Source: an uncultured archaeon | Lineage (GTDB): Archaea; Iainarchaeota; Iainarchaeia; Iainarchaeales; JAAZKV01 | Reading direction: 5' to 3' | DNA length: 32,000 bases | Assembly (NCBI GenBank): GCA_964551375.1 | Contig: CAZKBG010000001.1 | Location: 690,001-722,000 of the forward strand | Shown: piece after piece, positions 1 through 32,000 of the stretch | How the letters are laid out: each line of letters starts with the position of its first letter | Position numbering within the stretch: the stretch's first letter is position 1 | The notes under the pieces: generated by a model | The model's database searches: none | Told to the model about the DNA's origin: nothing | Seen by the model: only the letters and a program-made list of their open reading frames with translations | Program-made: the position numbers and the translations under genes

Positions 1-92
1 AATAATTAAACAAATCGACAAAGAAAAAAGAAAAGCAATGACACAAAGACCTCCTTCAATCTCAAAGTAGAAACTAGCGAAGGGAAGAACGT

Positions 93-1832
93 ATGTTTGG
101 ATTCTTAAAACAAAAAATTGCTGATTTTGGAAACAAACTAAAGGACACTGTTTCAAAAGAAGAAGAAAAACAGAAAAAAGACGCTCCAAAACAAGCTGAA
201 GAGAAGAAAGAAGAAATTAAACAAAAGGAAAAAGAGAAAATCGAAGAAAAGAAAACTGATTCTTTAGAAAAGAAAGAAACAAGCGCGGCAGAAAAAAAGC
301 CCCAAGCCAAAACTGAAGCTCAAAAAGAGCACGTTAAAAAAGCCGAGCACAAAAGCGAAGACAAAAAAGAAAAAGAGACTCATAAGAAAGAAAAGAAGAA
401 AGGATTGCTTGGAATACTATTCGGCGGCAAAAAGAAGGAAAAAGAAGAGAAAAAGAAAAAAACAAAAGAAGAAGCAGTGAGCGAACTTGAAGGACGGATG
501 TTTAAGGATATTGAAGCGGAACTCAAAGAAGAAGAGAAACAAACCGAACAAAAAGAAACAGCCACCCCATCAGAGATTGATCTTGGACTAACTGAAGAAG
601 AAATAAGAATTACTAAAAAGACTGATGAAGTTGCAGAAGGACTTGAAGTTGAGAATGAAGAAGAGGAACAAAAAGAAGAACCTGCTGAAGAAAAGACTGC
701 TGTTAAAGGAAATACTGAAAATTACGAAGAACTGGCCGAAGTTGAGGAAAAGCAAAAATTCACGCACGAAGAAGAAAAAAAAGTAAGACCAAGCATTGAA
801 CTTGAAGATGGAAGAATACCTTCGGAAAAAGAAGATGAAGAAAAGAATGAAGAGGAGGAGATATTTGAGGACATTGAAGAACAGGAAGAAAGAAAAGAAA
901 AATCAAGGGATATTAAAATCAAAACGCTTGAAGAAGACAAACGCGAACTTCACGCAAATGTGGGAGTTGGCGGAAAATTAAAAGGATTTATCTTCGGCGG
1001 AATTGAGCTCAGCGAAAAAGATGTAAATGACTTAATCTGGGAACTTGAACTAAGCCTAATTGAAAGCGATGTGGAACAGGACGCCGCAAGCGAAATAGCA
1101 AGCCAGATAAAGAAAAGACTTGTAGGAAAAAAAGTTTCTGCCAAAAATATTGATGACTTTTTAAAAGAACAAATCAAGGAAATACTCGCTGAAATGATGA
1201 AAACTGACAAAATTGATGTTCTTGCCATGGCTAAAAAGCACAAGCCATTCAAAATATTAATACTCGGGCCAAACGGCGCAGGAAAAACAACAAGCATCGC
1301 AAAACTAACTCATTACTTCCAAAAACACAAAATGAGCTGCATACTTGCCGCAGGAGACACATTTAGAGCCGGCGCAATTGACCAAATAGAAGAACACGCA
1401 AAGAAACTCAAAGTAAGATTAATAAAACAACAATACGGAGCAGACCCTGCTGCGGTTGCATTTGACGCCATAAAAGCGGCAGAAGCGGGAAAAATTGATG
1501 TTGTGATAATGGATTCAGCAGGAAGACAGGAAACAAACAAAAATCTGATGGAAGAACTAAGAAAACTTGAAAGAGTTGCAAAGCCTGATTTGAAAATCTA
1601 TGTTGGAGAAGCATATGTGGGGCAGGGACTATTAGAACAGGCTGAAGAATTTAAGGAAATGATTGGAATTGACGGATTTATTTTAACAAAAATCGATACT
1701 GATGCCAAAGGCGGAACAGCAATATCATTAGTATACAAAATGAAAAAGCCAATACTGTTTGTGGGAACAGGACAAGGCTATGATGACTTAGAAGAGTTTA
1801 CTCCTGAATTTATACTTGAGAGAATAATTTAA
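93..1832 (+). CDS. ftsY: Signal recognition particle receptor FtsY, with a long Lys/Glu-rich N-terminal region
   Basis: The C-terminal NG domain carries the SRP-GTPase motifs GPNGAGKTTSIAKL (P-loop), DTFRAGAIDQ, DSAGRQ and TKIDTDAKGG. The first ~285 aa are K/E low complexity. Confidence 0.93.
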   Translation: MFGFLKQKIADFGNKLKDTVSKEEEKQKKDAPKQAEEKKEEIKQKEKEKIEEKKTDSLEKKETSAAEKKPQAKTEAQKEHVKKAEHKSEDKKEKETHKKEKKKGLLGILFGGKKKEKEEKKKKTKEEAVSELEGRMFKDIEAELKEEEKQTEQKETATPSEIDLGLTEEEIRITKKTDEVAEGLEVENEEEEQKEEPAEEKTAVKGNTENYEELAEVEEKQKFTHEEEKKVRPSIELEDGRIPSEKEDEEKNEEEEIFEDIEEQEERKEKSRDIKIKTLEEDKRELHANVGVGGKLKGFIFGGIELSEKDVNDLIWELELSLIESDVEQDAASEIASQIKKRLVGKKVSAKNIDDFLKEQIKEILAEMMKTDKIDVLAMAKKHKPFKILILGPNGAGKTTSIAKLTHYFQKHKMSCILAAGDTFRAGAIDQIEEHAKKLKVRLIKQQYGADPAAVAFDAIKAAEAGKIDVVIMDSAGRQETNKNLMEELRKLERVAKPDLKIYVGEAYVGQGLLEQAEEFKEMIGIDGFILTKIDTDAKGGTAISLVYKMKKPILFVGTGQGYDDLEEFTPEFILERII

Positions 1833-1850
1833 AAAAAACAAATAAAAAAA

Positions 1851-2768
1851 CTAAACTTTTAATCCTTTTAACGCAGCAATCCTTTCTTCAAGCGGAGGGT
1901 GGGTGCTAAAAAGACTCTGCATCCAAAGCTTCTGGCCCTTAAGAGGATTTGAAATGTACAAATGCGCAGTTGCTTTATTAGCAGCTTCAAGAGGCTCATT
2001 ATCTTTGCCAATTTTCTCAAGAGCGCTTGCAAGAGCAAGCGGATTTCTTGTCATTTCTGCAGAGCCTGCATCAGCCATAAACTCGCGCTTACGCGAAATT
2101 GAAAAATTAATTATCTGGGCAATTATAGGCGTCAATATTGCAAGAAGAATTGCAATTATAACAAGCGCAATCCAAATAGCGGCTCCATTTTTGTTATCGC
2201 TGTTAAATTTTGAATAAAAAACCATTCTCAAAATCAAATCAGAGAGAAGAACCGCTATTCCAACCAAAATTGAAGCAATTGTCATTGTTCTAATATCATA
2301 ATTTTTAATATGAGAAAGTTCATGAGCTAAAACTCCCTGAATTTCATCCCTATTCAATCTTGTAAGGCAGCCGGTTGTAACACAAACAACCGCATGATTT
2401 GGATCTCGCCCTGTTGCAAATGCATTAATTGCAGTGTCATCAATTACAAAAACCCTCGGCTTTGGAAGACCGCTTGCAAGAGATAATTCTTCAACAATAT
2501 TATGAAGCAATTTGAAATTTTTATCATCAGGATGAGTTTCTTTTGCTCCGCTAATCGCAGTAACTATTGAATCGCAGGAATAATAGGAAATTACTGAAAA
2601 CAAAATTATCAAAATTCCAAGAACTGTAAAAACCCCAAGAAAAGGAAAGCCAAAAAGATCCAAAACCAGCGAAATAATTCCCGCAAGAATTCCTATTAGA
2701 ACAAAAAATAACAGGAAAAGAATAGAAGTCATGCGCTTGTTATCCGCAATCTGCTTGTAAAAGTCCAT
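1851..2768 (-). CDS. htpX: M48-family zinc metalloprotease HtpX
   Basis: HELSHIKNYD (HExxH) sits between N-terminal and central TM helices, and the C-terminal STHPPLEERI motif is typical of HtpX. The ORF track opens at a TTG at 2789; the ATG at 2768 (MDFYKQ...) is preferred. Confidence 0.9.
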   Translation of the reverse strand: MDFYKQIADNKRMTSILFLLFFVLIGILAGIISLVLDLFGFPFLGVFTVLGILIILFSVISYYSCDSIVTAISGAKETHPDDKNFKLLHNIVEELSLASGLPKPRVFVIDDTAINAFATGRDPNHAVVCVTTGCLTRLNRDEIQGVLAHELSHIKNYDIRTMTIASILVGIAVLLSDLILRMVFYSKFNSDNKNGAAIWIALVIIAILLAILTPIIAQIINFSISRKREFMADAGSAEMTRNPLALASALEKIGKDNEPLEAANKATAHLYISNPLKGQKLWMQSLFSTHPPLEERIAALKGLKV

Positions 2769-2824
2769 TGCCACTATAACGCACCCCAAAAACTAAAAGA
2801 AAAAACTAAAAAGGCAAGAAAAAA

Positions 2825-3415
2825 TTACTTGCCCATTTCTGAAAAGTCAACTTTAACGCTTTTCTTCTCGCCTTCAGTGGCTTCGAAGAACTCTTTGTCC
2901 TTATTCATCCCAAACATTCCTGCAAATATGTTATTTGGGAAAACAGCAATCATTGTGTTCCACTTCATAACCATATCATTGTAGAACTGCCTCGCAAAAG
3001 CAACTTTATTTTCAGTGCTTGAAAGCTCTTCCTGCAATGCTTTGAAGTTTTCGCTTGCCTTAAGAGTAGGATATGCTTCTGCAACTGCGAATAGACTCTT
3101 TAACGCGCCTGAAAGCATATTATCAGCTTTAGCAGATTCTTTTGGAGATTTTGCCGACATCATCGCAGCTCTTGCTTGAGTTACTCCCTCAAGAACTCCC
3201 TTCTCAAACTTAGCATAACCCTTAACAGTCTCAACCAAATTTGGAATCAAATCCGCCCTTCTCTTTAATTGAACATCAATCTGCGCCCAAGCATTCTCTA
3301 CCTGCTTTAGCGTAGTGATTAGCGAATTATAAATAGCAATAGTAATTACTATGCCCACAACAACAATCAAGCCGATTATTCCAAGAATAATTATTAATAT
3401 GTCCAAAACAACCAC
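2825..3415 (-). CDS. lemA: LemA family membrane protein
   Basis: A single N-terminal TM helix is followed by a LemA-like helical domain (NAWAQIDVQLKRRADLIPNLVETVKGYAKFE ... FNDMVMKWNT). It lies next to htpX, a common pairing. The start is GTG. Confidence 0.85.
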   Translation of the reverse strand: MVVLDILIIILGIIGLIVVVGIVITIAIYNSLITTLKQVENAWAQIDVQLKRRADLIPNLVETVKGYAKFEKGVLEGVTQARAAMMSAKSPKESAKADNMLSGALKSLFAVAEAYPTLKASENFKALQEELSSTENKVAFARQFYNDMVMKWNTMIAVFPNNIFAGMFGMNKDKEFFEATEGEKKSVKVDFSEMGK

Positions 3416-3475
3416 CTAAATTTATTAGTGTTTAACCCTTTAAAATGCTATGTTTCACAAGTTCTTTGTGATTGG

Positions 3476-4828
3476 ATGGGACTCGGAGACACACTGCGAA
3501 AAGCAATGGACAAAATCCAGGGCGCGGCAACAGTAGACAAGGAAACTGTTAAAGAAGCTATTAAAGAAATACAAAGAGCGCTCATTGCGGCAAACGTGGA
3601 CACCACAACTGTTTTTGCCATCTCAAAAAAAATTGAAGAAAATGCGTTTAGCGAACTAAAAGGACAACTATCAAGAAGAGAGCATGTAACAAAAGTAACT
3701 TATGACGCTCTAATCGAAATGCTTGGCGGATTAAAAGCTCCAATTGAGCCAAAAAAAATATTATTATGCGGATTATTCGGCTCCGGAAAAACAACTGCTG
3801 CGGGAAAACTTGCTTTATTTTATAAAAAACGCGGGAAAAAGGTCGGAGTAATCTGCGCGGACACATTTAGACCTGCCGCGTTTGAACAACTGCAAACTAA
3901 TGCAAAACTTGCTGGCGCTGAGTTCTTCGGAATCAAAGGCGAAGAAAACGCAGGCAAAGTTGTGAGAGAAGGAATGAAAGCTTTGAAAGAAAATGATATT
4001 ATAATCTGCGATTCAGCAGGAAGAAGCGCGCTTGATGATGAACTTGTAAAAGAAATAAAAGAAATTGAAGATGTGTTCAAGGGAGACGAAAAATGGCTTG
4101 TAATCGGAGCAGATATTGGAAACCTTGCAAAAAAGCAGGCGCAGGCATTTCATAAAGCCGTTGGGATTAACGGCGTAATAATTACAAGAATGGATGGAAG
4201 CAGCAAAGGAGGAGGGGCTCTTGTTGCATGCAATGAAACAGGAGCAAGCGTGTACTTTATTTCAACAGGGGAGAAAGTAAATGATTTTGAAGCATTTGAC
4301 GCCAATAGATACTTATCAAGAATAATGGGATACGGGGACCTTGAAGGACTGCTTGAGAAAGCAAAAGAAGCGGACCTTGAAAATATGAACCCTGAAGAAA
4401 TGCTCAAAGGAAATTTTAATCTTCGAATGTTCTATGAGCAATTAAAAGCAACAAAAAAAATGGGGCCTTTAAATAAAGTTGCGGAAATGATCGGATTAAG
4501 CGTAAAAATGCCAAAAGAAATTTTAGAACAAGGACAGGACAAGCTGGATTCATTCAAAATAATAATTGACTCCATGACCGAGCAGGAAAGAGTGAACCCT
4601 GAAGTTTTAAATAGAAATAGAATTGAAAGAATCGCAAAAGGGGCAGGAGTTCATATTGAAGATGTGAGAGAGCTCATCAAGCAGTACAAGCAAATGAAGA
4701 AAATGTTTAAGAAGTTCAAAAATATCCAAAGCGAAAAAGCGATGAAAAACTTCGGCGAAAAGGGCTTAGCTGATGTAATGAGGCAGATGCAGGGAAGAAA
4801 AATGGCTAAAAAGCTGCGCCTTAAATAA
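3476..4828 (+). CDS. srp54: Signal recognition particle protein SRP54
   Basis: GLFGSGKTTAAGKLA, DTFRPAAFEQL, DSAGRS and TRMDGSSKGG form the NG domain. The C-terminal M domain is Met-rich and basic (MGPLNKVAEMIG..., KQMKKMFKKF). The ATG at 3476 (MGLGDTLRKAMDKI) is preferred over the GTG-opened ORF at 3428. Confidence 0.95.
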   Translation: MGLGDTLRKAMDKIQGAATVDKETVKEAIKEIQRALIAANVDTTTVFAISKKIEENAFSELKGQLSRREHVTKVTYDALIEMLGGLKAPIEPKKILLCGLFGSGKTTAAGKLALFYKKRGKKVGVICADTFRPAAFEQLQTNAKLAGAEFFGIKGEENAGKVVREGMKALKENDIIICDSAGRSALDDELVKEIKEIEDVFKGDEKWLVIGADIGNLAKKQAQAFHKAVGINGVIITRMDGSSKGGGALVACNETGASVYFISTGEKVNDFEAFDANRYLSRIMGYGDLEGLLEKAKEADLENMNPEEMLKGNFNLRMFYEQLKATKKMGPLNKVAEMIGLSVKMPKEILEQGQDKLDSFKIIIDSMTEQERVNPEVLNRNRIERIAKGAGVHIEDVRELIKQYKQMKKMFKKFKNIQSEKAMKNFGEKGLADVMRQMQGRKMAKKLRLK

Positions 4829-4858
4829 AAATATAAAACCAACAACAGCATATTGATT

Positions 4859-5593
4859 ATGAAAAATTTAATTCTAATTGCGCTGCTTGCCCTATTTATT
4901 ATCTCCACCGCTCACGCGGCGGAATACTACGCTGATGTTATTTTGGATATTTCCCAAGACGGGAGCACAATAATAAGCGGAACAACAAATCACCCAAAAC
5001 TTGACGCACGGACAACCGCTGAATTTACCTCCATGCAAAAAGGAAACTGGACATTTGAAATTGATTTAAACGAAACATTTTCAGCTTATTTATTTGAAAT
5101 TATACTGCCCCCAAAAGCACAAACAACTGATATTAAAATAAGCGGAGAATATCGAATTACCACACGCGACTCAAGAATTTTAATAATTGCAAGCGGGGAA
5201 GGACAGCCCCTCACTGCAAAAATTAAATACACAAATCAAACCGAAAATTTACAACCAAATTATATCCAAATAGCCGCTGCAATAATAATATTCATTGTAA
5301 TTATTTTTTTTGCAAATAAAAGAATAAATAATAAAGACAAAAAAACCCTTGCGCAAAAGACTGAAACTAAAAAAGCCCACATAAACAAAGAAGCTCTCAC
5401 GGAAAGGCAGGTTTTAATTTTTGAATATCTGGAAAAGAAAGGAAAAAGCGCAACGCAAAAAGAAATTGAAACCGCATTACACATACCAAAAGCCTCTCTG
5501 TCCAGAAACCTTGCAGCCCTTGAAAGAAAAGAACTTATTAAAAAAGAAGCTAAAGGAATGACGATGGTTATTTCTATAAATCAGGAAAAATAA
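4859..5593 (+). CDS. Membrane-anchored winged-helix (MarR/ArsR-like) transcriptional regulator with an extracytoplasmic N-terminal domain
   Basis: It has a signal peptide (MKNLILIALLALFIISTAHA), a ~115-aa predicted external domain and one TM helix (IQIAAAIIIFIVIIFFA). The C-terminal wHTH reads LTERQVLIFEYLEKKGKSATQKEIETALHIPKASLSRNLAALERKELIKK. Confidence 0.7.
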   Translation: MKNLILIALLALFIISTAHAAEYYADVILDISQDGSTIISGTTNHPKLDARTTAEFTSMQKGNWTFEIDLNETFSAYLFEIILPPKAQTTDIKISGEYRITTRDSRILIIASGEGQPLTAKIKYTNQTENLQPNYIQIAAAIIIFIVIIFFANKRINNKDKKTLAQKTETKKAHINKEALTERQVLIFEYLEKKGKSATQKEIETALHIPKASLSRNLAALERKELIKKEAKGMTMVISINQEK

Positions 5594-5608
5594 TCACTAA
5601 AACAAGGG

Positions 5609-5659
5609 TTGTTCCGGCTTGTTCCGCATGGTTTTAGGCAATATATATAGGCTGTTCCA
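5609..5659 (+). promoter_or_regulatory. Candidate promoter/operator: three TGTTCC-core repeats flanking a TATA-like box
   Basis: TTGTTCCG occurs at 5609-5616 and again at 5619-5626 (10-bp phasing), and CTGTTCCA at 5652-5659. They bracket the AATATATATAG element (~5639-5650). A GGAGGA Shine-Dalgarno-like motif precedes the ATG at 5716. Confidence 0.35.
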
Positions 5660-5715
5660 CCGGATACTATCCTAACAAAGCCTAATATCGGGCTTTATGG
5701 ACTGGAGGAATTATT

Positions 5716-6666
5716 ATGAAAGTAAATCAAATATTTGCCGTAATGATGGTTCTTATTGCTGCCATGATGATTGTTCCAACTGCGCTTGCAGAAGAGCAGG
5801 ATGTAAACGGAACAGTTGATTCAAACACAGCAATGGAACTAAGGGCAATGCATAACCCTCTTGGAGCGCAGATAAGACTGCTTCAACTGGAAAAAAACTT
5901 AACAAAAAATATATTAGTGGGGACTGAAGTGCTTAATGTTATCAAAGCAAACCACCCTGACGCAAATGTTACTGCCGCAACTTCAACAATGAGCGAGCTT
6001 GAGCTTCTGCTTAATGAAGTAAAAACTTCAGCAGGCGGAACAGATCTTAACATGCAGGCGCAGCAGTTTGTTGCAATCAAAAAAGAAGCAATAACGCTGA
6101 CACAGCAGTTTAGAGAACAGACAAGAATTTATCTGGATGGAAATGACAGAGTACAGCTTCATAAAAGATCTGATGACTTGGACAAAAATGAGCTAAGGCA
6201 TATGAATGATGACATAAAGCACGCTGTTAACAAATACAATTCAGACAGAATAAAAGAACTGCTTGATGCAATCGGAGACGCAAATTCAAGCGCAATAGCC
6301 GCCCAAATTGCACAGGGAAGAGAACTAATTGAAGATGCTCAAAGACAAATAAGAGAAGCATATGACGCTTTGACTCCTGAACAAAGACAGGAAGCAAGCT
6401 CAAAAATAAGAGAACTAGGATTAAGAAGAAACATACAGGAAAAAAACATTTTTGACAAAGCTGTTCAAAACATGGAACAGAGAATGAAAGAAAGAAGGGA
6501 CAACCGAGGACAAGAATTAAAAAAATGGATAAATCAGATCAAAATAGAGGATGATTTAAACCACGGAATAGGCGAAAGAGTGCGCGAAATGGCGAGAGAC
6601 ACAAACTTTGTTGAAAAAATAGATGAAAGAGTTAAAGAAATGAGGGAAAGGAGGGGAAGAGATTGA
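5716..6666 (+). CDS. Secreted, highly charged helical (coiled-coil-like) protein of unknown function
   Basis: It has a signal peptide (MKVNQIFAVMMVLIAAMMIVPTALA) followed by E/K/R/Q-rich sequence that looks helical. I recognise no catalytic motif. Confidence 0.6.
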   Translation: MKVNQIFAVMMVLIAAMMIVPTALAEEQDVNGTVDSNTAMELRAMHNPLGAQIRLLQLEKNLTKNILVGTEVLNVIKANHPDANVTAATSTMSELELLLNEVKTSAGGTDLNMQAQQFVAIKKEAITLTQQFREQTRIYLDGNDRVQLHKRSDDLDKNELRHMNDDIKHAVNKYNSDRIKELLDAIGDANSSAIAAQIAQGRELIEDAQRQIREAYDALTPEQRQEASSKIRELGLRRNIQEKNIFDKAVQNMEQRMKERRDNRGQELKKWINQIKIEDDLNHGIGERVREMARDTNFVEKIDERVKEMRERRGRD

Positions 6667-6935
6667 AAACTAATCACACAAAAATAATTGCTGTGATAGG
6701 AACAATTCTCCTTGCGCTCCTATTATTTGGATGCACACAAAATAACCCAAATAATAACAATCAGACGAATAACACCACTCCGCTTACAGGAGACCAGGTG
6801 GCAAACACCGCCGCTGATTCAACAATCAGCGACACAACTGCGGGAACTGACATGATTGACTCAGGCGCAGCAACACCTGGTGCAGAAACCGCAATTGTTA
6901 ATGCGAATGACGCGGGAATTGGAGAAATGATTTAA
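6663..6935 (+). CDS. Small putative lipoprotein with an Asn/Thr-rich linker
   Basis: It starts at a TTG overlapping the upstream stop by 4 nt. A lipobox-like LLLFGC follows a hydrophobic h-region, then an N/T-rich low-complexity stretch. Confidence 0.5.
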   Translation: MKTNHTKIIAVIGTILLALLLFGCTQNNPNNNNQTNNTTPLTGDQVANTAADSTISDTTAGTDMIDSGAATPGAETAIVNANDAGIGEMI

Positions 6936-6953
6936 CAAAAAAACACAGTTAAA

Positions 6954-6981
6954 GGGGGGAAATCCCCCCAATACTTTTTTT
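6954..6981 (+). terminator. Intrinsic-terminator-like hairpin (G6/C6 stem) plus a T7 tract
   Basis: GGGGGG (6954-6959) and CCCCCC (6964-6969) flank an AAAT loop, followed by TTTTTTT at 6975-6981. It lies 19 nt after the stop of the 6663-6935 gene. Confidence 0.5.
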
Positions 6982-7029
6982 AAACAAAAGAAAGCGAAAG
7001 AATTTAAGGCTTAATAACCTACTTAATTA

Positions 7030-7839
7030 ATGCTTCAATTGATTCCACTAATACAGCAGGCAGTCTTGCTAATTGGAACTGCAACAGGCGCCGCAACTGA
7101 TGCTAAAACAGGGTATATTTATGACTGGATAACTTACCCTATGATAATTATTGGATTTATTCTCTCAATAATACAACAACAATGGATAAATGTCGGAATA
7201 GGCGCAGCAATATTTGCAATAATGTATATAGCATACAGATTTGGAAAAATCGGGGGCGGGGATGTAAAACTTTTCACCGCAATTGCGCTCTTAAATCCAA
7301 TAAACCAGCCGGTATTTTTATTCACCGTTCTCTTTTTCAGCGCAGTAAGCGCAATGATATTTTATTCAGTATATTACACTACAAAGTATAGAAGAATTGG
7401 AATAAGTTTTAAGGATAACAAAAAAGGAATTACCAAAGCAATTATTTTTGGGACGATTATTATATTCTACTTTGCAATGCTTGCGCAAATGCAACTAATC
7501 AGAATTCCAAGCATGGTTATTATGCTCACTCCTCTCATCTTTGGATTATTATTTATCGCGCTTCAGGAAGGAATCAAGAAGAATTTCTTTGAAGCAAAAA
7601 TTGCGCTCTCAAAGCTTGAAGAGGATGAAGTTATTGCTCAAGGAAGAAACCCAAAAAATGTTGAAAAAATATTAAGGGGAAACCAACTCATAGGAGAAAA
7701 GGAGAAAGCCTTGCTAAAAAAAGCAGGGATAAAGAGCCTTTTTGTGCTTAGAAAACTGCCCCCGTTTGGGCCGTTTATTCTTGTAGGAGTAATTGCAGCA
7801 ATAATACAACCCGATTTTATGCTTTTTATATTTGTTTGA
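7030..7839 (+). CDS. A24-family prepilin/preflagellin signal peptidase (FlaK/PibD-like)
   Basis: Polytopic membrane protein with the two conserved Asp contexts, ATDAKTGYIYDW and GGGDVKLF. Confidence 0.8.
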   Translation: MLQLIPLIQQAVLLIGTATGAATDAKTGYIYDWITYPMIIIGFILSIIQQQWINVGIGAAIFAIMYIAYRFGKIGGGDVKLFTAIALLNPINQPVFLFTVLFFSAVSAMIFYSVYYTTKYRRIGISFKDNKKGITKAIIFGTIIIFYFAMLAQMQLIRIPSMVIMLTPLIFGLLFIALQEGIKKNFFEAKIALSKLEEDEVIAQGRNPKNVEKILRGNQLIGEKEKALLKKAGIKSLFVLRKLPPFGPFILVGVIAAIIQPDFMLFIFV

Positions 7840-7861
7840 ACAATAATATAGTGATACTTTT

Positions 7862-8743
7862 ATGAAAATACTTATAACCGGCGCTAAAGGATTTGTTGGA
7901 AGAGCGCTAAGCGCGGAGCTTAAAGGAAAAAAACATGCAGTGCATGAGTTTGACAGAAGCAAGGGACACAATATATTGGACAAGTTAAGCCTTCTCAATT
8001 CCATGGAAGGAATTGACTGCGTGGTGCACCTTGCCGCCGCAATGGAAGGAACAAAAAAAGAAATTTACAAAACAAACGTGGAAGGAACAAGAAACGTTAT
8101 ACGGGCGGCAGTTGCGCAAAAAGTAAAAAAACTTATTTTTATGAGCTCAACAGCAGTATATGGATTTACCAGCGCAGCGGTTCATGAAGAAAGCAAACTA
8201 AATCCAAAAAATGAATATGAAAAAAGCAAAGTCGAAGGAGAAATGCTTGTTCTTGAGGCAAAAGAAAAACTGGATGTTTGCATAGTCCGAAGCGCAATGG
8301 TTTTTGGAGCAAATGAATACTGGAAAAAAATGTTTAAAATGCTGGAAAAAAAATATCCGCTTCCATGCAGCGGGAGAAACAAATTCCAGGTTATTTATGT
8401 AAACGAACTTGCAAGGGCAATAGCCACTGTTATTGAAAAAGGAAAAAGCGGAGAAATATACCTTGTGTCAGGAAAAGAACAGCCGACATTAAACGAATTC
8501 TGCGAAATGGTGCAGGAAGAACTTGGAATTGAAAAAGGAGTAAAGCACATCCCTTCATGGGCAGGAGTCGCGCTTGGGAAAGTAATTGGAATACAACTGC
8601 TTAACACTGAAAATATAAGGCACATAAGCAAAGAAAGACACTACAAAATAGAAAAAATAGAAAAACTCGGATTCAAGCAGGAAACCTCGCTAAAAACCGC
8701 AATTAAAAATGTTGCAAAAGAATTTGAAAAGCAAAAAAGCTAA
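7862..8743 (+). CDS. NAD-dependent epimerase/dehydratase (extended SDR)
   Basis: It has an N-terminal Rossmann motif (ILITGAKGFVGRAL) and a YEKSK (YxxxK) catalytic motif. Length is ~290 aa. Confidence 0.85.
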   Translation: MKILITGAKGFVGRALSAELKGKKHAVHEFDRSKGHNILDKLSLLNSMEGIDCVVHLAAAMEGTKKEIYKTNVEGTRNVIRAAVAQKVKKLIFMSSTAVYGFTSAAVHEESKLNPKNEYEKSKVEGEMLVLEAKEKLDVCIVRSAMVFGANEYWKKMFKMLEKKYPLPCSGRNKFQVIYVNELARAIATVIEKGKSGEIYLVSGKEQPTLNEFCEMVQEELGIEKGVKHIPSWAGVALGKVIGIQLLNTENIRHISKERHYKIEKIEKLGFKQETSLKTAIKNVAKEFEKQKS

Positions 8744-8757
8744 AACTAGTTAATTAA

Positions 8758-9543
8758 TTACTTTTTTGCCTTTGCGCCTTTCTTAACTGAGTCAACCATT
8801 TTCTCAAGCTTGGATTTAATTTCAGCATCAAGCTTTGTTTTCTCAATCGCAGAGCCCACATGAATAATATCGGCTCCGCTTGAAATACAATCAAACGCGA
8901 ATTCAGGAGTTCTAACTCCCCCAGCTACTACAAGCGGAATATCAATAACTGACTTTGTCTGAAGAATCATTTCCTTTGGAACAGGCTCTGGAGCTCCTCC
9001 ACCTGATTCTAAAATAACCATCTTTGAACCCATATACTGCCCAGCAAGCGCTGTTGCCGCTGCCAAGTAGGATAAGTTTCTTGGAATTAACTGGGCCCTG
9101 CCCATAAATCCAACCGCTCTTCCAGGTTCCACAATTATATATGAAGTCGGAATAACTTCAATGCCCATTTTCTTTATTGGAAAAGCTGAAGCTGTCTGCG
9201 CGCCTGAAATGTAATACGGATCATTAGAGTTCAACATTGACATAAAATAAATCGCATCAGCAAGCTTTGATAAAGTTGCAATATTTCCCGGGAAAAGAAT
9301 TGTTGGGAGGGAAGATTTTTCCTTAATTGCAATAAGAGTATCATCAAGAATTTTTCCCTGCGCTCCCAAAGAACCGCCAATTGAAATAGCTGAAACGCCG
9401 GCTTTTTCGGCAATAGAAGCAATTTTGCCTGCCGCTTCAGGAGATTGATTCGGAGGATCAATAACCAAAAAAAGCATTCCTGCCTCTTCCTTTAACTGCT
9501 CAAGTAATTTTGAATAAACCTTGCCATCTTTCATATTGCTCAC
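8758..9543 (-). CDS. Geranylgeranylglyceryl phosphate synthase (GGGPS/PcrB family)
   Basis: TIM-barrel pattern with FLVIDPP..., ISIGGS, ILESGGGAPEPV and VVAGGVRTPE...GADIIHVGSAIEK. The ORF opens at a GTG at 9543; an ATG lies at 9534. Confidence 0.85.
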   Translation of the reverse strand: MSNMKDGKVYSKLLEQLKEEAGMLFLVIDPPNQSPEAAGKIASIAEKAGVSAISIGGSLGAQGKILDDTLIAIKEKSSLPTILFPGNIATLSKLADAIYFMSMLNSNDPYYISGAQTASAFPIKKMGIEVIPTSYIIVEPGRAVGFMGRAQLIPRNLSYLAAATALAGQYMGSKMVILESGGGAPEPVPKEMILQTKSVIDIPLVVAGGVRTPEFAFDCISSGADIIHVGSAIEKTKLDAEIKSKLEKMVDSVKKGAKAKK

Positions 9544-9607
9544 TAAAAAATTAGGAAAAAAGGAGTATAAAAAGCAATGCCCAAGTCAAAAACCAGCACT
9601 TAAAATC

Positions 9608-10183
9608 CTACTCCAGATACTGCCTTCGCGCATAAATAAGCTTCTCAAGCTCCGCTAATGACTTATAATAGTAGATATTTTCTATCTGCTCGTGGAAAAT
9701 CTTAGGCAATTTTGCCTCAATACACCTTTCATCAATAAACAAATGGATATTTTTTAACTTAGGATCCTTAAGAGAGCCGTACTTTTGATGATACTTCATA
9801 AAAGAAATCTCAATCATAACGCCGGGCGTAATTCCAAGACAAATAACGCAATTTGAAAGAGTAATAAACGAACCGTCAAGCGTGTACACATCCCCGCCAA
9901 TCGGCTTTAAGTCAAACTGGGATAAATTCTTGCCAAAATACTTAAGCCCGTAAAAAGCATCTTTATCCGGATAATACGCAAGGGGCTTCTTTTTGGAAAT
10001 TTTGCCAAATTCAACCCCTATATCAGAATAAACGCCGTCGCTTGGAGTAATTATCACATCAGTAAAATGCTTTGAAAGAAATTCAGCATACTCTTGAACA
10101 AATTTCTTGTAATCAGATTCCTTAATCTTTCCAAAACGCCACAAAACTGAAGAATCTGACACTCCAATAATAGTGCACTGCAT
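9608..10183 (-). CDS. Hypothetical protein, possible LOG/SLOG-like Rossmann fold
   Basis: The N-terminal beta strand (CTIIGVS) and LGITPGVMIEISF loosely resemble the GGxGTxxE motif of LOG/DprA-like folds. The similarity is weak. Confidence 0.35.
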   Translation of the reverse strand: MQCTIIGVSDSSVLWRFGKIKESDYKKFVQEYAEFLSKHFTDVIITPSDGVYSDIGVEFGKISKKKPLAYYPDKDAFYGLKYFGKNLSQFDLKPIGGDVYTLDGSFITLSNCVICLGITPGVMIEISFMKYHQKYGSLKDPKLKNIHLFIDERCIEAKLPKIFHEQIENIYYYKSLAELEKLIYARRQYLE

Positions 10184-10320
10184 ATAAAAAACCGTTTACA
10201 AAACTCATTAAAATAGATATGAAAAGGGGAAAAATAGGAAAACCCTGGCAAAGGACATTAGAAAGATTATAAAACACTTGCAAAGAGAAAATTACTTATA
10301 AAAACAAACAGCGTGAAAAA

Positions 10321-11577
10321 ATGGCAGAAAAAGAAATCGGGGCAATAATTGAAGAAATTGCCAAAAAAACTTCAAAAGAGCCAAGCGAAATCAAAGCACT
10401 AATTGACGCAAAAATACAAAAATTCTCAGGACTCTTAACCGAACAGGGCGCTGCATTCATGGTTCAAAAAGAACTTGGAATAAGACAGGAAGCGCTTGAA
10501 CAAATGACGGTATCACAGCTTTCTGACGGAATGAAAGGAATTGAAGTCAGGGGAAGCGTGGAGTCAATTTACCCCGCAAAAGAATTTGAAAAAAACGGAA
10601 AAAAAGGAAAACTAAAATCATTCATACTTACTGACGGAAACGGCGAAGTGCGCGTTACTTTGTGGAATGACCAAGTGGATAAATATGATTTAACCAAAGG
10701 AAGCGAAATCTGCCTAAGCAATGTAATTGTAAGCACTTATAATGAAAAAAAACAAGTAACACTCGGATTCAACGGAACAATACAAATACTCAACAAAAAA
10801 GAAGAGCAGTTTGAAAAATTAAGCGAACTAAAATCAGGAATAAACGGAATCAATATTGCGGGAAGAATTCTCCGAAAATTCCCTCAAAAAGACTTTGCAA
10901 GCGGAGAAAGAAAAGGAAAATTATGCTCATTTCAGTTCGGAGACGAAACTGCGCTCCTTAGGGCAACCGCATGGAATGACAAAGCTGATGAAATTGAAAA
11001 ATTCAACGAAGGGGATGTAATTGAAATTAAAAACGCTTACACTAAAGAAGGCAGATTTGGGGTGGAGCTTCATTTAGGATACACTGCGCAATTAAGCGAA
11101 AGCAAACGAGAAATGCCAACCTCTGCTGAGATACTAAAAGAAAGCATGACTGAGAAAAAAATCAACGCACTGGCTGACGGCGAAAACAGCGTAATAAGCG
11201 GAAAAATCACAGGCGTTGAAAAAGGAAACTTTGTATTTGAAGTATGCGCAAAATGCGGCAAAAAAATAATGAAAACAGAAATAGGAATACTCTGCGACGG
11301 CTGCGGAGAAACCACTGCGAAGAAAAACGCGGTTGTATCCATGACAATTGAAGATGACACTGCAAGCATTAGGACAAATTTCTTCGGCAAAAACGCACTA
11401 ACTGCAATCGGAATGGGGCAGGAAGAGCTTGAAACTAATTTAAACGCTAAATCGGCGGATGTATTCACCGCTGAAATGAACGGAAAACTAATCGGCAAAG
11501 AAATTAAAGTATTCGGATACCAAAAGGCGAACAATTTCTCAGGAAACACTGAATTTAGCGCAAGAGAAATATTATAA
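10321..11577 (+). CDS. rpa: Replication protein A (single-stranded DNA-binding, multiple OB folds plus a zinc finger)
   Basis: OB-fold signatures are repeated (GEVRVTLWNDQVDK..., ALLRATAWNDKADE...). A CxxC...CxxC zinc ribbon (CAKCGKK...CDGCGE) sits in the C-terminal OB fold, as in archaeal RPA. Confidence 0.85.
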   Translation: MAEKEIGAIIEEIAKKTSKEPSEIKALIDAKIQKFSGLLTEQGAAFMVQKELGIRQEALEQMTVSQLSDGMKGIEVRGSVESIYPAKEFEKNGKKGKLKSFILTDGNGEVRVTLWNDQVDKYDLTKGSEICLSNVIVSTYNEKKQVTLGFNGTIQILNKKEEQFEKLSELKSGINGINIAGRILRKFPQKDFASGERKGKLCSFQFGDETALLRATAWNDKADEIEKFNEGDVIEIKNAYTKEGRFGVELHLGYTAQLSESKREMPTSAEILKESMTEKKINALADGENSVISGKITGVEKGNFVFEVCAKCGKKIMKTEIGILCDGCGETTAKKNAVVSMTIEDDTASIRTNFFGKNALTAIGMGQEELETNLNAKSADVFTAEMNGKLIGKEIKVFGYQKANNFSGNTEFSAREIL

Positions 11578-11585
11578 AAAAGCAA

Positions 11586-12074
11586 TCATTTCTTTGAATC
11601 CAAGAATTCTAGCGCTTTTTTTGAAAAAGGAAGCCCTTTTCTTTTAAAAAATGATAAAATTTCTTTTGAAGCCGCCTCGTCGCCAACAGAAACTCTAATT
11701 GAATCATCAATATCAATTACACCTAAAACCAAGGGAAGTTTTTGATAATCAATCTGCTTAATTTTAGAAAAAGATAATGAAAAATTATTCAACCAAGACT
11801 TATATTCAACCCTATCTTCAAAAAGAACCAATTTTGCAAAAAATCGGTCTATCCTTTCATAACCAAACGGCGCCCTATCAATACCCAAATTAGGAATTAA
11901 CAACCCATTTTTACTTATCTGTTCCGGAACTTTGAAGTTTTTAAGACTGTTTTTATGCCCGCGAAAGTTTAGAAAATAAACTGCAATAAATATTATTATT
12001 ATGACAAGAGCGGCATAACCAATTACTTGATTCGCTGGCTCAACAGCCAATAAAACAATTCCAAACATCAGCAT
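11586..12074 (-). CDS. Hypothetical membrane-anchored protein
   Basis: Two N-terminal hydrophobic segments are followed by a ~110-aa soluble domain. I recognise no motif. Confidence 0.5.
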   Translation of the reverse strand: MLMFGIVLLAVEPANQVIGYAALVIIIIFIAVYFLNFRGHKNSLKNFKVPEQISKNGLLIPNLGIDRAPFGYERIDRFFAKLVLFEDRVEYKSWLNNFSLSFSKIKQIDYQKLPLVLGVIDIDDSIRVSVGDEAASKEILSFFKRKGLPFSKKALEFLDSKK

Positions 12075-12103
12075 AACAAAAGCAAATAAGTATAAAAATC
12101 AAC

Positions 12104-12718
12104 CTACTTTCTTTGAGCTTCGATTTTTTTAAACACTTCTTCAACATTTTTCAAAAACCCTTCCAAATCAGGGTTGCTGTCAATGCGATAATCAGCCATC
12201 TCAATACACTTTAGATTCTGCTGCTTAAATAAACCAGGATCGCTAAGCTCCATATCCTCTTTAGCTTTAAACTCTTCAAAACTCGCCACATCTCCATGCT
12301 CATTAGGGTTATTTTTCACGCGATTTACTGTATTTTGATAACGCTTCTTAATATCCGCAAAAGGCTCAAACACTACGCCGCCCATTGACTTTAATGCTGT
12401 AACTTCTGCAGGATTTCTAAGCGAAGTTATTACAAGACGAGGCTTTTTATCAAACAATTTCAACGGAAACTGAATCCAGTAATCATTTCCTTTTTCCTCT
12501 CTAAGCTTATTTCCAAGCGCCCTCATTTCTTCCCTATCTAAATGATTTCTCCCAAGCTTCTTTAATTCAGAACGAATCTCTTCCCCCAAATCAATATGAA
12601 AAAAACCATGCTTTGAAACCAAATAATTTGCAAGAGTATCCTTTCCAGAGCCGTTTAAGCCAACAACCCCGATAAGAATTTTTGAAGGGGCCAAACCTGC
12701 AGAATTAATTTCAACCAT
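12104..12718 (-). CDS. P-loop nucleotide/nucleoside kinase-like protein (CoaE/dNMP-kinase-like)
   Basis: It has a Walker A motif (GVVGLNGSGKDTLANYL). The size (~200 aa) and the LVITSLRNPAEV strand fit small NMP-kinase folds. Substrate is unknown. Confidence 0.6.
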   Translation of the reverse strand: MVEINSAGLAPSKILIGVVGLNGSGKDTLANYLVSKHGFFHIDLGEEIRSELKKLGRNHLDREEMRALGNKLREEKGNDYWIQFPLKLFDKKPRLVITSLRNPAEVTALKSMGGVVFEPFADIKKRYQNTVNRVKNNPNEHGDVASFEEFKAKEDMELSDPGLFKQQNLKCIEMADYRIDSNPDLEGFLKNVEEVFKKIEAQRK

Positions 12719-12801
12719 AGCAAGAAATGCTGATTCAAAAGGATTAAATCACTGCCTAAAGAGAGAAAAAATGCCCTTCTTTGCCATAAAACAAGAAAAA
12801 A

Positions 12802-13335
12802 TTAGAATTCAACTGATTCCCTTGCCAAAATTCCCTTATCAAACGGATGCTTTATTTTCTTTAAATTAGTAACATAATCGCCAAGCGCAAAAATATTTGG
12901 ATGCTCTTTATGAGAGCCTGTGATTACAAGCTCAAGCAAAGCGGGTTTTGATTTAATTACTGAAATAATATCATTTTCCTTTAACAACCCCAAATCAAGA
13001 CAATACAATAATTCATCAGCAACAATCAAATCAAAATCTTTTGAAACAACTGCTGATTTTAAAAAATTCAACGCTTCAATGGCCCCATTAATTGCTTCCT
13101 TTGTTAACGCGCTCTTAATTACCCAATCTTTTGAGCCGAACTGTTTGAAAGAAAAGTCCTTATTTTTCTGAAAAGAAATTATCTCCCCGTACTGGCCGAA
13201 CTGCTCCTGCGGGAATTTCATAAACTGAACTAAAAGAACTTTTTTATTATGCCCCAAAAATCTTGCAATGAGCCCTATGGCTGCAGTAGTCTTTCCTTTG
13301 CCATTGCCAAAATATATATGAACTAATCCAGCCAT
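12802..13335 (-). CDS. cobA: ATP:cob(I)alamin adenosyltransferase (CobA/CobO/BtuR type)
   Basis: The hallmark N-terminus is VHIYFGNGKGKTTAAIGLIARFLGHNKKVLLVQFMK, with DLIVADELLY and VITGSH further on. The ATG at 13335 is preferred; the 219-aa ORF extension would overlap the nrdJ 3' end. Confidence 0.85.
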   Translation of the reverse strand: MAGLVHIYFGNGKGKTTAAIGLIARFLGHNKKVLLVQFMKFPQEQFGQYGEIISFQKNKDFSFKQFGSKDWVIKSALTKEAINGAIEALNFLKSAVVSKDFDLIVADELLYCLDLGLLKENDIISVIKSKPALLELVITGSHKEHPNIFALGDYVTNLKKIKHPFDKGILARESVEF

Positions 13336-13433
13336 AACCAGCACTAACAAATATAAGAAAGCAAAAAAATAAAATAGGAACTCACAGCAAAAAGTGGTTG
13401 GATTAAGCTGGGTTAATTTCTGATGCGGCGATT

Positions 13434-16400
13434 TTAACTGCAGCCGCTTGTAGCGCCGCAATCTTCACAAACCGTGCAAGTACCATTTCTTCGAACTTTC
13501 ATGCTCCCGCACTCTCTGCAAGACTGGCCTGTATAACCCTTTGATTTAGCAATTGAAACATCTTCTGAAGAATTTCCTTGCGGCTTTTTTGGAACTTCAA
13601 AATTCTTTTCCACAAAAGCATTAGTATCAGTCAAGGGGGAGGCTGACAAAGTGGATTGGACTGCAACTTTGAGATTATCCTTCTTTGTTTCCTCAAGAGG
13701 TTTTATGTGAACAAAATCAGTTCTGCCCAAATATTCATATCCAAGCATTCTGAAAATGAAATCAAGAATTGAAGTGCATGATTTTATGCTATCGTGACCC
13801 ACAACCATTCCGCTCGGGTCAAATCTTGTGAAAGTGAATGAGTCTACAAACTCTTCAAGAGGAACTCCGTACTGAAGAGCTTTGCTTATCGCAACTGAGA
13901 AGCATGCTAAGAGGCTTCTATATGCCGCCCCTTCTTTATACATTGAAATAAATAACTCTCCAAGCGTGCCATCATCATATTCTCCGGTTTGGATGTAAAT
14001 CTTGTGCCCGTCAATGCTAATCTCCTGAGTGATTCCTCTTCTTCTCTTTGGCAAACGCTTTCTTTCAACAGTCTGAACAATCGCATTATGCAATTCTTTT
14101 GGACCAACTGTTTCATCAACATCATCATCAGCAGTAACTTTTAGCAGCTCTTCAGCAATATCCCCTGAAACTGCGTTAAGAGGCTGGGATAATTTGCTTC
14201 CGTCTCTGTAAAGCGCATTACTTTTCAGCATGCTTTTATGAGACAAAATATACGCTTTCTCAATATCAGCAATTGTCGCATGAGAAGGCATGTTAATTGT
14301 CTTTGAAATCGCTCCTGAAAGGAAAGGCTGAACTGAAGCCATCATTTTAATATGAGCATCCCAAGCAATGAACCTTGTGCCGTACTTGCCGCACTTATTT
14401 GCGCAATCAAATACTGATAAATCGCCTTTCTTTAAGTGAGGAGCGCCTTCAACAGTCATTGCGCCGCAAACATACTTATTAGTCTCTTCAATCTCTGATT
14501 TTGAAAACCCGAGAGATTTTAGCATATCAAAAGAATTGTCATTTAATTCATTTTCTGTAAATCCCAAACTTTTACAAAACTCTTCGCCGAGAACATATTT
14601 GTTGAAAATAAATTTTATATCAAATGCTGATTTCATTCCTGCTTCAAGCTTTGCAATCTCAAGGTCTGAAAACTTCTTTGATTTTAATTTATCAATAGTA
14701 ATTGCGGGACAATCCACTAAAGTTGCATGCCCTATTAAGTAATGCTCAATTTCCCTAATCTGGGATTCAGAATAACCAAGAGTTTTAAGCGCATAAGGCA
14801 CGCTGCTGTTCACAATTTTAAAATAACCGCCGCCAGCAAGTTTTTTGAATTTAACAAGCGCAAAATCAGGCTCAAGCCCTGTTGTGTCGCAGTCCATCAA
14901 TAATCCAATTGTTCCAGTCGGAGCAAGAAGAGACACCTGCGCATTTCTAAAACCAACTCTTTCACCCTTTGAGAGAGCATTAGTCCAAGCAAATTTTGAT
15001 TTTTCCACAATTTCCTTTGGACACAAATCTGTTTCAAATTTAACAGGCCTTATTGTAAGCCCCTCGTAACCTGCATCCCCTTCTGAAAATGCTGCGCGTT
15101 TATGATTTCTAATAACTTTTAACATATCTTTTTTATTAAGCTCATATTCTTCAAAAGCTCCAAAAAGCTCCGCCATTTCAGCGCTTGTTTCGTAAGAAAC
15201 TCCAGTCATTAGAGAAGTAATTCCTGCCGCAAGAGCCCTCCCTTCATTACTATCATACGCTAAACCAAGAAGCATTAACATGCTCCCAATATTCGCATAG
15301 CCCAAACCAAGCGAGCGGGTTTTATAGGTAACATCCGCAATTTCCTTACTTGGAAACTGCGCCATTGCAACTGAAATTTCTAAAACTATTGTCCAAATAC
15401 GAACTGCGTGAATAAATTCATCAACCAAAAATCTCCCTGATTTTACATCAAGGAATTTTACTAAATTAATTGAAGCTAAATTGCATGCAGAGTTGTCAAG
15501 GAAGAAAAACTCGCTGCAGGGATTACTTGAGCGAATCGGGCCTGACACAGGACAGGTGTGCCATTCATTAATTGTTGAATAAAACATTACTCCTGGATCC
15601 GCGCAGTTCCACGCAGCATAACAAATCTTGTCCCAAAGTTTTCTTGCAGGAAGAGTTTCACAAACAAAACCGTTTGTTCTCCACTTCAAATCCCAATTAG
15701 CATTTGAATCAAGCGCTTTGAAAAAAGAATTTGGAATTACAATCGAGTTATTTGAGTTCTGCCCCGCAACTGTAGCATATGCTTCGCTTTCAAAATGAGT
15801 ATTGTATTCAGTAATATCCATTGAGCATTTACCCTGCTGGGCTAATTGAAGGGCTCTAAAAACATAATTTAACGGAACTCCAAGCGCAATGGCTTTTTTT
15901 ACCGCAAGTTTTAATGGCCCGCTCTTTTCAGGATCATAACACTTTGCATCACATGCAATTTTCATTACTTTATTTATCTGATTAGCGCAAACCTTGCTTC
16001 CTGCAACTAAATCAGCAACCTTCTTTTCTTCTTCCATTTTCCAGTCAATAAATTCCTTTATTTCAGGATGATCAATGTCAAGCGCAACCATTTTAGCAGC
16101 TCTTCTTGTAGTTCCGCCGCTCTTTATGCTCCCCGCAACTGTGTCATAAATTTTTAAATAACTCATTAATCCTGAAGAAACTCCGCCGCCGCTTAACTTC
16201 TCCCCTTTGCCCCTAAGAGTGGAGAAATTTGTCCCTGTTCCTGAACCGTGCTTAAAAAGACGCCCCTCTCTTTTAATTAAATCAAAAATACCGCCTTCTT
16301 CCATTAGCGAATCTTTAACGTACTGAATGAAACAAGCATGCGGCTGAGGCCTTGCGTAAGCGTCGTTACTTAAAACAACTTCTCCTTTCTCAGCATCAAA

Positions 16401-16883
16401 ATAATAATGCCCATCGCTTGCGCCTGAAAAGCCATACATCCAGTGAAGCCCTGTGTTAAACCACTGAGGACTGTTTGGAGCAGCCATTTGAGCAAGAAGC
16501 ATATGCTTTAATTCTTCTTCAAAACTAAGCGCATCATCAGGAGAAGCAAACATATTCTCTTTATCGCCCCAATAACGCCAGCAGCCAGCAATTCTATTAA
16601 CAACCTGCTTAATTGAGCGCTCTCTTCCAGTCGCGGGAGCTCCTTTTTTTGGAACACCATTTGAATCGCACTCGGGAACCTTTGCGCGCTTGAAATACTT
16701 CTGCGCTAAAATATCAGTAGCGGTTTGGGACCAAAAAGTCGGCACTTCAACATCATTCTGCTCAAAAACAACAGAGCCGTCGGGGTTTCTTATGGAGCTT
16801 TTTCTTAATTCAAAAGTAAAAGAGTCAAAAACATTCTGCCCTTTTTTTGTAAAAACCCTATTTACCTTTAGCCCCTTAGCCAT
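13434..16883 (-). CDS. nrdJ: Adenosylcobalamin-dependent class II ribonucleotide reductase (long form)
   Basis: The N-terminus matches the class II RNR N-terminal domain pattern (VNRVFTKKG...FWSQTATDILAQKYF). The active-site region is SNPCSEFFFLDNSACNLASINL. The C-terminal zinc ribbon is CRECGSMKVRRNGTCTVCEDCGATSGCS. Confidence 0.93.
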   Translation of the reverse strand: MAKGLKVNRVFTKKGQNVFDSFTFELRKSSIRNPDGSVVFEQNDVEVPTFWSQTATDILAQKYFKRAKVPECDSNGVPKKGAPATGRERSIKQVVNRIAGCWRYWGDKENMFASPDDALSFEEELKHMLLAQMAAPNSPQWFNTGLHWMYGFSGASDGHYYFDAEKGEVVLSNDAYARPQPHACFIQYVKDSLMEEGGIFDLIKREGRLFKHGSGTGTNFSTLRGKGEKLSGGGVSSGLMSYLKIYDTVAGSIKSGGTTRRAAKMVALDIDHPEIKEFIDWKMEEEKKVADLVAGSKVCANQINKVMKIACDAKCYDPEKSGPLKLAVKKAIALGVPLNYVFRALQLAQQGKCSMDITEYNTHFESEAYATVAGQNSNNSIVIPNSFFKALDSNANWDLKWRTNGFVCETLPARKLWDKICYAAWNCADPGVMFYSTINEWHTCPVSGPIRSSNPCSEFFFLDNSACNLASINLVKFLDVKSGRFLVDEFIHAVRIWTIVLEISVAMAQFPSKEIADVTYKTRSLGLGYANIGSMLMLLGLAYDSNEGRALAAGITSLMTGVSYETSAEMAELFGAFEEYELNKKDMLKVIRNHKRAAFSEGDAGYEGLTIRPVKFETDLCPKEIVEKSKFAWTNALSKGERVGFRNAQVSLLAPTGTIGLLMDCDTTGLEPDFALVKFKKLAGGGYFKIVNSSVPYALKTLGYSESQIREIEHYLIGHATLVDCPAITIDKLKSKKFSDLEIAKLEAGMKSAFDIKFIFNKYVLGEEFCKSLGFTENELNDNSFDMLKSLGFSKSEIEETNKYVCGAMTVEGAPHLKKGDLSVFDCANKCGKYGTRFIAWDAHIKMMASVQPFLSGAISKTINMPSHATIADIEKAYILSHKSMLKSNALYRDGSKLSQPLNAVSGDIAEELLKVTADDDVDETVGPKELHNAIVQTVERKRLPKRRRGITQEISIDGHKIYIQTGEYDDGTLGELFISMYKEGAAYRSLLACFSVAISKALQYGVPLEEFVDSFTFTRFDPSGMVVGHDSIKSCTSILDFIFRMLGYEYLGRTDFVHIKPLEETKKDNLKVAVQSTLSASPLTDTNAFVEKNFEVPKKPQGNSSEDVSIAKSKGYTGQSCRECGSMKVRRNGTCTVCEDCGATSGCS

Positions 16884-16923
16884 TTACCCCACTACCCCCA
16901 AAATCCGCAAGAAATTTGATTAA

Positions 16924-17229
16924 TTATTCAACGATATCTAAAACGCGCCTCTTAAGCTCAAGCTTGTTAGCTGCTCCGCGCACAGTATCGACATGCTCAC
17001 CATTCTTAAAAATCAAAAAAGTAGGGAGACTTGTAATTCCATATCGGTGGGCAAGCTCTTCGGCCTGGGTAACATTAACTTTCAATACCCTTGCTTTGCC
17101 TGATAATTCGGTTGACAACGTGTCAAGATGAGGCATAAACGAAACACAATGAGGACACCATTCAGCCCAGAAATCAACCAATACTACTCCATTACTTACT
17201 TCACTATCAAAACTACTTGAAAAGGACAT
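16924..17229 (-). CDS. trxA: Thioredoxin with a CPHC active site
   Basis: VLVDFWAEWCPHCVSFMP ... ITSLPTFLIFKNG gives a thioredoxin fold of ~100 aa. It lies 40 nt upstream of nrdJ on the same strand. Confidence 0.9.
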   Translation of the reverse strand: MSFSSSFDSEVSNGVVLVDFWAEWCPHCVSFMPHLDTLSTELSGKARVLKVNVTQAEELAHRYGITSLPTFLIFKNGEHVDTVRGAANKLELKRRVLDIVE

Positions 17230-17624
17230 TTTATATCACCCGATTTTAAAAAATTTAAAAACTGAAACATAAAAGATTTTGGAGTTTAAAAAGCTATGTC
17301 CAATAAATGATAAAAATCGGAAAGCTAACAAAAATTAGAAAGTCAAACAAAAAAGATACTAAATCTCACTAATCTTGGACAAAATAGTTAAAAAAGCGAA
17401 TAATTTAAGCCAAAAAAGTTGTTTAATAGAACTGCTAAAGTTGTTCAAACATAAAAATAAAAAAAACAGAAAGAAAGAAATAAAAAAAATAAAAAAATCC
17501 AAAAAATTGTTTAAAAAATAAATTTACCTCGCAGAAAATACAAAAAAACAACAAAAAAATAATATTTCTCCAGAATTTGCAAATAAAATTAGCAAAAACG
17601 CCAAAAAAAGTGAAAAAATAAAAA

Positions 17625-18044
17625 TTAGTTAATGAAAGGCTCTATTTTCTCAAGACGCCACTCAAATTTAACAGGACTATCAACAATATAATCAGCAATT
17701 CCCTTTGAAGCATAGTTATTGTCAACATAAAGCGCCCAATAATGAGTAGAAGGAGCGTCAACGCCGTAAATGGAAGACACCATAACACCAAAATCATACT
17801 CTTTATATTTCATATTCTCGCCAACAAGCGACTTCATAACATCAAAAGCATTTGTGCCAACATTAAAATCCCGCGCTTCGGAAAAAATCAACGTATTAGT
17901 GTCATCAATAACTGAAATTGAAACATTAACAAGATTCTGCGAGTCCAAAACTGCAGGTTGAAAAGAAGTGCAGCCAAAAATAACTGCAAAGAGAGCAAGA
18001 ACTGCCAAAACTAAAACAAATTTTTTATTAAACACTAAAGCCAC
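17625..18044 (-). CDS. DUF4430-like secreted lipoprotein (transcobalamin-beta-domain-like, candidate corrinoid binder)
   Basis: The signal peptide has a lipobox-like VIFGC. The domain pattern VNVSISVID...GTNAFDVMKS...FGVMVSSIYGV...HYWALYVDNNYASKGIADYIV...FEWRL resembles DUF4430. The start is a GTG at 18044 or 18035; both overlap the upstream stop. Confidence 0.6.
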   Translation of the reverse strand: MALVFNKKFVLVLAVLALFAVIFGCTSFQPAVLDSQNLVNVSISVIDDTNTLIFSEARDFNVGTNAFDVMKSLVGENMKYKEYDFGVMVSSIYGVDAPSTHYWALYVDNNYASKGIADYIVDSPVKFEWRLEKIEPFIN

Positions 18045-18586
18045 CTTTCAAATCCAAGTATTAGCTGTCGCAAAGGCATAAAAATCTGGTACTTGCTTAA
18101 CCCCTTTAACACTTCAATACGCACATCCTTATCCAAAAGGAACGCAAATAGAAGAGAATATGTTGAAGTGCTTGCTAAATGGTAAAGAGTAAACGGAATC
18201 TGCCCCATAATTGTCACAATCAAATTCTGCTTGAACATAAAAGTGCTCATCATAGGACCCGTAATTGCATCAAAAATCAAAACCCCTGCAATACTTGCAA
18301 ATAAATAATGCTTAATTGACACATGCCTCATTTTTGAGAAAACAATGCCCAAAACAAGAATCACAAACGCATACGTTAACGAAGTCACAAGCGTCCAAAT
18401 CCCAACTTTTCCCGTAATAATATCAAAAGAAACCATTGCAATTATCGCAAAGAGAATCCCCGACCACAAATTCTTTCTTGCAGAAGGAAGGGCTACTCCT
18501 AGAACTGGATCATTATTTGGAAATAATCTAAAAAAACGCACGCCGTTCGCAAACAAGAGCCTCAAAACAAAACTAAGTAAAGCCAT
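18035..18586 (-). CDS. Small polytopic membrane protein, possible ECF-type S-component-like substrate-capture protein
   Basis: 183 aa with about six hydrophobic helices. Its end overlaps the start of the DUF4430-like gene, suggesting translational coupling. I recognise no catalytic motif. Confidence 0.45.
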   Translation of the reverse strand: MALLSFVLRLLFANGVRFFRLFPNNDPVLGVALPSARKNLWSGILFAIIAMVSFDIITGKVGIWTLVTSLTYAFVILVLGIVFSKMRHVSIKHYLFASIAGVLIFDAITGPMMSTFMFKQNLIVTIMGQIPFTLYHLASTSTYSLLFAFLLDKDVRIEVLKGLSKYQIFMPLRQLILGFERWL

Positions 18587-18638
18587 AGGTAAGAAATGAT
18601 TAGAACTGTTTAAAAAAACAGACTACGAGAACTAAGTA

Positions 18639-19277
18639 ATGGATGAAGAAGTGCTTGTTATAAAAAGAACCAACTTATTTGGAGAAAAAGATGAAACTGC
18701 TTTTACTGGATTCAAAACTCCAAGTGAATTTAAAATAAGCGAAACTGCAATGAAAAGCGCGCACTTTAGGCTTAGAAAAACAACAAGCCCCAATCAAGAC
18801 AAGCCCGCTGAAGAGGATGCTGATTACAAACAAATCATACCTTATATGATACTCACACACAAAGGAAAAATATTCTGCTTTAAACGAACTCCAAAAGGAA
18901 CTGAAACCCGGCTTCATAACAAATATTCAGTCGGACTTGGAGGACATATTAACAAAATTGATGTTAATGACAAGAAGAATTTGATTGAAGAAGGAATGAA
19001 ACGCGAATTTGAAGAAGAAGTAAAATACAGCGGAAAAACAAAAACAAAAATATTAGGATATATTAATGACGATTCAGGGGATGTTGAAAAAGTACACTTT
19101 GCAATAGTGTACCAAATAGAACTTGAAAATGATGAAGTGACGCTTGGGGAAGAAAAATTAACTGATGGAAAAATGTGCACTTTAAATGAAATCATAGAAA
19201 AAAAAGAATTTCTTGAAAACTGGAGCAAAACCACTATGAGCGCGCTGGAAAAATCAAATAATTCTCTAATAAAATAA
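18639..19277 (+). CDS. Nudix-family hydrolase (divergent Nudix box)
   Basis: GLGGHINK ... EEGMKREFEEEV contains the REUxEE core of the Nudix box. The upstream KQIIPYMIL...RLHNKYSVG pattern is typical of one Nudix subgroup. Confidence 0.65.
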   Translation: MDEEVLVIKRTNLFGEKDETAFTGFKTPSEFKISETAMKSAHFRLRKTTSPNQDKPAEEDADYKQIIPYMILTHKGKIFCFKRTPKGTETRLHNKYSVGLGGHINKIDVNDKKNLIEEGMKREFEEEVKYSGKTKTKILGYINDDSGDVEKVHFAIVYQIELENDEVTLGEEKLTDGKMCTLNEIIEKKEFLENWSKTTMSALEKSNNSLIK

Positions 19278-19330
19278 TTCAACAAAAAACGAGCTGCTGG
19301 AAGAAAGAGCCCAAAAAAAGTAATAAAAAA

Positions 19331-20569
19331 TTAAGGATAGAAAATAAACTTGCTGCACATTTCCTTTACTTCAGATTTTATTTTTTTGAGAGCATCAGGC
19401 GAATTCCTGTTTTGAAGAGCGCGATGCATAAAATCCGCAACAATTTTCATTTCTTTTTCCTTCATCCCGCGCGTTGTAAGCGTAGGAGTTCCAATTCTAA
19501 TTCCGCTTGGATCCCAAGGAGAGCGAGAATCATAAGGAATTGTGTTTTTGTTGCAATAAATTCCTGCTGCTTCAAGAGCGTGCTCCGCATCAATCCCAGT
19601 AATTCCACTCTTAAATACATCAACTAAAATCAAATGAGTATCTGTCCCGCCTGAAACAATACGATAACCATTATCTGCAAGAGAACCTGCAAGGGCTTTT
19701 GCATTTTTTACAATTTGAACTGAATAATCTTTAAACTCCGGCTTAAGCGCCTCTCCAAATGCCACAGCTTTTGCTGCAATCACATGCTCATGAGGACCCC
19801 CTTGAAGCCCAGGGAAAACTGCTTTGTCAATTTTTTCGCCAAACTCTTTTTTGCACATAATAAAACCGCTTCTTGGACCGCGAAGAGTCTTGTGAGTGGT
19901 GGAAGAAACTACATCAAAAAAAGGAACTGGATTTTCATGAACGCCTGCCGCGCACAAACCTGAAATGTGAGAAATATCTGCAACACAATACGCTCCCGCT
20001 TCGTCGCAAATCTTTCTGAATTCTTTAAAATCAATTGAGCGGGGATATGCTGTGTAGCCTGAAAGAATTAATTTTGGCTTTTCAAGAAGAACCTGCTTTC
20101 TAATCGCGTCATAATCTAAAAGCTCTGATTCTTTATCCACGTTATACTGAACAAAATTATATGTTTTTCCTGAAAAATTTACTTTATGCCCATGAGTCAA
20201 ATGCCCTCCAGCAATAAGCGCCATGCCCATTGCTTTATCCCCCGGGGAGAGAAGCGCTGAATAAACAGCCATATTTGCAGGAGAGCCAGAATTTGGCTGA
20301 ACATTAACATGCTCCGCGCTGAAAAGCTCTTTTGCCCTATTAATTGCAAGAAGCTCAATTTTATCAATAACTTCATTGCCGCCGTAATATCTTTTTCCCG
20401 GATAGCCTTCAGCATATTTATTTGTTGGATAAGAGCCAAGCGCTTCAAGAACTGCGGGAGAAACTAAGTTTTCTGAAGGAATAAGCTCAAGACCGTTCAT
20501 CTGCCTTTCTTTTTCAGCCAAAATCAAATCATAAATTACTTTATCCTGCTTTTTTATTGCCTCAAACAT
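19331..20569 (-). CDS. glyA: Serine hydroxymethyltransferase
   Basis: [36 protein letters not shown] and the PLP-lysine region [16 protein letters not shown] are classic SHMT. The ATG at 20569 (MFEAIKKQD) is preferred; the longer ORF would overlap thyA. Confidence 0.95.
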
Positions 20570-20625
20570 AAAAACCCCGACACCCTTAGTATAGATTATT
20601 ATATTTAATCTACTTAAAATATAAT
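20570..20625. promoter_or_regulatory. 56-bp divergent glyA/thyA promoter region
   Basis: The whole glyA-thyA spacer is AT-rich. TATA-like runs (TATAGATTATTATATTTAAT) are centred ~27 nt from both ATGs. This is compatible with two short-leader or leaderless transcripts. Confidence 0.4.
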
Positions 20626-21612
20626 ATGCAAACGCCAAAAAATGAACGGCACCAGGAATATCAGTACTTAGACTTATTAAAAGACATAATGGAAAACGGC
20701 ACTGACAAAAAAGACCATAACACAGGAATCAAACTCCGAAGCGTATTTGGCAGAACATCAAGATATGATTTATCAAAAGGATTTCCGCTTTTAACTACAA
20801 AAAAAGTTTACTGGAAAGGAGTTCTTCACGAACTTTACTGGTTCTTATCGGGACAGTCTAATATCAAATACCTTGTGGATAATGACGTGCATATTTGGGA
20901 TGATTATCCTTACAAAATTTACAAAAAGAAAGTTGAAGCAAATAAAGAAACTCCCATGACACAAGCGGAATTTATTTCCAATATTAAAAATGACGCTGAA
21001 TTTGCAAAAAAATGGGGGGAACTACCGCACATTTACGGAGCGCAGTGGAGACACTGGCCTGCAAAAGGAAGAGAAATAGACCAAATCGCCTGGGTTGTTG
21101 ACACACTCAAAAATTTCCCTGAAAGAAAACACGCGGTTGTGAGCGTATGGAATCCTGAATATTTATATGGAATGGCGCTTCCGGGACAAGCACTGAGCTT
21201 CCCATTATGCCACATACTTTTGCACTTCAATGTAAATGACGGCAAATTATCCTGCCTGCTTTACCAGAGAAGCTGCGATGTATTCCTTGGAGTTCCATTT
21301 AACATTGCAAGCTATGCGCTCTTAACAGAAATTATTGCAAAACTATGCGGATACGAGCCGGGCGAATTTATACACATGTATGGAGACACGCATATTTATG
21401 AAAACCACTTTGAACAAGTGAAAGAACAAATGTCAAGAGAGCCAAGACCATTTCCTAAATTAAGAATTTCTGACGAAGCAAAGGACTTAGCATCATTTAG
21501 ACCAGAACATGTAATACTTGAAGATTACAATCCGCACCCTCCAATTAAAGGCGAACTAACTGTTGCGGGCGGATTTGATGAAAAAGACAGATTAGCTAAG
21601 CAGAAAAAATAA
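20626..21612 (+). CDS. thyA: Thymidylate synthase ThyA (long form with an internal insertion)
   Basis: [53 protein letters not shown] and the catalytic Cys region [12 protein letters not shown], plus [21 protein letters not shown], match ThyA. A ~45-aa insertion follows HIWDDY. Confidence 0.93.
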
Positions 21613-21686
21613 CAAACGGAAAAAATTTAACTTAAAAAGAACTTATTTTTTAAAATTTCAATAAAATCAAATGAAGTGAAATACTA

Positions 21687-22160
21687 ATGGAACTCGAAAT
21701 AATAGCTGCGCTTACAAACACACACATAATAGGACAAAACGGGAGACTGCCTTGGAATATCCCCGCAGATATGAAGCATTTTAAGGAAATCACAACCGGA
21801 ACCGCAGTAATAATGGGAAAAAATACTTGGGAATCACTCCCTGAAAAATTTAAACCCCTGCCAAATAGAGTAAATATTGTAATTTCAAGAACGCTACATG
21901 AGGCAAAAGGAGCGACAATAGCAAGAACACTTGAAGAAGGAGTATATTTGGCGCACAAAGCAGGAAAAAGAGCAATAATTATTGGAGGAGCACAGCTTTA
22001 CACAAGCGCGCTACCCCTAGCAAATGTGCTCCACTTATCATGGATAAAAAAAGAATATCCTGGCGACACTTATTTTCCTAAATTTAACGAAAACGAATGG
22101 AATATTACTGAAGAAAAGGACTTTGGGGAATTTATTTACAAAAAATATGTTAGAAAGTAA
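21687..22160 (+). CDS. folA: Dihydrofolate reductase
   Basis: IIAALTNTHIIGQNGRLPWNIPADMKHFKEITTGTAVIMGKNTWESLP...PLPNRVNIVISRT...IIIGGAQLY matches DHFR. Confidence 0.9.
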   Translation: MELEIIAALTNTHIIGQNGRLPWNIPADMKHFKEITTGTAVIMGKNTWESLPEKFKPLPNRVNIVISRTLHEAKGATIARTLEEGVYLAHKAGKRAIIIGGAQLYTSALPLANVLHLSWIKKEYPGDTYFPKFNENEWNITEEKDFGEFIYKKYVRK

Positions 22161-22185
22161 AACTTGCGTGCGCGAGAGGATTTTT

Positions 22186-22806
22186 ATGAAAACAAAGGCC
22201 TTTGTGATAACTGATAAATGCGAAGAAAATTGCGCTTACTGCTTTCAAGCGCCACAAAAAGATATTACCCTTGAGGAATTTAAAGAACTGCTGAAAAAAG
22301 AACAAACTGAAAATGATGAACTGACTAAAATTGTCATTACAGGAGGAAATCCTGAGCTGAACCCAAATTTTTGGAAAATCTGCGAAACCGTGAAAAGCGC
22401 GGGATTGAAATTAAAAATACATTCAAATTATTTTAATAAAAAAACATGGGAAAAATATGTTAAAATCGCGGATGAACTCTCCATACCAATTGATTCATTA
22501 GACAAAGCATCGCTCCGCGGGGAAGAAAATACAAAAAAAATGCTTGCCGCATTTGATTACTTTTTAGGAAAAATACAAATACAAGTCCACACAGTTGTTG
22601 GGAAAAACAACGCCGCGGAACTTGGCAAAATAAAGGAATTTCTTGAAAAAAAAGGGTTTTTTGAAAAAAACAGCTGGAAGATATTCCGTCTTATTGAAAC
22701 TTCAAGGACAAGGGGATTAAAAATTGCCAACAAAAAATGGGCAAAAATAACCGCAAATTACAAAGGCAAAAATACCCACTTTGTTGAAAATGTCATGGAT
22801 TACTAA
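22186..22806 (+). CDS. Small radical SAM domain protein of unknown function
   Basis: It has a CxxxCxxC cluster motif (CEENCAYC) near the N-terminus and an ITGGNPELN (GGE-like) motif. A GAGG lies 8 nt upstream of the ATG at 22186. An alternative ATG at 22147 would overlap folA by 14 nt. Confidence 0.7.
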   Translation: MKTKAFVITDKCEENCAYCFQAPQKDITLEEFKELLKKEQTENDELTKIVITGGNPELNPNFWKICETVKSAGLKLKIHSNYFNKKTWEKYVKIADELSIPIDSLDKASLRGEENTKKMLAAFDYFLGKIQIQVHTVVGKNNAAELGKIKEFLEKKGFFEKNSWKIFRLIETSRTRGLKIANKKWAKITANYKGKNTHFVENVMDY

Positions 22807-22960
22807 AAAAAGAAGCCTGCCAAAAAACAAAGGCAAGCAAAGAAATTAGTTCCAAAATCTTTTTACTGACTTTTTTACCAGAACTTTTGGCGCCGCTACT
22901 TTAGGCGTCTGGGAATCAAGCCATATAATTAACTCTTCAAACTCGTGCACCAATAACCAC

Positions 22961-23173
22961 CTACAACAAAAACTTTAGCAAAAAGAGCCCTGCGACAAAA
23001 AAACTAATTGCTATATGAACCATTGTTTTATTTAATTTTACATTAATGTCCGCTGATTTTAAAAATGAATTGAAATCAGATCCAAACTGAAAAATAAAAT
23101 CGCTGGTTAGAATCTGCTTCGACTCAGTTTGGCTCACAATTACATACTGAAACTTATCTTTACTACTCATCAA
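22961..23173 (-). CDS. Hypothetical small protein with a C-terminal hydrophobic helix (weak call)
   Basis: It is the only ORF of 60 aa or more in an ~820-bp gene-poor stretch. I recognise no motif and no clear SD. Confidence 0.25.
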   Translation of the reverse strand: MMSSKDKFQYVIVSQTESKQILTSDFIFQFGSDFNSFLKSADINVKLNKTMVHIAISFFVAGLFLLKFLL

Positions 23174-23625
23174 CTCACCACCAATAAACTAAGCGAGCCT
23201 AAAGGCAAGGACAAGCTTAATTATACAATTTTTCTCACCAAAAAACTGCAATCCACAATGTAGTAATGGATGGGTTAATATAGGTTATGAAAATATCTAA
23301 AAAAAGCTCTCGGACAAAAACTTTTTGGCAAAAAATAATTTAAAAAAATCCAAAATGACAAAATAAAGAATCGCTTTGCTTAACCTTGCTTAAAAAAAGC
23401 AGTAATTGAGGATATTTTTAAAAATAAAGGAATAAAATTAACTACAAAATTCAAAAAACGAGCAAAAAATGTCCCACATATTGTGATTTTATGATTTTAG
23501 CCACCGGCAAAACGGCTCGTTAGTGATTTAAAAACAACGAAACAATAATTAGTGTGCTTAGACGCTCACGGGCAGCAAAGTATGCCAATACTTCAGCTCA
23601 AAAAAGTGTCAAGCGAGGTGAAACA

Positions 23626-24579
23626 ATGGCTAAGAAGATTGAAACAATAGAAGACCTGCCAGGAGTAGGAGAAACTGCAGCTAAGAAACTACAAGACGCA
23701 GGATACAAATCAATGGAACAAATAGCAACAGCAAGCGCAAGCGAACTGCGCGAAGTTGCGGGACTTGGGGAAGGAACTGCAGAAAAAGCAATCAAAGCCG
23801 CAAGAGACGCGCTTGATATGGGCTTTGAAACTGCGGATGTTCTTGCAGAGAAAAGAAAACTTGTTGGAAGATTAACCACCGGCTCAAAAGAACTTGACAA
23901 TTTAATAGGCGGAGGAATAGAAACCCAAAGCATTACTGAAGTATACGGAAAAATGGCAAGCGGCAAATCACAATGGTGCTTTCAAACATCAGTAACAGTA
24001 CAACTGCCAAAAGAACAAGGCGGGCTTGAAGGCGGGTGCTTATACATTGATTCTGAAAACTCATTTCGACCCGAGAGAGTAATACAAGCAGCAAAAAGAT
24101 TTGGAATGGACCCTGATTCAGTTCTAAAAAATGTATATGTTGCAAGAGCATACAACGCAGAACACCAAATGATACTTGCGGATAAAGCCGCTGAAATGGT
24201 CAGCGAAAAAAATATCAAACTAGTAATTGTTGATTCACTGACTGCACAATTCCGCTCAGAATTTGTGGGAAGAGGGACACTTGCAGCAAGACAACAAAAA
24301 CTAAACCAGCACATGAGATCGCTGCAAAAACTTGCTGAAATGAAAAACGTGGCAGTTCTTGTAACAAACCAAGTAATGTCAAGACCGGATATTTTATTTG
24401 GAGACCCTACCGAACCAGTCGGGGGAAACGTAGTGGGCCACGCAAGCAAAACAAGACTATATTTGCGAAAAAGCAAAGAAGACAAGAGAGTGGCAAAACT
24501 TGTGGATTCGCCATCGCTTCCTGACGGAGAGGCTCTTTATAGAATCACTGAAAACGGAATTGAAGATATTGAAGAATAA
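23626..24579 (+). CDS. radA: DNA repair and recombination protein RadA
   Basis: The N-terminal HhH domain is IEDLPGVGETAAKKLQDAGYKSMEQIA. It has a Walker A (GKMASGKSQ) and Walker B (KLVIVDSLTA), plus VLVTNQV. A GAGGTGA Shine-Dalgarno-like motif lies just upstream of the ATG at 23626; the longer ORF from 23554 is rejected. Confidence 0.95.
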   Translation: MAKKIETIEDLPGVGETAAKKLQDAGYKSMEQIATASASELREVAGLGEGTAEKAIKAARDALDMGFETADVLAEKRKLVGRLTTGSKELDNLIGGGIETQSITEVYGKMASGKSQWCFQTSVTVQLPKEQGGLEGGCLYIDSENSFRPERVIQAAKRFGMDPDSVLKNVYVARAYNAEHQMILADKAAEMVSEKNIKLVIVDSLTAQFRSEFVGRGTLAARQQKLNQHMRSLQKLAEMKNVAVLVTNQVMSRPDILFGDPTEPVGGNVVGHASKTRLYLRKSKEDKRVAKLVDSPSLPDGEALYRITENGIEDIEE

Positions 24580-24644
24580 ACGAAAGCAGCAAAATTTAAT
24601 TGCACAAAATTTGCGGGAAAAGGAAAAACACTTTTCTCGCGAAA

Positions 24645-25085
24645 CTATTTTTCCAAAATCTTTTTTAAAATATCCACCTTAGCTTGTGGAAAATTCTCAT
24701 TATGCTTTTCAACCCTGTGAAAGTCAACGCCTGAAAAAGAAATTGAAAGATTTTTATCAAGAGACATTATGGTACAAGTAAACTCTCCTTCGCCCTTGCC
24801 GCACTTGCTGCAAAAAAAAGGATGATTAAAAAGAATTGTGCTCTTAAAGGGCTTTCCCCCGTTTTCATAAGGCTTTAGAAAAGCGCTTTCAGAAAATTCA
24901 GCGCCATTTGCTTTATACTTGCCAATTGCAACAATAGTGTCCCTTAAAGGAGATGATTTAAGCGAATTTAAAATCGAAACAAGATTTTTTGGAACCGCAT
25001 AAAACTCGTCAGGAAGCATTACATCCTTAAGCGAATTAACCTGTTTCAATAATTTCTGGGACTCGCTTGGCTTTACCATATACAA
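24645..25085 (-). CDS. Hypothetical protein with a CxxC ... HxxxxH putative metal site
   Basis: 146-aa ORF containing FFCSKCGKGEGEFTC ... FHRVEKH. I recognise no family. Confidence 0.45.
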   Translation of the reverse strand: MYMVKPSESQKLLKQVNSLKDVMLPDEFYAVPKNLVSILNSLKSSPLRDTIVAIGKYKANGAEFSESAFLKPYENGGKPFKSTILFNHPFFCSKCGKGEGEFTCTIMSLDKNLSISFSGVDFHRVEKHNENFPQAKVDILKKILEK

Positions 25086-25152
25086 AATAGAAAAACAAAG
25101 TATTTAACAATTAAACTTACCGGGTTAATTTTAGCATATTTTAATGAAGGGT

Positions 25153-25503
25153 TTATTTTCCAGCGCGCCTATTACGCATAGCCCAAGTCAATACCTTTGC
25201 CTTGCTTTTGCGAACACTTTTTAACAAAGGTTTTCTCTGTTTAATTCTTTTATGAAGAAGCTGGCTTTGATTTAAATGAGAATGAAAATACTCATTATAC
25301 ATAAGAGCCTCTTTTTGGCTGGCTTTTGAACCAGCAACAACTCGATTTGCCGCGTTATTTGCAATCGCGGATTTAAAAGCAGCTTTTTTTAAACGCAAAT
25401 CTAAAGAGTTTGCGCGCAGTTTGCGCCTCACAGGACTCATACGCATACGCGTTTTATGAATTCTAATAACCGCTCTTGCCACAGTCCTTTTTACCACTGA
25501 CAC
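25153..25503 (-). CDS. Highly basic (Arg/Lys-rich) hypothetical protein
   Basis: 116-aa ORF that starts at a GTG 6 nt after the tgt stop on the same strand. It is very R/K-rich throughout, and no competing ORF exists. Confidence 0.45.
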   Translation of the reverse strand: MSVVKRTVARAVIRIHKTRMRMSPVRRKLRANSLDLRLKKAAFKSAIANNAANRVVAGSKASQKEALMYNEYFHSHLNQSQLLHKRIKQRKPLLKSVRKSKAKVLTWAMRNRRAGK

Positions 25504-25509
25504 AAAAAA

Positions 25510-26619
25510 TCACTTAGCATAATTTAATTCAAATTCTTTTTTAAGCTTCTCAAAATTATTTTCTTTAATTGCAACGCGGATGTCTTTGATTAAATTTGCA
25601 ATAAAAAAAGTATTATGATAACTTAACAGCATCAAGCCGTTCTGCTCATAAGTTTTAAACAAATGATGAAGGTACGCACGGGAATGATTTTTGCAAACAA
25701 AACAATTACACTTTGAATCAAGCGGTTCAAAAGATTCCTTATGAACTGCCCTGTCAATTTTAATCTGCCCTTTGTGAGTAAAAATCAAGCCATGCCGAGC
25801 CATTCTTGTCGGATAGGCTGAATCAAAAATATCCACTCCGCGCTCCACTAAATTTAAAATTTCAAGGGGAGAACCCACCCCCATTAAATACACAGGGAGG
25901 TTTTCGCTGATTATTTCTTTTGTGATTTGCGTCATATCATACATGCTCTTTGGATTTTCACCAATGCACAACCCGCCGACTGCGATTCCGTCAAAACCAA
26001 TTGCTTCAATGCTTACTGCTGATTTTTTTCTCAAATCAGGAAATGTCCCCCCTTGGGTAATTCCAAACAACAGTTGATTTTTATTTTTGTGGGCTTCTTT
26101 ACAGCGCAATGCCCATTCAGTAGTTCGAATCATTGCATCAAAATATTCCTCTCTTGATTTTCCAAAATGCACAAGGTGATCAAGACACATGGCAACATCA
26201 CTGCCAAGCGAATTTTGAATCTGAACTGCGCGCTCAGGAGTAATTAATTCAACGCTTTTATCAAAAGGGTTCTTGAAATAAACCCCCTTATCTGTCAAGT
26301 GATCTACAAAAGTTTCCGACAAGAGCTGAAAGCCGCCCGAGTCAGTGAAGAGAGCGCCGTTCCAGCCGAAGAACTTATGCAAGCCATCTGCTTTTTTTAC
26401 CAAATCAATTCCCGGCTTTAAATAATTTACAAAAGCATTTGTAATCAAACAATTAACTCCCATATCCTTTTCAAGTTCAGGATGAGTCACAAACTTTACC
26501 GCGCCTTTTGTAGCAACAGGCATGAAAAAGGGAGTTTCTAATTTTTTATGATGAGTAAAAAGAATGCCCGCACGCGCGCTTGAATTTTTGGATTTAGTTG
26601 TAATTTCAAAGCAACTCAT
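25510..26619 (-). CDS. tgt: tRNA-guanine transglycosylase, short single-domain form without PUA/C-terminal domains
   Basis: ARAGILFTHHKKLETPFFMPVATKG, FTDSGGFQLLS, GIAVGGLCIGE and the zinc site CNCFVCKNHSRAYLHHL match Tgt. The ATG at 26619 (MSCFEITTKS) is preferred; the upstream 50 codons are antisense to the SRP RNA. Confidence 0.88.
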   Translation of the reverse strand: MSCFEITTKSKNSSARAGILFTHHKKLETPFFMPVATKGAVKFVTHPELEKDMGVNCLITNAFVNYLKPGIDLVKKADGLHKFFGWNGALFTDSGGFQLLSETFVDHLTDKGVYFKNPFDKSVELITPERAVQIQNSLGSDVAMCLDHLVHFGKSREEYFDAMIRTTEWALRCKEAHKNKNQLLFGITQGGTFPDLRKKSAVSIEAIGFDGIAVGGLCIGENPKSMYDMTQITKEIISENLPVYLMGVGSPLEILNLVERGVDIFDSAYPTRMARHGLIFTHKGQIKIDRAVHKESFEPLDSKCNCFVCKNHSRAYLHHLFKTYEQNGLMLLSYHNTFFIANLIKDIRVAIKENNFEKLKKEFELNYAK

Positions 26620-26670
26620 ACCAATTACCCTAATAAGTAGTCTTTTAATTATTTCAAACCACAGATATTT

Positions 26671-26937
26671 CGGACTAGACTGGGCCGCTAGCGGTGGCTT
26701 GTAACCGGAAATCCGCTTTATGCCGGGGTTGAAGCTGGGGAAGAGGTTCGTAAGCTCTGCAGACACCATGCTGTTAGCGTCGAAGCTCTGTCCTTACAGG
26801 TGTTTTTTTAAAATGAACTCCGCCAGGGCAGGAATGCAGCAACGGTAGTTTTAGAAGAAGACGCTGAAGGGAAACGGAGTGGAGTTAGCGGTATGAAATG
26901 CCTGCAATGCCTGAAAAATCCATTTTCCAGCACGTCC
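26671..26937 (+). ncRNA. Signal recognition particle RNA (7S/SRP RNA), compact archaeal type
   Basis: This is a GC-rich island in AT-rich DNA. The 5' part is Alu-like, with an AGC-GGUG-GCU hairpin followed by CGG-AAAU-CCG. The helix 8 signature is UAAAA-UGAAC-UCCGCC-AGG-GCA[GGAA]UGC-AGCA-ACGGUAG-UUUUA (~26808-26853). AGCGUC (26775-26780) pairs with GACGCU (26861-26866). The 5' GGAC..UGG pairs with the 3' CCA..GUCC. A T5 run follows at 26938-26942, and a TATA-like TTTTAATTAT lies ~25 nt upstream. The ends are approximate. Confidence 0.85.
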
Positions 26938-27076
26938 TTTTTCTACATAAATTGTTAATTAAACCAATTTTAAGCTATTTAATGGCAAAAATAACCTGTG
27001 CCGGCAAAGAAGCGGGGCTTTGAAGGAACGTTTATATACTAAAAACGCTTTTATTTAATTAATACAAGGGGTCGAA

Positions 27077-27250
27077 ATGGTTTTCGAGAAAAAAATGTCT
27101 GTCAAAGACCTTATTGAACAAATGCGGGAAGAACTGCGAAACGAGCAGGAACAAAAAGAAACGTCACAAAAACCTGCAAAGAAGGGCAAAGCAAAGCCTA
27201 AGAAAGCTAAAAAGGCAAAAGCTAAGCCAAAAAAGAAAAAGAAGAAGTAA
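27077..27250 (+). CDS. Small (57-aa) protein with an acidic/helical head and a poly-Lys/Ala/Pro tail
   Basis: The ATG at 27077 is preceded by AAGGGG 7-12 nt upstream, with a TTTATATA box ~45 nt upstream. The translation is MVFEKKMSVKDLIEQMREELRNEQEQKETSQKPAKKGKAKPKKAKKAKAKPKKKKKK. It is below the ORF-track length cutoff, and the listed antisense 66-aa Phe-rich ORF is its mirror artefact. Confidence 0.45.
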   Translation: MVFEKKMSVKDLIEQMREELRNEQEQKETSQKPAKKGKAKPKKAKKAKAKPKKKKKK

Positions 27251-27251
27251 A

Positions 27252-27557
27252 TCACTTTGTTAAAGATTCCTTCTTTTTAATTTCCTTCTCAAGCGTCTTA
27301 AGAACACGCTGAACAACTTCTAAAAGCTGCCAATCAGTGTGCTCTGCAAAAAAAGTACCCCTTCCAAGAACTGCTTTTGCATGAATTTCATGCTGGGCGC
27401 GCAAGCCCCCTTTCTTATACTGTTTAAGCGAAAGCTGCAACTCCACATCAGGACCCACTTTTTTTACAAAATGAGCAATAGCCTTGTTAAACAATTCCAA
27501 GTCAACTTCATCAAGCTCAGGGAACTTAACTAATTTTACATTTGCCGGAACATCCAT
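27252..27557 (-). CDS. HPF/RaiA (ribosome hibernation/S30AE)-like protein
   Basis: 101 aa with a predicted beta-alpha-beta-beta-beta-alpha layout. The sequence pattern parallels bacterial HPF/YfiA: VKLVKF...DLELFNKAIAHFVKKV...VELQLSLKQ...HEIHAKAVLGRGTFFAEHTDWQLLEVVQRVLKTLEKEIKKK. This was assigned by eye only. Confidence 0.5.
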   Translation of the reverse strand: MDVPANVKLVKFPELDEVDLELFNKAIAHFVKKVGPDVELQLSLKQYKKGGLRAQHEIHAKAVLGRGTFFAEHTDWQLLEVVQRVLKTLEKEIKKKESLTK

Positions 27558-27706
27558 AAAAACACCACATCCAAAAAAGATAGAACTCTTAATAAAATTA
27601 GTTCAATTAGTTTAAAAAAAGATTGAAAAGCCAAACAAAACGCGCAAAAAAAGTGAAAACTGCCCGCGCCAGAAAGGTATTTAGTTATTACAACACAGCA
27701 TATATT

Positions 27707-29473
27707 ATGCAAAACTGCCCGAAAGAATACTCTAAACTTGCAAATACCGCAGTCAACCTTGCAAAAGAAAAGGGAGTAAAAAACTCCACGCTTGAAAGGA
27801 CTTGGAGAGTCGCCATGGATTTGTGCGATAAACAACTCCCTATTTCAGCAATCATTGCGGAAATAATAAAAGAAATCCCTCAAGAAAATATTTCTGAAGA
27901 AGAACTAATCAAACTATTTGGAAAAGAAGCGGTTGATATTTCAAATTATGTCAGACAGCTTAATTCAGTAATACAAAGCAATTACTTAAGAGTGCCTACT
28001 GAAACGCTGAATTCAATAATTCTTTCCATACCAAAGGACTTTCAGCCGATAATTTTAATGATTGCTGATGTAAGCGACATGCTTGAATATAATGACAAAA
28101 GCGGGCTTGAGAAAAATTTTGCAAAAAAAGCTGAAGAAATATGGTTTCCGCTCGCAACAAAACTTGGGCTTAGCAACTACGCATGGAAACTACAGGATTA
28201 CAGTTTTAGAGCAATAAACCCTGAAGGATACGCTAAAGTCAATATGCTTGTGAATAAAGACAGAAAAGCAAGAGAACAATTAATTAAAGATGTCATAAAC
28301 GAAATGCAAAAACTTTTAGCCGGAAAAATGAAAGCAAGGATTATGGGAAGGCCAAAAACACTCAAATCAATTCATGACAAGATGAAAAAAAAACCGTTCT
28401 CAAACATACATGATATTTACGGAATAAGAATAATCTGCGACAAAGAAAAAGAATGCTACGAAGCTTTGGGATATGCGCACTCAAAATATGAAATCATACC
28501 AGAATCTTTTGATGATTATATTACAAAGCCCTGGGCTGACGGATACCAGAGCATACATACCGCTGTGCGAAGAGGAGAAGATATTATTGAAATACAAATA
28601 CGAACATGGACGCACCACTTGCGTTCAATCTCTGATAGGTACTGGAATTACAAAAAAATAATGAAAGACAAGGAATTTGAGAAAGAACTAAGCTGGGAAA
28701 GACAGCTCTTAGAGTGGCAGAAGAACGAATCAGGAACTGGCTTAGGGAAAAAAATCAGCGGACAAAAAATATTTGCGTTTACTCCTAAAAATGAAGTAAT
28801 TGCGATGCCAAACGGAGCGACAGTGGTTGATTTTGCATTTGCAGTGCACACGGATATTGGCAAAAACATGGAAGGGGCAAAAGTCAACGGCAAAGTTGTC
28901 CCAATTGAAACTAAGCTCAAAAACTTGGACAGAGTTGAAATTATAACAAATCAAAAACCCCAGATGAAGAAAAACTGGATAGGGTTTGTAATAACAGAAA
29001 AAGCAAAACAAAAAATCAAATCAGTATTCGGGCTTAAGAGCATAAAAAAACCCGCTGCGCAAATAGGAATAAATGACATTAAAAAAATAAAAATGGCAGA
29101 ATGCTGCAACCCGCTCCCGGGAGAAGACGTAATAGGAGTAAAAACCACAAAAAGAAAAATAATAGTGCACAAAAAAGACTGCCCAAATATAAAAAAGATG
29201 GATAAATCCAAATTAATTGAAATAGGATTTGAAAGAGACAAAGGAAAAACACAAATAAGAGTGAACGTGCTTGACAGGCCAGGAATACTTCCCGAAATAC
29301 TTGACGAAATTAAAAAAGGTGGCGCAACTTTAATCAACACAAATTTCAAAATAAAGAAAACTGGATATGCTGAAGCAATATTTGGGATTGAAATATCAAG
29401 CGCCTCAAAACTTGACAAGTTAATTGAAAGAATTGAACAAATTCCGGGCGTTATGGGCGCTGAAAGACTGTAA
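27707..29473 (+). CDS. Long RelA/SpoT homologue: degenerate hydrolase domain, (p)ppGpp synthetase, TGS, Cys-rich zinc-finger-like and ACT regions
   Basis: Synthetase motifs are GRPKTLKSI, IHDIYGIRI, FDDYITKPWADGYQSIHTAV and IIEIQIRT. The TGS domain is IFAFTPKNEVIAMPNGATVVDFAFAVHTDIGKNMEGAKVNGKVVPIETKLKNLDRVEIIT. The Cys-rich motif is AECCNPLPGEDVIGV...IIVHKKDCPNI, and the ACT-like end is IRVNVLDRPGILPEILDEI. The N-terminal region aligns to the HD domain (LMIADVSDM, EEIWFPLATKLGLS) but lacks the His-Asp catalytic residues. The ORF opens at a TTG at 27623; the first ATG is at 27707. Confidence 0.85.
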   Translation: MQNCPKEYSKLANTAVNLAKEKGVKNSTLERTWRVAMDLCDKQLPISAIIAEIIKEIPQENISEEELIKLFGKEAVDISNYVRQLNSVIQSNYLRVPTETLNSIILSIPKDFQPIILMIADVSDMLEYNDKSGLEKNFAKKAEEIWFPLATKLGLSNYAWKLQDYSFRAINPEGYAKVNMLVNKDRKAREQLIKDVINEMQKLLAGKMKARIMGRPKTLKSIHDKMKKKPFSNIHDIYGIRIICDKEKECYEALGYAHSKYEIIPESFDDYITKPWADGYQSIHTAVRRGEDIIEIQIRTWTHHLRSISDRYWNYKKIMKDKEFEKELSWERQLLEWQKNESGTGLGKKISGQKIFAFTPKNEVIAMPNGATVVDFAFAVHTDIGKNMEGAKVNGKVVPIETKLKNLDRVEIITNQKPQMKKNWIGFVITEKAKQKIKSVFGLKSIKKPAAQIGINDIKKIKMAECCNPLPGEDVIGVKTTKRKIIVHKKDCPNIKKMDKSKLIEIGFERDKGKTQIRVNVLDRPGILPEILDEIKKGGATLINTNFKIKKTGYAEAIFGIEISSASKLDKLIERIEQIPGVMGAERL

Positions 29474-29545
29474 AACCAGCCACTCTGGCGCAAAAACGTA
29501 TTTATTTAAATCGATGGGAAGACATGTTTTTGGGAGTTGGTCAGA

Positions 29546-30739
29546 ATGAAGTTAAACATACAAATAGCTGTGCTATTTATTCTTTTTATTTTTGCAGCGG
29601 GGGCAATGGCGGCTGCGCCTGACGCAACACAAGTCACTTACAACCCAAGCCCTGCCGTGCCAGGAACAACAATGACTGTAATTATACAGCTTGAGAACAA
29701 ACAGCTTGTATCAGAAAATGATGTTTTTGTTAAACTAGAAAGCACATACCCTTTCACAGTAAAATCAAGCGAGACTGAACAAAATCCAAGAAGCATAGGA
29801 ACAATGGATAAATACGCAAAAGCGCAGGCAAGCTTCACAGTTTATGTTGACCCGACAGCAGAAAATAAAACATACACTTTCCCAGTAATAGTAACTTCAA
29901 ACGGAGACCAGACAGGAAAAAGAACTACTTTTTCAATTGTAATCAGCGGAAAAAGCCCTGTTCTAAAAGTAGTATCAACAACAAACGAGAAACTTCTCCC
30001 AGGACAGGAAAAAGAAATACCAATTACAATCCAAAACGTTGGAACAAGCCCAGCATATGATATAATTGCTGAAATACAAGAAGACAGGACTGTTACTGCA
30101 ACAGGAACAGTAATTGAAAGAGACATAACTTCAGTAGGCGCATCAACCGCATACTTAAATACAATAAATCCCGGCGAAAGAAAAGTGGCAAGCTTAAGAG
30201 TAAATGTAAGCAACACAGCAACAATCAAAAACTACCCTATTCCAATCAGAATCTCATACAGAGATGCAGCAGGAACAAGAATGACTGACACATCCTACAT
30301 CGGACTCAAAGTTTTTGGAACAGCAGATATTGACGCAACAATAAAAGAAAGCAGCGGATCATTCTCTGTGGGACAACAGTCGCAAGTAACTGTGGAAGTT
30401 TTCAATAAAGGATTAGGAAAAGCTGATTTCACACTAATTGAAGTAAGCACCACAGACGGAACTGTTCAAACACCAAAACAATTCATTGGAACACTCGGGC
30501 CAAATGATGTGGACACAGTAAAAACAACAATTGTATTCAACAGAAGCGGAGAACACGCAATTGATGTGAACATCACATACCAAGATGCGGATTCAACACA
30601 AAAGACAAAAACAATAACTCTGCCAGTAAAAACACAGCAAATTTCTGACGGCGGAATGAACCCAGTAATAATTATTGTCGCAATAATAGTAATTGCAGTA
30701 ATAATCTGGAACTTCTTCTTAAGAAAGAAAAAGAAATAG
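29546..30739 (+). CDS. Cell-surface (S-layer-like) protein with repeated CARDB/COG1361-type beta-sandwich domains and a C-terminal membrane anchor
   Basis: It has a signal peptide (MKLNIQIAVLFILFIFAAGAMA). Repeated modules of the form P..PG......I.N.G...A... occur three times (e.g. LLPGQEKEIPITIQNVGTSPAYDI). The C-terminal TM helix (PVIIIVAIIVIAVIIWNFF) is followed by RKKKK. A GGGAG precedes the ATG at 29546. Confidence 0.7.
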   Translation: MKLNIQIAVLFILFIFAAGAMAAAPDATQVTYNPSPAVPGTTMTVIIQLENKQLVSENDVFVKLESTYPFTVKSSETEQNPRSIGTMDKYAKAQASFTVYVDPTAENKTYTFPVIVTSNGDQTGKRTTFSIVISGKSPVLKVVSTTNEKLLPGQEKEIPITIQNVGTSPAYDIIAEIQEDRTVTATGTVIERDITSVGASTAYLNTINPGERKVASLRVNVSNTATIKNYPIPIRISYRDAAGTRMTDTSYIGLKVFGTADIDATIKESSGSFSVGQQSQVTVEVFNKGLGKADFTLIEVSTTDGTVQTPKQFIGTLGPNDVDTVKTTIVFNRSGEHAIDVNITYQDADSTQKTKTITLPVKTQQISDGGMNPVIIIVAIIVIAVIIWNFFLRKKKK

Positions 30740-30831
30740 AAAACGCAGAAACGCCTTTTTTAGCAGAAGCTAGAAAAGGCAAAAGCTTTTTTTAAAACAA
30801 GAACTTATTGAACTCAAACAAAAGCTTGGAA

Positions 30832-31566
30832 TCAAACATTGTAGTCTTCTTCAACCTTATGAACCTTAATCCCGTCATCAGAAATCTGAATCGGGTGCAA
30901 ATCTTCGCTGTGCTTAGTCGCGCGCATTTTTCTAATATGAAGAGTACGATTGCTCTGAGTGCCAAGCCCCATATAATGCAGCACCACAACACCGTCTGCA
31001 ACAAATTCTTCAACACCATACTTGCCAATCTGCTTTGAGTCTTCATTAATTTCAGTAGTGAAGACTGTTGTAACACCGGCTCTCGAAAGAAGATAAACAA
31101 TCTTTAAAACAGCCTTTCTAATCTCGTGCTCAGAGTCAAAATTCAAGCCAAGCGCAGGAATTGAATCAATAACAACCCTCTTAGCTTTGATTTTCTTAAT
31201 AGCACGCATTAATTCAAGCAAAAGCTTGTCAAGATCAAACCCAGTGGCTGGGAGAGAGAATTCTTCATCACTTGGAATTCCAAGCTTAGCCATTGTTCCG
31301 TCAACAATTCTAATCATCCCCGCATCTTCATACTGGCGCAAATTCCAGCCGAACCTCAACATATCTTCCCTAATCAAGTCAGGGCGCTCATCAAGAGTAA
31401 GATAAACTCCCGGCTCGTTTAATTTAACTCCGGAAACCAAATACTGCATCGCAAAAATAGTTTTGCCTGTCCCTGTTCCGCCTGAAATCAAAAAGCTTCT
31501 TCCTTCAGGCAGCCCGCCTTCAACCAGTTCGTCAAAACCGCCAATTCCAGTCTTAATACGATTCAT
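30832..31566 (-). CDS. Single-domain KaiC/RecA-superfamily ATPase
   Basis: RIKTGIGGFDELVEGGLPEGRSFLISGGTGTGKTIFAMQYL carries the Walker A motif and RVVIDSI the Walker B motif. The ~240-aa size is typical of archaeal stand-alone KaiC-like proteins. Confidence 0.8.
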   Translation of the reverse strand: MNRIKTGIGGFDELVEGGLPEGRSFLISGGTGTGKTIFAMQYLVSGVKLNEPGVYLTLDERPDLIREDMLRFGWNLRQYEDAGMIRIVDGTMAKLGIPSDEEFSLPATGFDLDKLLLELMRAIKKIKAKRVVIDSIPALGLNFDSEHEIRKAVLKIVYLLSRAGVTTVFTTEINEDSKQIGKYGVEEFVADGVVVLHYMGLGTQSNRTLHIRKMRATKHSEDLHPIQISDDGIKVHKVEEDYNV

Positions 31567-31737
31567 AAAATCAACAAAACAATAATGCTTTACTGGCTTA
31601 TTAACTTTACCATGGGAAAGAATAGTAAATTGGAAATAAAATTAATGTCCAAGAAATTGAGTTTGGTTTAATTAAAGAACTAAAAAACACTAAAAATACT
31701 AAAAAAAGCAAATTAACCAAAAAAAAGAAAAAAGAAG

Positions 31738-31811
31738 TGGGACTGGAGAGATTTGAACCCTCGACACCACGGTCTTCAGCCGTGTGCTCTCCCAGGCTGA
31801 GCTACAGTCCC
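31738..31811 (-). tRNA. tRNA-Phe (anticodon GAA), CCA not encoded
   Basis: The reverse complement folds as a 74-nt cloverleaf: acceptor GGGACUG/CAGUCCC plus A, D arm GCUC/GAGC, anticodon stem CACGG/CCGUG with loop CUGAAGA, and T arm GAGGG-UUCAAAU-CUCUC. A T-rich tract lies downstream. Confidence 0.93.
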
Positions 31812-31871
31812 AGACTCCTTAAAATAAATAGCTACCCAAAGGTTTTTAATAATCGCTAAAACAACAAAAAT

Positions 31872-32000
31872 TACAACATTTTATTGATTTTTGAAACAGA
31901 GACAACAATTGCTGATTTTGCAGGCAGCCCCTTATTTTCAGGAATTGTTTTAATCAAATCAAAATACTTTCCTGACTTTTGGACTGACGCTGTTCCAAGC
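31872..32000 (-). CDS. 3' end of an unidentified CDS running off the window edge
   Basis: An open minus-strand frame (...GTASVQKSGKYFDLIKTIPENKGLPAKSAIVVSVSKINKML*) ends with a stop at 31872-31874. It is too short to identify. Confidence 0.3.

Follow-up and report, generated by a model that had tools for sequence, protein, structure and literature searches.

The window analysed here is a stretch of 32,000 nucleotides from an uncultured archaeon of the phylum Iainarchaeota, whose genome (G000) is a 93%-complete MAG from which the absences given below for this genome are read. At the locus under study, eight open reading frames lie on the minus strand with the coordinates described in an earlier note, and HMM annotation backs the names proposed there. 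The features are as follows:

18035 to 18586, minus strand: CbrT-like ECF S-component-type membrane protein, DUF6580-related, 183 aa, polytopic; putative corrinoid translocator
17625 to 18044, minus strand: DUF4430 (PF14478) lipoprotein-like protein, 139 aa; putative extracellular corrinoid binder
17230 to 17624, minus strand: T-rich spacer of 395 bp, covered by a four-species alignment
16924 to 17229, minus strand: thioredoxin (PF00085), 101 aa; putative NrdJ reductant
13434 to 16883, minus strand: NrdJ, adenosylcobalamin-dependent class II ribonucleotide reductase (RNR), 1149 aa (TIGR02504, NF005122, PF08471)
13336 to 13433, minus strand: nrdJ-cobA spacer of 98 bp, with T-runs and TTATAT
12802 to 13335, minus strand: CobA/BtuR-type ATP:cob(I)alamin adenosyltransferase (PF02572), 177 aa, with a P-loop
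12104 to 12718, minus strand: P-loop (deoxy)nucleotide kinase, 204 aa, matching phrog_139
11586 to 12074, minus strand: 162-aa protein with an N-terminal hydrophobic segment, without a family match

These eight genes had been read as one B12-related string, and that reading stands for five of them, which form the functional unit: the CbrT-like S-component, the DUF4430 lipoprotein, thioredoxin, NrdJ and CobA, in the order (cbrT-like, DUF4430), spacer, (trx, nrdJ, cobA). It does not extend to the kinase, which adjoins the RNR slot in nrdD-type, nrdJ-type and empty-slot relatives and is a conserved neighbour of that slot outside the B12 cassette, nor to the 162-aa protein, a lineage-specific neighbour that has no match in Pfam, NCBIfam or PHROGs and, among the other species' loci compared, a homologue in L009 only. 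The best match of the kinase is phrog_139, deoxynucleoside monophosphate kinase (E 1.3e-17), and its matches to DNMK and PRK08356 are weak. Conservation of the gene order in relatives is borne out by at least seven other species (L004, L009, L010, G047, G118, G147 and G155).

The RNR is of the B12-dependent class II, as had been claimed. It scores 553.8 bits on TIGR02504 (cut-off 399.95) and 1128.8 on NF005122 (cut-off 859), contains Ribonuc_red_2_N (PF08471) and TSCPD domains, and has as its closest solved structure 7B9Q (1114 bits), which is titled 'vitamin B12-dependent ribonucleotide reductase'; its C-terminal tail is Cys-rich (CRECG...CTVCEDCG...GCS). The thioredoxin, which scores 92.3 bits on PF00085 and 95.9 on TIGR01068 (just below the cut-off of 96.8), carries the active site WCPHC rather than WCGPC, and its gene lies directly upstream of nrdJ in L004, L009, L010, L034, L048, G047, G118, G147 and G155. 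Two full-length thioredoxin-reductase-like genes are present elsewhere in the genome. The product of 12802 to 13335 is indeed a CobA-type adenosyltransferase, with 166 bits on PF02572 (cut-off 25.7), 132.8 on TIGR00708 (below the equivalog cut-off of 167.75) and a P-loop, GNGKGKTTAA, that aligns with the Salmonella CobA structures 4HUT and 1G5R.

The earlier note had also proposed checking the whole genome for other RNR classes and for cob/cbi biosynthesis. No NrdD, R2 subunit or second RNR alpha was found in the 93%-complete genome, and NrdJ is the only RNR found there. Likewise, none of four cobamide-pathway markers (CbiB, CobS, the B12-binding domain and PduO) was found genome-wide, PF01923 (PduO) having no match anywhere in the assembly.

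Both spacers are confirmed, and their coding strand is rich in T. In the longer one, the proximal ~190 nt are conserved in the four-species alignment and hold the inverted elements TTGTCCAA (17382-17375) and TTGGACA (17303-17297), a TATA-like TTTTTAAA (17292-17285) and the SD sequence GGGTGAT (17241-17235). Its distal part resembles the poly-T termination signals of archaea, and the 395-bp spacer may act as both promoter and terminator. The 98-bp spacer is poorly conserved between species; its T-runs and a TTATAT ~15 nt upstream of the cobA ATG might reflect an internal promoter or a leaderless cobA mRNA. The suggestion that the string comprises more than one transcription unit is plausible from the T-rich spacers. 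No riboswitch was found in the window at Rfam gathering scores, and no Rfam family, cobalamin riboswitches included, was found around the cassette even at E<=1.

The membrane protein matches DUF6580 (PF20221) with 22.5 bits, below the gathering cut-off of 27; among its relatives, 21 of 29 match DUF6580 and 3 of 29 match PF12822 at E<=0.1. Searched against the PDB at E<=10, the family profile A1 has a sole match, 6FNP_A (CbrT, E 4.9e-6), and it is only at this profile level that a tie to CbrT is indicated. The AF2 model (pLDDT 93.5) predicts the six-helix fold of ECF S-components, and its top Foldseek matches are all ECF S-components (FolT, ThiT, RibU, BioY and PanT; TM 0.56-0.64, probability up to 1.00).

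The adjacent DUF4430 gene and the membrane gene overlap at the stop codon of the latter, and an in-frame GTG at 18035, five nucleotides after AGGTGG, is probably the true start of the DUF4430 gene, which would correct the listed one. The DUF4430 product scores 43.1 bits on PF14478 (cut-off 23.8) and carries a signal peptide and an ...FGC lipobox-like motif. In the PDB, the profile A2 finds the transcobalamin beta domain 5NO0 (E 3.4e-5), followed by TC, haptocorrin and IF; the AF2 model (pLDDT 89) superimposes on 5NO0 with TMt 0.78 and an rmsd of 2.6 A, and each of its top 19 Foldseek matches is either a B12 carrier or the bacterial DUF4430 structure 3U7Z. Homologous to the beta domain of transcobalamin and intrinsic factor, the DUF4430 protein is proposed as a putative extracellular binder of corrinoids.

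Genomic neighbourhoods were surveyed in 80 species that carry the membrane gene. A DUF4430 gene lies directly downstream of it in 22 of the 80, one for NrdJ within 10 kb in 15 and one for CobA in 9; a B12-binding radical SAM protein is encoded nearby in 8, a Fer4_16 protein in 6. At least one of these five is near the gene at 46 of 80 loci. The Fer4_16 neighbours in Bipolaricaulota may represent a further class of B12 enzyme. Either the pair or the membrane gene alone adjoins genes for two classes of B12-dependent enzyme, NrdJ and B12-radical SAM, as well as for CobA, among DPANN archaea and members of several bacterial phyla. In one bacterial locus, L076, the membrane gene is immediately preceded by an AdoCbl-II riboswitch, the only such case of a B12 riboswitch among 21 bacterial loci checked. 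The 'corrinoid capture pair' of the earlier note thus gains backing from neighbourhoods across 80 species and from the homology of its two members to CbrT and the transcobalamin beta domain, respectively, which support the proposal that the two proteins form a candidate corrinoid uptake pair.

Across 151 genomes of Iainarchaeota, CobA never occurs without NrdJ (57 of 57 CobA genomes have it), and by coordinates cobA lies within ~3 kb of nrdJ in 27 of these 57. Above-cut-off NrdJ (69 genomes) and NrdD (74 genomes) co-occur in none of the 151. NrdJ and CobA are found without a strong CbrT-like gene in 36 genomes, and other uptake routes therefore exist; a CbrT-like gene without NrdJ is found in 18.

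The slot that holds the cassette, defined as the interval between the conserved kinase and glyA, was compared in 31 genomes of the same family. It is occupied by nrdD-nrdG in 21, by the five-gene cassette in 5 and by nothing in 3, and the contig ends before the slot in 2; the membrane/DUF4430 pair stands at this slot only where NrdJ and CobA are also present. On an RPA tree, the NrdJ label needs 5 changes, at least 4 of which are forced by well-supported branches, a count taken from the tree of one gene only, which flanks the slot. The five genes behave as one unit of presence or absence, alternating with the B12-independent anaerobic nrdD-nrdG at one fixed position, and their joint gain or loss is strong evidence of joint function. 

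Overall, with cobamide-making genes not found, the five adjacent genes would very probably constitute a self-contained unit that scavenges B12 and puts it to use in the synthesis of DNA precursors, with all roles assigned from homology and gene context. The membrane-anchored DUF4430 protein would bind a complete corrinoid outside the cell and pass it to the CbrT-like S-component encoded by the overlapping gene, which would carry it through the membrane, apparently with no ECF module to energise the step. By their family assignments, CobA would use ATP to adenosylate the reduced corrinoid to adenosylcobalamin, and NrdJ would use this cofactor to reduce ribonucleotides. Thioredoxin would re-reduce NrdJ via the Cys-rich tail and would in turn be fed by a thioredoxin reductase encoded elsewhere.

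The transport step admits a variant, which we consider unlikely, in which the chain runs as proposed and the CbrT-like protein is an ordinary S-component that needs an ECF module (EcfT plus EcfA/A') too divergent to detect or missing from the assembly. ECF-independent transport is not a given, because solitary Lactobacillus CbrT without its ECF module did not support B12-dependent growth of E. coli (PMC5997447); this closest characterised relative needs its module (PMC5997447), the genome is 93% complete, and in one Iainarchaeota family, f13, EcfT (13 of 13 genomes) and the CbrT-like gene (11 of 13) occur together. The f13 genomes also show, however, that divergent archaeal EcfT is detectable by the same model, yet no EcfT (PF02361) turned up in G000, in the 25 further genomes of its family or in the 20 genomes of family f5, 17 of which carry the CbrT-like gene. 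In the phylum sample, a strong CbrT-like match is found in 45 genomes, only 9 of which have EcfT. BtuC (FecCD) was not found in G000 either, and the only single-domain ABC ATPases of this genome, three in number, all sit beside ABC-2 or FtsX permeases. In addition, BtuM and BioY provide precedent for solitary S-component-type transporters (PMC6072759).

It is far less probable still that the pair imports something other than a corrinoid and owes its place beside trx-nrdJ-cobA to a dense neighbourhood of DNA-precursor genes. The window is packed with DNA-related genes (RPA, the kinase, glyA, thyA, folA and RadA), 34 of the 80 surveyed loci are without a B12-related neighbour, and the S-component fold does not reveal substrate specificity. 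Against this stand the homology of the DUF4430 protein to a B12-binding beta domain, the recurrence of NrdJ, B12-radical SAM and CobA neighbours in both archaea and bacteria, the riboswitch at L076, and the restriction of the pair at the family slot to genomes with NrdJ and CobA.

Two linked readings of wider reach are put forward tentatively, at somewhat less than even likelihood: that an ECF-independent, two-part corrinoid importer might be the main entry route of B12 in many DPANN archaea and candidate-phyla bacteria, and that the five-gene cassette might be an exchangeable RNR-class switch that has repeatedly replaced nrdD-nrdG, or been replaced by it, at one fixed slot, with recombination through the conserved flanks, kinase and glyA, as the likely route. 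If this is true, sister lineages trade a strictly anaerobic, cofactor-free synthesis of dNTPs for an oxygen-tolerant route that depends on B12 from neighbours or hosts. The alternation offers a clean natural experiment, and it suggests that which RNR class these lineages carry follows the availability of B12 and their exposure to oxygen.

Rodionov et al. reportedly predicted, in 2009, the cbr B12 cluster of Lactobacillales and its ECF-CbrT transporter. B12 transport by ECF-CbrT has since been shown experimentally (Santos et al. 2018, PMC5997447), and the Lactobacillus helveticus locus in our comparison (L089), with RNR-II, DUF4430, CbrT and PduO in a row, agrees with the published nrdJ-cbrS-cbrT-pduO cluster (PMC5997447). 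The logic of the cassette is already known from this Lactobacillus cluster, in which the same four roles (class II RNR, DUF4430/cbrS, S-component and adenosyltransferase) stand side by side, DUF4430 and CbrT are likewise adjacent, and the host is a B12 auxotroph, as is predicted for the iainarchaeotal host. There are also differences. The Lactobacillales host is bacterial, whereas that of the window is archaeal; its adenosyltransferase is PduO-type instead of CobA-type; its genes are ordered differently; its RNR has 744 aa, in contrast to the long NrdJ here, which has a Cys-rich tail and a thioredoxin of its own; its CbrT scores on PF12822, whereas the window protein is nearer DUF6580; and it relies on a shared ECF module, while no EcfT was detected in the genome or family of the window. 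What is distinctive here is the lack of a riboswitch and of an ECF module, the CobA- rather than PduO-type enzyme, and the same-slot exchange with a class III RNR.

The genomes of DPANN archaea are minimal, and these organisms are believed to be dependent on other cells; this locus shows which B12-related functions one such small-genome archaeon keeps. Together, the DUF6580-like protein and its transcobalamin-beta-like binder are a candidate B12 importer, small and testable, from an uncharacterised family that appears to work without the ECF motor needed by its closest characterised relative. A parallel is found in Thiobacillus denitrificans, whose solitary B12 transporter BtuM is S-component-like, binds cobalt via a cysteine and decyanates B12 (Rempel et al. 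2018, PMC6072759). BtuM has a small six-helix S-component fold like that of the window protein and is proposed to move cobalamin alone in an organism without an ECF module, but it has no DUF4430 partner, and profile A1, matching only 6FNP_A in the PDB at E<=10, gave no sequence relationship between the two families.

In its beta-domain fold, and in sequence at profile level, the DUF4430 protein resembles transcobalamin, intrinsic factor and haptocorrin. It differs from these carriers in that it is membrane-anchored, whereas they are secreted, and in that it is without their alpha (alpha/alpha-toroid) domain; the isolated human beta domain has been solved both apo (5NO0) and cyanocobalamin-bound (5NP4), according to the PDB titles. 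In some relatives (for example, L022), a separate 515-aa protein with DUF4430 and an alpha/alpha-toroid is encoded beside the pair.

The cluster described here is an archaeal variant of a vitamin B12 salvage-and-use type that is already known, and its distinctive points are predicted import without an ECF module and alternation, in the same chromosomal slot, with a class III ribonucleotide reductase (RNR). The earlier note had read eight minus-strand ORFs (11586-18586) as a string for B12 acquisition, activation and use; all eight are present in the window, and the interpretation as a whole is supported, albeit with corrected boundaries. The window, which also carries an archaeal SRP RNA and a replication factor A (RPA) gene, belongs to a DPANN archaeon with a genome of 1.09 Mb in 10 contigs that is 93% complete. 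HMM searches gave the following picture of the string.

Membrane protein, 183 aa, minus strand; DUF6580 match below threshold
DUF4430 protein, 139 aa, minus strand; signal peptide ends in FGC
Thioredoxin (trx), 16924-17229, minus strand; active site near residue 25
NrdJ, 1149 aa, minus strand; passes the equivalog cut-off of TIGR02504 and carries a TSCPD domain and a tail rich in cysteines
CobA/BtuR adenosyltransferase, minus strand
P-loop kinase, minus strand; match to a phage dNMP-kinase family
162-aa protein, minus strand; no family match

The window's NrdJ scores 1114 bits against the solved B12-dependent RNR 7B9Q, and its CobA can be aligned with Salmonella CobA, including the P-loop GNGKGKTTAA. 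The nrdJ-linked thioredoxin (16924-17229) carries WCPHC, with a DsbA-like dipeptide, as do its orthologues at loci L009 and L010 of relatives, whereas the usual WCGPC is found in the nrdJ-linked thioredoxins of loci L034 and L048.

Single-sequence PDB searches with the membrane protein and the lipoprotein returned chance matches only, and alignment profiles of both families were therefore built. The profile of the membrane family, A1, aligns 29 out of 38 collected relatives, and in the PDB it matches 6FNP chain A alone (E 4.9e-6). This chain of 182 aa is the membrane subunit of the Lactobacillus delbrueckii vitamin B12 transporter, ECF-CbrT (PMC5997447). Furthermore, the AlphaFold model of the membrane protein is confident (pLDDT 93.5), and its top Foldseek matches are ECF S-components throughout. 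The 22-sequence DUF4430 profile, A2, matched 5NO0, the beta domain of human transcobalamin, at E 3.4e-5, followed by full-length transcobalamin, haptocorrin and intrinsic factor, and the DUF4430 model superposes on 5NO0 with a TMt of 0.78 and an rmsd of 2.6 A. The two genes overlap, in that the TAG of the membrane gene (18037-18035) has one base in common with a GTG that is in frame and follows an AGGTGG. No paper on DUF6580 was found, and in literature searches on Iainarchaeota with cobalamin, and on RNR and cobalamin in DPANN, no title or abstract looked relevant.

We infer that the substrate of this pair is a corrinoid, and the main argument is the neighborhood, because several unrelated B12-linked neighbors occur: NrdJ, CobA, B12-binding radical SAM enzymes and a B12 riboswitch. 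Among 80 species loci encoding the membrane family, DUF4430 lies directly downstream of the membrane gene in 22, NrdJ within 10 kb of it in 15 and CobA in nine, while B12-binding radical SAM neighbors are found in eight and a Fer4_16 protein in six (Bipolaricaulota); at least one such neighbor is present in 46. In addition, an AdoCbl-II riboswitch stands immediately upstream of the membrane gene in the bacterial locus L076, the sole direct case among 21 bacterial loci. The description of the pair as a putative corrinoid capture pair is supported by homology to CbrT and the transcobalamin beta domain and by the B12-linked neighbors in the 80-locus set. A secreted protein of about 515 aa adjoins the pair in several Iainarchaeota (L012 11600-13170 and L022 11575-13122; also L021, L023, L028 and L033); in it, DUF4430 is joined to an alpha/alpha-toroid of prenyltransferase type, giving a two-domain transcobalamin-like architecture in archaea. 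In another Iainarchaeota family, a more distant membrane protein directly follows nrdJ-cobA (G060:C4:68171-72561; 265-aa ORF, A1 E 4e-8), a possible sign of a second family for uptake, related to the first.

The closest known arrangement is bacterial. CbrT of L. delbrueckii is encoded in an nrdJ-cbrS-cbrT-pduO cluster (Santos et al., PMC5997447), and CbrT homologues retrieved here show the order class II RNR, 136-aa DUF4430 protein, CbrT and PduO-type adenosyltransferase in L. helveticus; cbrS is therefore the DUF4430 protein, and the same four roles are found in the window. However, the window's cassette has an archaeal host, CobA in place of PduO, a dedicated thioredoxin beside a long NrdJ, and neither a riboswitch nor an ECF module that could be detected. 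This last difference is important, since CbrT on its own failed to support growth of E. coli (PMC5997447); BtuM, which has an S-component fold but is not related, has been proposed to work alone (PMC6072759).

Whole-genome content agrees with a scavenging life. In the 93%-complete genome, NrdJ is the sole RNR, as neither NrdD nor a class I small subunit was found, and the cobamide synthesis enzymes CbiB and CobS were likewise not found, in line with the earlier note's expectation of an organism that takes up B12. Neither a B12-binding domain nor a PduO-type adenosyltransferase, and neither EcfT nor a BtuC-type permease, was found in the same genome, and each of its three single-domain ABC ATPases adjoins ABC-2 or FtsX-type permeases. 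Two full-length thioredoxin-reductase-like genes are present. On this evidence, the organism would have to import a complete cobamide, with NrdJ as its sole recognizable user. A radical SAM gene at 22123-22806, after folA, was considered as an nrdG remnant and rejected, as it scores 34.6 bits with NrdG2 against a cut-off of 131, and true nrdG of relatives scores 190; the small protein has generic matches alone, the other being a viperin-like one of 51 bits that is likewise far below its cut-off, and is no recognizable RNR activase.

Results for five models were cross-tabulated over one sample of 151 Iainarchaeota genomes. CobA was found in 57, all 57 of which have NrdJ, and a comparison of coordinates by hand puts the two genes about 3 kb or less apart in 27 of these. 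Above-cut-off NrdJ (69 genomes) and NrdD (74 genomes) never occur together, with sub-threshold RNR-alpha-like matches in seven NrdD genomes, and neither model matched in seven genomes of the phylum. A strong CbrT-like match occurs in 45 genomes, 27 with NrdJ, and 17 of the other 18 have NrdD. EcfT is found in nine of the 45, all from family f13, and in none of the genomes from the window's own family (25) or from family f5 (20). NrdJ ORFs of 1500-1900 aa, with the HMM match in in-frame pieces, were seen in G047 (L097 3764-8398), G118 (L098 10869-15446) and several f5 genomes, which suggests that they may contain inteins; the window's NrdJ has no such interruption. In many relatives, the last ~40 model residues of NrdD (the glycyl-radical end, ~525-562) lie in a separate short ORF past a stop codon (for example, G030:C1:483447-485230 and G078:C1:237784-239578).

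The gene order is kept in the closest metagenomic relative (L004): first the membrane gene, with a product 72% identical to that of the window, then DUF4430, a spacer of ~377 bp, trx, nrdJ and cobA. Two species representatives, L009 and L010, have the whole string, with the kinase as well. In L004, an IS200/IS605-type Y1 transposase (14031-14447) directly follows cobA, at the place of the window's kinase.

Rfam searches, which went up to E<=1 for the surroundings of the cassette, found no cobalamin riboswitch there or elsewhere in the window, and no other known RNA that could control the string. The ~190 nt of the 395-bp spacer nearest to trx (17230-17420, upstream of it) are conserved in four otherwise diverged species and contain an inverted pair, TTGTCCAA (17382-17375) and TTGGACA (17303-17297), plus an SD, with a TATA-like TTTTTAAA (17292-17285) ~60 nt upstream of the trx ATG. 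This stretch has no Rfam match and may be a binding region for a regulator. A regulatory element in the nrdJ-cobA spacer was dropped and cannot be claimed, because that spacer is not conserved between species.

RPA was located in 31 genomes of the window's family, and mapping of the surrounding regions by homology gave a backbone of GGGPS, RPA, (a dCMP-deaminase-like gene), kinase, slot, glyA, thyA, folA and RadA. In 21 genomes, the slot is occupied by nrdG-nrdD (checked in G078: NrdD 1042 bits, NrdG2 190 bits), in five by cobA-nrdJ-trx-DUF4430-cbrT-like (G000, the window's own, G047, G118, G147 and G155) and in three by nothing (G151, G035 and G074; loci L110, L112 and L108); in two, the contig ends before it. 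G035 and G074 gave no NrdJ or NrdD match in the phylum searches, from which G151 was absent; possible explanations for the empty slot are dependence on imported deoxynucleotides or a gap in the MAGs at this gene. The five genomes with the cassette are spread over a maximum-likelihood RPA tree—a single gene that itself flanks the slot—on which the NrdJ label requires five changes, at least four forced by well-supported branches, and clusters no more than shuffled labels. This alternation could stem from repeated replacement or from an ancestral polymorphism that was lost differentially.

In either case, the five cassette genes are present or absent as a set, independently of the kinase; the functional unit is therefore five genes, and the kinase and 162-aa protein fall outside it. 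The kinase flanks the slot whichever RNR class is present, and a place for it in the B12 chain was rejected for that reason; its probable role is in dNTP supply with either RNR. Finally, 9608-24579 is a dense DNA-precursor and DNA-transaction region kept across the family (RPA, kinase, RNR slot, NUDIX, glyA, thyA, folA and RadA), to which a dCMP-deaminase-like gene is added in relatives.

Follow-up and report, generated by a model that had tools for sequence, protein, structure and literature searches.

In the window (the whole stretch of DNA that was analysed, 32,000 nucleotides), a string of minus-strand genes runs in the order carrier, DUF4430, trx, nrdJ, cobA. The first two, as read from the ORF list and the sequence, are overlapping ORFs, with the membrane-protein gene first and the lipoprotein gene downstream of it. 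The features of the string are given below, with the basis of each assignment in brackets.

18035..18586, minus strand: CbrT-like membrane protein with S-component fold, 183 aa, ATG start, no Cys (ORF, profile, model)
18041..18046, minus strand: AGGTGG, resembling a Shine-Dalgarno site, within the 3' end of the membrane-protein gene and 5 nt ahead of GTG 18035 (sequence)
17625..18044, minus strand: DUF4430 lipoprotein, transcobalamin-beta-like, SLBB (ORF, Pfam, profile, model)
17970..17981, minus strand: lipobox I-F-G-C, the Cys being residue 25 of the 139-aa form (sequence)
17649..17858, minus strand: DUF4430 domain proper, residues 63-132, with GIADY motif (Pfam, alignment)
17230..17624, no strand: spacer of 395 nt between the putative uptake pair and trx-nrdJ (no riboswitch detected)
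16924..17229, minus strand: thioredoxin (Pfam Thioredoxin, E 2e-26)
13434..16883, minus strand: NrdJ, class II adenosylcobalamin-dependent RNR (Pfam Ribonuc_red_2_N, Ribonuc_red_lgC, TSCPD)
12802..13461, minus strand: CobA/BtuR-type ATP:corrinoid adenosyltransferase (Pfam CobA_CobO_BtuR, E 2.6e-48)

At the junction of the first two genes, the minus strand reads GAA AGG TGG CTT TAG TG. Two GTG codons are in frame for the lipoprotein, GTG 18044 giving 139 aa and GTG 18035 giving 136 aa, and the stop codon of the membrane-protein gene (TAG, 18037-18035) overlaps the latter by one base (TAGTG); the overlap was thereby found as the original prediction had described it, with the stop at 18035-18037 and both GTG codons present. 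An AGGTGG just upstream of the start had also been noted. This holds for GTG 18035, which follows it after 5 nt, but not for GTG 18044, which AGGTGG cannot serve because it includes that GTG. The public database entry for the lipoprotein has 136 aa, in agreement with GTG 18035, which was therefore taken as the likely start. Judged from the junction, the two genes look translationally coupled, whichever GTG is used. Overlap by itself is commonplace in compact genomes; it is conserved adjacency that shows real pairing.

Searched against Pfam, the membrane protein scored 22.5 bits with DUF6580 (PF20221), below the cut-off of 27; the same model was matched by 17 of 23 homologues at E <= 0.01 and by a member of the sister subfamily with 38.7 bits, and a few of the 23 matched ECF riboflavin or generic S-component models. 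An NCBIfam search gave no match for either the membrane protein or the lipoprotein, and among the papers searched for DUF6580 none mentions it. In a large protein collection, 38 relatives of the membrane protein were found, chiefly in Diapherotrites, and a carrier family profile was built from 23 of them (the homologues referred to above). Invariant positions in the family are R17, P23, P27, D55, G62, W64, T68, Y72, D106, T109, G110, G128, Q129, F132, T133, H136 and L137. CbrT has an Ala-x-x-x-Ala in helix 1, a type of motif that contacts EcfT; the two positions aligned with it are Val and Leu here and variable in the family, in an alignment of low confidence. The only PDB match of the carrier profile at E <= 10 was 6FNP chain A (E 4.1e-6, profile positions 7-149), which is CbrT, an S component specific for B12 that belongs to an ECF transporter of Lactobacillus delbrueckii (PMC5997447); BtuM (6FFV) was not among the PDB matches at this threshold. 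The AlphaFold2 model (pLDDT 92.8) had ECF S components as its best seven Foldseek matches (4HUQ_S, ThiT, RibU, FolT), with query-normalised TM-scores of 0.41-0.64 and probabilities of 0.92-1.00, but weak E values of at least 0.07. PanT and BioY were also among the ECF S components that best matched the model, and 4HUQ_S comes from a transporter complex. The suggestion that the 183-aa partner would be S-component-like was borne out by the Foldseek matches and sharpened by the profile into a specific relation: the membrane protein is, by profile, a distant relative of CbrT (E 4e-6) with a modelled S-component fold. It contains no Cys, and the family alignment is without any invariant Cys column; the predicted difference from BtuM in this respect was confirmed, with no BtuM match at E <= 10. 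The window's genome has one copy of the carrier, and the family is small, 1.84 billion representatives yielding 251 clusters of it at 50% identity. Three proteins of the sequence library that have both domains were considered as fusion support for a complex and given little weight, because in two of the three a Trp stands 1 or 2 residues ahead of a Met-started signal peptide, which resembles a TGA stop read through by the gene caller.

The lipoprotein starts with a KK n-region, followed by a hydrophobic core and IFGC; the Cys of IFGC is the sole Cys of the protein and comes after KK and the hydrophobic stretch, so that IFGC was read as a lipobox. A DUF4430 domain had been expected within 17625-18044, and the Pfam profile (PF14478) matched residues 63-132 with 43.1 bits against a cut-off of 23.8. 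The proposed kinship of DUF4430 with the beta domain of cobalamin carriers was upheld by both profile and fold. A partner profile, for which the lipoprotein was aligned with 23 partner proteins from related loci, matched human transcobalamin-2 (E 8e-6), intrinsic factor (0.01), haptocorrin (0.03) and other transcobalamins, all matches to cobalamin carriers being to the C-terminal beta domain; the GIADY motif is letter-for-letter identical in human transcobalamin and the lipoprotein. Foldseek matches of the AlphaFold2 model (pLDDT 88.7) were 3U7Z, 5NO0/5NP4, haptocorrin and intrinsic factor (E 3e-7 to 2e-5), with target-normalised TM-scores of 0.76-0.85 against domain-sized targets and, for the transcobalamin beta domain (5NO0, 5NP4), of 0.76-0.77 at a probability of 1.00. 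5NO0/5NP4 are structures of the transcobalamin beta domain, free and cyanocobalamin-bound, and 3U7Z is a DUF4430 structure from Ruminococcus. The beta domain of cobalamin carriers has a beta-grasp fold plus an extra beta-hairpin (PMC1796856). The isolated human beta domain binds cobalamin and cobinamide alone (PMC5599065), which makes the beta-only lipoprotein a plausible corrinoid binder; from homology and by analogy with the isolated human domain, we infer that it would bind corrinoids. A lipobox is present in 14 of 24 partner proteins, and the other 10 have an anchor helix at the N-terminus but no lipobox Cys, so that by sequence all 24 are predicted to be membrane-tethered. DUF4430 occurs once in the window's genome, and no alpha/alpha-toroid domain, fused or separate, was found there (searched with Prenyltrans and with the toroid part of a relative's 521-aa protein).

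The two genes were predicted to lie next to adenosylcobalamin-dependent metabolism, and thioredoxin, NrdJ and CobA do follow downstream. Thioredoxin is likely the reductant for NrdJ. The CobA_CobO_BtuR match begins at residue 45 of the 12802..13461 ORF, and the true cobA start probably lies inside this ORF. No cobalamin riboswitch was detected in the window at gathering threshold, nor around the pair and the 395-nt spacer at E <= 10. In a sigma-70 promoter and terminator scan, sites were no more numerous than in shuffled sequence, the model being inapplicable to archaea. An archaeal SRP RNA in the window shows its archaeal origin, and the closest public relatives bear the label Iainarchaeum or Diapherotrites.

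The rest of the genome was searched for components of B12 metabolism and transport in the assembly (1.09 Mb, 93% complete, 7% unassembled). NrdJ is the only RNR found: one RNR barrel was detected and NrdD was not, and CobS, CbiB and proteins with a B12-binding domain were likewise not found in the 93% complete genome. With NrdJ as sole RNR and neither CobS nor CbiB, a complete cobamide is therefore needed from outside. The original prediction stated that no ECF module or BtuC-type permease is encoded nearby, and this extends to the 93% complete genome as a whole, in which EcfT/CbiQ had no match even at E <= 1, no FecCD/BtuC permease was found and no ECF-type ATPase was found, the small ABC ATPases all having non-ECF partners. 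The genome's ABC ATPases are partnered with ABC-2 or MacB/FtsX permeases, or are ABC-F, fused exporter-type or other non-transporter types. The sole fused ABC protein (594 aa) was considered as a BacA/Rv1819c-like importer for B12 but is an unsupported candidate: it matches the generic ABC_membrane family and has no B12 context. The only candidate B12 route evident in the genome sequence appears to be the pair encoded beside NrdJ, the B12 user; since NrdJ is the sole RNR and the genes of nucleotide-loop assembly (CobS, CbiB) are missing from the 93% complete genome, the pair is the likely entry point of an essential cofactor.

Relatives within the phylum were counted in a sample of 151 Iainarchaeota genomes; related genomes are not independent, so that the co-occurrence figures are counts and not tests. 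A strong carrier match was obtained in 45 of the 151 genomes; 32 of these have DUF4430 as the next gene downstream, on the same strand, and 13 have no adjacent DUF4430. Another 18 of the 151 have a more divergent S-component-like protein instead, with DUF4430 adjacent in 16. Both forms have ribose-5-phosphate isomerase upstream, which suggests that they occupy the same locus. The -1 and -2 neighbours in relatives, considered as EcfT and a fused EcfA, are actually this isomerase and a repeat-bearing protein, and their position was therefore ascribed to lineage synteny and not to a functional link. EcfT was found in 18 of the 151 genomes, among them all 13 of one family; 36 of the 45 genomes with the carrier are without it. 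Of the 151 genomes, 25 have the N-domain that characterises this NrdJ; the carrier is present in 24 of these 25 and in 21 of the 126 genomes without that N-domain. Of 15 genomes from the genus to which the window belongs, 3 have all of NrdJ, DUF4430 and the carrier, one has the carrier alone, and in the other 11 none of the three was detected. By precomputed Pfam labels, one related locus has carrier, DUF4430, Trx, NrdJ and CobA, and at one Iainarchaeota locus two B12-radical-SAM genes come immediately after the carrier. An ArsR-DUF4430 regulator and a surface protein with DUF4430 and alpha/alpha-toroid domains accompany the pair in relatives.

To look beyond the phylum, one genome was scanned for each species; this gave 298 carrier relatives, and neighbourhoods were analysed for the best 80 of these, which span Iainarchaeota, Micrarchaeota, Woesearchaeota, Nanoarchaeota, many Patescibacteria and a few other bacteria. 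Carrier relatives in samples are mainly from DPANN archaea and CPR bacteria. A B12-linked neighbour was found, by means of a small query set, at 38 of the best 80 loci (class II RNR at 15, CobA or PduO at 10, B12-radical-SAM at 8, a directly adjacent small DUF4430 gene at 19) and none at 42. Of the 19 DUF4430 genes, 18 are downstream of the carrier gene, at a distance of -14 to +2 nt, and one is upstream. At a Patescibacteria locus (precomputed Pfam labels), the carrier stands with a different type of class II RNR and PduO. When all neighbours of the best 80 loci were clustered, no non-B12 function recurred across phyla, the other recurrent neighbours being housekeeping genes common to close relatives. 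EcfT was absent from 27 of 30 other DPANN/CPR carrier genomes, including two records titled complete chromosomes.

An ECF-CbrT system was reportedly predicted by Rodionov et al. in 2009. CbrT of L. delbrueckii binds cobalamin at nanomolar Kd (PMC5997447) and is encoded in the cluster nrdJ-cbrS-cbrT-pduO (PMC5997447), to which the string of carrier, DUF4430, trx, nrdJ and cobA described here is strikingly parallel. Both systems have a small S-component-fold protein whose gene lies with those of a class II RNR and a corrinoid adenosyltransferase. They differ in that the genome described here has no EcfA/A'/T module, the host is an archaeon, the sequence relation is distant and the adenosyltransferase is of the CobA type, as against the PduO type in the Lactobacillus cluster. 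CbrT expressed alone did not give B12-dependent growth of E. coli (PMC5997447), and motor-free work by a relative of CbrT is therefore not a given. Precedents for S components without a motor are BtuM and solitary BioY (PMC6072759). BtuM of Thiobacillus denitrificans (PDB 6FFV) is a solitary S-component-like B12 transporter for which trapping was proposed (PMC6072759). The carrier shares with BtuM the S-component fold and genomes without an ECF module, and B12, the substrate of BtuM, is also the one predicted here; whereas BtuM (T. denitrificans) has a cobalt-ligating Cys80, is proteobacterial and has no tethered binder partner, the carrier has no Cys, is archaeal and has a lipoprotein partner gene.

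On the side of the lipoprotein, a transcobalamin-like SLBB clade was defined in prokaryotes by Burroughs, Balaji, Iyer and Aravind in 2007, with alpha/alpha-toroid fusions, operons with CbiO/CbiQ-like genes and ArsR-SLBB regulators, and B12 scavenging was predicted for bacterial transcobalamin-like SLBB operons with ECF-type transporters (PMC1796856). An extracytoplasmic DUF4430/SLBB gene beside an S-component-type transporter gene is common to these operons and the present locus, and the alpha/alpha-toroid fusion and the ArsR-SLBB regulator are also found in relatives of this locus. The operons of 2007 contain CbiO/CbiQ-like (ECF) genes and usually an alpha/alpha-toroid partner, whereas this genome has neither and only the beta domain. 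In Lactobacillus sakei, Lsa1836-1840 is an ECF system with transcobalamin-like alpha and beta proteins for which heme uptake was reported (bioRxiv 10.1101/864751). Mammalian transcobalamin, intrinsic factor and haptocorrin (2BB5, 5NO0/5NP4, 2PMV, 4KKI) have a homologous beta domain, with GIADY in human transcobalamin, but they also have an alpha domain, are secreted and use an endocytic receptor, while the lipoprotein has no alpha domain, a predicted lipid anchor and a membrane carrier as its presumed partner. Among the papers searched, none on an archaeal, ECF-less, beta-only form was found. The description of the architecture as undescribed holds only for this archaeal, ATPase-less, beta-only form; in its wider sense it was anticipated by the bacterial ECF-linked transcobalamin-like operons (PMC1796856) and the CbrT cluster (PMC5997447).

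We consider it probable that the pair is a two-part corrinoid uptake system without ECF ATPase module, in which a solitary CbrT-type carrier works with a tethered transcobalamin-beta-like binder. This reading is based on the anatomy of the genes, on the homology and fold of each protein, on a genome (93% complete) in which neither an ECF module nor B12 synthesis was found, on the conserved pairing and on the neighbouring B12 enzymes. We infer that corrinoids are bound, passed from one protein to the other, translocated independently of ATP and trapped, in steps that would proceed as follows. The lipid-anchored binder on the outer face of the membrane would capture a complete cobamide, either environmental or supplied by a host cell, and hand it to the carrier, a six-helix protein that falls in the CbrT branch of ECF S components. 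Without a motor, the carrier would open its pocket to the two sides of the membrane in turn, and the cofactor would be released inside. Net uptake would probably come about by trapping, with CobA adenosylating the cofactor and NrdJ binding the adenosylated form. The wider proposal, that DPANN and CPR organisms share a new mechanistic type of importer (an ECF-free CbrT-type carrier that needs a tethered binder, with uptake driven only by trapping, as the main B12 route for the sole RNR), is tentative, and we lean somewhat against it.

In another reading the pair imports corrinoids, but the carrier behaves as a conventional ECF S component and depends on an energising module that the assembly lacks, that has diverged beyond detection or that is of a different kind. 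CbrT requires its ECF module in E. coli (PMC5997447), 7% of the genome is unassembled, and in one family of the phylum (f13) the pair is accompanied by a short CbiQ/EcfT-like gene elsewhere in the genome. We nevertheless regard such a module as unlikely: EcfT had no match at E <= 1 in the 93% complete genome, where the small ABC ATPases all have non-ECF partners, it also went undetected in 36 of the phylum's 45 carrier genomes and in 27 of 30 others, and helix 1 has Val and Leu where CbrT has Ala-x-x-x-Ala (in the low-confidence alignment). As for the substrate, the SLBB fold binds diverse ligands, the lsa1836-1840 system of L. sakei was linked to heme uptake (bioRxiv 10.1101/864751), and Burroughs et al. 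considered that archaeal SLBB proteins might scavenge a different metabolite (PMC1796856). Import of another tetrapyrrole such as heme, or of some other soluble ligand, instead of a corrinoid is nonetheless quite improbable, given that the neighbours recurring across phyla are all B12-dependent or B12-activating (class II RNR, CobA, PduO, B12-radical SAM), that the carrier tracks NrdJ across the phylum sample, and that this genome needs B12 with no alternative route seen; the archaea of the 2007 study synthesise B12, whereas this archaeon does not.

Adjacency might also reflect genome compaction only, with a DUF4430 protein in an unrelated surface role and the membrane protein working alone or on another substrate. 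The 13 of 45 carrier genomes without adjacent DUF4430 would fit this, as would AR10 and Patescibacteria loci in which the carrier is beside NrdJ and DUF4430 is not adjacent. Such a chance arrangement is very improbable in view of the same-strand adjacency with a gap of -14 to +2 nt in two divergent carrier subfamilies and many genera, and of the relatives that add an ArsR-DUF4430 regulator and a DUF4430/alpha/alpha-toroid surface protein to the pair.

The archaeon appears to depend on imported B12 for its DNA precursors. In the samples the carrier was found mainly in DPANN and CPR organisms, and how these groups depend on their partners is poorly understood. With regard to transport, the carriers would constitute a second lineage, independent of BtuM, of predicted motor-free B12 carriers with S-component fold; their dedicated outside binder would allow a direct test of the way in which solitary S components operate. 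In archaea, the beta domain of the animal B12 carriers is predicted from sequence to function by itself. If the wider proposal is true, the pair would be the main cofactor route for the sole RNR in ultra-small DPANN/CPR organisms, and its carrier a binding-protein-dependent S component.

In related loci of Iainarchaeota and Micrarchaeota, the pair (the CbrT-like, S-component-fold carrier and its DUF4430 lipoprotein binder) was found to be adjoined by a protein combining an ArsR-type HTH with DUF4430, and in relatives also by a longer DUF4430 protein:

L015 (a relative's locus), 6994-7569, minus strand: ArsR-type HTH + DUF4430 protein, ~190 aa, adjoining the pair
L033 (a second such locus), 2801-3376, minus strand: ArsR-type HTH + DUF4430 protein, ~190 aa, adjoining the pair
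L015, 7602-9167, plus strand: DUF4430 + alpha/alpha toroid + NPCBM_assoc protein, ~520 aa, adjoining the pair in relatives

The L015 ArsR-DUF4430 gene is transcribed towards the end of the pair, and its product is a candidate B12-sensing transcription factor; a 2007 study had predicted such regulators for Methanosarcina (PMC1796856). No ArsR-DUF4430 protein was found in the genome of the window. The ~520-aa protein is composed, from N- to C-terminus, of DUF4430, an alpha/alpha toroid that is prenyltransferase-like and weakly matches the eukaryotic family Cobalamin_bind, and NPCBM_assoc; it is transcobalamin-like with the two halves in swapped order.

Carrier and DUF4430 protein apparently share one chain in three library proteins (P0048, P0061 and P0118). 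In two of these a Trp lies 1 or 2 residues ahead of a Met-started signal peptide, suggesting that the gene caller translated a TGA stop as Trp; in the remaining one, no Trp trace of a TGA stop was visible. Other families of the phylum (loci L093-L097; genomes G003, G004, G020, G002 and G114) encode a second S-component-like protein of ~230 aa, which is far more divergent and is flanked by ribose-5-phosphate isomerase and a DUF4430 gene; the N-domain typical of window-type NrdJ (class II RNR) was unmatched in these genomes within the phylum sample.

NrdJ frames of relatives span ~1150 to 1925 aa (including L049:7225-11775 and L040:1453-5979) compared with 1149 aa in the window, and the excess is probably due to inteins. 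Beyond CobA (corrinoid adenosyltransferase), the window continues in this order:

Window 12104-12718, minus strand: P-loop kinase-like protein (AAA_17; weak deoxynucleotide monophosphate kinase match)
Window 11586-12074, minus strand: 162-aa protein without Pfam match

At the 72%-identical locus L001, CobA is closely followed by a Y1 (IS200-like) transposase (L001:14031-14447). Of the 15 genomes sampled from the genus to which the window belongs, just 3 combine NrdJ, binder and carrier, and the cluster may be gained and lost as one unit.

Follow-up and report, generated by a model that had tools for sequence, protein, structure and literature searches.

The divergent gene pair at positions 27252–29473 of a 32,000-nucleotide stretch of DNA (the window) from an uncultured Iainarchaeota archaeon encodes a predicted synthetase-only long RelA/SpoT homologue (RSH), with a dead hydrolase domain and most of its α-helical (AH) domain gone, and a small protein that stands alone but is homologous to the ribosome-binding C-terminal domain of HibA and AHA, the hibernation factors of archaea. 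The best explanation, held with moderate confidence as a whole, is that both genes are genuine and have been inherited vertically in an Iainarchaeota (Diapherotrites, DPANN) genome, one encoding a synthetase-only RSH and the other a HibA-derived HPF-only protein, with a starvation module as the likeliest model. The system is not new in kind: the two families and their occurrence in DPANN have been described in print. RelA/SpoT genes were reported in 2021 for 69% of Diapherotrites, 41.7% of Woesearchaeota and other DPANN groups (PMC8407392), stand-alone HPF/RaiA-like proteins in 2026 for 8% of archaea, ‘mostly DPANN and Nitrososphaerales’ (PMC13324472), and 926 HPF-only proteins were counted in 814 species (PMC12934967). 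The original prediction had regarded both families as unknown in archaea, which these reports contradict; its view that archaea use unrelated hibernation factors is outdated. New here are the synthetase-only, AH-poor RSH, the conserved pair of RSH and HPF-only genes, and a promoter layout with a leaderless-type RSH and a Shine-Dalgarno-type HPF-like gene. The conserved pairing appears to be unreported; the HibA/AHA papers (PMC13324472, PMC12934967) make no mention of RSH linkage.

Both open reading frames lie where they had been predicted. The small one (27252–27557, minus strand, 101 aa) was classed as an HPF-only (‘HPF/RaiA-like’) protein from fold and profile matches. The large frame is open from a TTG at 27623 (27623–29473, plus strand, 616 aa); an RSH start at this codon is unlikely because an A/T box adjoins it and both the database annotation and the homologues start at the equivalent of ATG 27707, giving an RSH of 588 aa (27707–29473, plus strand; Pfam, structures and homologue starts). 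The spacer measures 65 bp from the TTG or 149 bp from the ATG. As predicted, the setting is archaeal: an archaeal SRP RNA (26668–26941, 120 bits against a cut-off of 96.5), genes for RadA, RPA, GGGP synthase, SRP54, FtsY and a KaiC-like ATPase, and a tRNA-Phe gene in which CCA is not encoded. The neighbouring tgt had been counted among the unambiguously archaeal features and has to be taken off that list, as its score places it with the bacterial queuosine type (TIGR00430, 386.9; cut-off 306.75) and not with the archaeosine type. GC content is flat at 0.37 over the locus, in keeping with the predicted uniform base composition, and the exact window proteins were found on a 946 kb contig. No riboswitch or further Rfam element was detected in 26500–30000, even at E ≤ 1, and inverted repeats at 27230–27283 were rejected as an element, since they result from the coding of two Lys-rich C-termini, one on each strand.

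The larger protein was identified as the multi-domain RelA/SpoT homologue that had been proposed, both by Pfam domains (RelA_SpoT, PF04607, 95 bits against a gathering score of 27, E = 4e-27; TGS, 65.8 bits; ACT_4, 47.8 bits) and by structure, with ribosome-bound E. coli RelA (5iqr) as the closest solved structure by sequence (259 bits) and 5iqr_8 as the top Foldseek match of the AF2 model (E = 1e-33). Its pseudo-hydrolase domain (27740–28171, plus strand; Pfam, motif table and AF2 helices) is HD_4-like; the HD_4 score falls just short of its cut-off (26.8 against 27.2 bits), and the modelled all-alpha domain aligns to the NTDs of Rel/RelA structures. At the positions of HP..VA, HDxxED and ADRLHNMRT, by which bifunctional Rel/SpoT are recognized, ERTWRVAM, IIKE-IPQE and IADVSDMLEY are found, HD being changed to KE and ADRLHNMRT to ADVSDMLEY. 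Because the catalytic HD motifs are degenerate, the RSH is assigned as RelA-like (hS) and not bifunctional, and the predicted loss of hydrolase function is upheld.

The (p)ppGpp synthetase domain (28346–28657, plus strand; Pfam RelA_SpoT, invariant columns and motif table) keeps all of its motifs intact: GRPK..S...K, D-IYGIRI, an acidic, RelA-like FDD, GYQSIHT and EIQIRT. Residues R215/K217, D236, Y280/H284 and E295/Q297/R299 are invariant in 16 homologues of 46–82% identity, and the catalytic and nucleotide-binding motifs (RxKxxxSxxxK, the Mg-binding Asp, Y..H and E.Q.R) are present in 13/13 archaeal sequences compared, the deep clade included. Roles of the catalytic residues were assigned by analogy with RelSeq D264/E323. 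The motif invariance points to an active site under selection, whose product is most likely (p)ppGpp, formed from ATP and GTP/GDP. After EIQIRT, the core-clade sequences carry HLRIE..YW in place of H..AE.G.AAHW, with a 2-residue deletion.

The C-terminal regulatory region is present by Pfam, motifs and model. It consists of a TGS domain with the DFAFAVH motif kept (28769–28948, plus strand; Pfam, alignment and model), a zinc-finger/ribosome-intersubunit (RIS) region reading AECCNPLPGED...VHKKDCPN (29090–29188, plus strand; alignment and a precomputed PF28438 RelA_RIS match on homologues), in which the CCxPxPGE...H...C zinc-finger motif is conserved among homologues, and an ACT/RRM domain (29249–29467, plus strand) with beta-alpha-beta-beta-alpha-beta order in the model and Foldseek ACT matches in addition to the ACT_4 score. 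Between TGS and zinc finger, a short linker (28949–29089, plus strand; alignment, Pfam, spacing and AF2) replaces the bacterial AH domain: the spacing is 90 residues versus 176 in bacterial-type Rel, residues 497–608 of E. coli RelA are replaced by query residues 470–490, the Pfam RelA_AH_RIS match is restricted to model positions 90–181, and the AF2 model holds one short helix only at this site. About 85 residues are lost here in all Iainarchaeota RSHs. Scores under the NCBIfam cut-offs (spoT_relA, TIGR00691, 367 vs 499; RelA/SpoT equivalogs, 279 vs 728 and 244 vs 947) mark the RSH as a divergent subfamily. A (p)ppGpp hydrolase partner was not seen within the 32 kb window.

For the small protein, the predicted HPF-like fold was recovered and the predicted Pfam match was not: Ribosomal_S30AE (PF02482) scores 16.7 bits, under the gathering cut-off of 23.7, and gives sub-threshold matches in 12/19 family members (best E = 0.0021). 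With the structure model (pLDDT 88.8), the best 34 Foldseek matches in the PDB were all HPF/YfiA/pY (best E = 4e-6, TM 0.6–0.74), followed at ranks 35–50 by weaker matches including double-stranded-RNA-binding domains. Two family profiles were used, A1 (narrower) and A3 (broader). Single-sequence and A1-profile searches of PDB sequences returned chance-level matches only (SNF8, a bromodomain), so the A3 profile was needed; it matches P. abyssi HibA (9sr9_H) at E = 2e-4, Listeria HPF at 5.9e-4 and S. aureus HPF at 6.5e-3, and HPF/RaiA make up 15 of its best 20 PDB matches. The A1 profile matched 166 cluster representatives, about half of them combining 4xCBS with a C-terminal match, and reaches CBS-HPF proteins at E ~1e-12 (1.8 billion sequences searched). 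P0149 gave a full-length alignment to HibA 9sr9_H. Both archaea-specific HibA insertions are kept (PEL corresponding to SAL, KGGLRAQH to KFRGVHL), and the C-terminal tail is basic.

At 101 aa and with no CBS match in Pfam, the small protein is devoid of the N-terminal 4xCBS (Bateman) module and is therefore placed in the ‘HPF/RaiA-like / HPF-only’ class (PMC13324472, PMC12934967), not in HibA proper. Judged from its sequence, it belongs to the archaeal HibA/AHA HPF-domain lineage and not to bacterial-type HPF. The proposed bacterial-type pair thus stands for the RSH, which looks like a bacterial import, and falls for its partner. Co-transfer of a bacterial HPF with the RSH was rejected: the closest relatives are HibA domains, the insertions are archaeal, and locus L054 holds a full HibA in the same slot.

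Conservation of the pair in related archaeal genomes, which had been named as a check, was observed: RSH and HPF-only genes stand head-to-head in 33/33 core-clade loci (32 species representatives and L052/L053). The arrangement recurs across many studies, in 32 species-level MAGs that are independent of each other, at 46–62% divergence and on contigs of up to 985 kb, which agrees with a domesticated module and not with contamination. In the same 32 loci the pair sits in a syntenic block, RadA-tgt-K-rich ORF-HPF-like-RSH-CARDB protein-KaiC, whose flanking genes keep their order in 21–31/32 loci, limited mainly by contig ends; in deep-clade loci, RadA and KaiC are still linked to the RSH. Since the whole block from RadA to KaiC is syntenic, the adjacency of the two genes says little by itself about a functional link, and the notion that it proves coupling was tempered; the compact growth-arrest circuit that had been proposed keeps the status of a hypothesis.

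Three arrangements form a series. In L054 the RSH faces TIM, which is followed by a full 4xCBS-HibA; in L046 and L047 the RSH faces TIM followed by an HPF-only gene, with tgt, the K-rich ORF and the CARDB gene absent; in the core clade the RSH faces the HPF-only gene directly. Origin of the HPF-only gene in situ from HibA by loss of the CBS module, as this series suggests, forms part of the moderately favoured explanation. The deeper-lineage loci L048, L050 and L051 have no HPF-like gene beside the RSH, and L057 holds a stand-alone HPF-like gene with no RSH beside it, linkage from the HPF side being sampled by few look-ups, many on very short contigs.

The divergent spacer (27558–27706, 149 bp, strandless) was read from the sequence and compared with related spacers, which average 74% A+T. 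A Shine-Dalgarno-like TGGTG (27563–27567, minus strand; read from the sequence) lies 6–10 nt upstream of the HPF-like ATG; such a sequence precedes the HPF-like gene in 27/32 loci and the RSH in 1/32. The conserved TATA-like A/T box GTTTAAAAAAAGATTG (27610–27625, strandless; sequence and relatives) is centred 57 nt from the HPF-like ATG and ~92 nt from ATG 27707; close relatives have its motif at about -29 relative to the RSH ATG. A weaker TATA-like box, TATTTAGT (27678–27685, plus strand; from the sequence), begins exactly 29 nt upstream of ATG 27707, which is the clade-typical position and implies a leaderless RSH mRNA. Across the clade, a TATA-like box occurs at -27 to -32 of the RSH ATG in 27/32 loci against 1.07 expected from shuffles, with a median of 25.5 nt from box centre to ATG (32 loci). 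The RSH mRNA thus appears to be leaderless and the HPF-like gene appears to carry a Shine-Dalgarno leader.

The box lies 38–187 nt from the HPF-like ATG, depending on the locus. Because it keeps its place relative to the RSH, a promoter truly shared by both genes is plausible only for the shortest spacers; some spacers of 69–73 nt contain a palindromic A/T box, and one shared bidirectional TATA box, considered as a general layout, holds in short spacers only, the fixed distance being that to the RSH and not to the HPF-like gene. Spacer length is 61–212 bp in 29/32 pairs measured (61–82 nt in 15 loci); in the other three it is ~1.5 kb, with a 1.3 kb AdoHcy hydrolase gene inserted.

Bacterial RelA monitors uncharged tRNA on the ribosome via TGS, zinc-finger/RIS and ACT/RRM. 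The working model starts from gene identities, folds, motif conservation, pair conservation and promoter geometry, which are shown here; added to these by inference are what the enzyme makes, the binding of ribosomes and any coupling of the two genes in regulation. The RSH would make (p)ppGpp from ATP and GTP/GDP, with the tRNA-sensing TGS, zinc-finger/RIS and ACT/RRM retained, and the HPF-only protein, derived in this lineage from HibA/AHA by loss of the AMP-sensing CBS module, would plug the mRNA/tRNA channel and decoding centre of the archaeal 30S, so that idle ribosomes would be silenced and protected. Transcription of the two genes would run in opposite directions out of the short A/T-rich spacer; a TATA-like box ~26 nt upstream would give a leaderless RSH mRNA, and the HPF-like gene would have its Shine-Dalgarno leader. 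Operating as a starvation module, the RSH would sense translation stress and raise the alarmone, after which the hibernation factor would park ribosomes. The missing AH domain, and in the core clade the changed helix behind EIQIRT, could affect RSH activity or its docking on the ribosome. A full ribosome-coupled stringent response of Iainarchaeota on an archaeal ribosome, in which the streamlined, AH-less RelA senses uncharged tRNA and makes (p)ppGpp and the alarmone pathway has come to control the CBS-less HPF factor, either at the divergent promoter or by direct action of the nucleotide on translation factors, is put forward tentatively and regarded as unlikely.

It is somewhat unlikely that nothing but conserved gene order, in a lineage that rearranges slowly, keeps the two genes side by side, and that they act independently and form no circuit. 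The conserved order of the flanks, the deep-clade linkage of RadA and KaiC to the RSH, the AdoHcy hydrolase gene tolerated inside three pairs and the lack of an HPF-like neighbour in L048, L050 and L051 all fit such independence. The pair has nevertheless outlasted CBS-module loss, TIM removal and KaiC orientation flips, it is kept in L046 and L047 despite their lost neighbours, its spacers are in 15 loci so short that promoter space overlaps, and bacterial alarmone signalling is functionally tied to hibernation factors. We consider it decidedly improbable that the RSH is other than a classical ribosome-activated synthetase, i.e. constitutive or ribosome-independent, specific for another nucleotide, or mainly a tRNA/ribosome-binding regulator. 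The ~85-residue deletion, the core-clade replacement after EIQIRT, the low spoT_relA score and the hydrolase partner not seen within the window would suit an enzyme of this kind, whereas the nucleotide-binding and catalytic motif residues are invariant across 46–82% identity, and strong conservation of TGS, zinc-finger and ACT is hard to explain without ribosome/tRNA sensing.

Use of the HPF fold for another purpose, e.g. in an RNA-binding or RSH-regulating partner, rather than for hibernation is judged very unlikely. The sub-threshold S30AE score and the double-stranded-RNA-binding domains among the lower-ranked structural matches would be compatible with such a use, and HPF-only archaeal proteins have been catalogued, not studied by experiment, the published wording being that they ‘may also contribute’ (PMC13324472). 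Against it stand the best 34 structural matches, all ribosome-bound or free HPF/RaiA, the profile homology to HibA and HPF, and the basic tail together with the two retained insertions, which in HibA contact uS19 and uS12. Lastly, an assembly chimera of bacterial and archaeal DNA, contamination or a bacterial gene cassette acquired very recently, to which the bacterial ancestry of the RSH and the bacterial-type tgt could point, has a negligible probability and was rejected in view of the flat GC, the exact proteins on the 946 kb contig, the recurrence across species-level MAGs, the syntenic block and the archaeal lineage of the small protein.

Under the favoured explanation, a DPANN lineage keeps a RelA-type enzyme which looks catalytically intact and is under purifying selection, head-to-head with a hibernation-factor gene probably derived on the spot from HibA. 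This contrasts with published accounts, in which (p)ppGpp signalling and its hibernation coupling are described as absent in archaea (PMC10249747; PMC12934967), while in bacteria (p)ppGpp drives hibernation-factor expression (PMC12934967). The two-gene system offers a concrete test of whether some archaea make alarmones or have a stringent response, and it opens the questions of how, with the AH domain lost, a sensor of bacterial ribosomes came to fit archaeal ones, and what substitutes for energy sensing once the CBS module of HibA is lost. If true, alarmone-controlled hibernation in Iainarchaeota would be the first such system in Archaea.

Compared with known systems, the RSH most resembles E. 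coli RelA (monofunctional long RSH; 5IQR, 5KPV), its top match by sequence and structure, with which it shares the order pseudo-HD, SYNTH, TGS, zinc-finger/RIS and ACT, an inactive hydrolase, an acidic (E)xDD-type motif (FDD in the window) and intact synthetase motifs. It differs in being archaeal, in its length (588 aa vs 744, ~85–110 AH residues missing), in the remodelled core-clade helix after EIQIRT and in scoring under the NCBIfam family cut-offs; if active as predicted, it would, unlike E. coli RelA, have an archaeal, eukaryote-like ribosome to dock on. A Woesearchaeota long RSH (L033) is likewise from DPANN and has a shortened TGS-to-zinc-finger spacing (110 residues), but shares 28% identity, has no HPF-like neighbour and carries an intact HD (HD_4 129 bits; HP..VA, HDxxED, ADRxHNM) and an RxKD-type motif; it is therefore probably bifunctional.

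HibA (P. abyssi, T. barophilus; PMC13324472) and AHA (H. volcanii; PMC12934967) share with the small protein the C-terminal HPF/RaiA-like fold with its two insertions. In HibA, the C-terminal domain occupies the mRNA/tRNA channel of the 30S, where it touches h44, uS12 and uS19 (PMC13324472); the window protein keeps both archaea-specific insertions involved in these contacts. Ribosome binding by HPF domains of the HibA/AHA type was shown for full-length, CBS-containing proteins, whereas the window protein is HPF-only; with the N-terminal 4xCBS module absent, it would therefore act without AMP/ATP sensing and without 50S or peptidyl-transferase centre contacts. To bacterial short HPF/RaiA (YfiA, PF02482) the likeness is structural (TM-score 0.74/0.78 to E. 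coli HPF 6h4n_x) and, through the profile match to Listeria HPF, extends to sequence, identity being only 10–19% and the Pfam score under the gathering threshold; the longer beta2-beta3 hairpin (KKGGLRAQHE) is not found in bacterial HPF, and the closest relatives are archaeal.

In the bacterial stringent control of hibernation (rmf/hpf/raiA), the link from (p)ppGpp is transcriptional. To our knowledge, bacterial RSH and hibernation-factor genes are usually not adjacent, and we know of no (p)ppGpp target in archaeal transcription. Common to both systems are an alarmone synthetase and an HPF-family factor, and their being encoded together here suggests an analogous starvation-to-hibernation logic.

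The small ORF lies at 27252–27557 (−, 101 aa) and the large ORF, read from TTG, at 27623–29473 (+, 616 aa); a start equivalent to ATG 27707, giving 588 aa, is that of all homologues and of the database copy P0020, an identical large protein carried on a 946 kb contig. The spacer of the divergent pair measures 149 bp from the ATG, or 65 bp if the TTG is used, in agreement with the predicted control region of 65–150 bp. Base composition, said to be unchanged across the locus, is level (GC = 0.37 throughout). Of the neighbours originally predicted, the archaeal 7S RNA was recovered as an archaeal SRP RNA (26668–26941, +; Rfam 120 bits, gathering score 96.5), the CCA-less tRNA as a tRNA-Phe gene without encoded CCA, and the KaiC-like ATPase is likewise encoded in the window. 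Archaeal genes for RadA/Rad51 with an HhH domain, RPA-type SSB, GGGP synthase (PcrB), SRP54 and FtsY were also found, and the source MAGs of both proteins' homologues are labelled Candidatus Diapherotrites, Iainarchaeum, ainarchaeum or Forterrea, which places the window in an Iainarchaeota (DPANN) genome. The locus is genuine and the initial observation correct.

The RelA_SpoT, TGS and ACT domains predicted for the large protein, a long RelA/SpoT homologue (RSH), were recovered in Pfam (95, 65.8 and, for ACT_4, 47.8 bits), while the HD_4 hydrolase match (26.8 bits) stayed just under its cut-off of 27.2. Its top solved relative is ribosome-bound E. coli RelA (5iqr, 259 bits), and an AF2 model (pLDDT 76) gave 5iqr_8 as best Foldseek match (E = 1e-33), with full-length SpoT and B. 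subtilis Rel ranking next. Compared with a canonical bacterial-type Rel as reference, all synthetase motifs (GRPK..S...K, D-IYGIRI, GYQSIHT, EIQIRT), the TGS motif DFAFAVH and the zinc-finger motif CCxPxPGE..H..C are intact, and synthetase, TGS and zinc-finger motif positions show no variation across 16 homologues of 46–82% identity. The hydrolase motifs are lost (HD → KE; ADRLHNMRT → ADVSDMLEY), as the predicted pseudo-hydrolase had it. The substrate-site motif is acidic, FDD, which we take to be RelA-like by the RXKD/EXDD distinction. Unlike in bacterial long RSHs, the alpha-helical (AH) domain is nearly deleted in Iainarchaeota RSHs: TGS and zinc finger are 90–96 residues apart in all Iainarchaeota sequences versus 176 in the bacterial type, and residues 497–608 of E. 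coli RelA have no counterpart in the window protein. The helix following EIQIRT is also remodelled relative to bacterial long RSHs in the core clade, i.e. the loci carrying the pair. By its motifs, the archaeal RSH is predicted to be a synthetase-only enzyme of RelA character without an AH domain.

The hydrolase domain decayed in steps: a Woesearchaeota RSH (L033, 5794–7737, +, 648 aa) still has the HD motif intact, deep Iainarchaeota show HD/HN at this position, and the core clade has lost it. The L033 protein has a wholly intact HD domain (HD_4 129 bits), an RxKD-type motif and no detectable ACT domain, and its gene is unpaired with an HPF-like gene. DPANN therefore carry at least two long-RSH types, probably bifunctional in Woesearchaeota L033 and synthetase-only in Iainarchaeota.

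For the small protein, the expected Pfam Ribosomal_S30AE match remained below threshold (16.7 bits, threshold 23.7), and similarly weak matches were obtained for 12 of 19 close relatives. The predicted HPF fold was borne out by structure comparison, the best 34 Foldseek PDB matches all being HPF/YfiA/pY/PSRP1, many solved on ribosomes, with E-values down to 4e-6 and TM-scores of 0.74/0.78 against E. coli HPF. Searching 1.8 billion representatives with a close-family profile yielded 166 relatives, about half of which are 350–390 aa long and carry four CBS domains followed by the HPF-like domain. One of these, P0149, matches PDB 9sr9_H, the P. abyssi archaeal hibernation factor HibA (PMC13324472), over its whole length. 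A broader profile (A3) matched the HibA C-terminal domain (E = 2e-4), then Listeria HPF (E = 6e-4), and 15 of its top 20 PDB matches were HPF/RaiA. Of the archaea-specific insertions in HibA, 283-SAL-285 touches the uS19 tail, and 324-KFRGVHL-330 touches uS12 and steadies the decoding bases (PMC13324472); their aligned counterparts in the small protein are P-E-L and K-G-G-L-R-A-Q-H, both within the most conserved motifs of its family, the second falling in a gap of bacterial HPF. The HibA-family profile matches and both insertions place the small protein in the HibA/AHA lineage, as a member that lacks the CBS module, and rule out a bacterial HPF. The original prediction of a bacterial-type pair was thus half right, failing for the small protein.

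A scan of GTDB species representatives for RSH loci returned 32 Iainarchaeota loci with RSHs 47–62% identical to that of the window, and the pair is conserved in these related genomes, an HPF-like gene lying upstream of RSH on the opposite strand in 32/32. Spacers were measured for 31 scan loci plus the window (L014, without an RSH start call, was left out) and span 61–212 bp in 29 of these 32 pairs; the remaining three carry an inserted AdoHcy hydrolase gene. The head-to-head arrangement recurs in a more divergent lineage (L052/L053), and a stand-alone HPF-like gene elsewhere (L057) is unpaired. Since these loci share the entire block RadA – tgt – K-rich ORF – HPF-like – RSH – CARDB protein – KaiC, adjacency alone does not prove selection for the linkage. 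The linkage of RSH and the HPF-only gene nevertheless survived loss of tgt, K-rich ORF and CARDB gene, and is not universal. The HPF-like gene of L010 (3281–3641, −) is split across two reading frames, as is the L054 RSH (3–892, −) at a contig edge; these splits are due either to sequencing errors that shift the frame or to pseudogenisation in the MAGs concerned.

In deeper lineages, whose RSHs are 34–38% identical to the window's, RSH is divergent from a triose-phosphate isomerase (TIM) gene followed by full 4xCBS-HibA in L054 and by an HPF-only gene in L046 and L047; L048/L049 and L051 have TIM only, and L050 neither TIM nor an HPF-like gene beside RSH. The series from L054 through L046/L047 to the core clade argues that the HPF-only gene derived from HibA in place, beside RSH. 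TIM is the divergent RSH neighbour in L046, L047, L048, L051, L054 and L056, and forms a tight pair with HibA or HPF-only (4-nt overlap in L046, L047 and L056; 46-nt gap in L054), apparently a co-transcribed and unexpected glycolysis–hibernation factor operon.

In the control region, a TATA-like box starts 27–32 nt 5′ of the RSH ATG (box centre to ATG, median 25.5 nt) in 27 of 32 loci (1.07 expected from shuffles), GGAGG/GGTG precedes the HPF-like gene in 27 of 32, and an SD-like sequence precedes RSH in just one of 32, these loci being related and their counts therefore not independent events. The rarity of SD-like sequences implies that the RSH mRNA would be leaderless. In the window, the box TATTTAGT starts at −29 of ATG 27707, and 57 nt separate the clade's canonical A/T box (27610–27625) from the HPF-like ATG. 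Spacers of 69–73 nt hold only one A/T box, so both genes share promoter space there; this box forms the centre of a 22-nt palindrome, AGAAGTTATTAAAATAACTTCT, perfect in L016, L024 and L027 and imperfect in L023, which is a possible symmetric BRE-TATA-BRE bidirectional promoter or dimeric-regulator operator. Where spacers are longer, the box keeps its place by RSH and lies 38–187 nt from the HPF-like ATG.

A Lys-rich ORF (27077–27250, +, 57 aa) lies tail-to-tail with the HPF-like gene, stops 1 nt apart, and has a positional counterpart in 29 of the 32 related loci by tblastn. It starts MVFEKKMSVKDLIEQMREELRNEQ, continues into a KKAKPKK-type tail and has no Pfam family; the N-terminal ~20 residues are near-invariant, the basic tail varies, and the product may bind nucleic acid or ribosomes. 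A single-domain KaiC-like ATPase (30832–31566, −) is linked to RSH over the whole phylum-level range, at least as persistently as HPF. It is co-directional and directly downstream in the deep clade, 40–130 bp past the RSH stop (L046, 4935–5675; L047, 7928–8668; L051, 7965–8708), and past the CARDB surface protein with flipping orientation in the core clade. NUDIX hydrolase genes lie 5–9 kb from RSH in the window (18639–19277, +) and in L046 (9811–10254, −). Alarmone degradation by a Nudix enzyme is reported for Thermus and cited in PMC3153485; because the RSH hydrolase domain is dead, a Nudix enzyme is, by analogy, a candidate for this activity. No (p)ppGpp hydrolase partner was identified in the window.

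The adjoining tgt (25510–26769, −), predicted to be unambiguously archaeal, proved to be of the bacterial queuosine type (TIGR00430 386.9, cut-off 306.75; as archaeosine TgtA 170, below the cut-off of 350), which makes tgt another bacterial-type gene in this archaeon and its neighbourhood not wholly archaeal in type. About 100 nt of the mechanical tgt ORF overlap the SRP RNA, and an internal Met at ~26619 is therefore probably the true start. Two further clusters of bacterial flavour, one with B12-dependent class II ribonucleotide reductase (1149 aa), corrinoid adenosyltransferase and thioredoxin (12802–17229, −), the other with SHMT, ThyA and DHFR of a folate-dependent thymidylate cycle (19331–22160), agree with reports of extensive gene import from bacteria in DPANN.

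Atkinson et al. 2011 (PMC3153485) found archaea to be devoid of long RSHs. In Li et al. 2021 (PMC8407392), RelA/SpoT, inferred to be bacterial in origin, was reported from Diapherotrites (69%), Woesearchaeota (41.7%), Pacearchaeota (21.3%) and Nanoarchaeota (19%). The CBS-HPF hibernation factor was shown by cryo-EM and genetics as HibA (Nat Commun 2026, PMC13324472) and AHA (bioRxiv 2026, PMC12934967), with HPF-only proteins in 8% of archaea, 'mostly DPANN and Nitrososphaerales' (PMC13324472), or 926 in 814 species (PMC12934967). With both components thus published, the claim that they are unprecedented in archaea is outdated. RelA/SpoT is mentioned in neither paper; according to the AHA preprint, the (p)ppGpp system that links hibernation to starvation 'is absent in archaea' (PMC12934967), and no paper on the RSH/HPF-only gene pairing was found in open-access text. 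The conserved pairing, derived from an RSH–TIM–HibA arrangement, its promoter geometry, and the AH-less, synthetase-only RSH architecture appear to be new; their significance would be greater if alarmone-controlled hibernation were shown.

Most likely, RSH makes (p)ppGpp and the HPF-only protein parks ribosomes. Translation stress would be sensed by RSH through its TGS, zinc-finger and ACT domains, upon which (p)ppGpp would be synthesised. The two may be coupled, either through co-transcription from the compact spacer or through the alarmone taking the place of the lost CBS/AMP input. [quoted passage not shown]

Follow-up and report, generated by a model that had tools for sequence, protein, structure and literature searches.

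Which kind of alarmone enzyme does an archaeon carry when it encodes a bacterial-type RSH, and how would the signal be switched off again? The question is raised by a locus of an uncultured member of the Iainarchaeota (DPANN), located in a stretch of 32,000 nucleotides (contig CAZKBG010000001.1, positions 690,001 to 722,000), called the window below. RelA/SpoT annotations have been counted in 69% of Diapherotrites; the proteins themselves were not looked at (PMC8407392), and nothing further was found in the literature on archaeal long-RSH paralogs. The protein is probably a monofunctional, RelA-like long RSH of the type [hS], and ribosome docking, attenuation and clearing of the product by non-RSH enzymes are predicted parts of this reading. 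The gene, its domains and its neighbour are arranged as follows.

27252..27557, minus strand: HPF/RaiA-like gene, 101 aa, divergently transcribed, conserved neighbour of paralog 1 (PMC13324472)
27707..29473, plus strand: long RSH gene, paralog 1, type [hS], 588 aa and stop
27707..28321, plus strand: pseudo-hydrolase (HD_4-like), all-helical; HD_4 26.8 bits; AF2 helices 6-204 with pLDDT >90
28322..28741, plus strand: synthetase (RelA_SpoT) domain; PF04607, 95 bits
28766..28948, plus strand: TGS domain; PF02824, 65.8 bits; invariant His H381, the RelA H432 equivalent
28949..29086, plus strand: remnant of the AH (alpha-helical) domain, ~46 aa; contains two short helices plus a disordered segment
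29087..29206, plus strand: zinc-finger/ribosome-intersubunit domain, CC..P.PG...H...C
29243..29470, plus strand: ACT/RRM domain; PF13291 (ACT_4), 47.8 bits

The start codon is most likely the ATG at 27707, which gives 588 aa and agrees with the database call. The TTG at 27623, where the listed open reading frame starts, is the less likely start; it adds 28 residues absent from the relatives. The architecture reads HD_4 (weak), RelA_SpoT, TGS, ZFD and ACT. The protein belongs to the long RSHs by its RelA_SpoT domain (PF04607, curated threshold 27 bits) and by its C-terminal set of TGS, AH, RIS/ZFD and ACT/RRM domains, of which the AH domain is reduced to the ~46 aa listed; RelA_AH_RIS matches only with an E value of 0.021, over profile positions 90-181. 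A compact protein with a short TGS-to-zinc-finger linker had been described in the first-pass annotation, and this was confirmed, the distance from the TGS domain to the CC of the zinc finger being ~50 aa versus ~146 aa in E. coli RelA. Within the family, entropy is 0.66 in the ZFD, 0.99 in the TGS domain, 1.09 in the synthetase and 2.08 in the pseudo-HD domain, which makes the ZFD the most conserved part and the pseudo-HD domain the least conserved and fastest-evolving one. The CC...H...C motif is nearly invariant, and all 121/121 paralog-1 sequences have the His of the TGS domain. An alignment-based AF2 model (pLDDT 88.6, pTM 0.80) was compared with solved structures by Foldseek. Among solved structures, ribosome-bound E. 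coli RelA comes closest both by sequence and by fold; for the N-terminal half, the best superposition is with T. thermophilus Rel 6s2u (TM 0.76), which represents the post-catalytic synthetase state (PMC7983052).

The hydrolase set of bifunctional Rel/SpoT proteins consists of R, the His of HP, HD, ED and D-R-x-H-N. In the query, these positions are taken by a gap, R31, K55-E56, P58-Q59 and D-V-S-D-M.

27797..27883, plus strand: catalytic positions of the hydrolase, lost; R31 in place of the His of HP, K55-E56 in place of HD, P58-Q59 in place of ED
28067..28081, plus strand: D121-V-S-D-M replacing D-R-x-H-N, the Asp alone kept

MAFFT alignments with E. coli SpoT and RelA pair the His of HP with R31, H72 with K55, D73 with E56, E76 with P58, D77 with Q59 and DRxHN with DVxDM. 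In the HMMER alignment, LLHDTVED of the bifunctional mycobacterial Rel stands opposite IIKEIPQE. Loss of the hydrolase residues had been claimed earlier from an alignment by eye, which quoted ERTWRVAMDL (27794-27823) and IIAEIIKEIPQE (27851-27886). Both strings are present, no intact HD set was found, and these alignments bear the claim out. The flanking HD-domain helices said to be retained are likewise there (LMIADVSDM at 28055-28081 and EEIWFPLATKLGLSNY at 28133-28180), and the AF2 model keeps the HD fold, which superposes on Rel N-terminal domains. The query protein scores 26.8 bits against the Pfam HD_4 cut-off of 27.2 (30.4 bits in the genome search), and the pseudo-HD domain of E. coli RelA itself scores 147.6 bits. 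By its sequence, the hydrolase half is dead, a structural pseudo-enzyme. It is barely credible that the enzyme is still bifunctional, with the degenerate domain hydrolysing alarmone via non-canonical residues. The retained fold, the one Asp kept (D121) and the persistence of H...HD...(D/E) in some genera of the family would agree with such an activity, but Arg, Lys and Glu occupy three of the four metal-ligand positions of the query, the ED pair and the R, H and N of DRxHN are missing, and across the family no more than 7/185 positions of this fastest-evolving domain are invariant.

The earlier statement that no obvious hydrolase is encoded in the window was confirmed and could be extended to the whole 93%-complete genome and to 38 genomes of the family. 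The genome-wide search that had been proposed was run, and it returned no second HD_4, PF01966 HD protein or Ppx/GppA in the 93%-complete genome; no RSH-type hydrolase was found in the 38 family genomes either. Most sister families of the order, in contrast, carry two long RSHs. Their paralog 2 has intact hydrolase sets in 22/22 sequences, its synthetase is without G251, R252, R280, E335 and Q337, and the AH/RIS/ZFD region is absent altogether, whereas the window's family has paralog 1 only. This distribution shows that in the ancestor of the order the synthetase was paired with a hydrolase-only second long RSH, and that the window's family lost this partner.

The Nudix gene at 18639-19277 had been put forward as a candidate for the reset. 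Its Pfam NUDIX match is weak (25.5 bits), and it matches none of the NCBIfam ppGpp-related models. It is present in 7/38 family genomes versus 34/37 for the RSH; it is thus not a consistent partner, cannot be a general reset enzyme and was rejected in that role. The genome encodes nine Nudix proteins. Nudix genes per genome have a median of 7.5 in the window's family versus 3 in two both-paralog families, and number 2-4 in other paralog-1-only families and 8-9 in two both-paralog families, so that across the families compared no consistent link exists between Nudix gene count and the RSH paralog set.

All synthetase motifs are present in the query (GRPK, D..G.R, xFDDY, YQSIHT and E.QIRT), four of them at the following positions.

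28346..28357, plus strand: GRPK (RelA G251, R252 and K254 equivalents), ATP side; invariant 92/92
28409..28435, plus strand: HDIYGIRII with the catalytic Asp (RelA D275) and Arg (R280); invariant 92/92
28502..28519, plus strand: E-S-F-D-D-Y, of which S-F-D-D is in register with EXDD/RXKD
28586..28606, plus strand: IEIQIRT with the catalytic Glu (RelA E335), Gln and Arg; invariant 92/92

In RelA numbering, G251, R252, K254, D275, R280, D308, Y319, H323, E335, Q337, R339 and T340 are invariant in the 92 family sequences, and 50/160 positions of the synthetase domain are invariant in the family. The ATP-binding and catalytic residues (G251, R252, K254, D275, R280, E335, Q337 and R339) are found in the query and in 92/92 members. 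The ATP-side and catalytic set therefore looks intact, and the loss of residues from GRPK, D..G.R and E.QIRT that would have refuted the earlier claim is not seen. The reading of ESFDDY (28502-28519) as a RelA-like acidic motif was only partly right: the DD motif is acidic, but the Glu precedes the E/R position by one residue. A dead hydrolase, an intact synthetase catalytic set and the acidic DD together point to the [hS] RelA-like functional type.

The side of the active site that receives the acceptor has been rebuilt, and the change of the post-synthetase helix reported earlier is present.

28526..28561, plus strand: acceptor (guanine) loop KPWADGYQSIHT; stacking Tyr and His kept, K315 to W and N317 to D (RelA numbering)
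28613..28654, plus strand: post-synthetase helix HHLRSISDRYWNYK, remodelled; two residues deleted, no Gly, Tyr where RelA has H354

In RelSeq, guanine nucleotides are contacted by Y308, N306, K30x and A335 (PMC7983052). The query keeps the Tyr but has K315 replaced by W, N317 by D, A347 by S and H354 by Y. In the window's family, N317 has become D, N, K or E, K315 is K, G or W, A347 is I or T, G350 is lost, two residues are deleted, and the His-to-Tyr change at H354 is fixed (92/92). The replaced acceptor-side residues are invariant in bacteria and in the other paralog-1 proteins and relaxed only in this family, in which W341, L345 and R346 are newly conserved. This combination suggests remodelling rather than decay. 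With several of its guanine contacts altered, the enzyme cannot be assumed to make canonical (p)ppGpp.

In E. coli, a synthetase that has no recognisable hydrolase beside it kills the cell unless it is attenuated, which counts against the main reading. When E. coli loses spoT, relA suppressors are selected, and the H354Y change in RelA was reported to lower ppGpp synthesis (PMC4154780). By analogy, given the Tyr at this position, the enzyme of the window's family may be attenuated or re-tuned. Like the suppressors, it is a synthetase without a hydrolase that is changed at activity-lowering positions; the suppressors are laboratory alleles, whereas the state of the query is fixed and family-wide, and the parallel is one that we infer. 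Across lineages, canonical G251/H354 set against paralog 2 loss gave a raw trend only (20/24 against 11/26 canonical), and independent contrasts of paralog 2 loss versus non-canonical G251/H354 offered 5 usable pairs and no power.

Two other explanations of the pocket have to be weighed. The enzyme could be an active pyrophosphokinase with a changed acceptor, making an adenine-based alarmone, pGpp or another 3'-pyrophosphorylated substrate rather than canonical (p)ppGpp. The invariant ATP-side and catalytic residues, the relaxation or replacement of acceptor-side residues in this family only and the newly conserved W341, L345 and R346 are in line with this idea, and a re-tooled guanine pocket would explain why a (p)ppGpp hydrolase partner became dispensable. 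It is nevertheless considered unlikely: the enzyme still has the stacking Tyr (Y319) as well as H323 and the DD motif, none of the known specificity rules ties the substitutions to another acceptor, and other paralog-1-only families, including one with a 99%-complete single-contig genome, retain the canonical pocket. Alternatively, both catalytic halves could be inactive and the protein survive as a ribosome- or tRNA-binding regulator via its TGS, ZFD and ACT domains. A hydrolase-free genome, the missing K315 and N317, the lowered activity of RelA H354Y (PMC4154780) and the strong conservation of ZFD and TGS would all be expected of such a protein. This reading is judged decidedly improbable, as twelve ATP-binding and catalytic residues invariant in 92/92 and 50/160 invariant synthetase positions are unexpected for a dead site, and where the synthetase is truly dead, in paralog 2, five of these residues have been lost (G251, R252, R280, E335 and Q337).

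The resemblance to RelA is one of functional type. E. coli RelA, a long RSH [hS] and ribosome-dependent (p)ppGpp synthetase I (5iqr, 5kpv), is the closest sequence and fold match, and it shares with the query a dead HD domain with the fold kept, an acidic xFDD, an intact synthetase set, the TGS His, the zinc-finger motif and the ACT domain. The query differs in having Ser for the Glu of EXDD, Tyr at H354, a remodelled guanine loop, an AH domain ~100 aa shorter and a far more degenerate pseudo-HD domain (26.8 against 147.6 bits). The EXDD motif and the AAHW.YK helix (H354) of the RelA subfamily are replaced by S-F-D-D and a Tyr-bearing helix with the two-residue deletion. In NCBIfam, the query reaches 278.6 bits with RelA NF008124 (GTP diphosphokinase; cut-off 728) and also stays below the cut-offs of the bifunctional models TIGR00691 (367 vs 499 bits) and NF008303 (244 vs 947 bits). 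A careful IQ-TREE analysis supported paralog 1 with 100/97, paralog 2 with 100/100 and the bacteria with 100/99; all sampled bacterial Rel, RelA and SpoT proteins were separated from archaeal paralog 1 at 100/99. The final tree excludes five bacterial loci (wrong ORFs, very long branches), a pair of highly divergent archaeal copies and two duplicates. The designation as a RelA-type monofunctional synthetase consequently holds for the type [hS], while membership in the proteobacterial RelA family was rejected, the archaeal clade lying outside all sampled bacterial long RSHs and the score far below the cut-off.

The reciprocal RSH split of the order arose independently of the proteobacterial RelA/SpoT split. 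Moraxellaceae possess RelA[hS] and a hydrolase-only SpoT[Hs]. Their pair shows the same complete reciprocal subfunctionalisation as the two long RSH paralogs of the order, and the full-length Acinetobacter SpoT 7qpr is among the best fold matches of the query. The archaeal split is a separate one, however, in which the hydrolase paralog is without AH/RIS/ZFD and was then lost in the window's family. The bifunctional Rel proteins of S. equisimilis (RelSeq, 1vj7), T. thermophilus (6s2u), B. subtilis (6yxa) and mycobacteria (8fr8) have the same domain order and synthetase chemistry residues (N-terminal TM up to 0.76), but the query is without their HD, ED and DRxHN set and has an acidic DD instead of the basic RXKD.

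The divergent pairing of the RSH gene with the HPF/RaiA-like gene is found order-wide. The neighbour alone matches PF02482 (Ribosomal_S30AE) with an E value of 0.013 and 16.7 bits, below the cut-off of 23.7. Within its family, 12/22 members give weak but consistent matches (best E 3.4e-5), hhalign with E. coli HPF yields 44-52% probability, and a profile search of the PDB retrieves one chain of 392 aa with an HPF domain as well as many HPF/RaiA chains (E 0.008-0.4). In sister families, the HPF-like domain is part of 380-400-aa frames. The closest known counterparts of the neighbour, to which its weak Ribosomal_S30AE matches would relate it, are the archaeal hibernation factors HibA and AHA and the stand-alone HPF/RaiA-like proteins of DPANN (PMC13324472, PMC13728122). 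Neither report ties these factors to an alarmone synthetase, and according to one of the two, no (p)ppGpp-like alarmones have been detected in archaea. The conserved divergent pairing would place the enzyme in a translation-shutdown module.

The RSH would dock on stalled ribosomes, where the TGS domain, through its invariant His, would read the uncharged CCA end of the A-site tRNA while the protein is anchored by its zinc-finger and ACT domains. The synthetase would then make (p)ppGpp by moving the beta-gamma pyrophosphate from ATP onto the 3'-OH of a guanine nucleotide, with an output that the remodelled acceptor pocket (Tyr at H354, two-residue deletion, relaxed Asn/Lys) may lower or re-tune. 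The pseudo-enzyme HD domain would be unable to hydrolyse the product, which might be cleared by non-RSH enzymes, possibly one of the nine Nudix proteins, or by dilution. In RelA, the AH domain lines the A/R-tRNA; its reduction to ~46 aa in this RSH counts against the ribosome-docking reading.

New beyond PMC8407392 are the two reciprocally specialised long RSHs, a synthetase-only family, the fixed change at an activity-lowering position and the pairing with a hibernation-type gene. It may tentatively be suggested, although the odds are against it, that the Iainarchaeales run an independently rebuilt alarmone circuit of bacterial style, composed of a ribosome-sensing RSH that only synthesises, a second RSH that only hydrolyses and an HPF-like hibernation factor encoded next to the former. 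The window's family would then be open-loop, with no dedicated hydrolase and a re-tooled pocket that makes either a different signal or (p)ppGpp too slowly to need a reset. If true, an archaeal lineage would for the first time be credited with a stringent-response-like system of its own. The proteins are clonable and allow one to ask whether any archaea use alarmones, how a cell tolerates a synthetase without a hydrolase and how a RelA-type sensor fits the archaeal ribosome. The host itself is a tiny-genome archaeon that carries a bacterial-type stringent-response enzyme.

Two long RSHs (RelA/SpoT homologues) are encoded in most families of the order, as found in a phylum-wide search of 215 genomes. 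Paralog 1, to which the RSH of the window belongs, is everywhere devoid of the hydrolase's ED pair and H/N residues and retains its synthetase set together with the acidic DD motif. In paralog 2, all hydrolase residues are intact (22/22 sequences; HD_4 at 121-155 bits), the motif is basic (K.KD), and the synthetase is dead: G251, R252, R280 and Q337 (E. coli RelA numbering) are lost, and E335 is replaced by Lys in 19/22. The AH/RIS/ZFD region is wholly absent from paralog 2. These proteins share about 40% identity with the bifunctional Rel of bacteria and were located in sister families as follows:

L017:1098-2885, plus strand: paralog 2
L018:1646-3478, minus strand: paralog 2
L019, L020, L021: further paralog 2 loci

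The window's family (38 genomes) encodes paralog 1 alone, the weak pseudo-HD of which is the only HD_4 signal of the family, and no small alarmone hydrolase was found in the 38 genomes. The archaeon's own genome (1.09 Mb, 93% complete) holds one RelA_SpoT locus and one HD_4 locus, and neither a PF01966 HD protein nor Ppx/GppA was detected in it. Other families, too, include genomes with paralog 1 alone, one of them single-contig and 99% complete. Both RSHs were absent from family f3 (22 genomes of the order) and from 37/38 genomes beyond the main family group in the 215-genome search, and the system is therefore limited to part of the phylum. A 463-aa frame (L022, G026:C1:522500-527500) encodes a very divergent RSH in a family that otherwise mostly has neither paralog. 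The HD of this copy is degenerate, E.QIRT is retained and GR.K is not, and its branch is very long.

As for the reset of the signal, a Nudix protein at 18639-19277 had been proposed as a candidate. Its Nudix match is weak. The gene is present in just 7/38 family genomes, so it provides no general answer. Nudix genes are numerous in the family (median 7.5 per genome), and in other families their number does not track the loss of paralog 2. The own genome (G000) has nine Nudix-domain genes:

G000:C1:529210-529590
G000:C1:448768-449148
G000:C1:647106-647453
G000:C1:63569-63949
G000:C1:274563-274922
G000:C1:393630-393959
G000:C1:392856-393218
G000:C6:3247-3585
window 18864-19223

The RSH gene lies among archaeal genes (RadA, TGT, KaiC-like ATPase). 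Relatives' alignments begin only near the ATG at 27707.

27623-29473, plus strand: RSH open reading frame from TTG, 616 aa as listed
27707, plus strand: ATG start of the RSH protein, 588 aa in public data
27252-27557, minus strand: HPF/RaiA-like gene, 101 aa, divergent from RSH

Orthologues were found in 37/41 related genomes, and the near homologues carry the names Candidatus Iainarchaeum or Diapherotrites. Pfam matches were obtained for RelA_SpoT (95 bits), TGS (65.8) and ACT_4 (47.8); HD_4 stayed below threshold (26.8 vs cut-off 27.2), and the AH/RIS model left a mere trace. NCBIfam assigns the protein to the spoT_relA family with scores under all curated cut-offs. Among solved structures, the closest are E. 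coli RelA bound to the ribosome and a mycobacterial Rel. About 50 aa separate the TGS from the zinc finger, compared to about 146 in RelA.

The first-pass annotation had described the hydrolase residues as lost, and this proved correct: residues at HP, HD, ED and DRxHN are substituted, and the Arg of R.SGEPY is gapped. The strings it quoted were all found where it had placed them. The flanking helices are kept, and in an AlphaFold model (120 homologues; pLDDT 88.6, pTM 0.80) the N-terminal domain is all-helical and confidently predicted.

Table. Hydrolase positions of the RSH, read by alignment to E. coli SpoT and a bifunctional Rel
His of HP: R31
HD: K55-E56
ED: P58-Q59
D-R-x-H-N: D-V-S-D-M
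Arg of R.SGEPY: gap

The synthetase domain has GRPK, D..G.R, Y, H and E.QIRT. The acidic motif proposed earlier stands as far as its DD is concerned; in the EXDD/RXKD register, the RSH reads S-F-D-D. Twelve residues, catalytic or on the ATP side, do not vary among the family's 92 sequences, and entropies are far lower in the synthetase (1.09), TGS (0.99) and zinc-finger (0.66) than in the pseudo-HD (2.08), lower values meaning higher conservation. The His of the TGS domain that corresponds to RelA H432, a residue through which the tRNA CCA end is read, is invariant in 121/121 paralog-1 proteins. Judged from sequence, this is the conservation pattern of a working ribosome- and tRNA-sensing enzyme, unlike the dead site of paralog 2.

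An unrooted IQ-TREE tree (87 rows, 620 columns) separated paralog 1 (100/97) from paralog 2 (100/100), and both from the long RSHs of bacteria, which all grouped together (100/99). The bacterial group includes a 12-member proteobacterial RelA clade, sequences from Actinomycetota, Clostridia, Chloroflexota and Myxococcota, and both RelA and SpoT of E. coli. Omitted from the tree were bacterial ORFs that had been mis-extracted (five), archaeal copies of very high divergence (two) and duplicates (two), L022 being among the omitted. Since paralog 1 forms its own clade, it did not arise by transfer of a RelA, and the two lost the hydrolase convergently. A single acquisition with later duplication in the archaeal lineage is one history compatible with the topology, that of an unrooted three-clade tree with limited bacterial sampling and two long archaeal stems that may attract each other. 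The first-pass observation as a whole was confirmed and its interpretation upheld in part: the RSH most likely works like RelA, but it falls outside the RelA family (tree 100/99, scores below the NCBIfam cut-offs), and the Nudix proposal was not supported.

The altered post-synthetase helix was also borne out, as a change specific to the window's family. All 92 family sequences have a two-residue deletion there, and the Gly is gone. The H354 position is Tyr in 92/92, compared to His in 27/29 other paralog-1 proteins and 28/28 bacteria. The guanine loop is relaxed solely in this family (N317 = D/N/K/E; K315 = K/G/W, with Trp in the RSH of the window; A347 = I/T), and W341, L345 and R346 are newly conserved. 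In RelSeq, Y308, N306, K30x and A335 touch guanosine, and the adenine of ATP is held between R241 and R269 (PMC7983052). RelA synthesis is abolished by G251E and reduced by H354Y, and E. coli without spoT is viable only with relA suppressors (PMC4154780). From these substitutions, the family's synthetase was probably attenuated or re-tuned once the hydrolase partner was lost. In other lineages, canonical G251 and H354 occur in 20/24 genomes with paralog 2 and 11/26 without; the phylogenetically independent test, on just five pairs, had no power.

The 101-aa neighbour alone matches Ribosomal_S30AE at E 0.013; 12/22 members of its family match this model and nothing else (best E 3.4e-5). Its family profile matches a 392-aa chain via the C-terminal region and many HPF/RaiA chains, and hhalign against E. 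coli HPF gave 44-52% probability. The family occurs in 140/215 phylum genomes. Read from coordinates, it adjoins paralog 1 divergently in 34/34 genomes of the window's family with both located. It also neighbours paralog 1 in many sister families, and at least 30 genomes outside the window's family have the two within about 3 kb. CBS-HPF hibernation factors (HibA, AHA) and stand-alone HPF/RaiA-like proteins are described, mainly in DPANN, and neither report connects them with any alarmone enzyme (PMC13324472; PMC13728122). RelA/SpoT annotations were reported in 69% of Diapherotrites genomes and ascribed to bacterial origin (PMC8407392). In the literature searched, neither the two paralogs nor their reciprocal inactivation was found described, and the same holds for the loss of the hydrolase across the family, the H354-type change and the pairing with the HPF-like gene.

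Frames of about 380-400 aa beside paralog 1 contain the HPF-like domain in several sister families and resemble the CBS-HPF (HibA/AHA) architecture, for example:

G028:C48:7708-7998 (L153; the profile matches twice in a single frame)
G117:C34:33630-33923
G049:C6:23426-23725

In a genus-mate, the HPF-like gene gives matches in two neighbouring frames (G017:C65:3284-3427 and 3429-3596), perhaps through a frameshift or an error of assembly. The 149-bp region between the HPF-like gene and RSH (27558-27706) is A/T-rich, and a TATA-like TTTAGTTATT about 26 nt upstream of the RSH ATG would fit a leaderless transcript.
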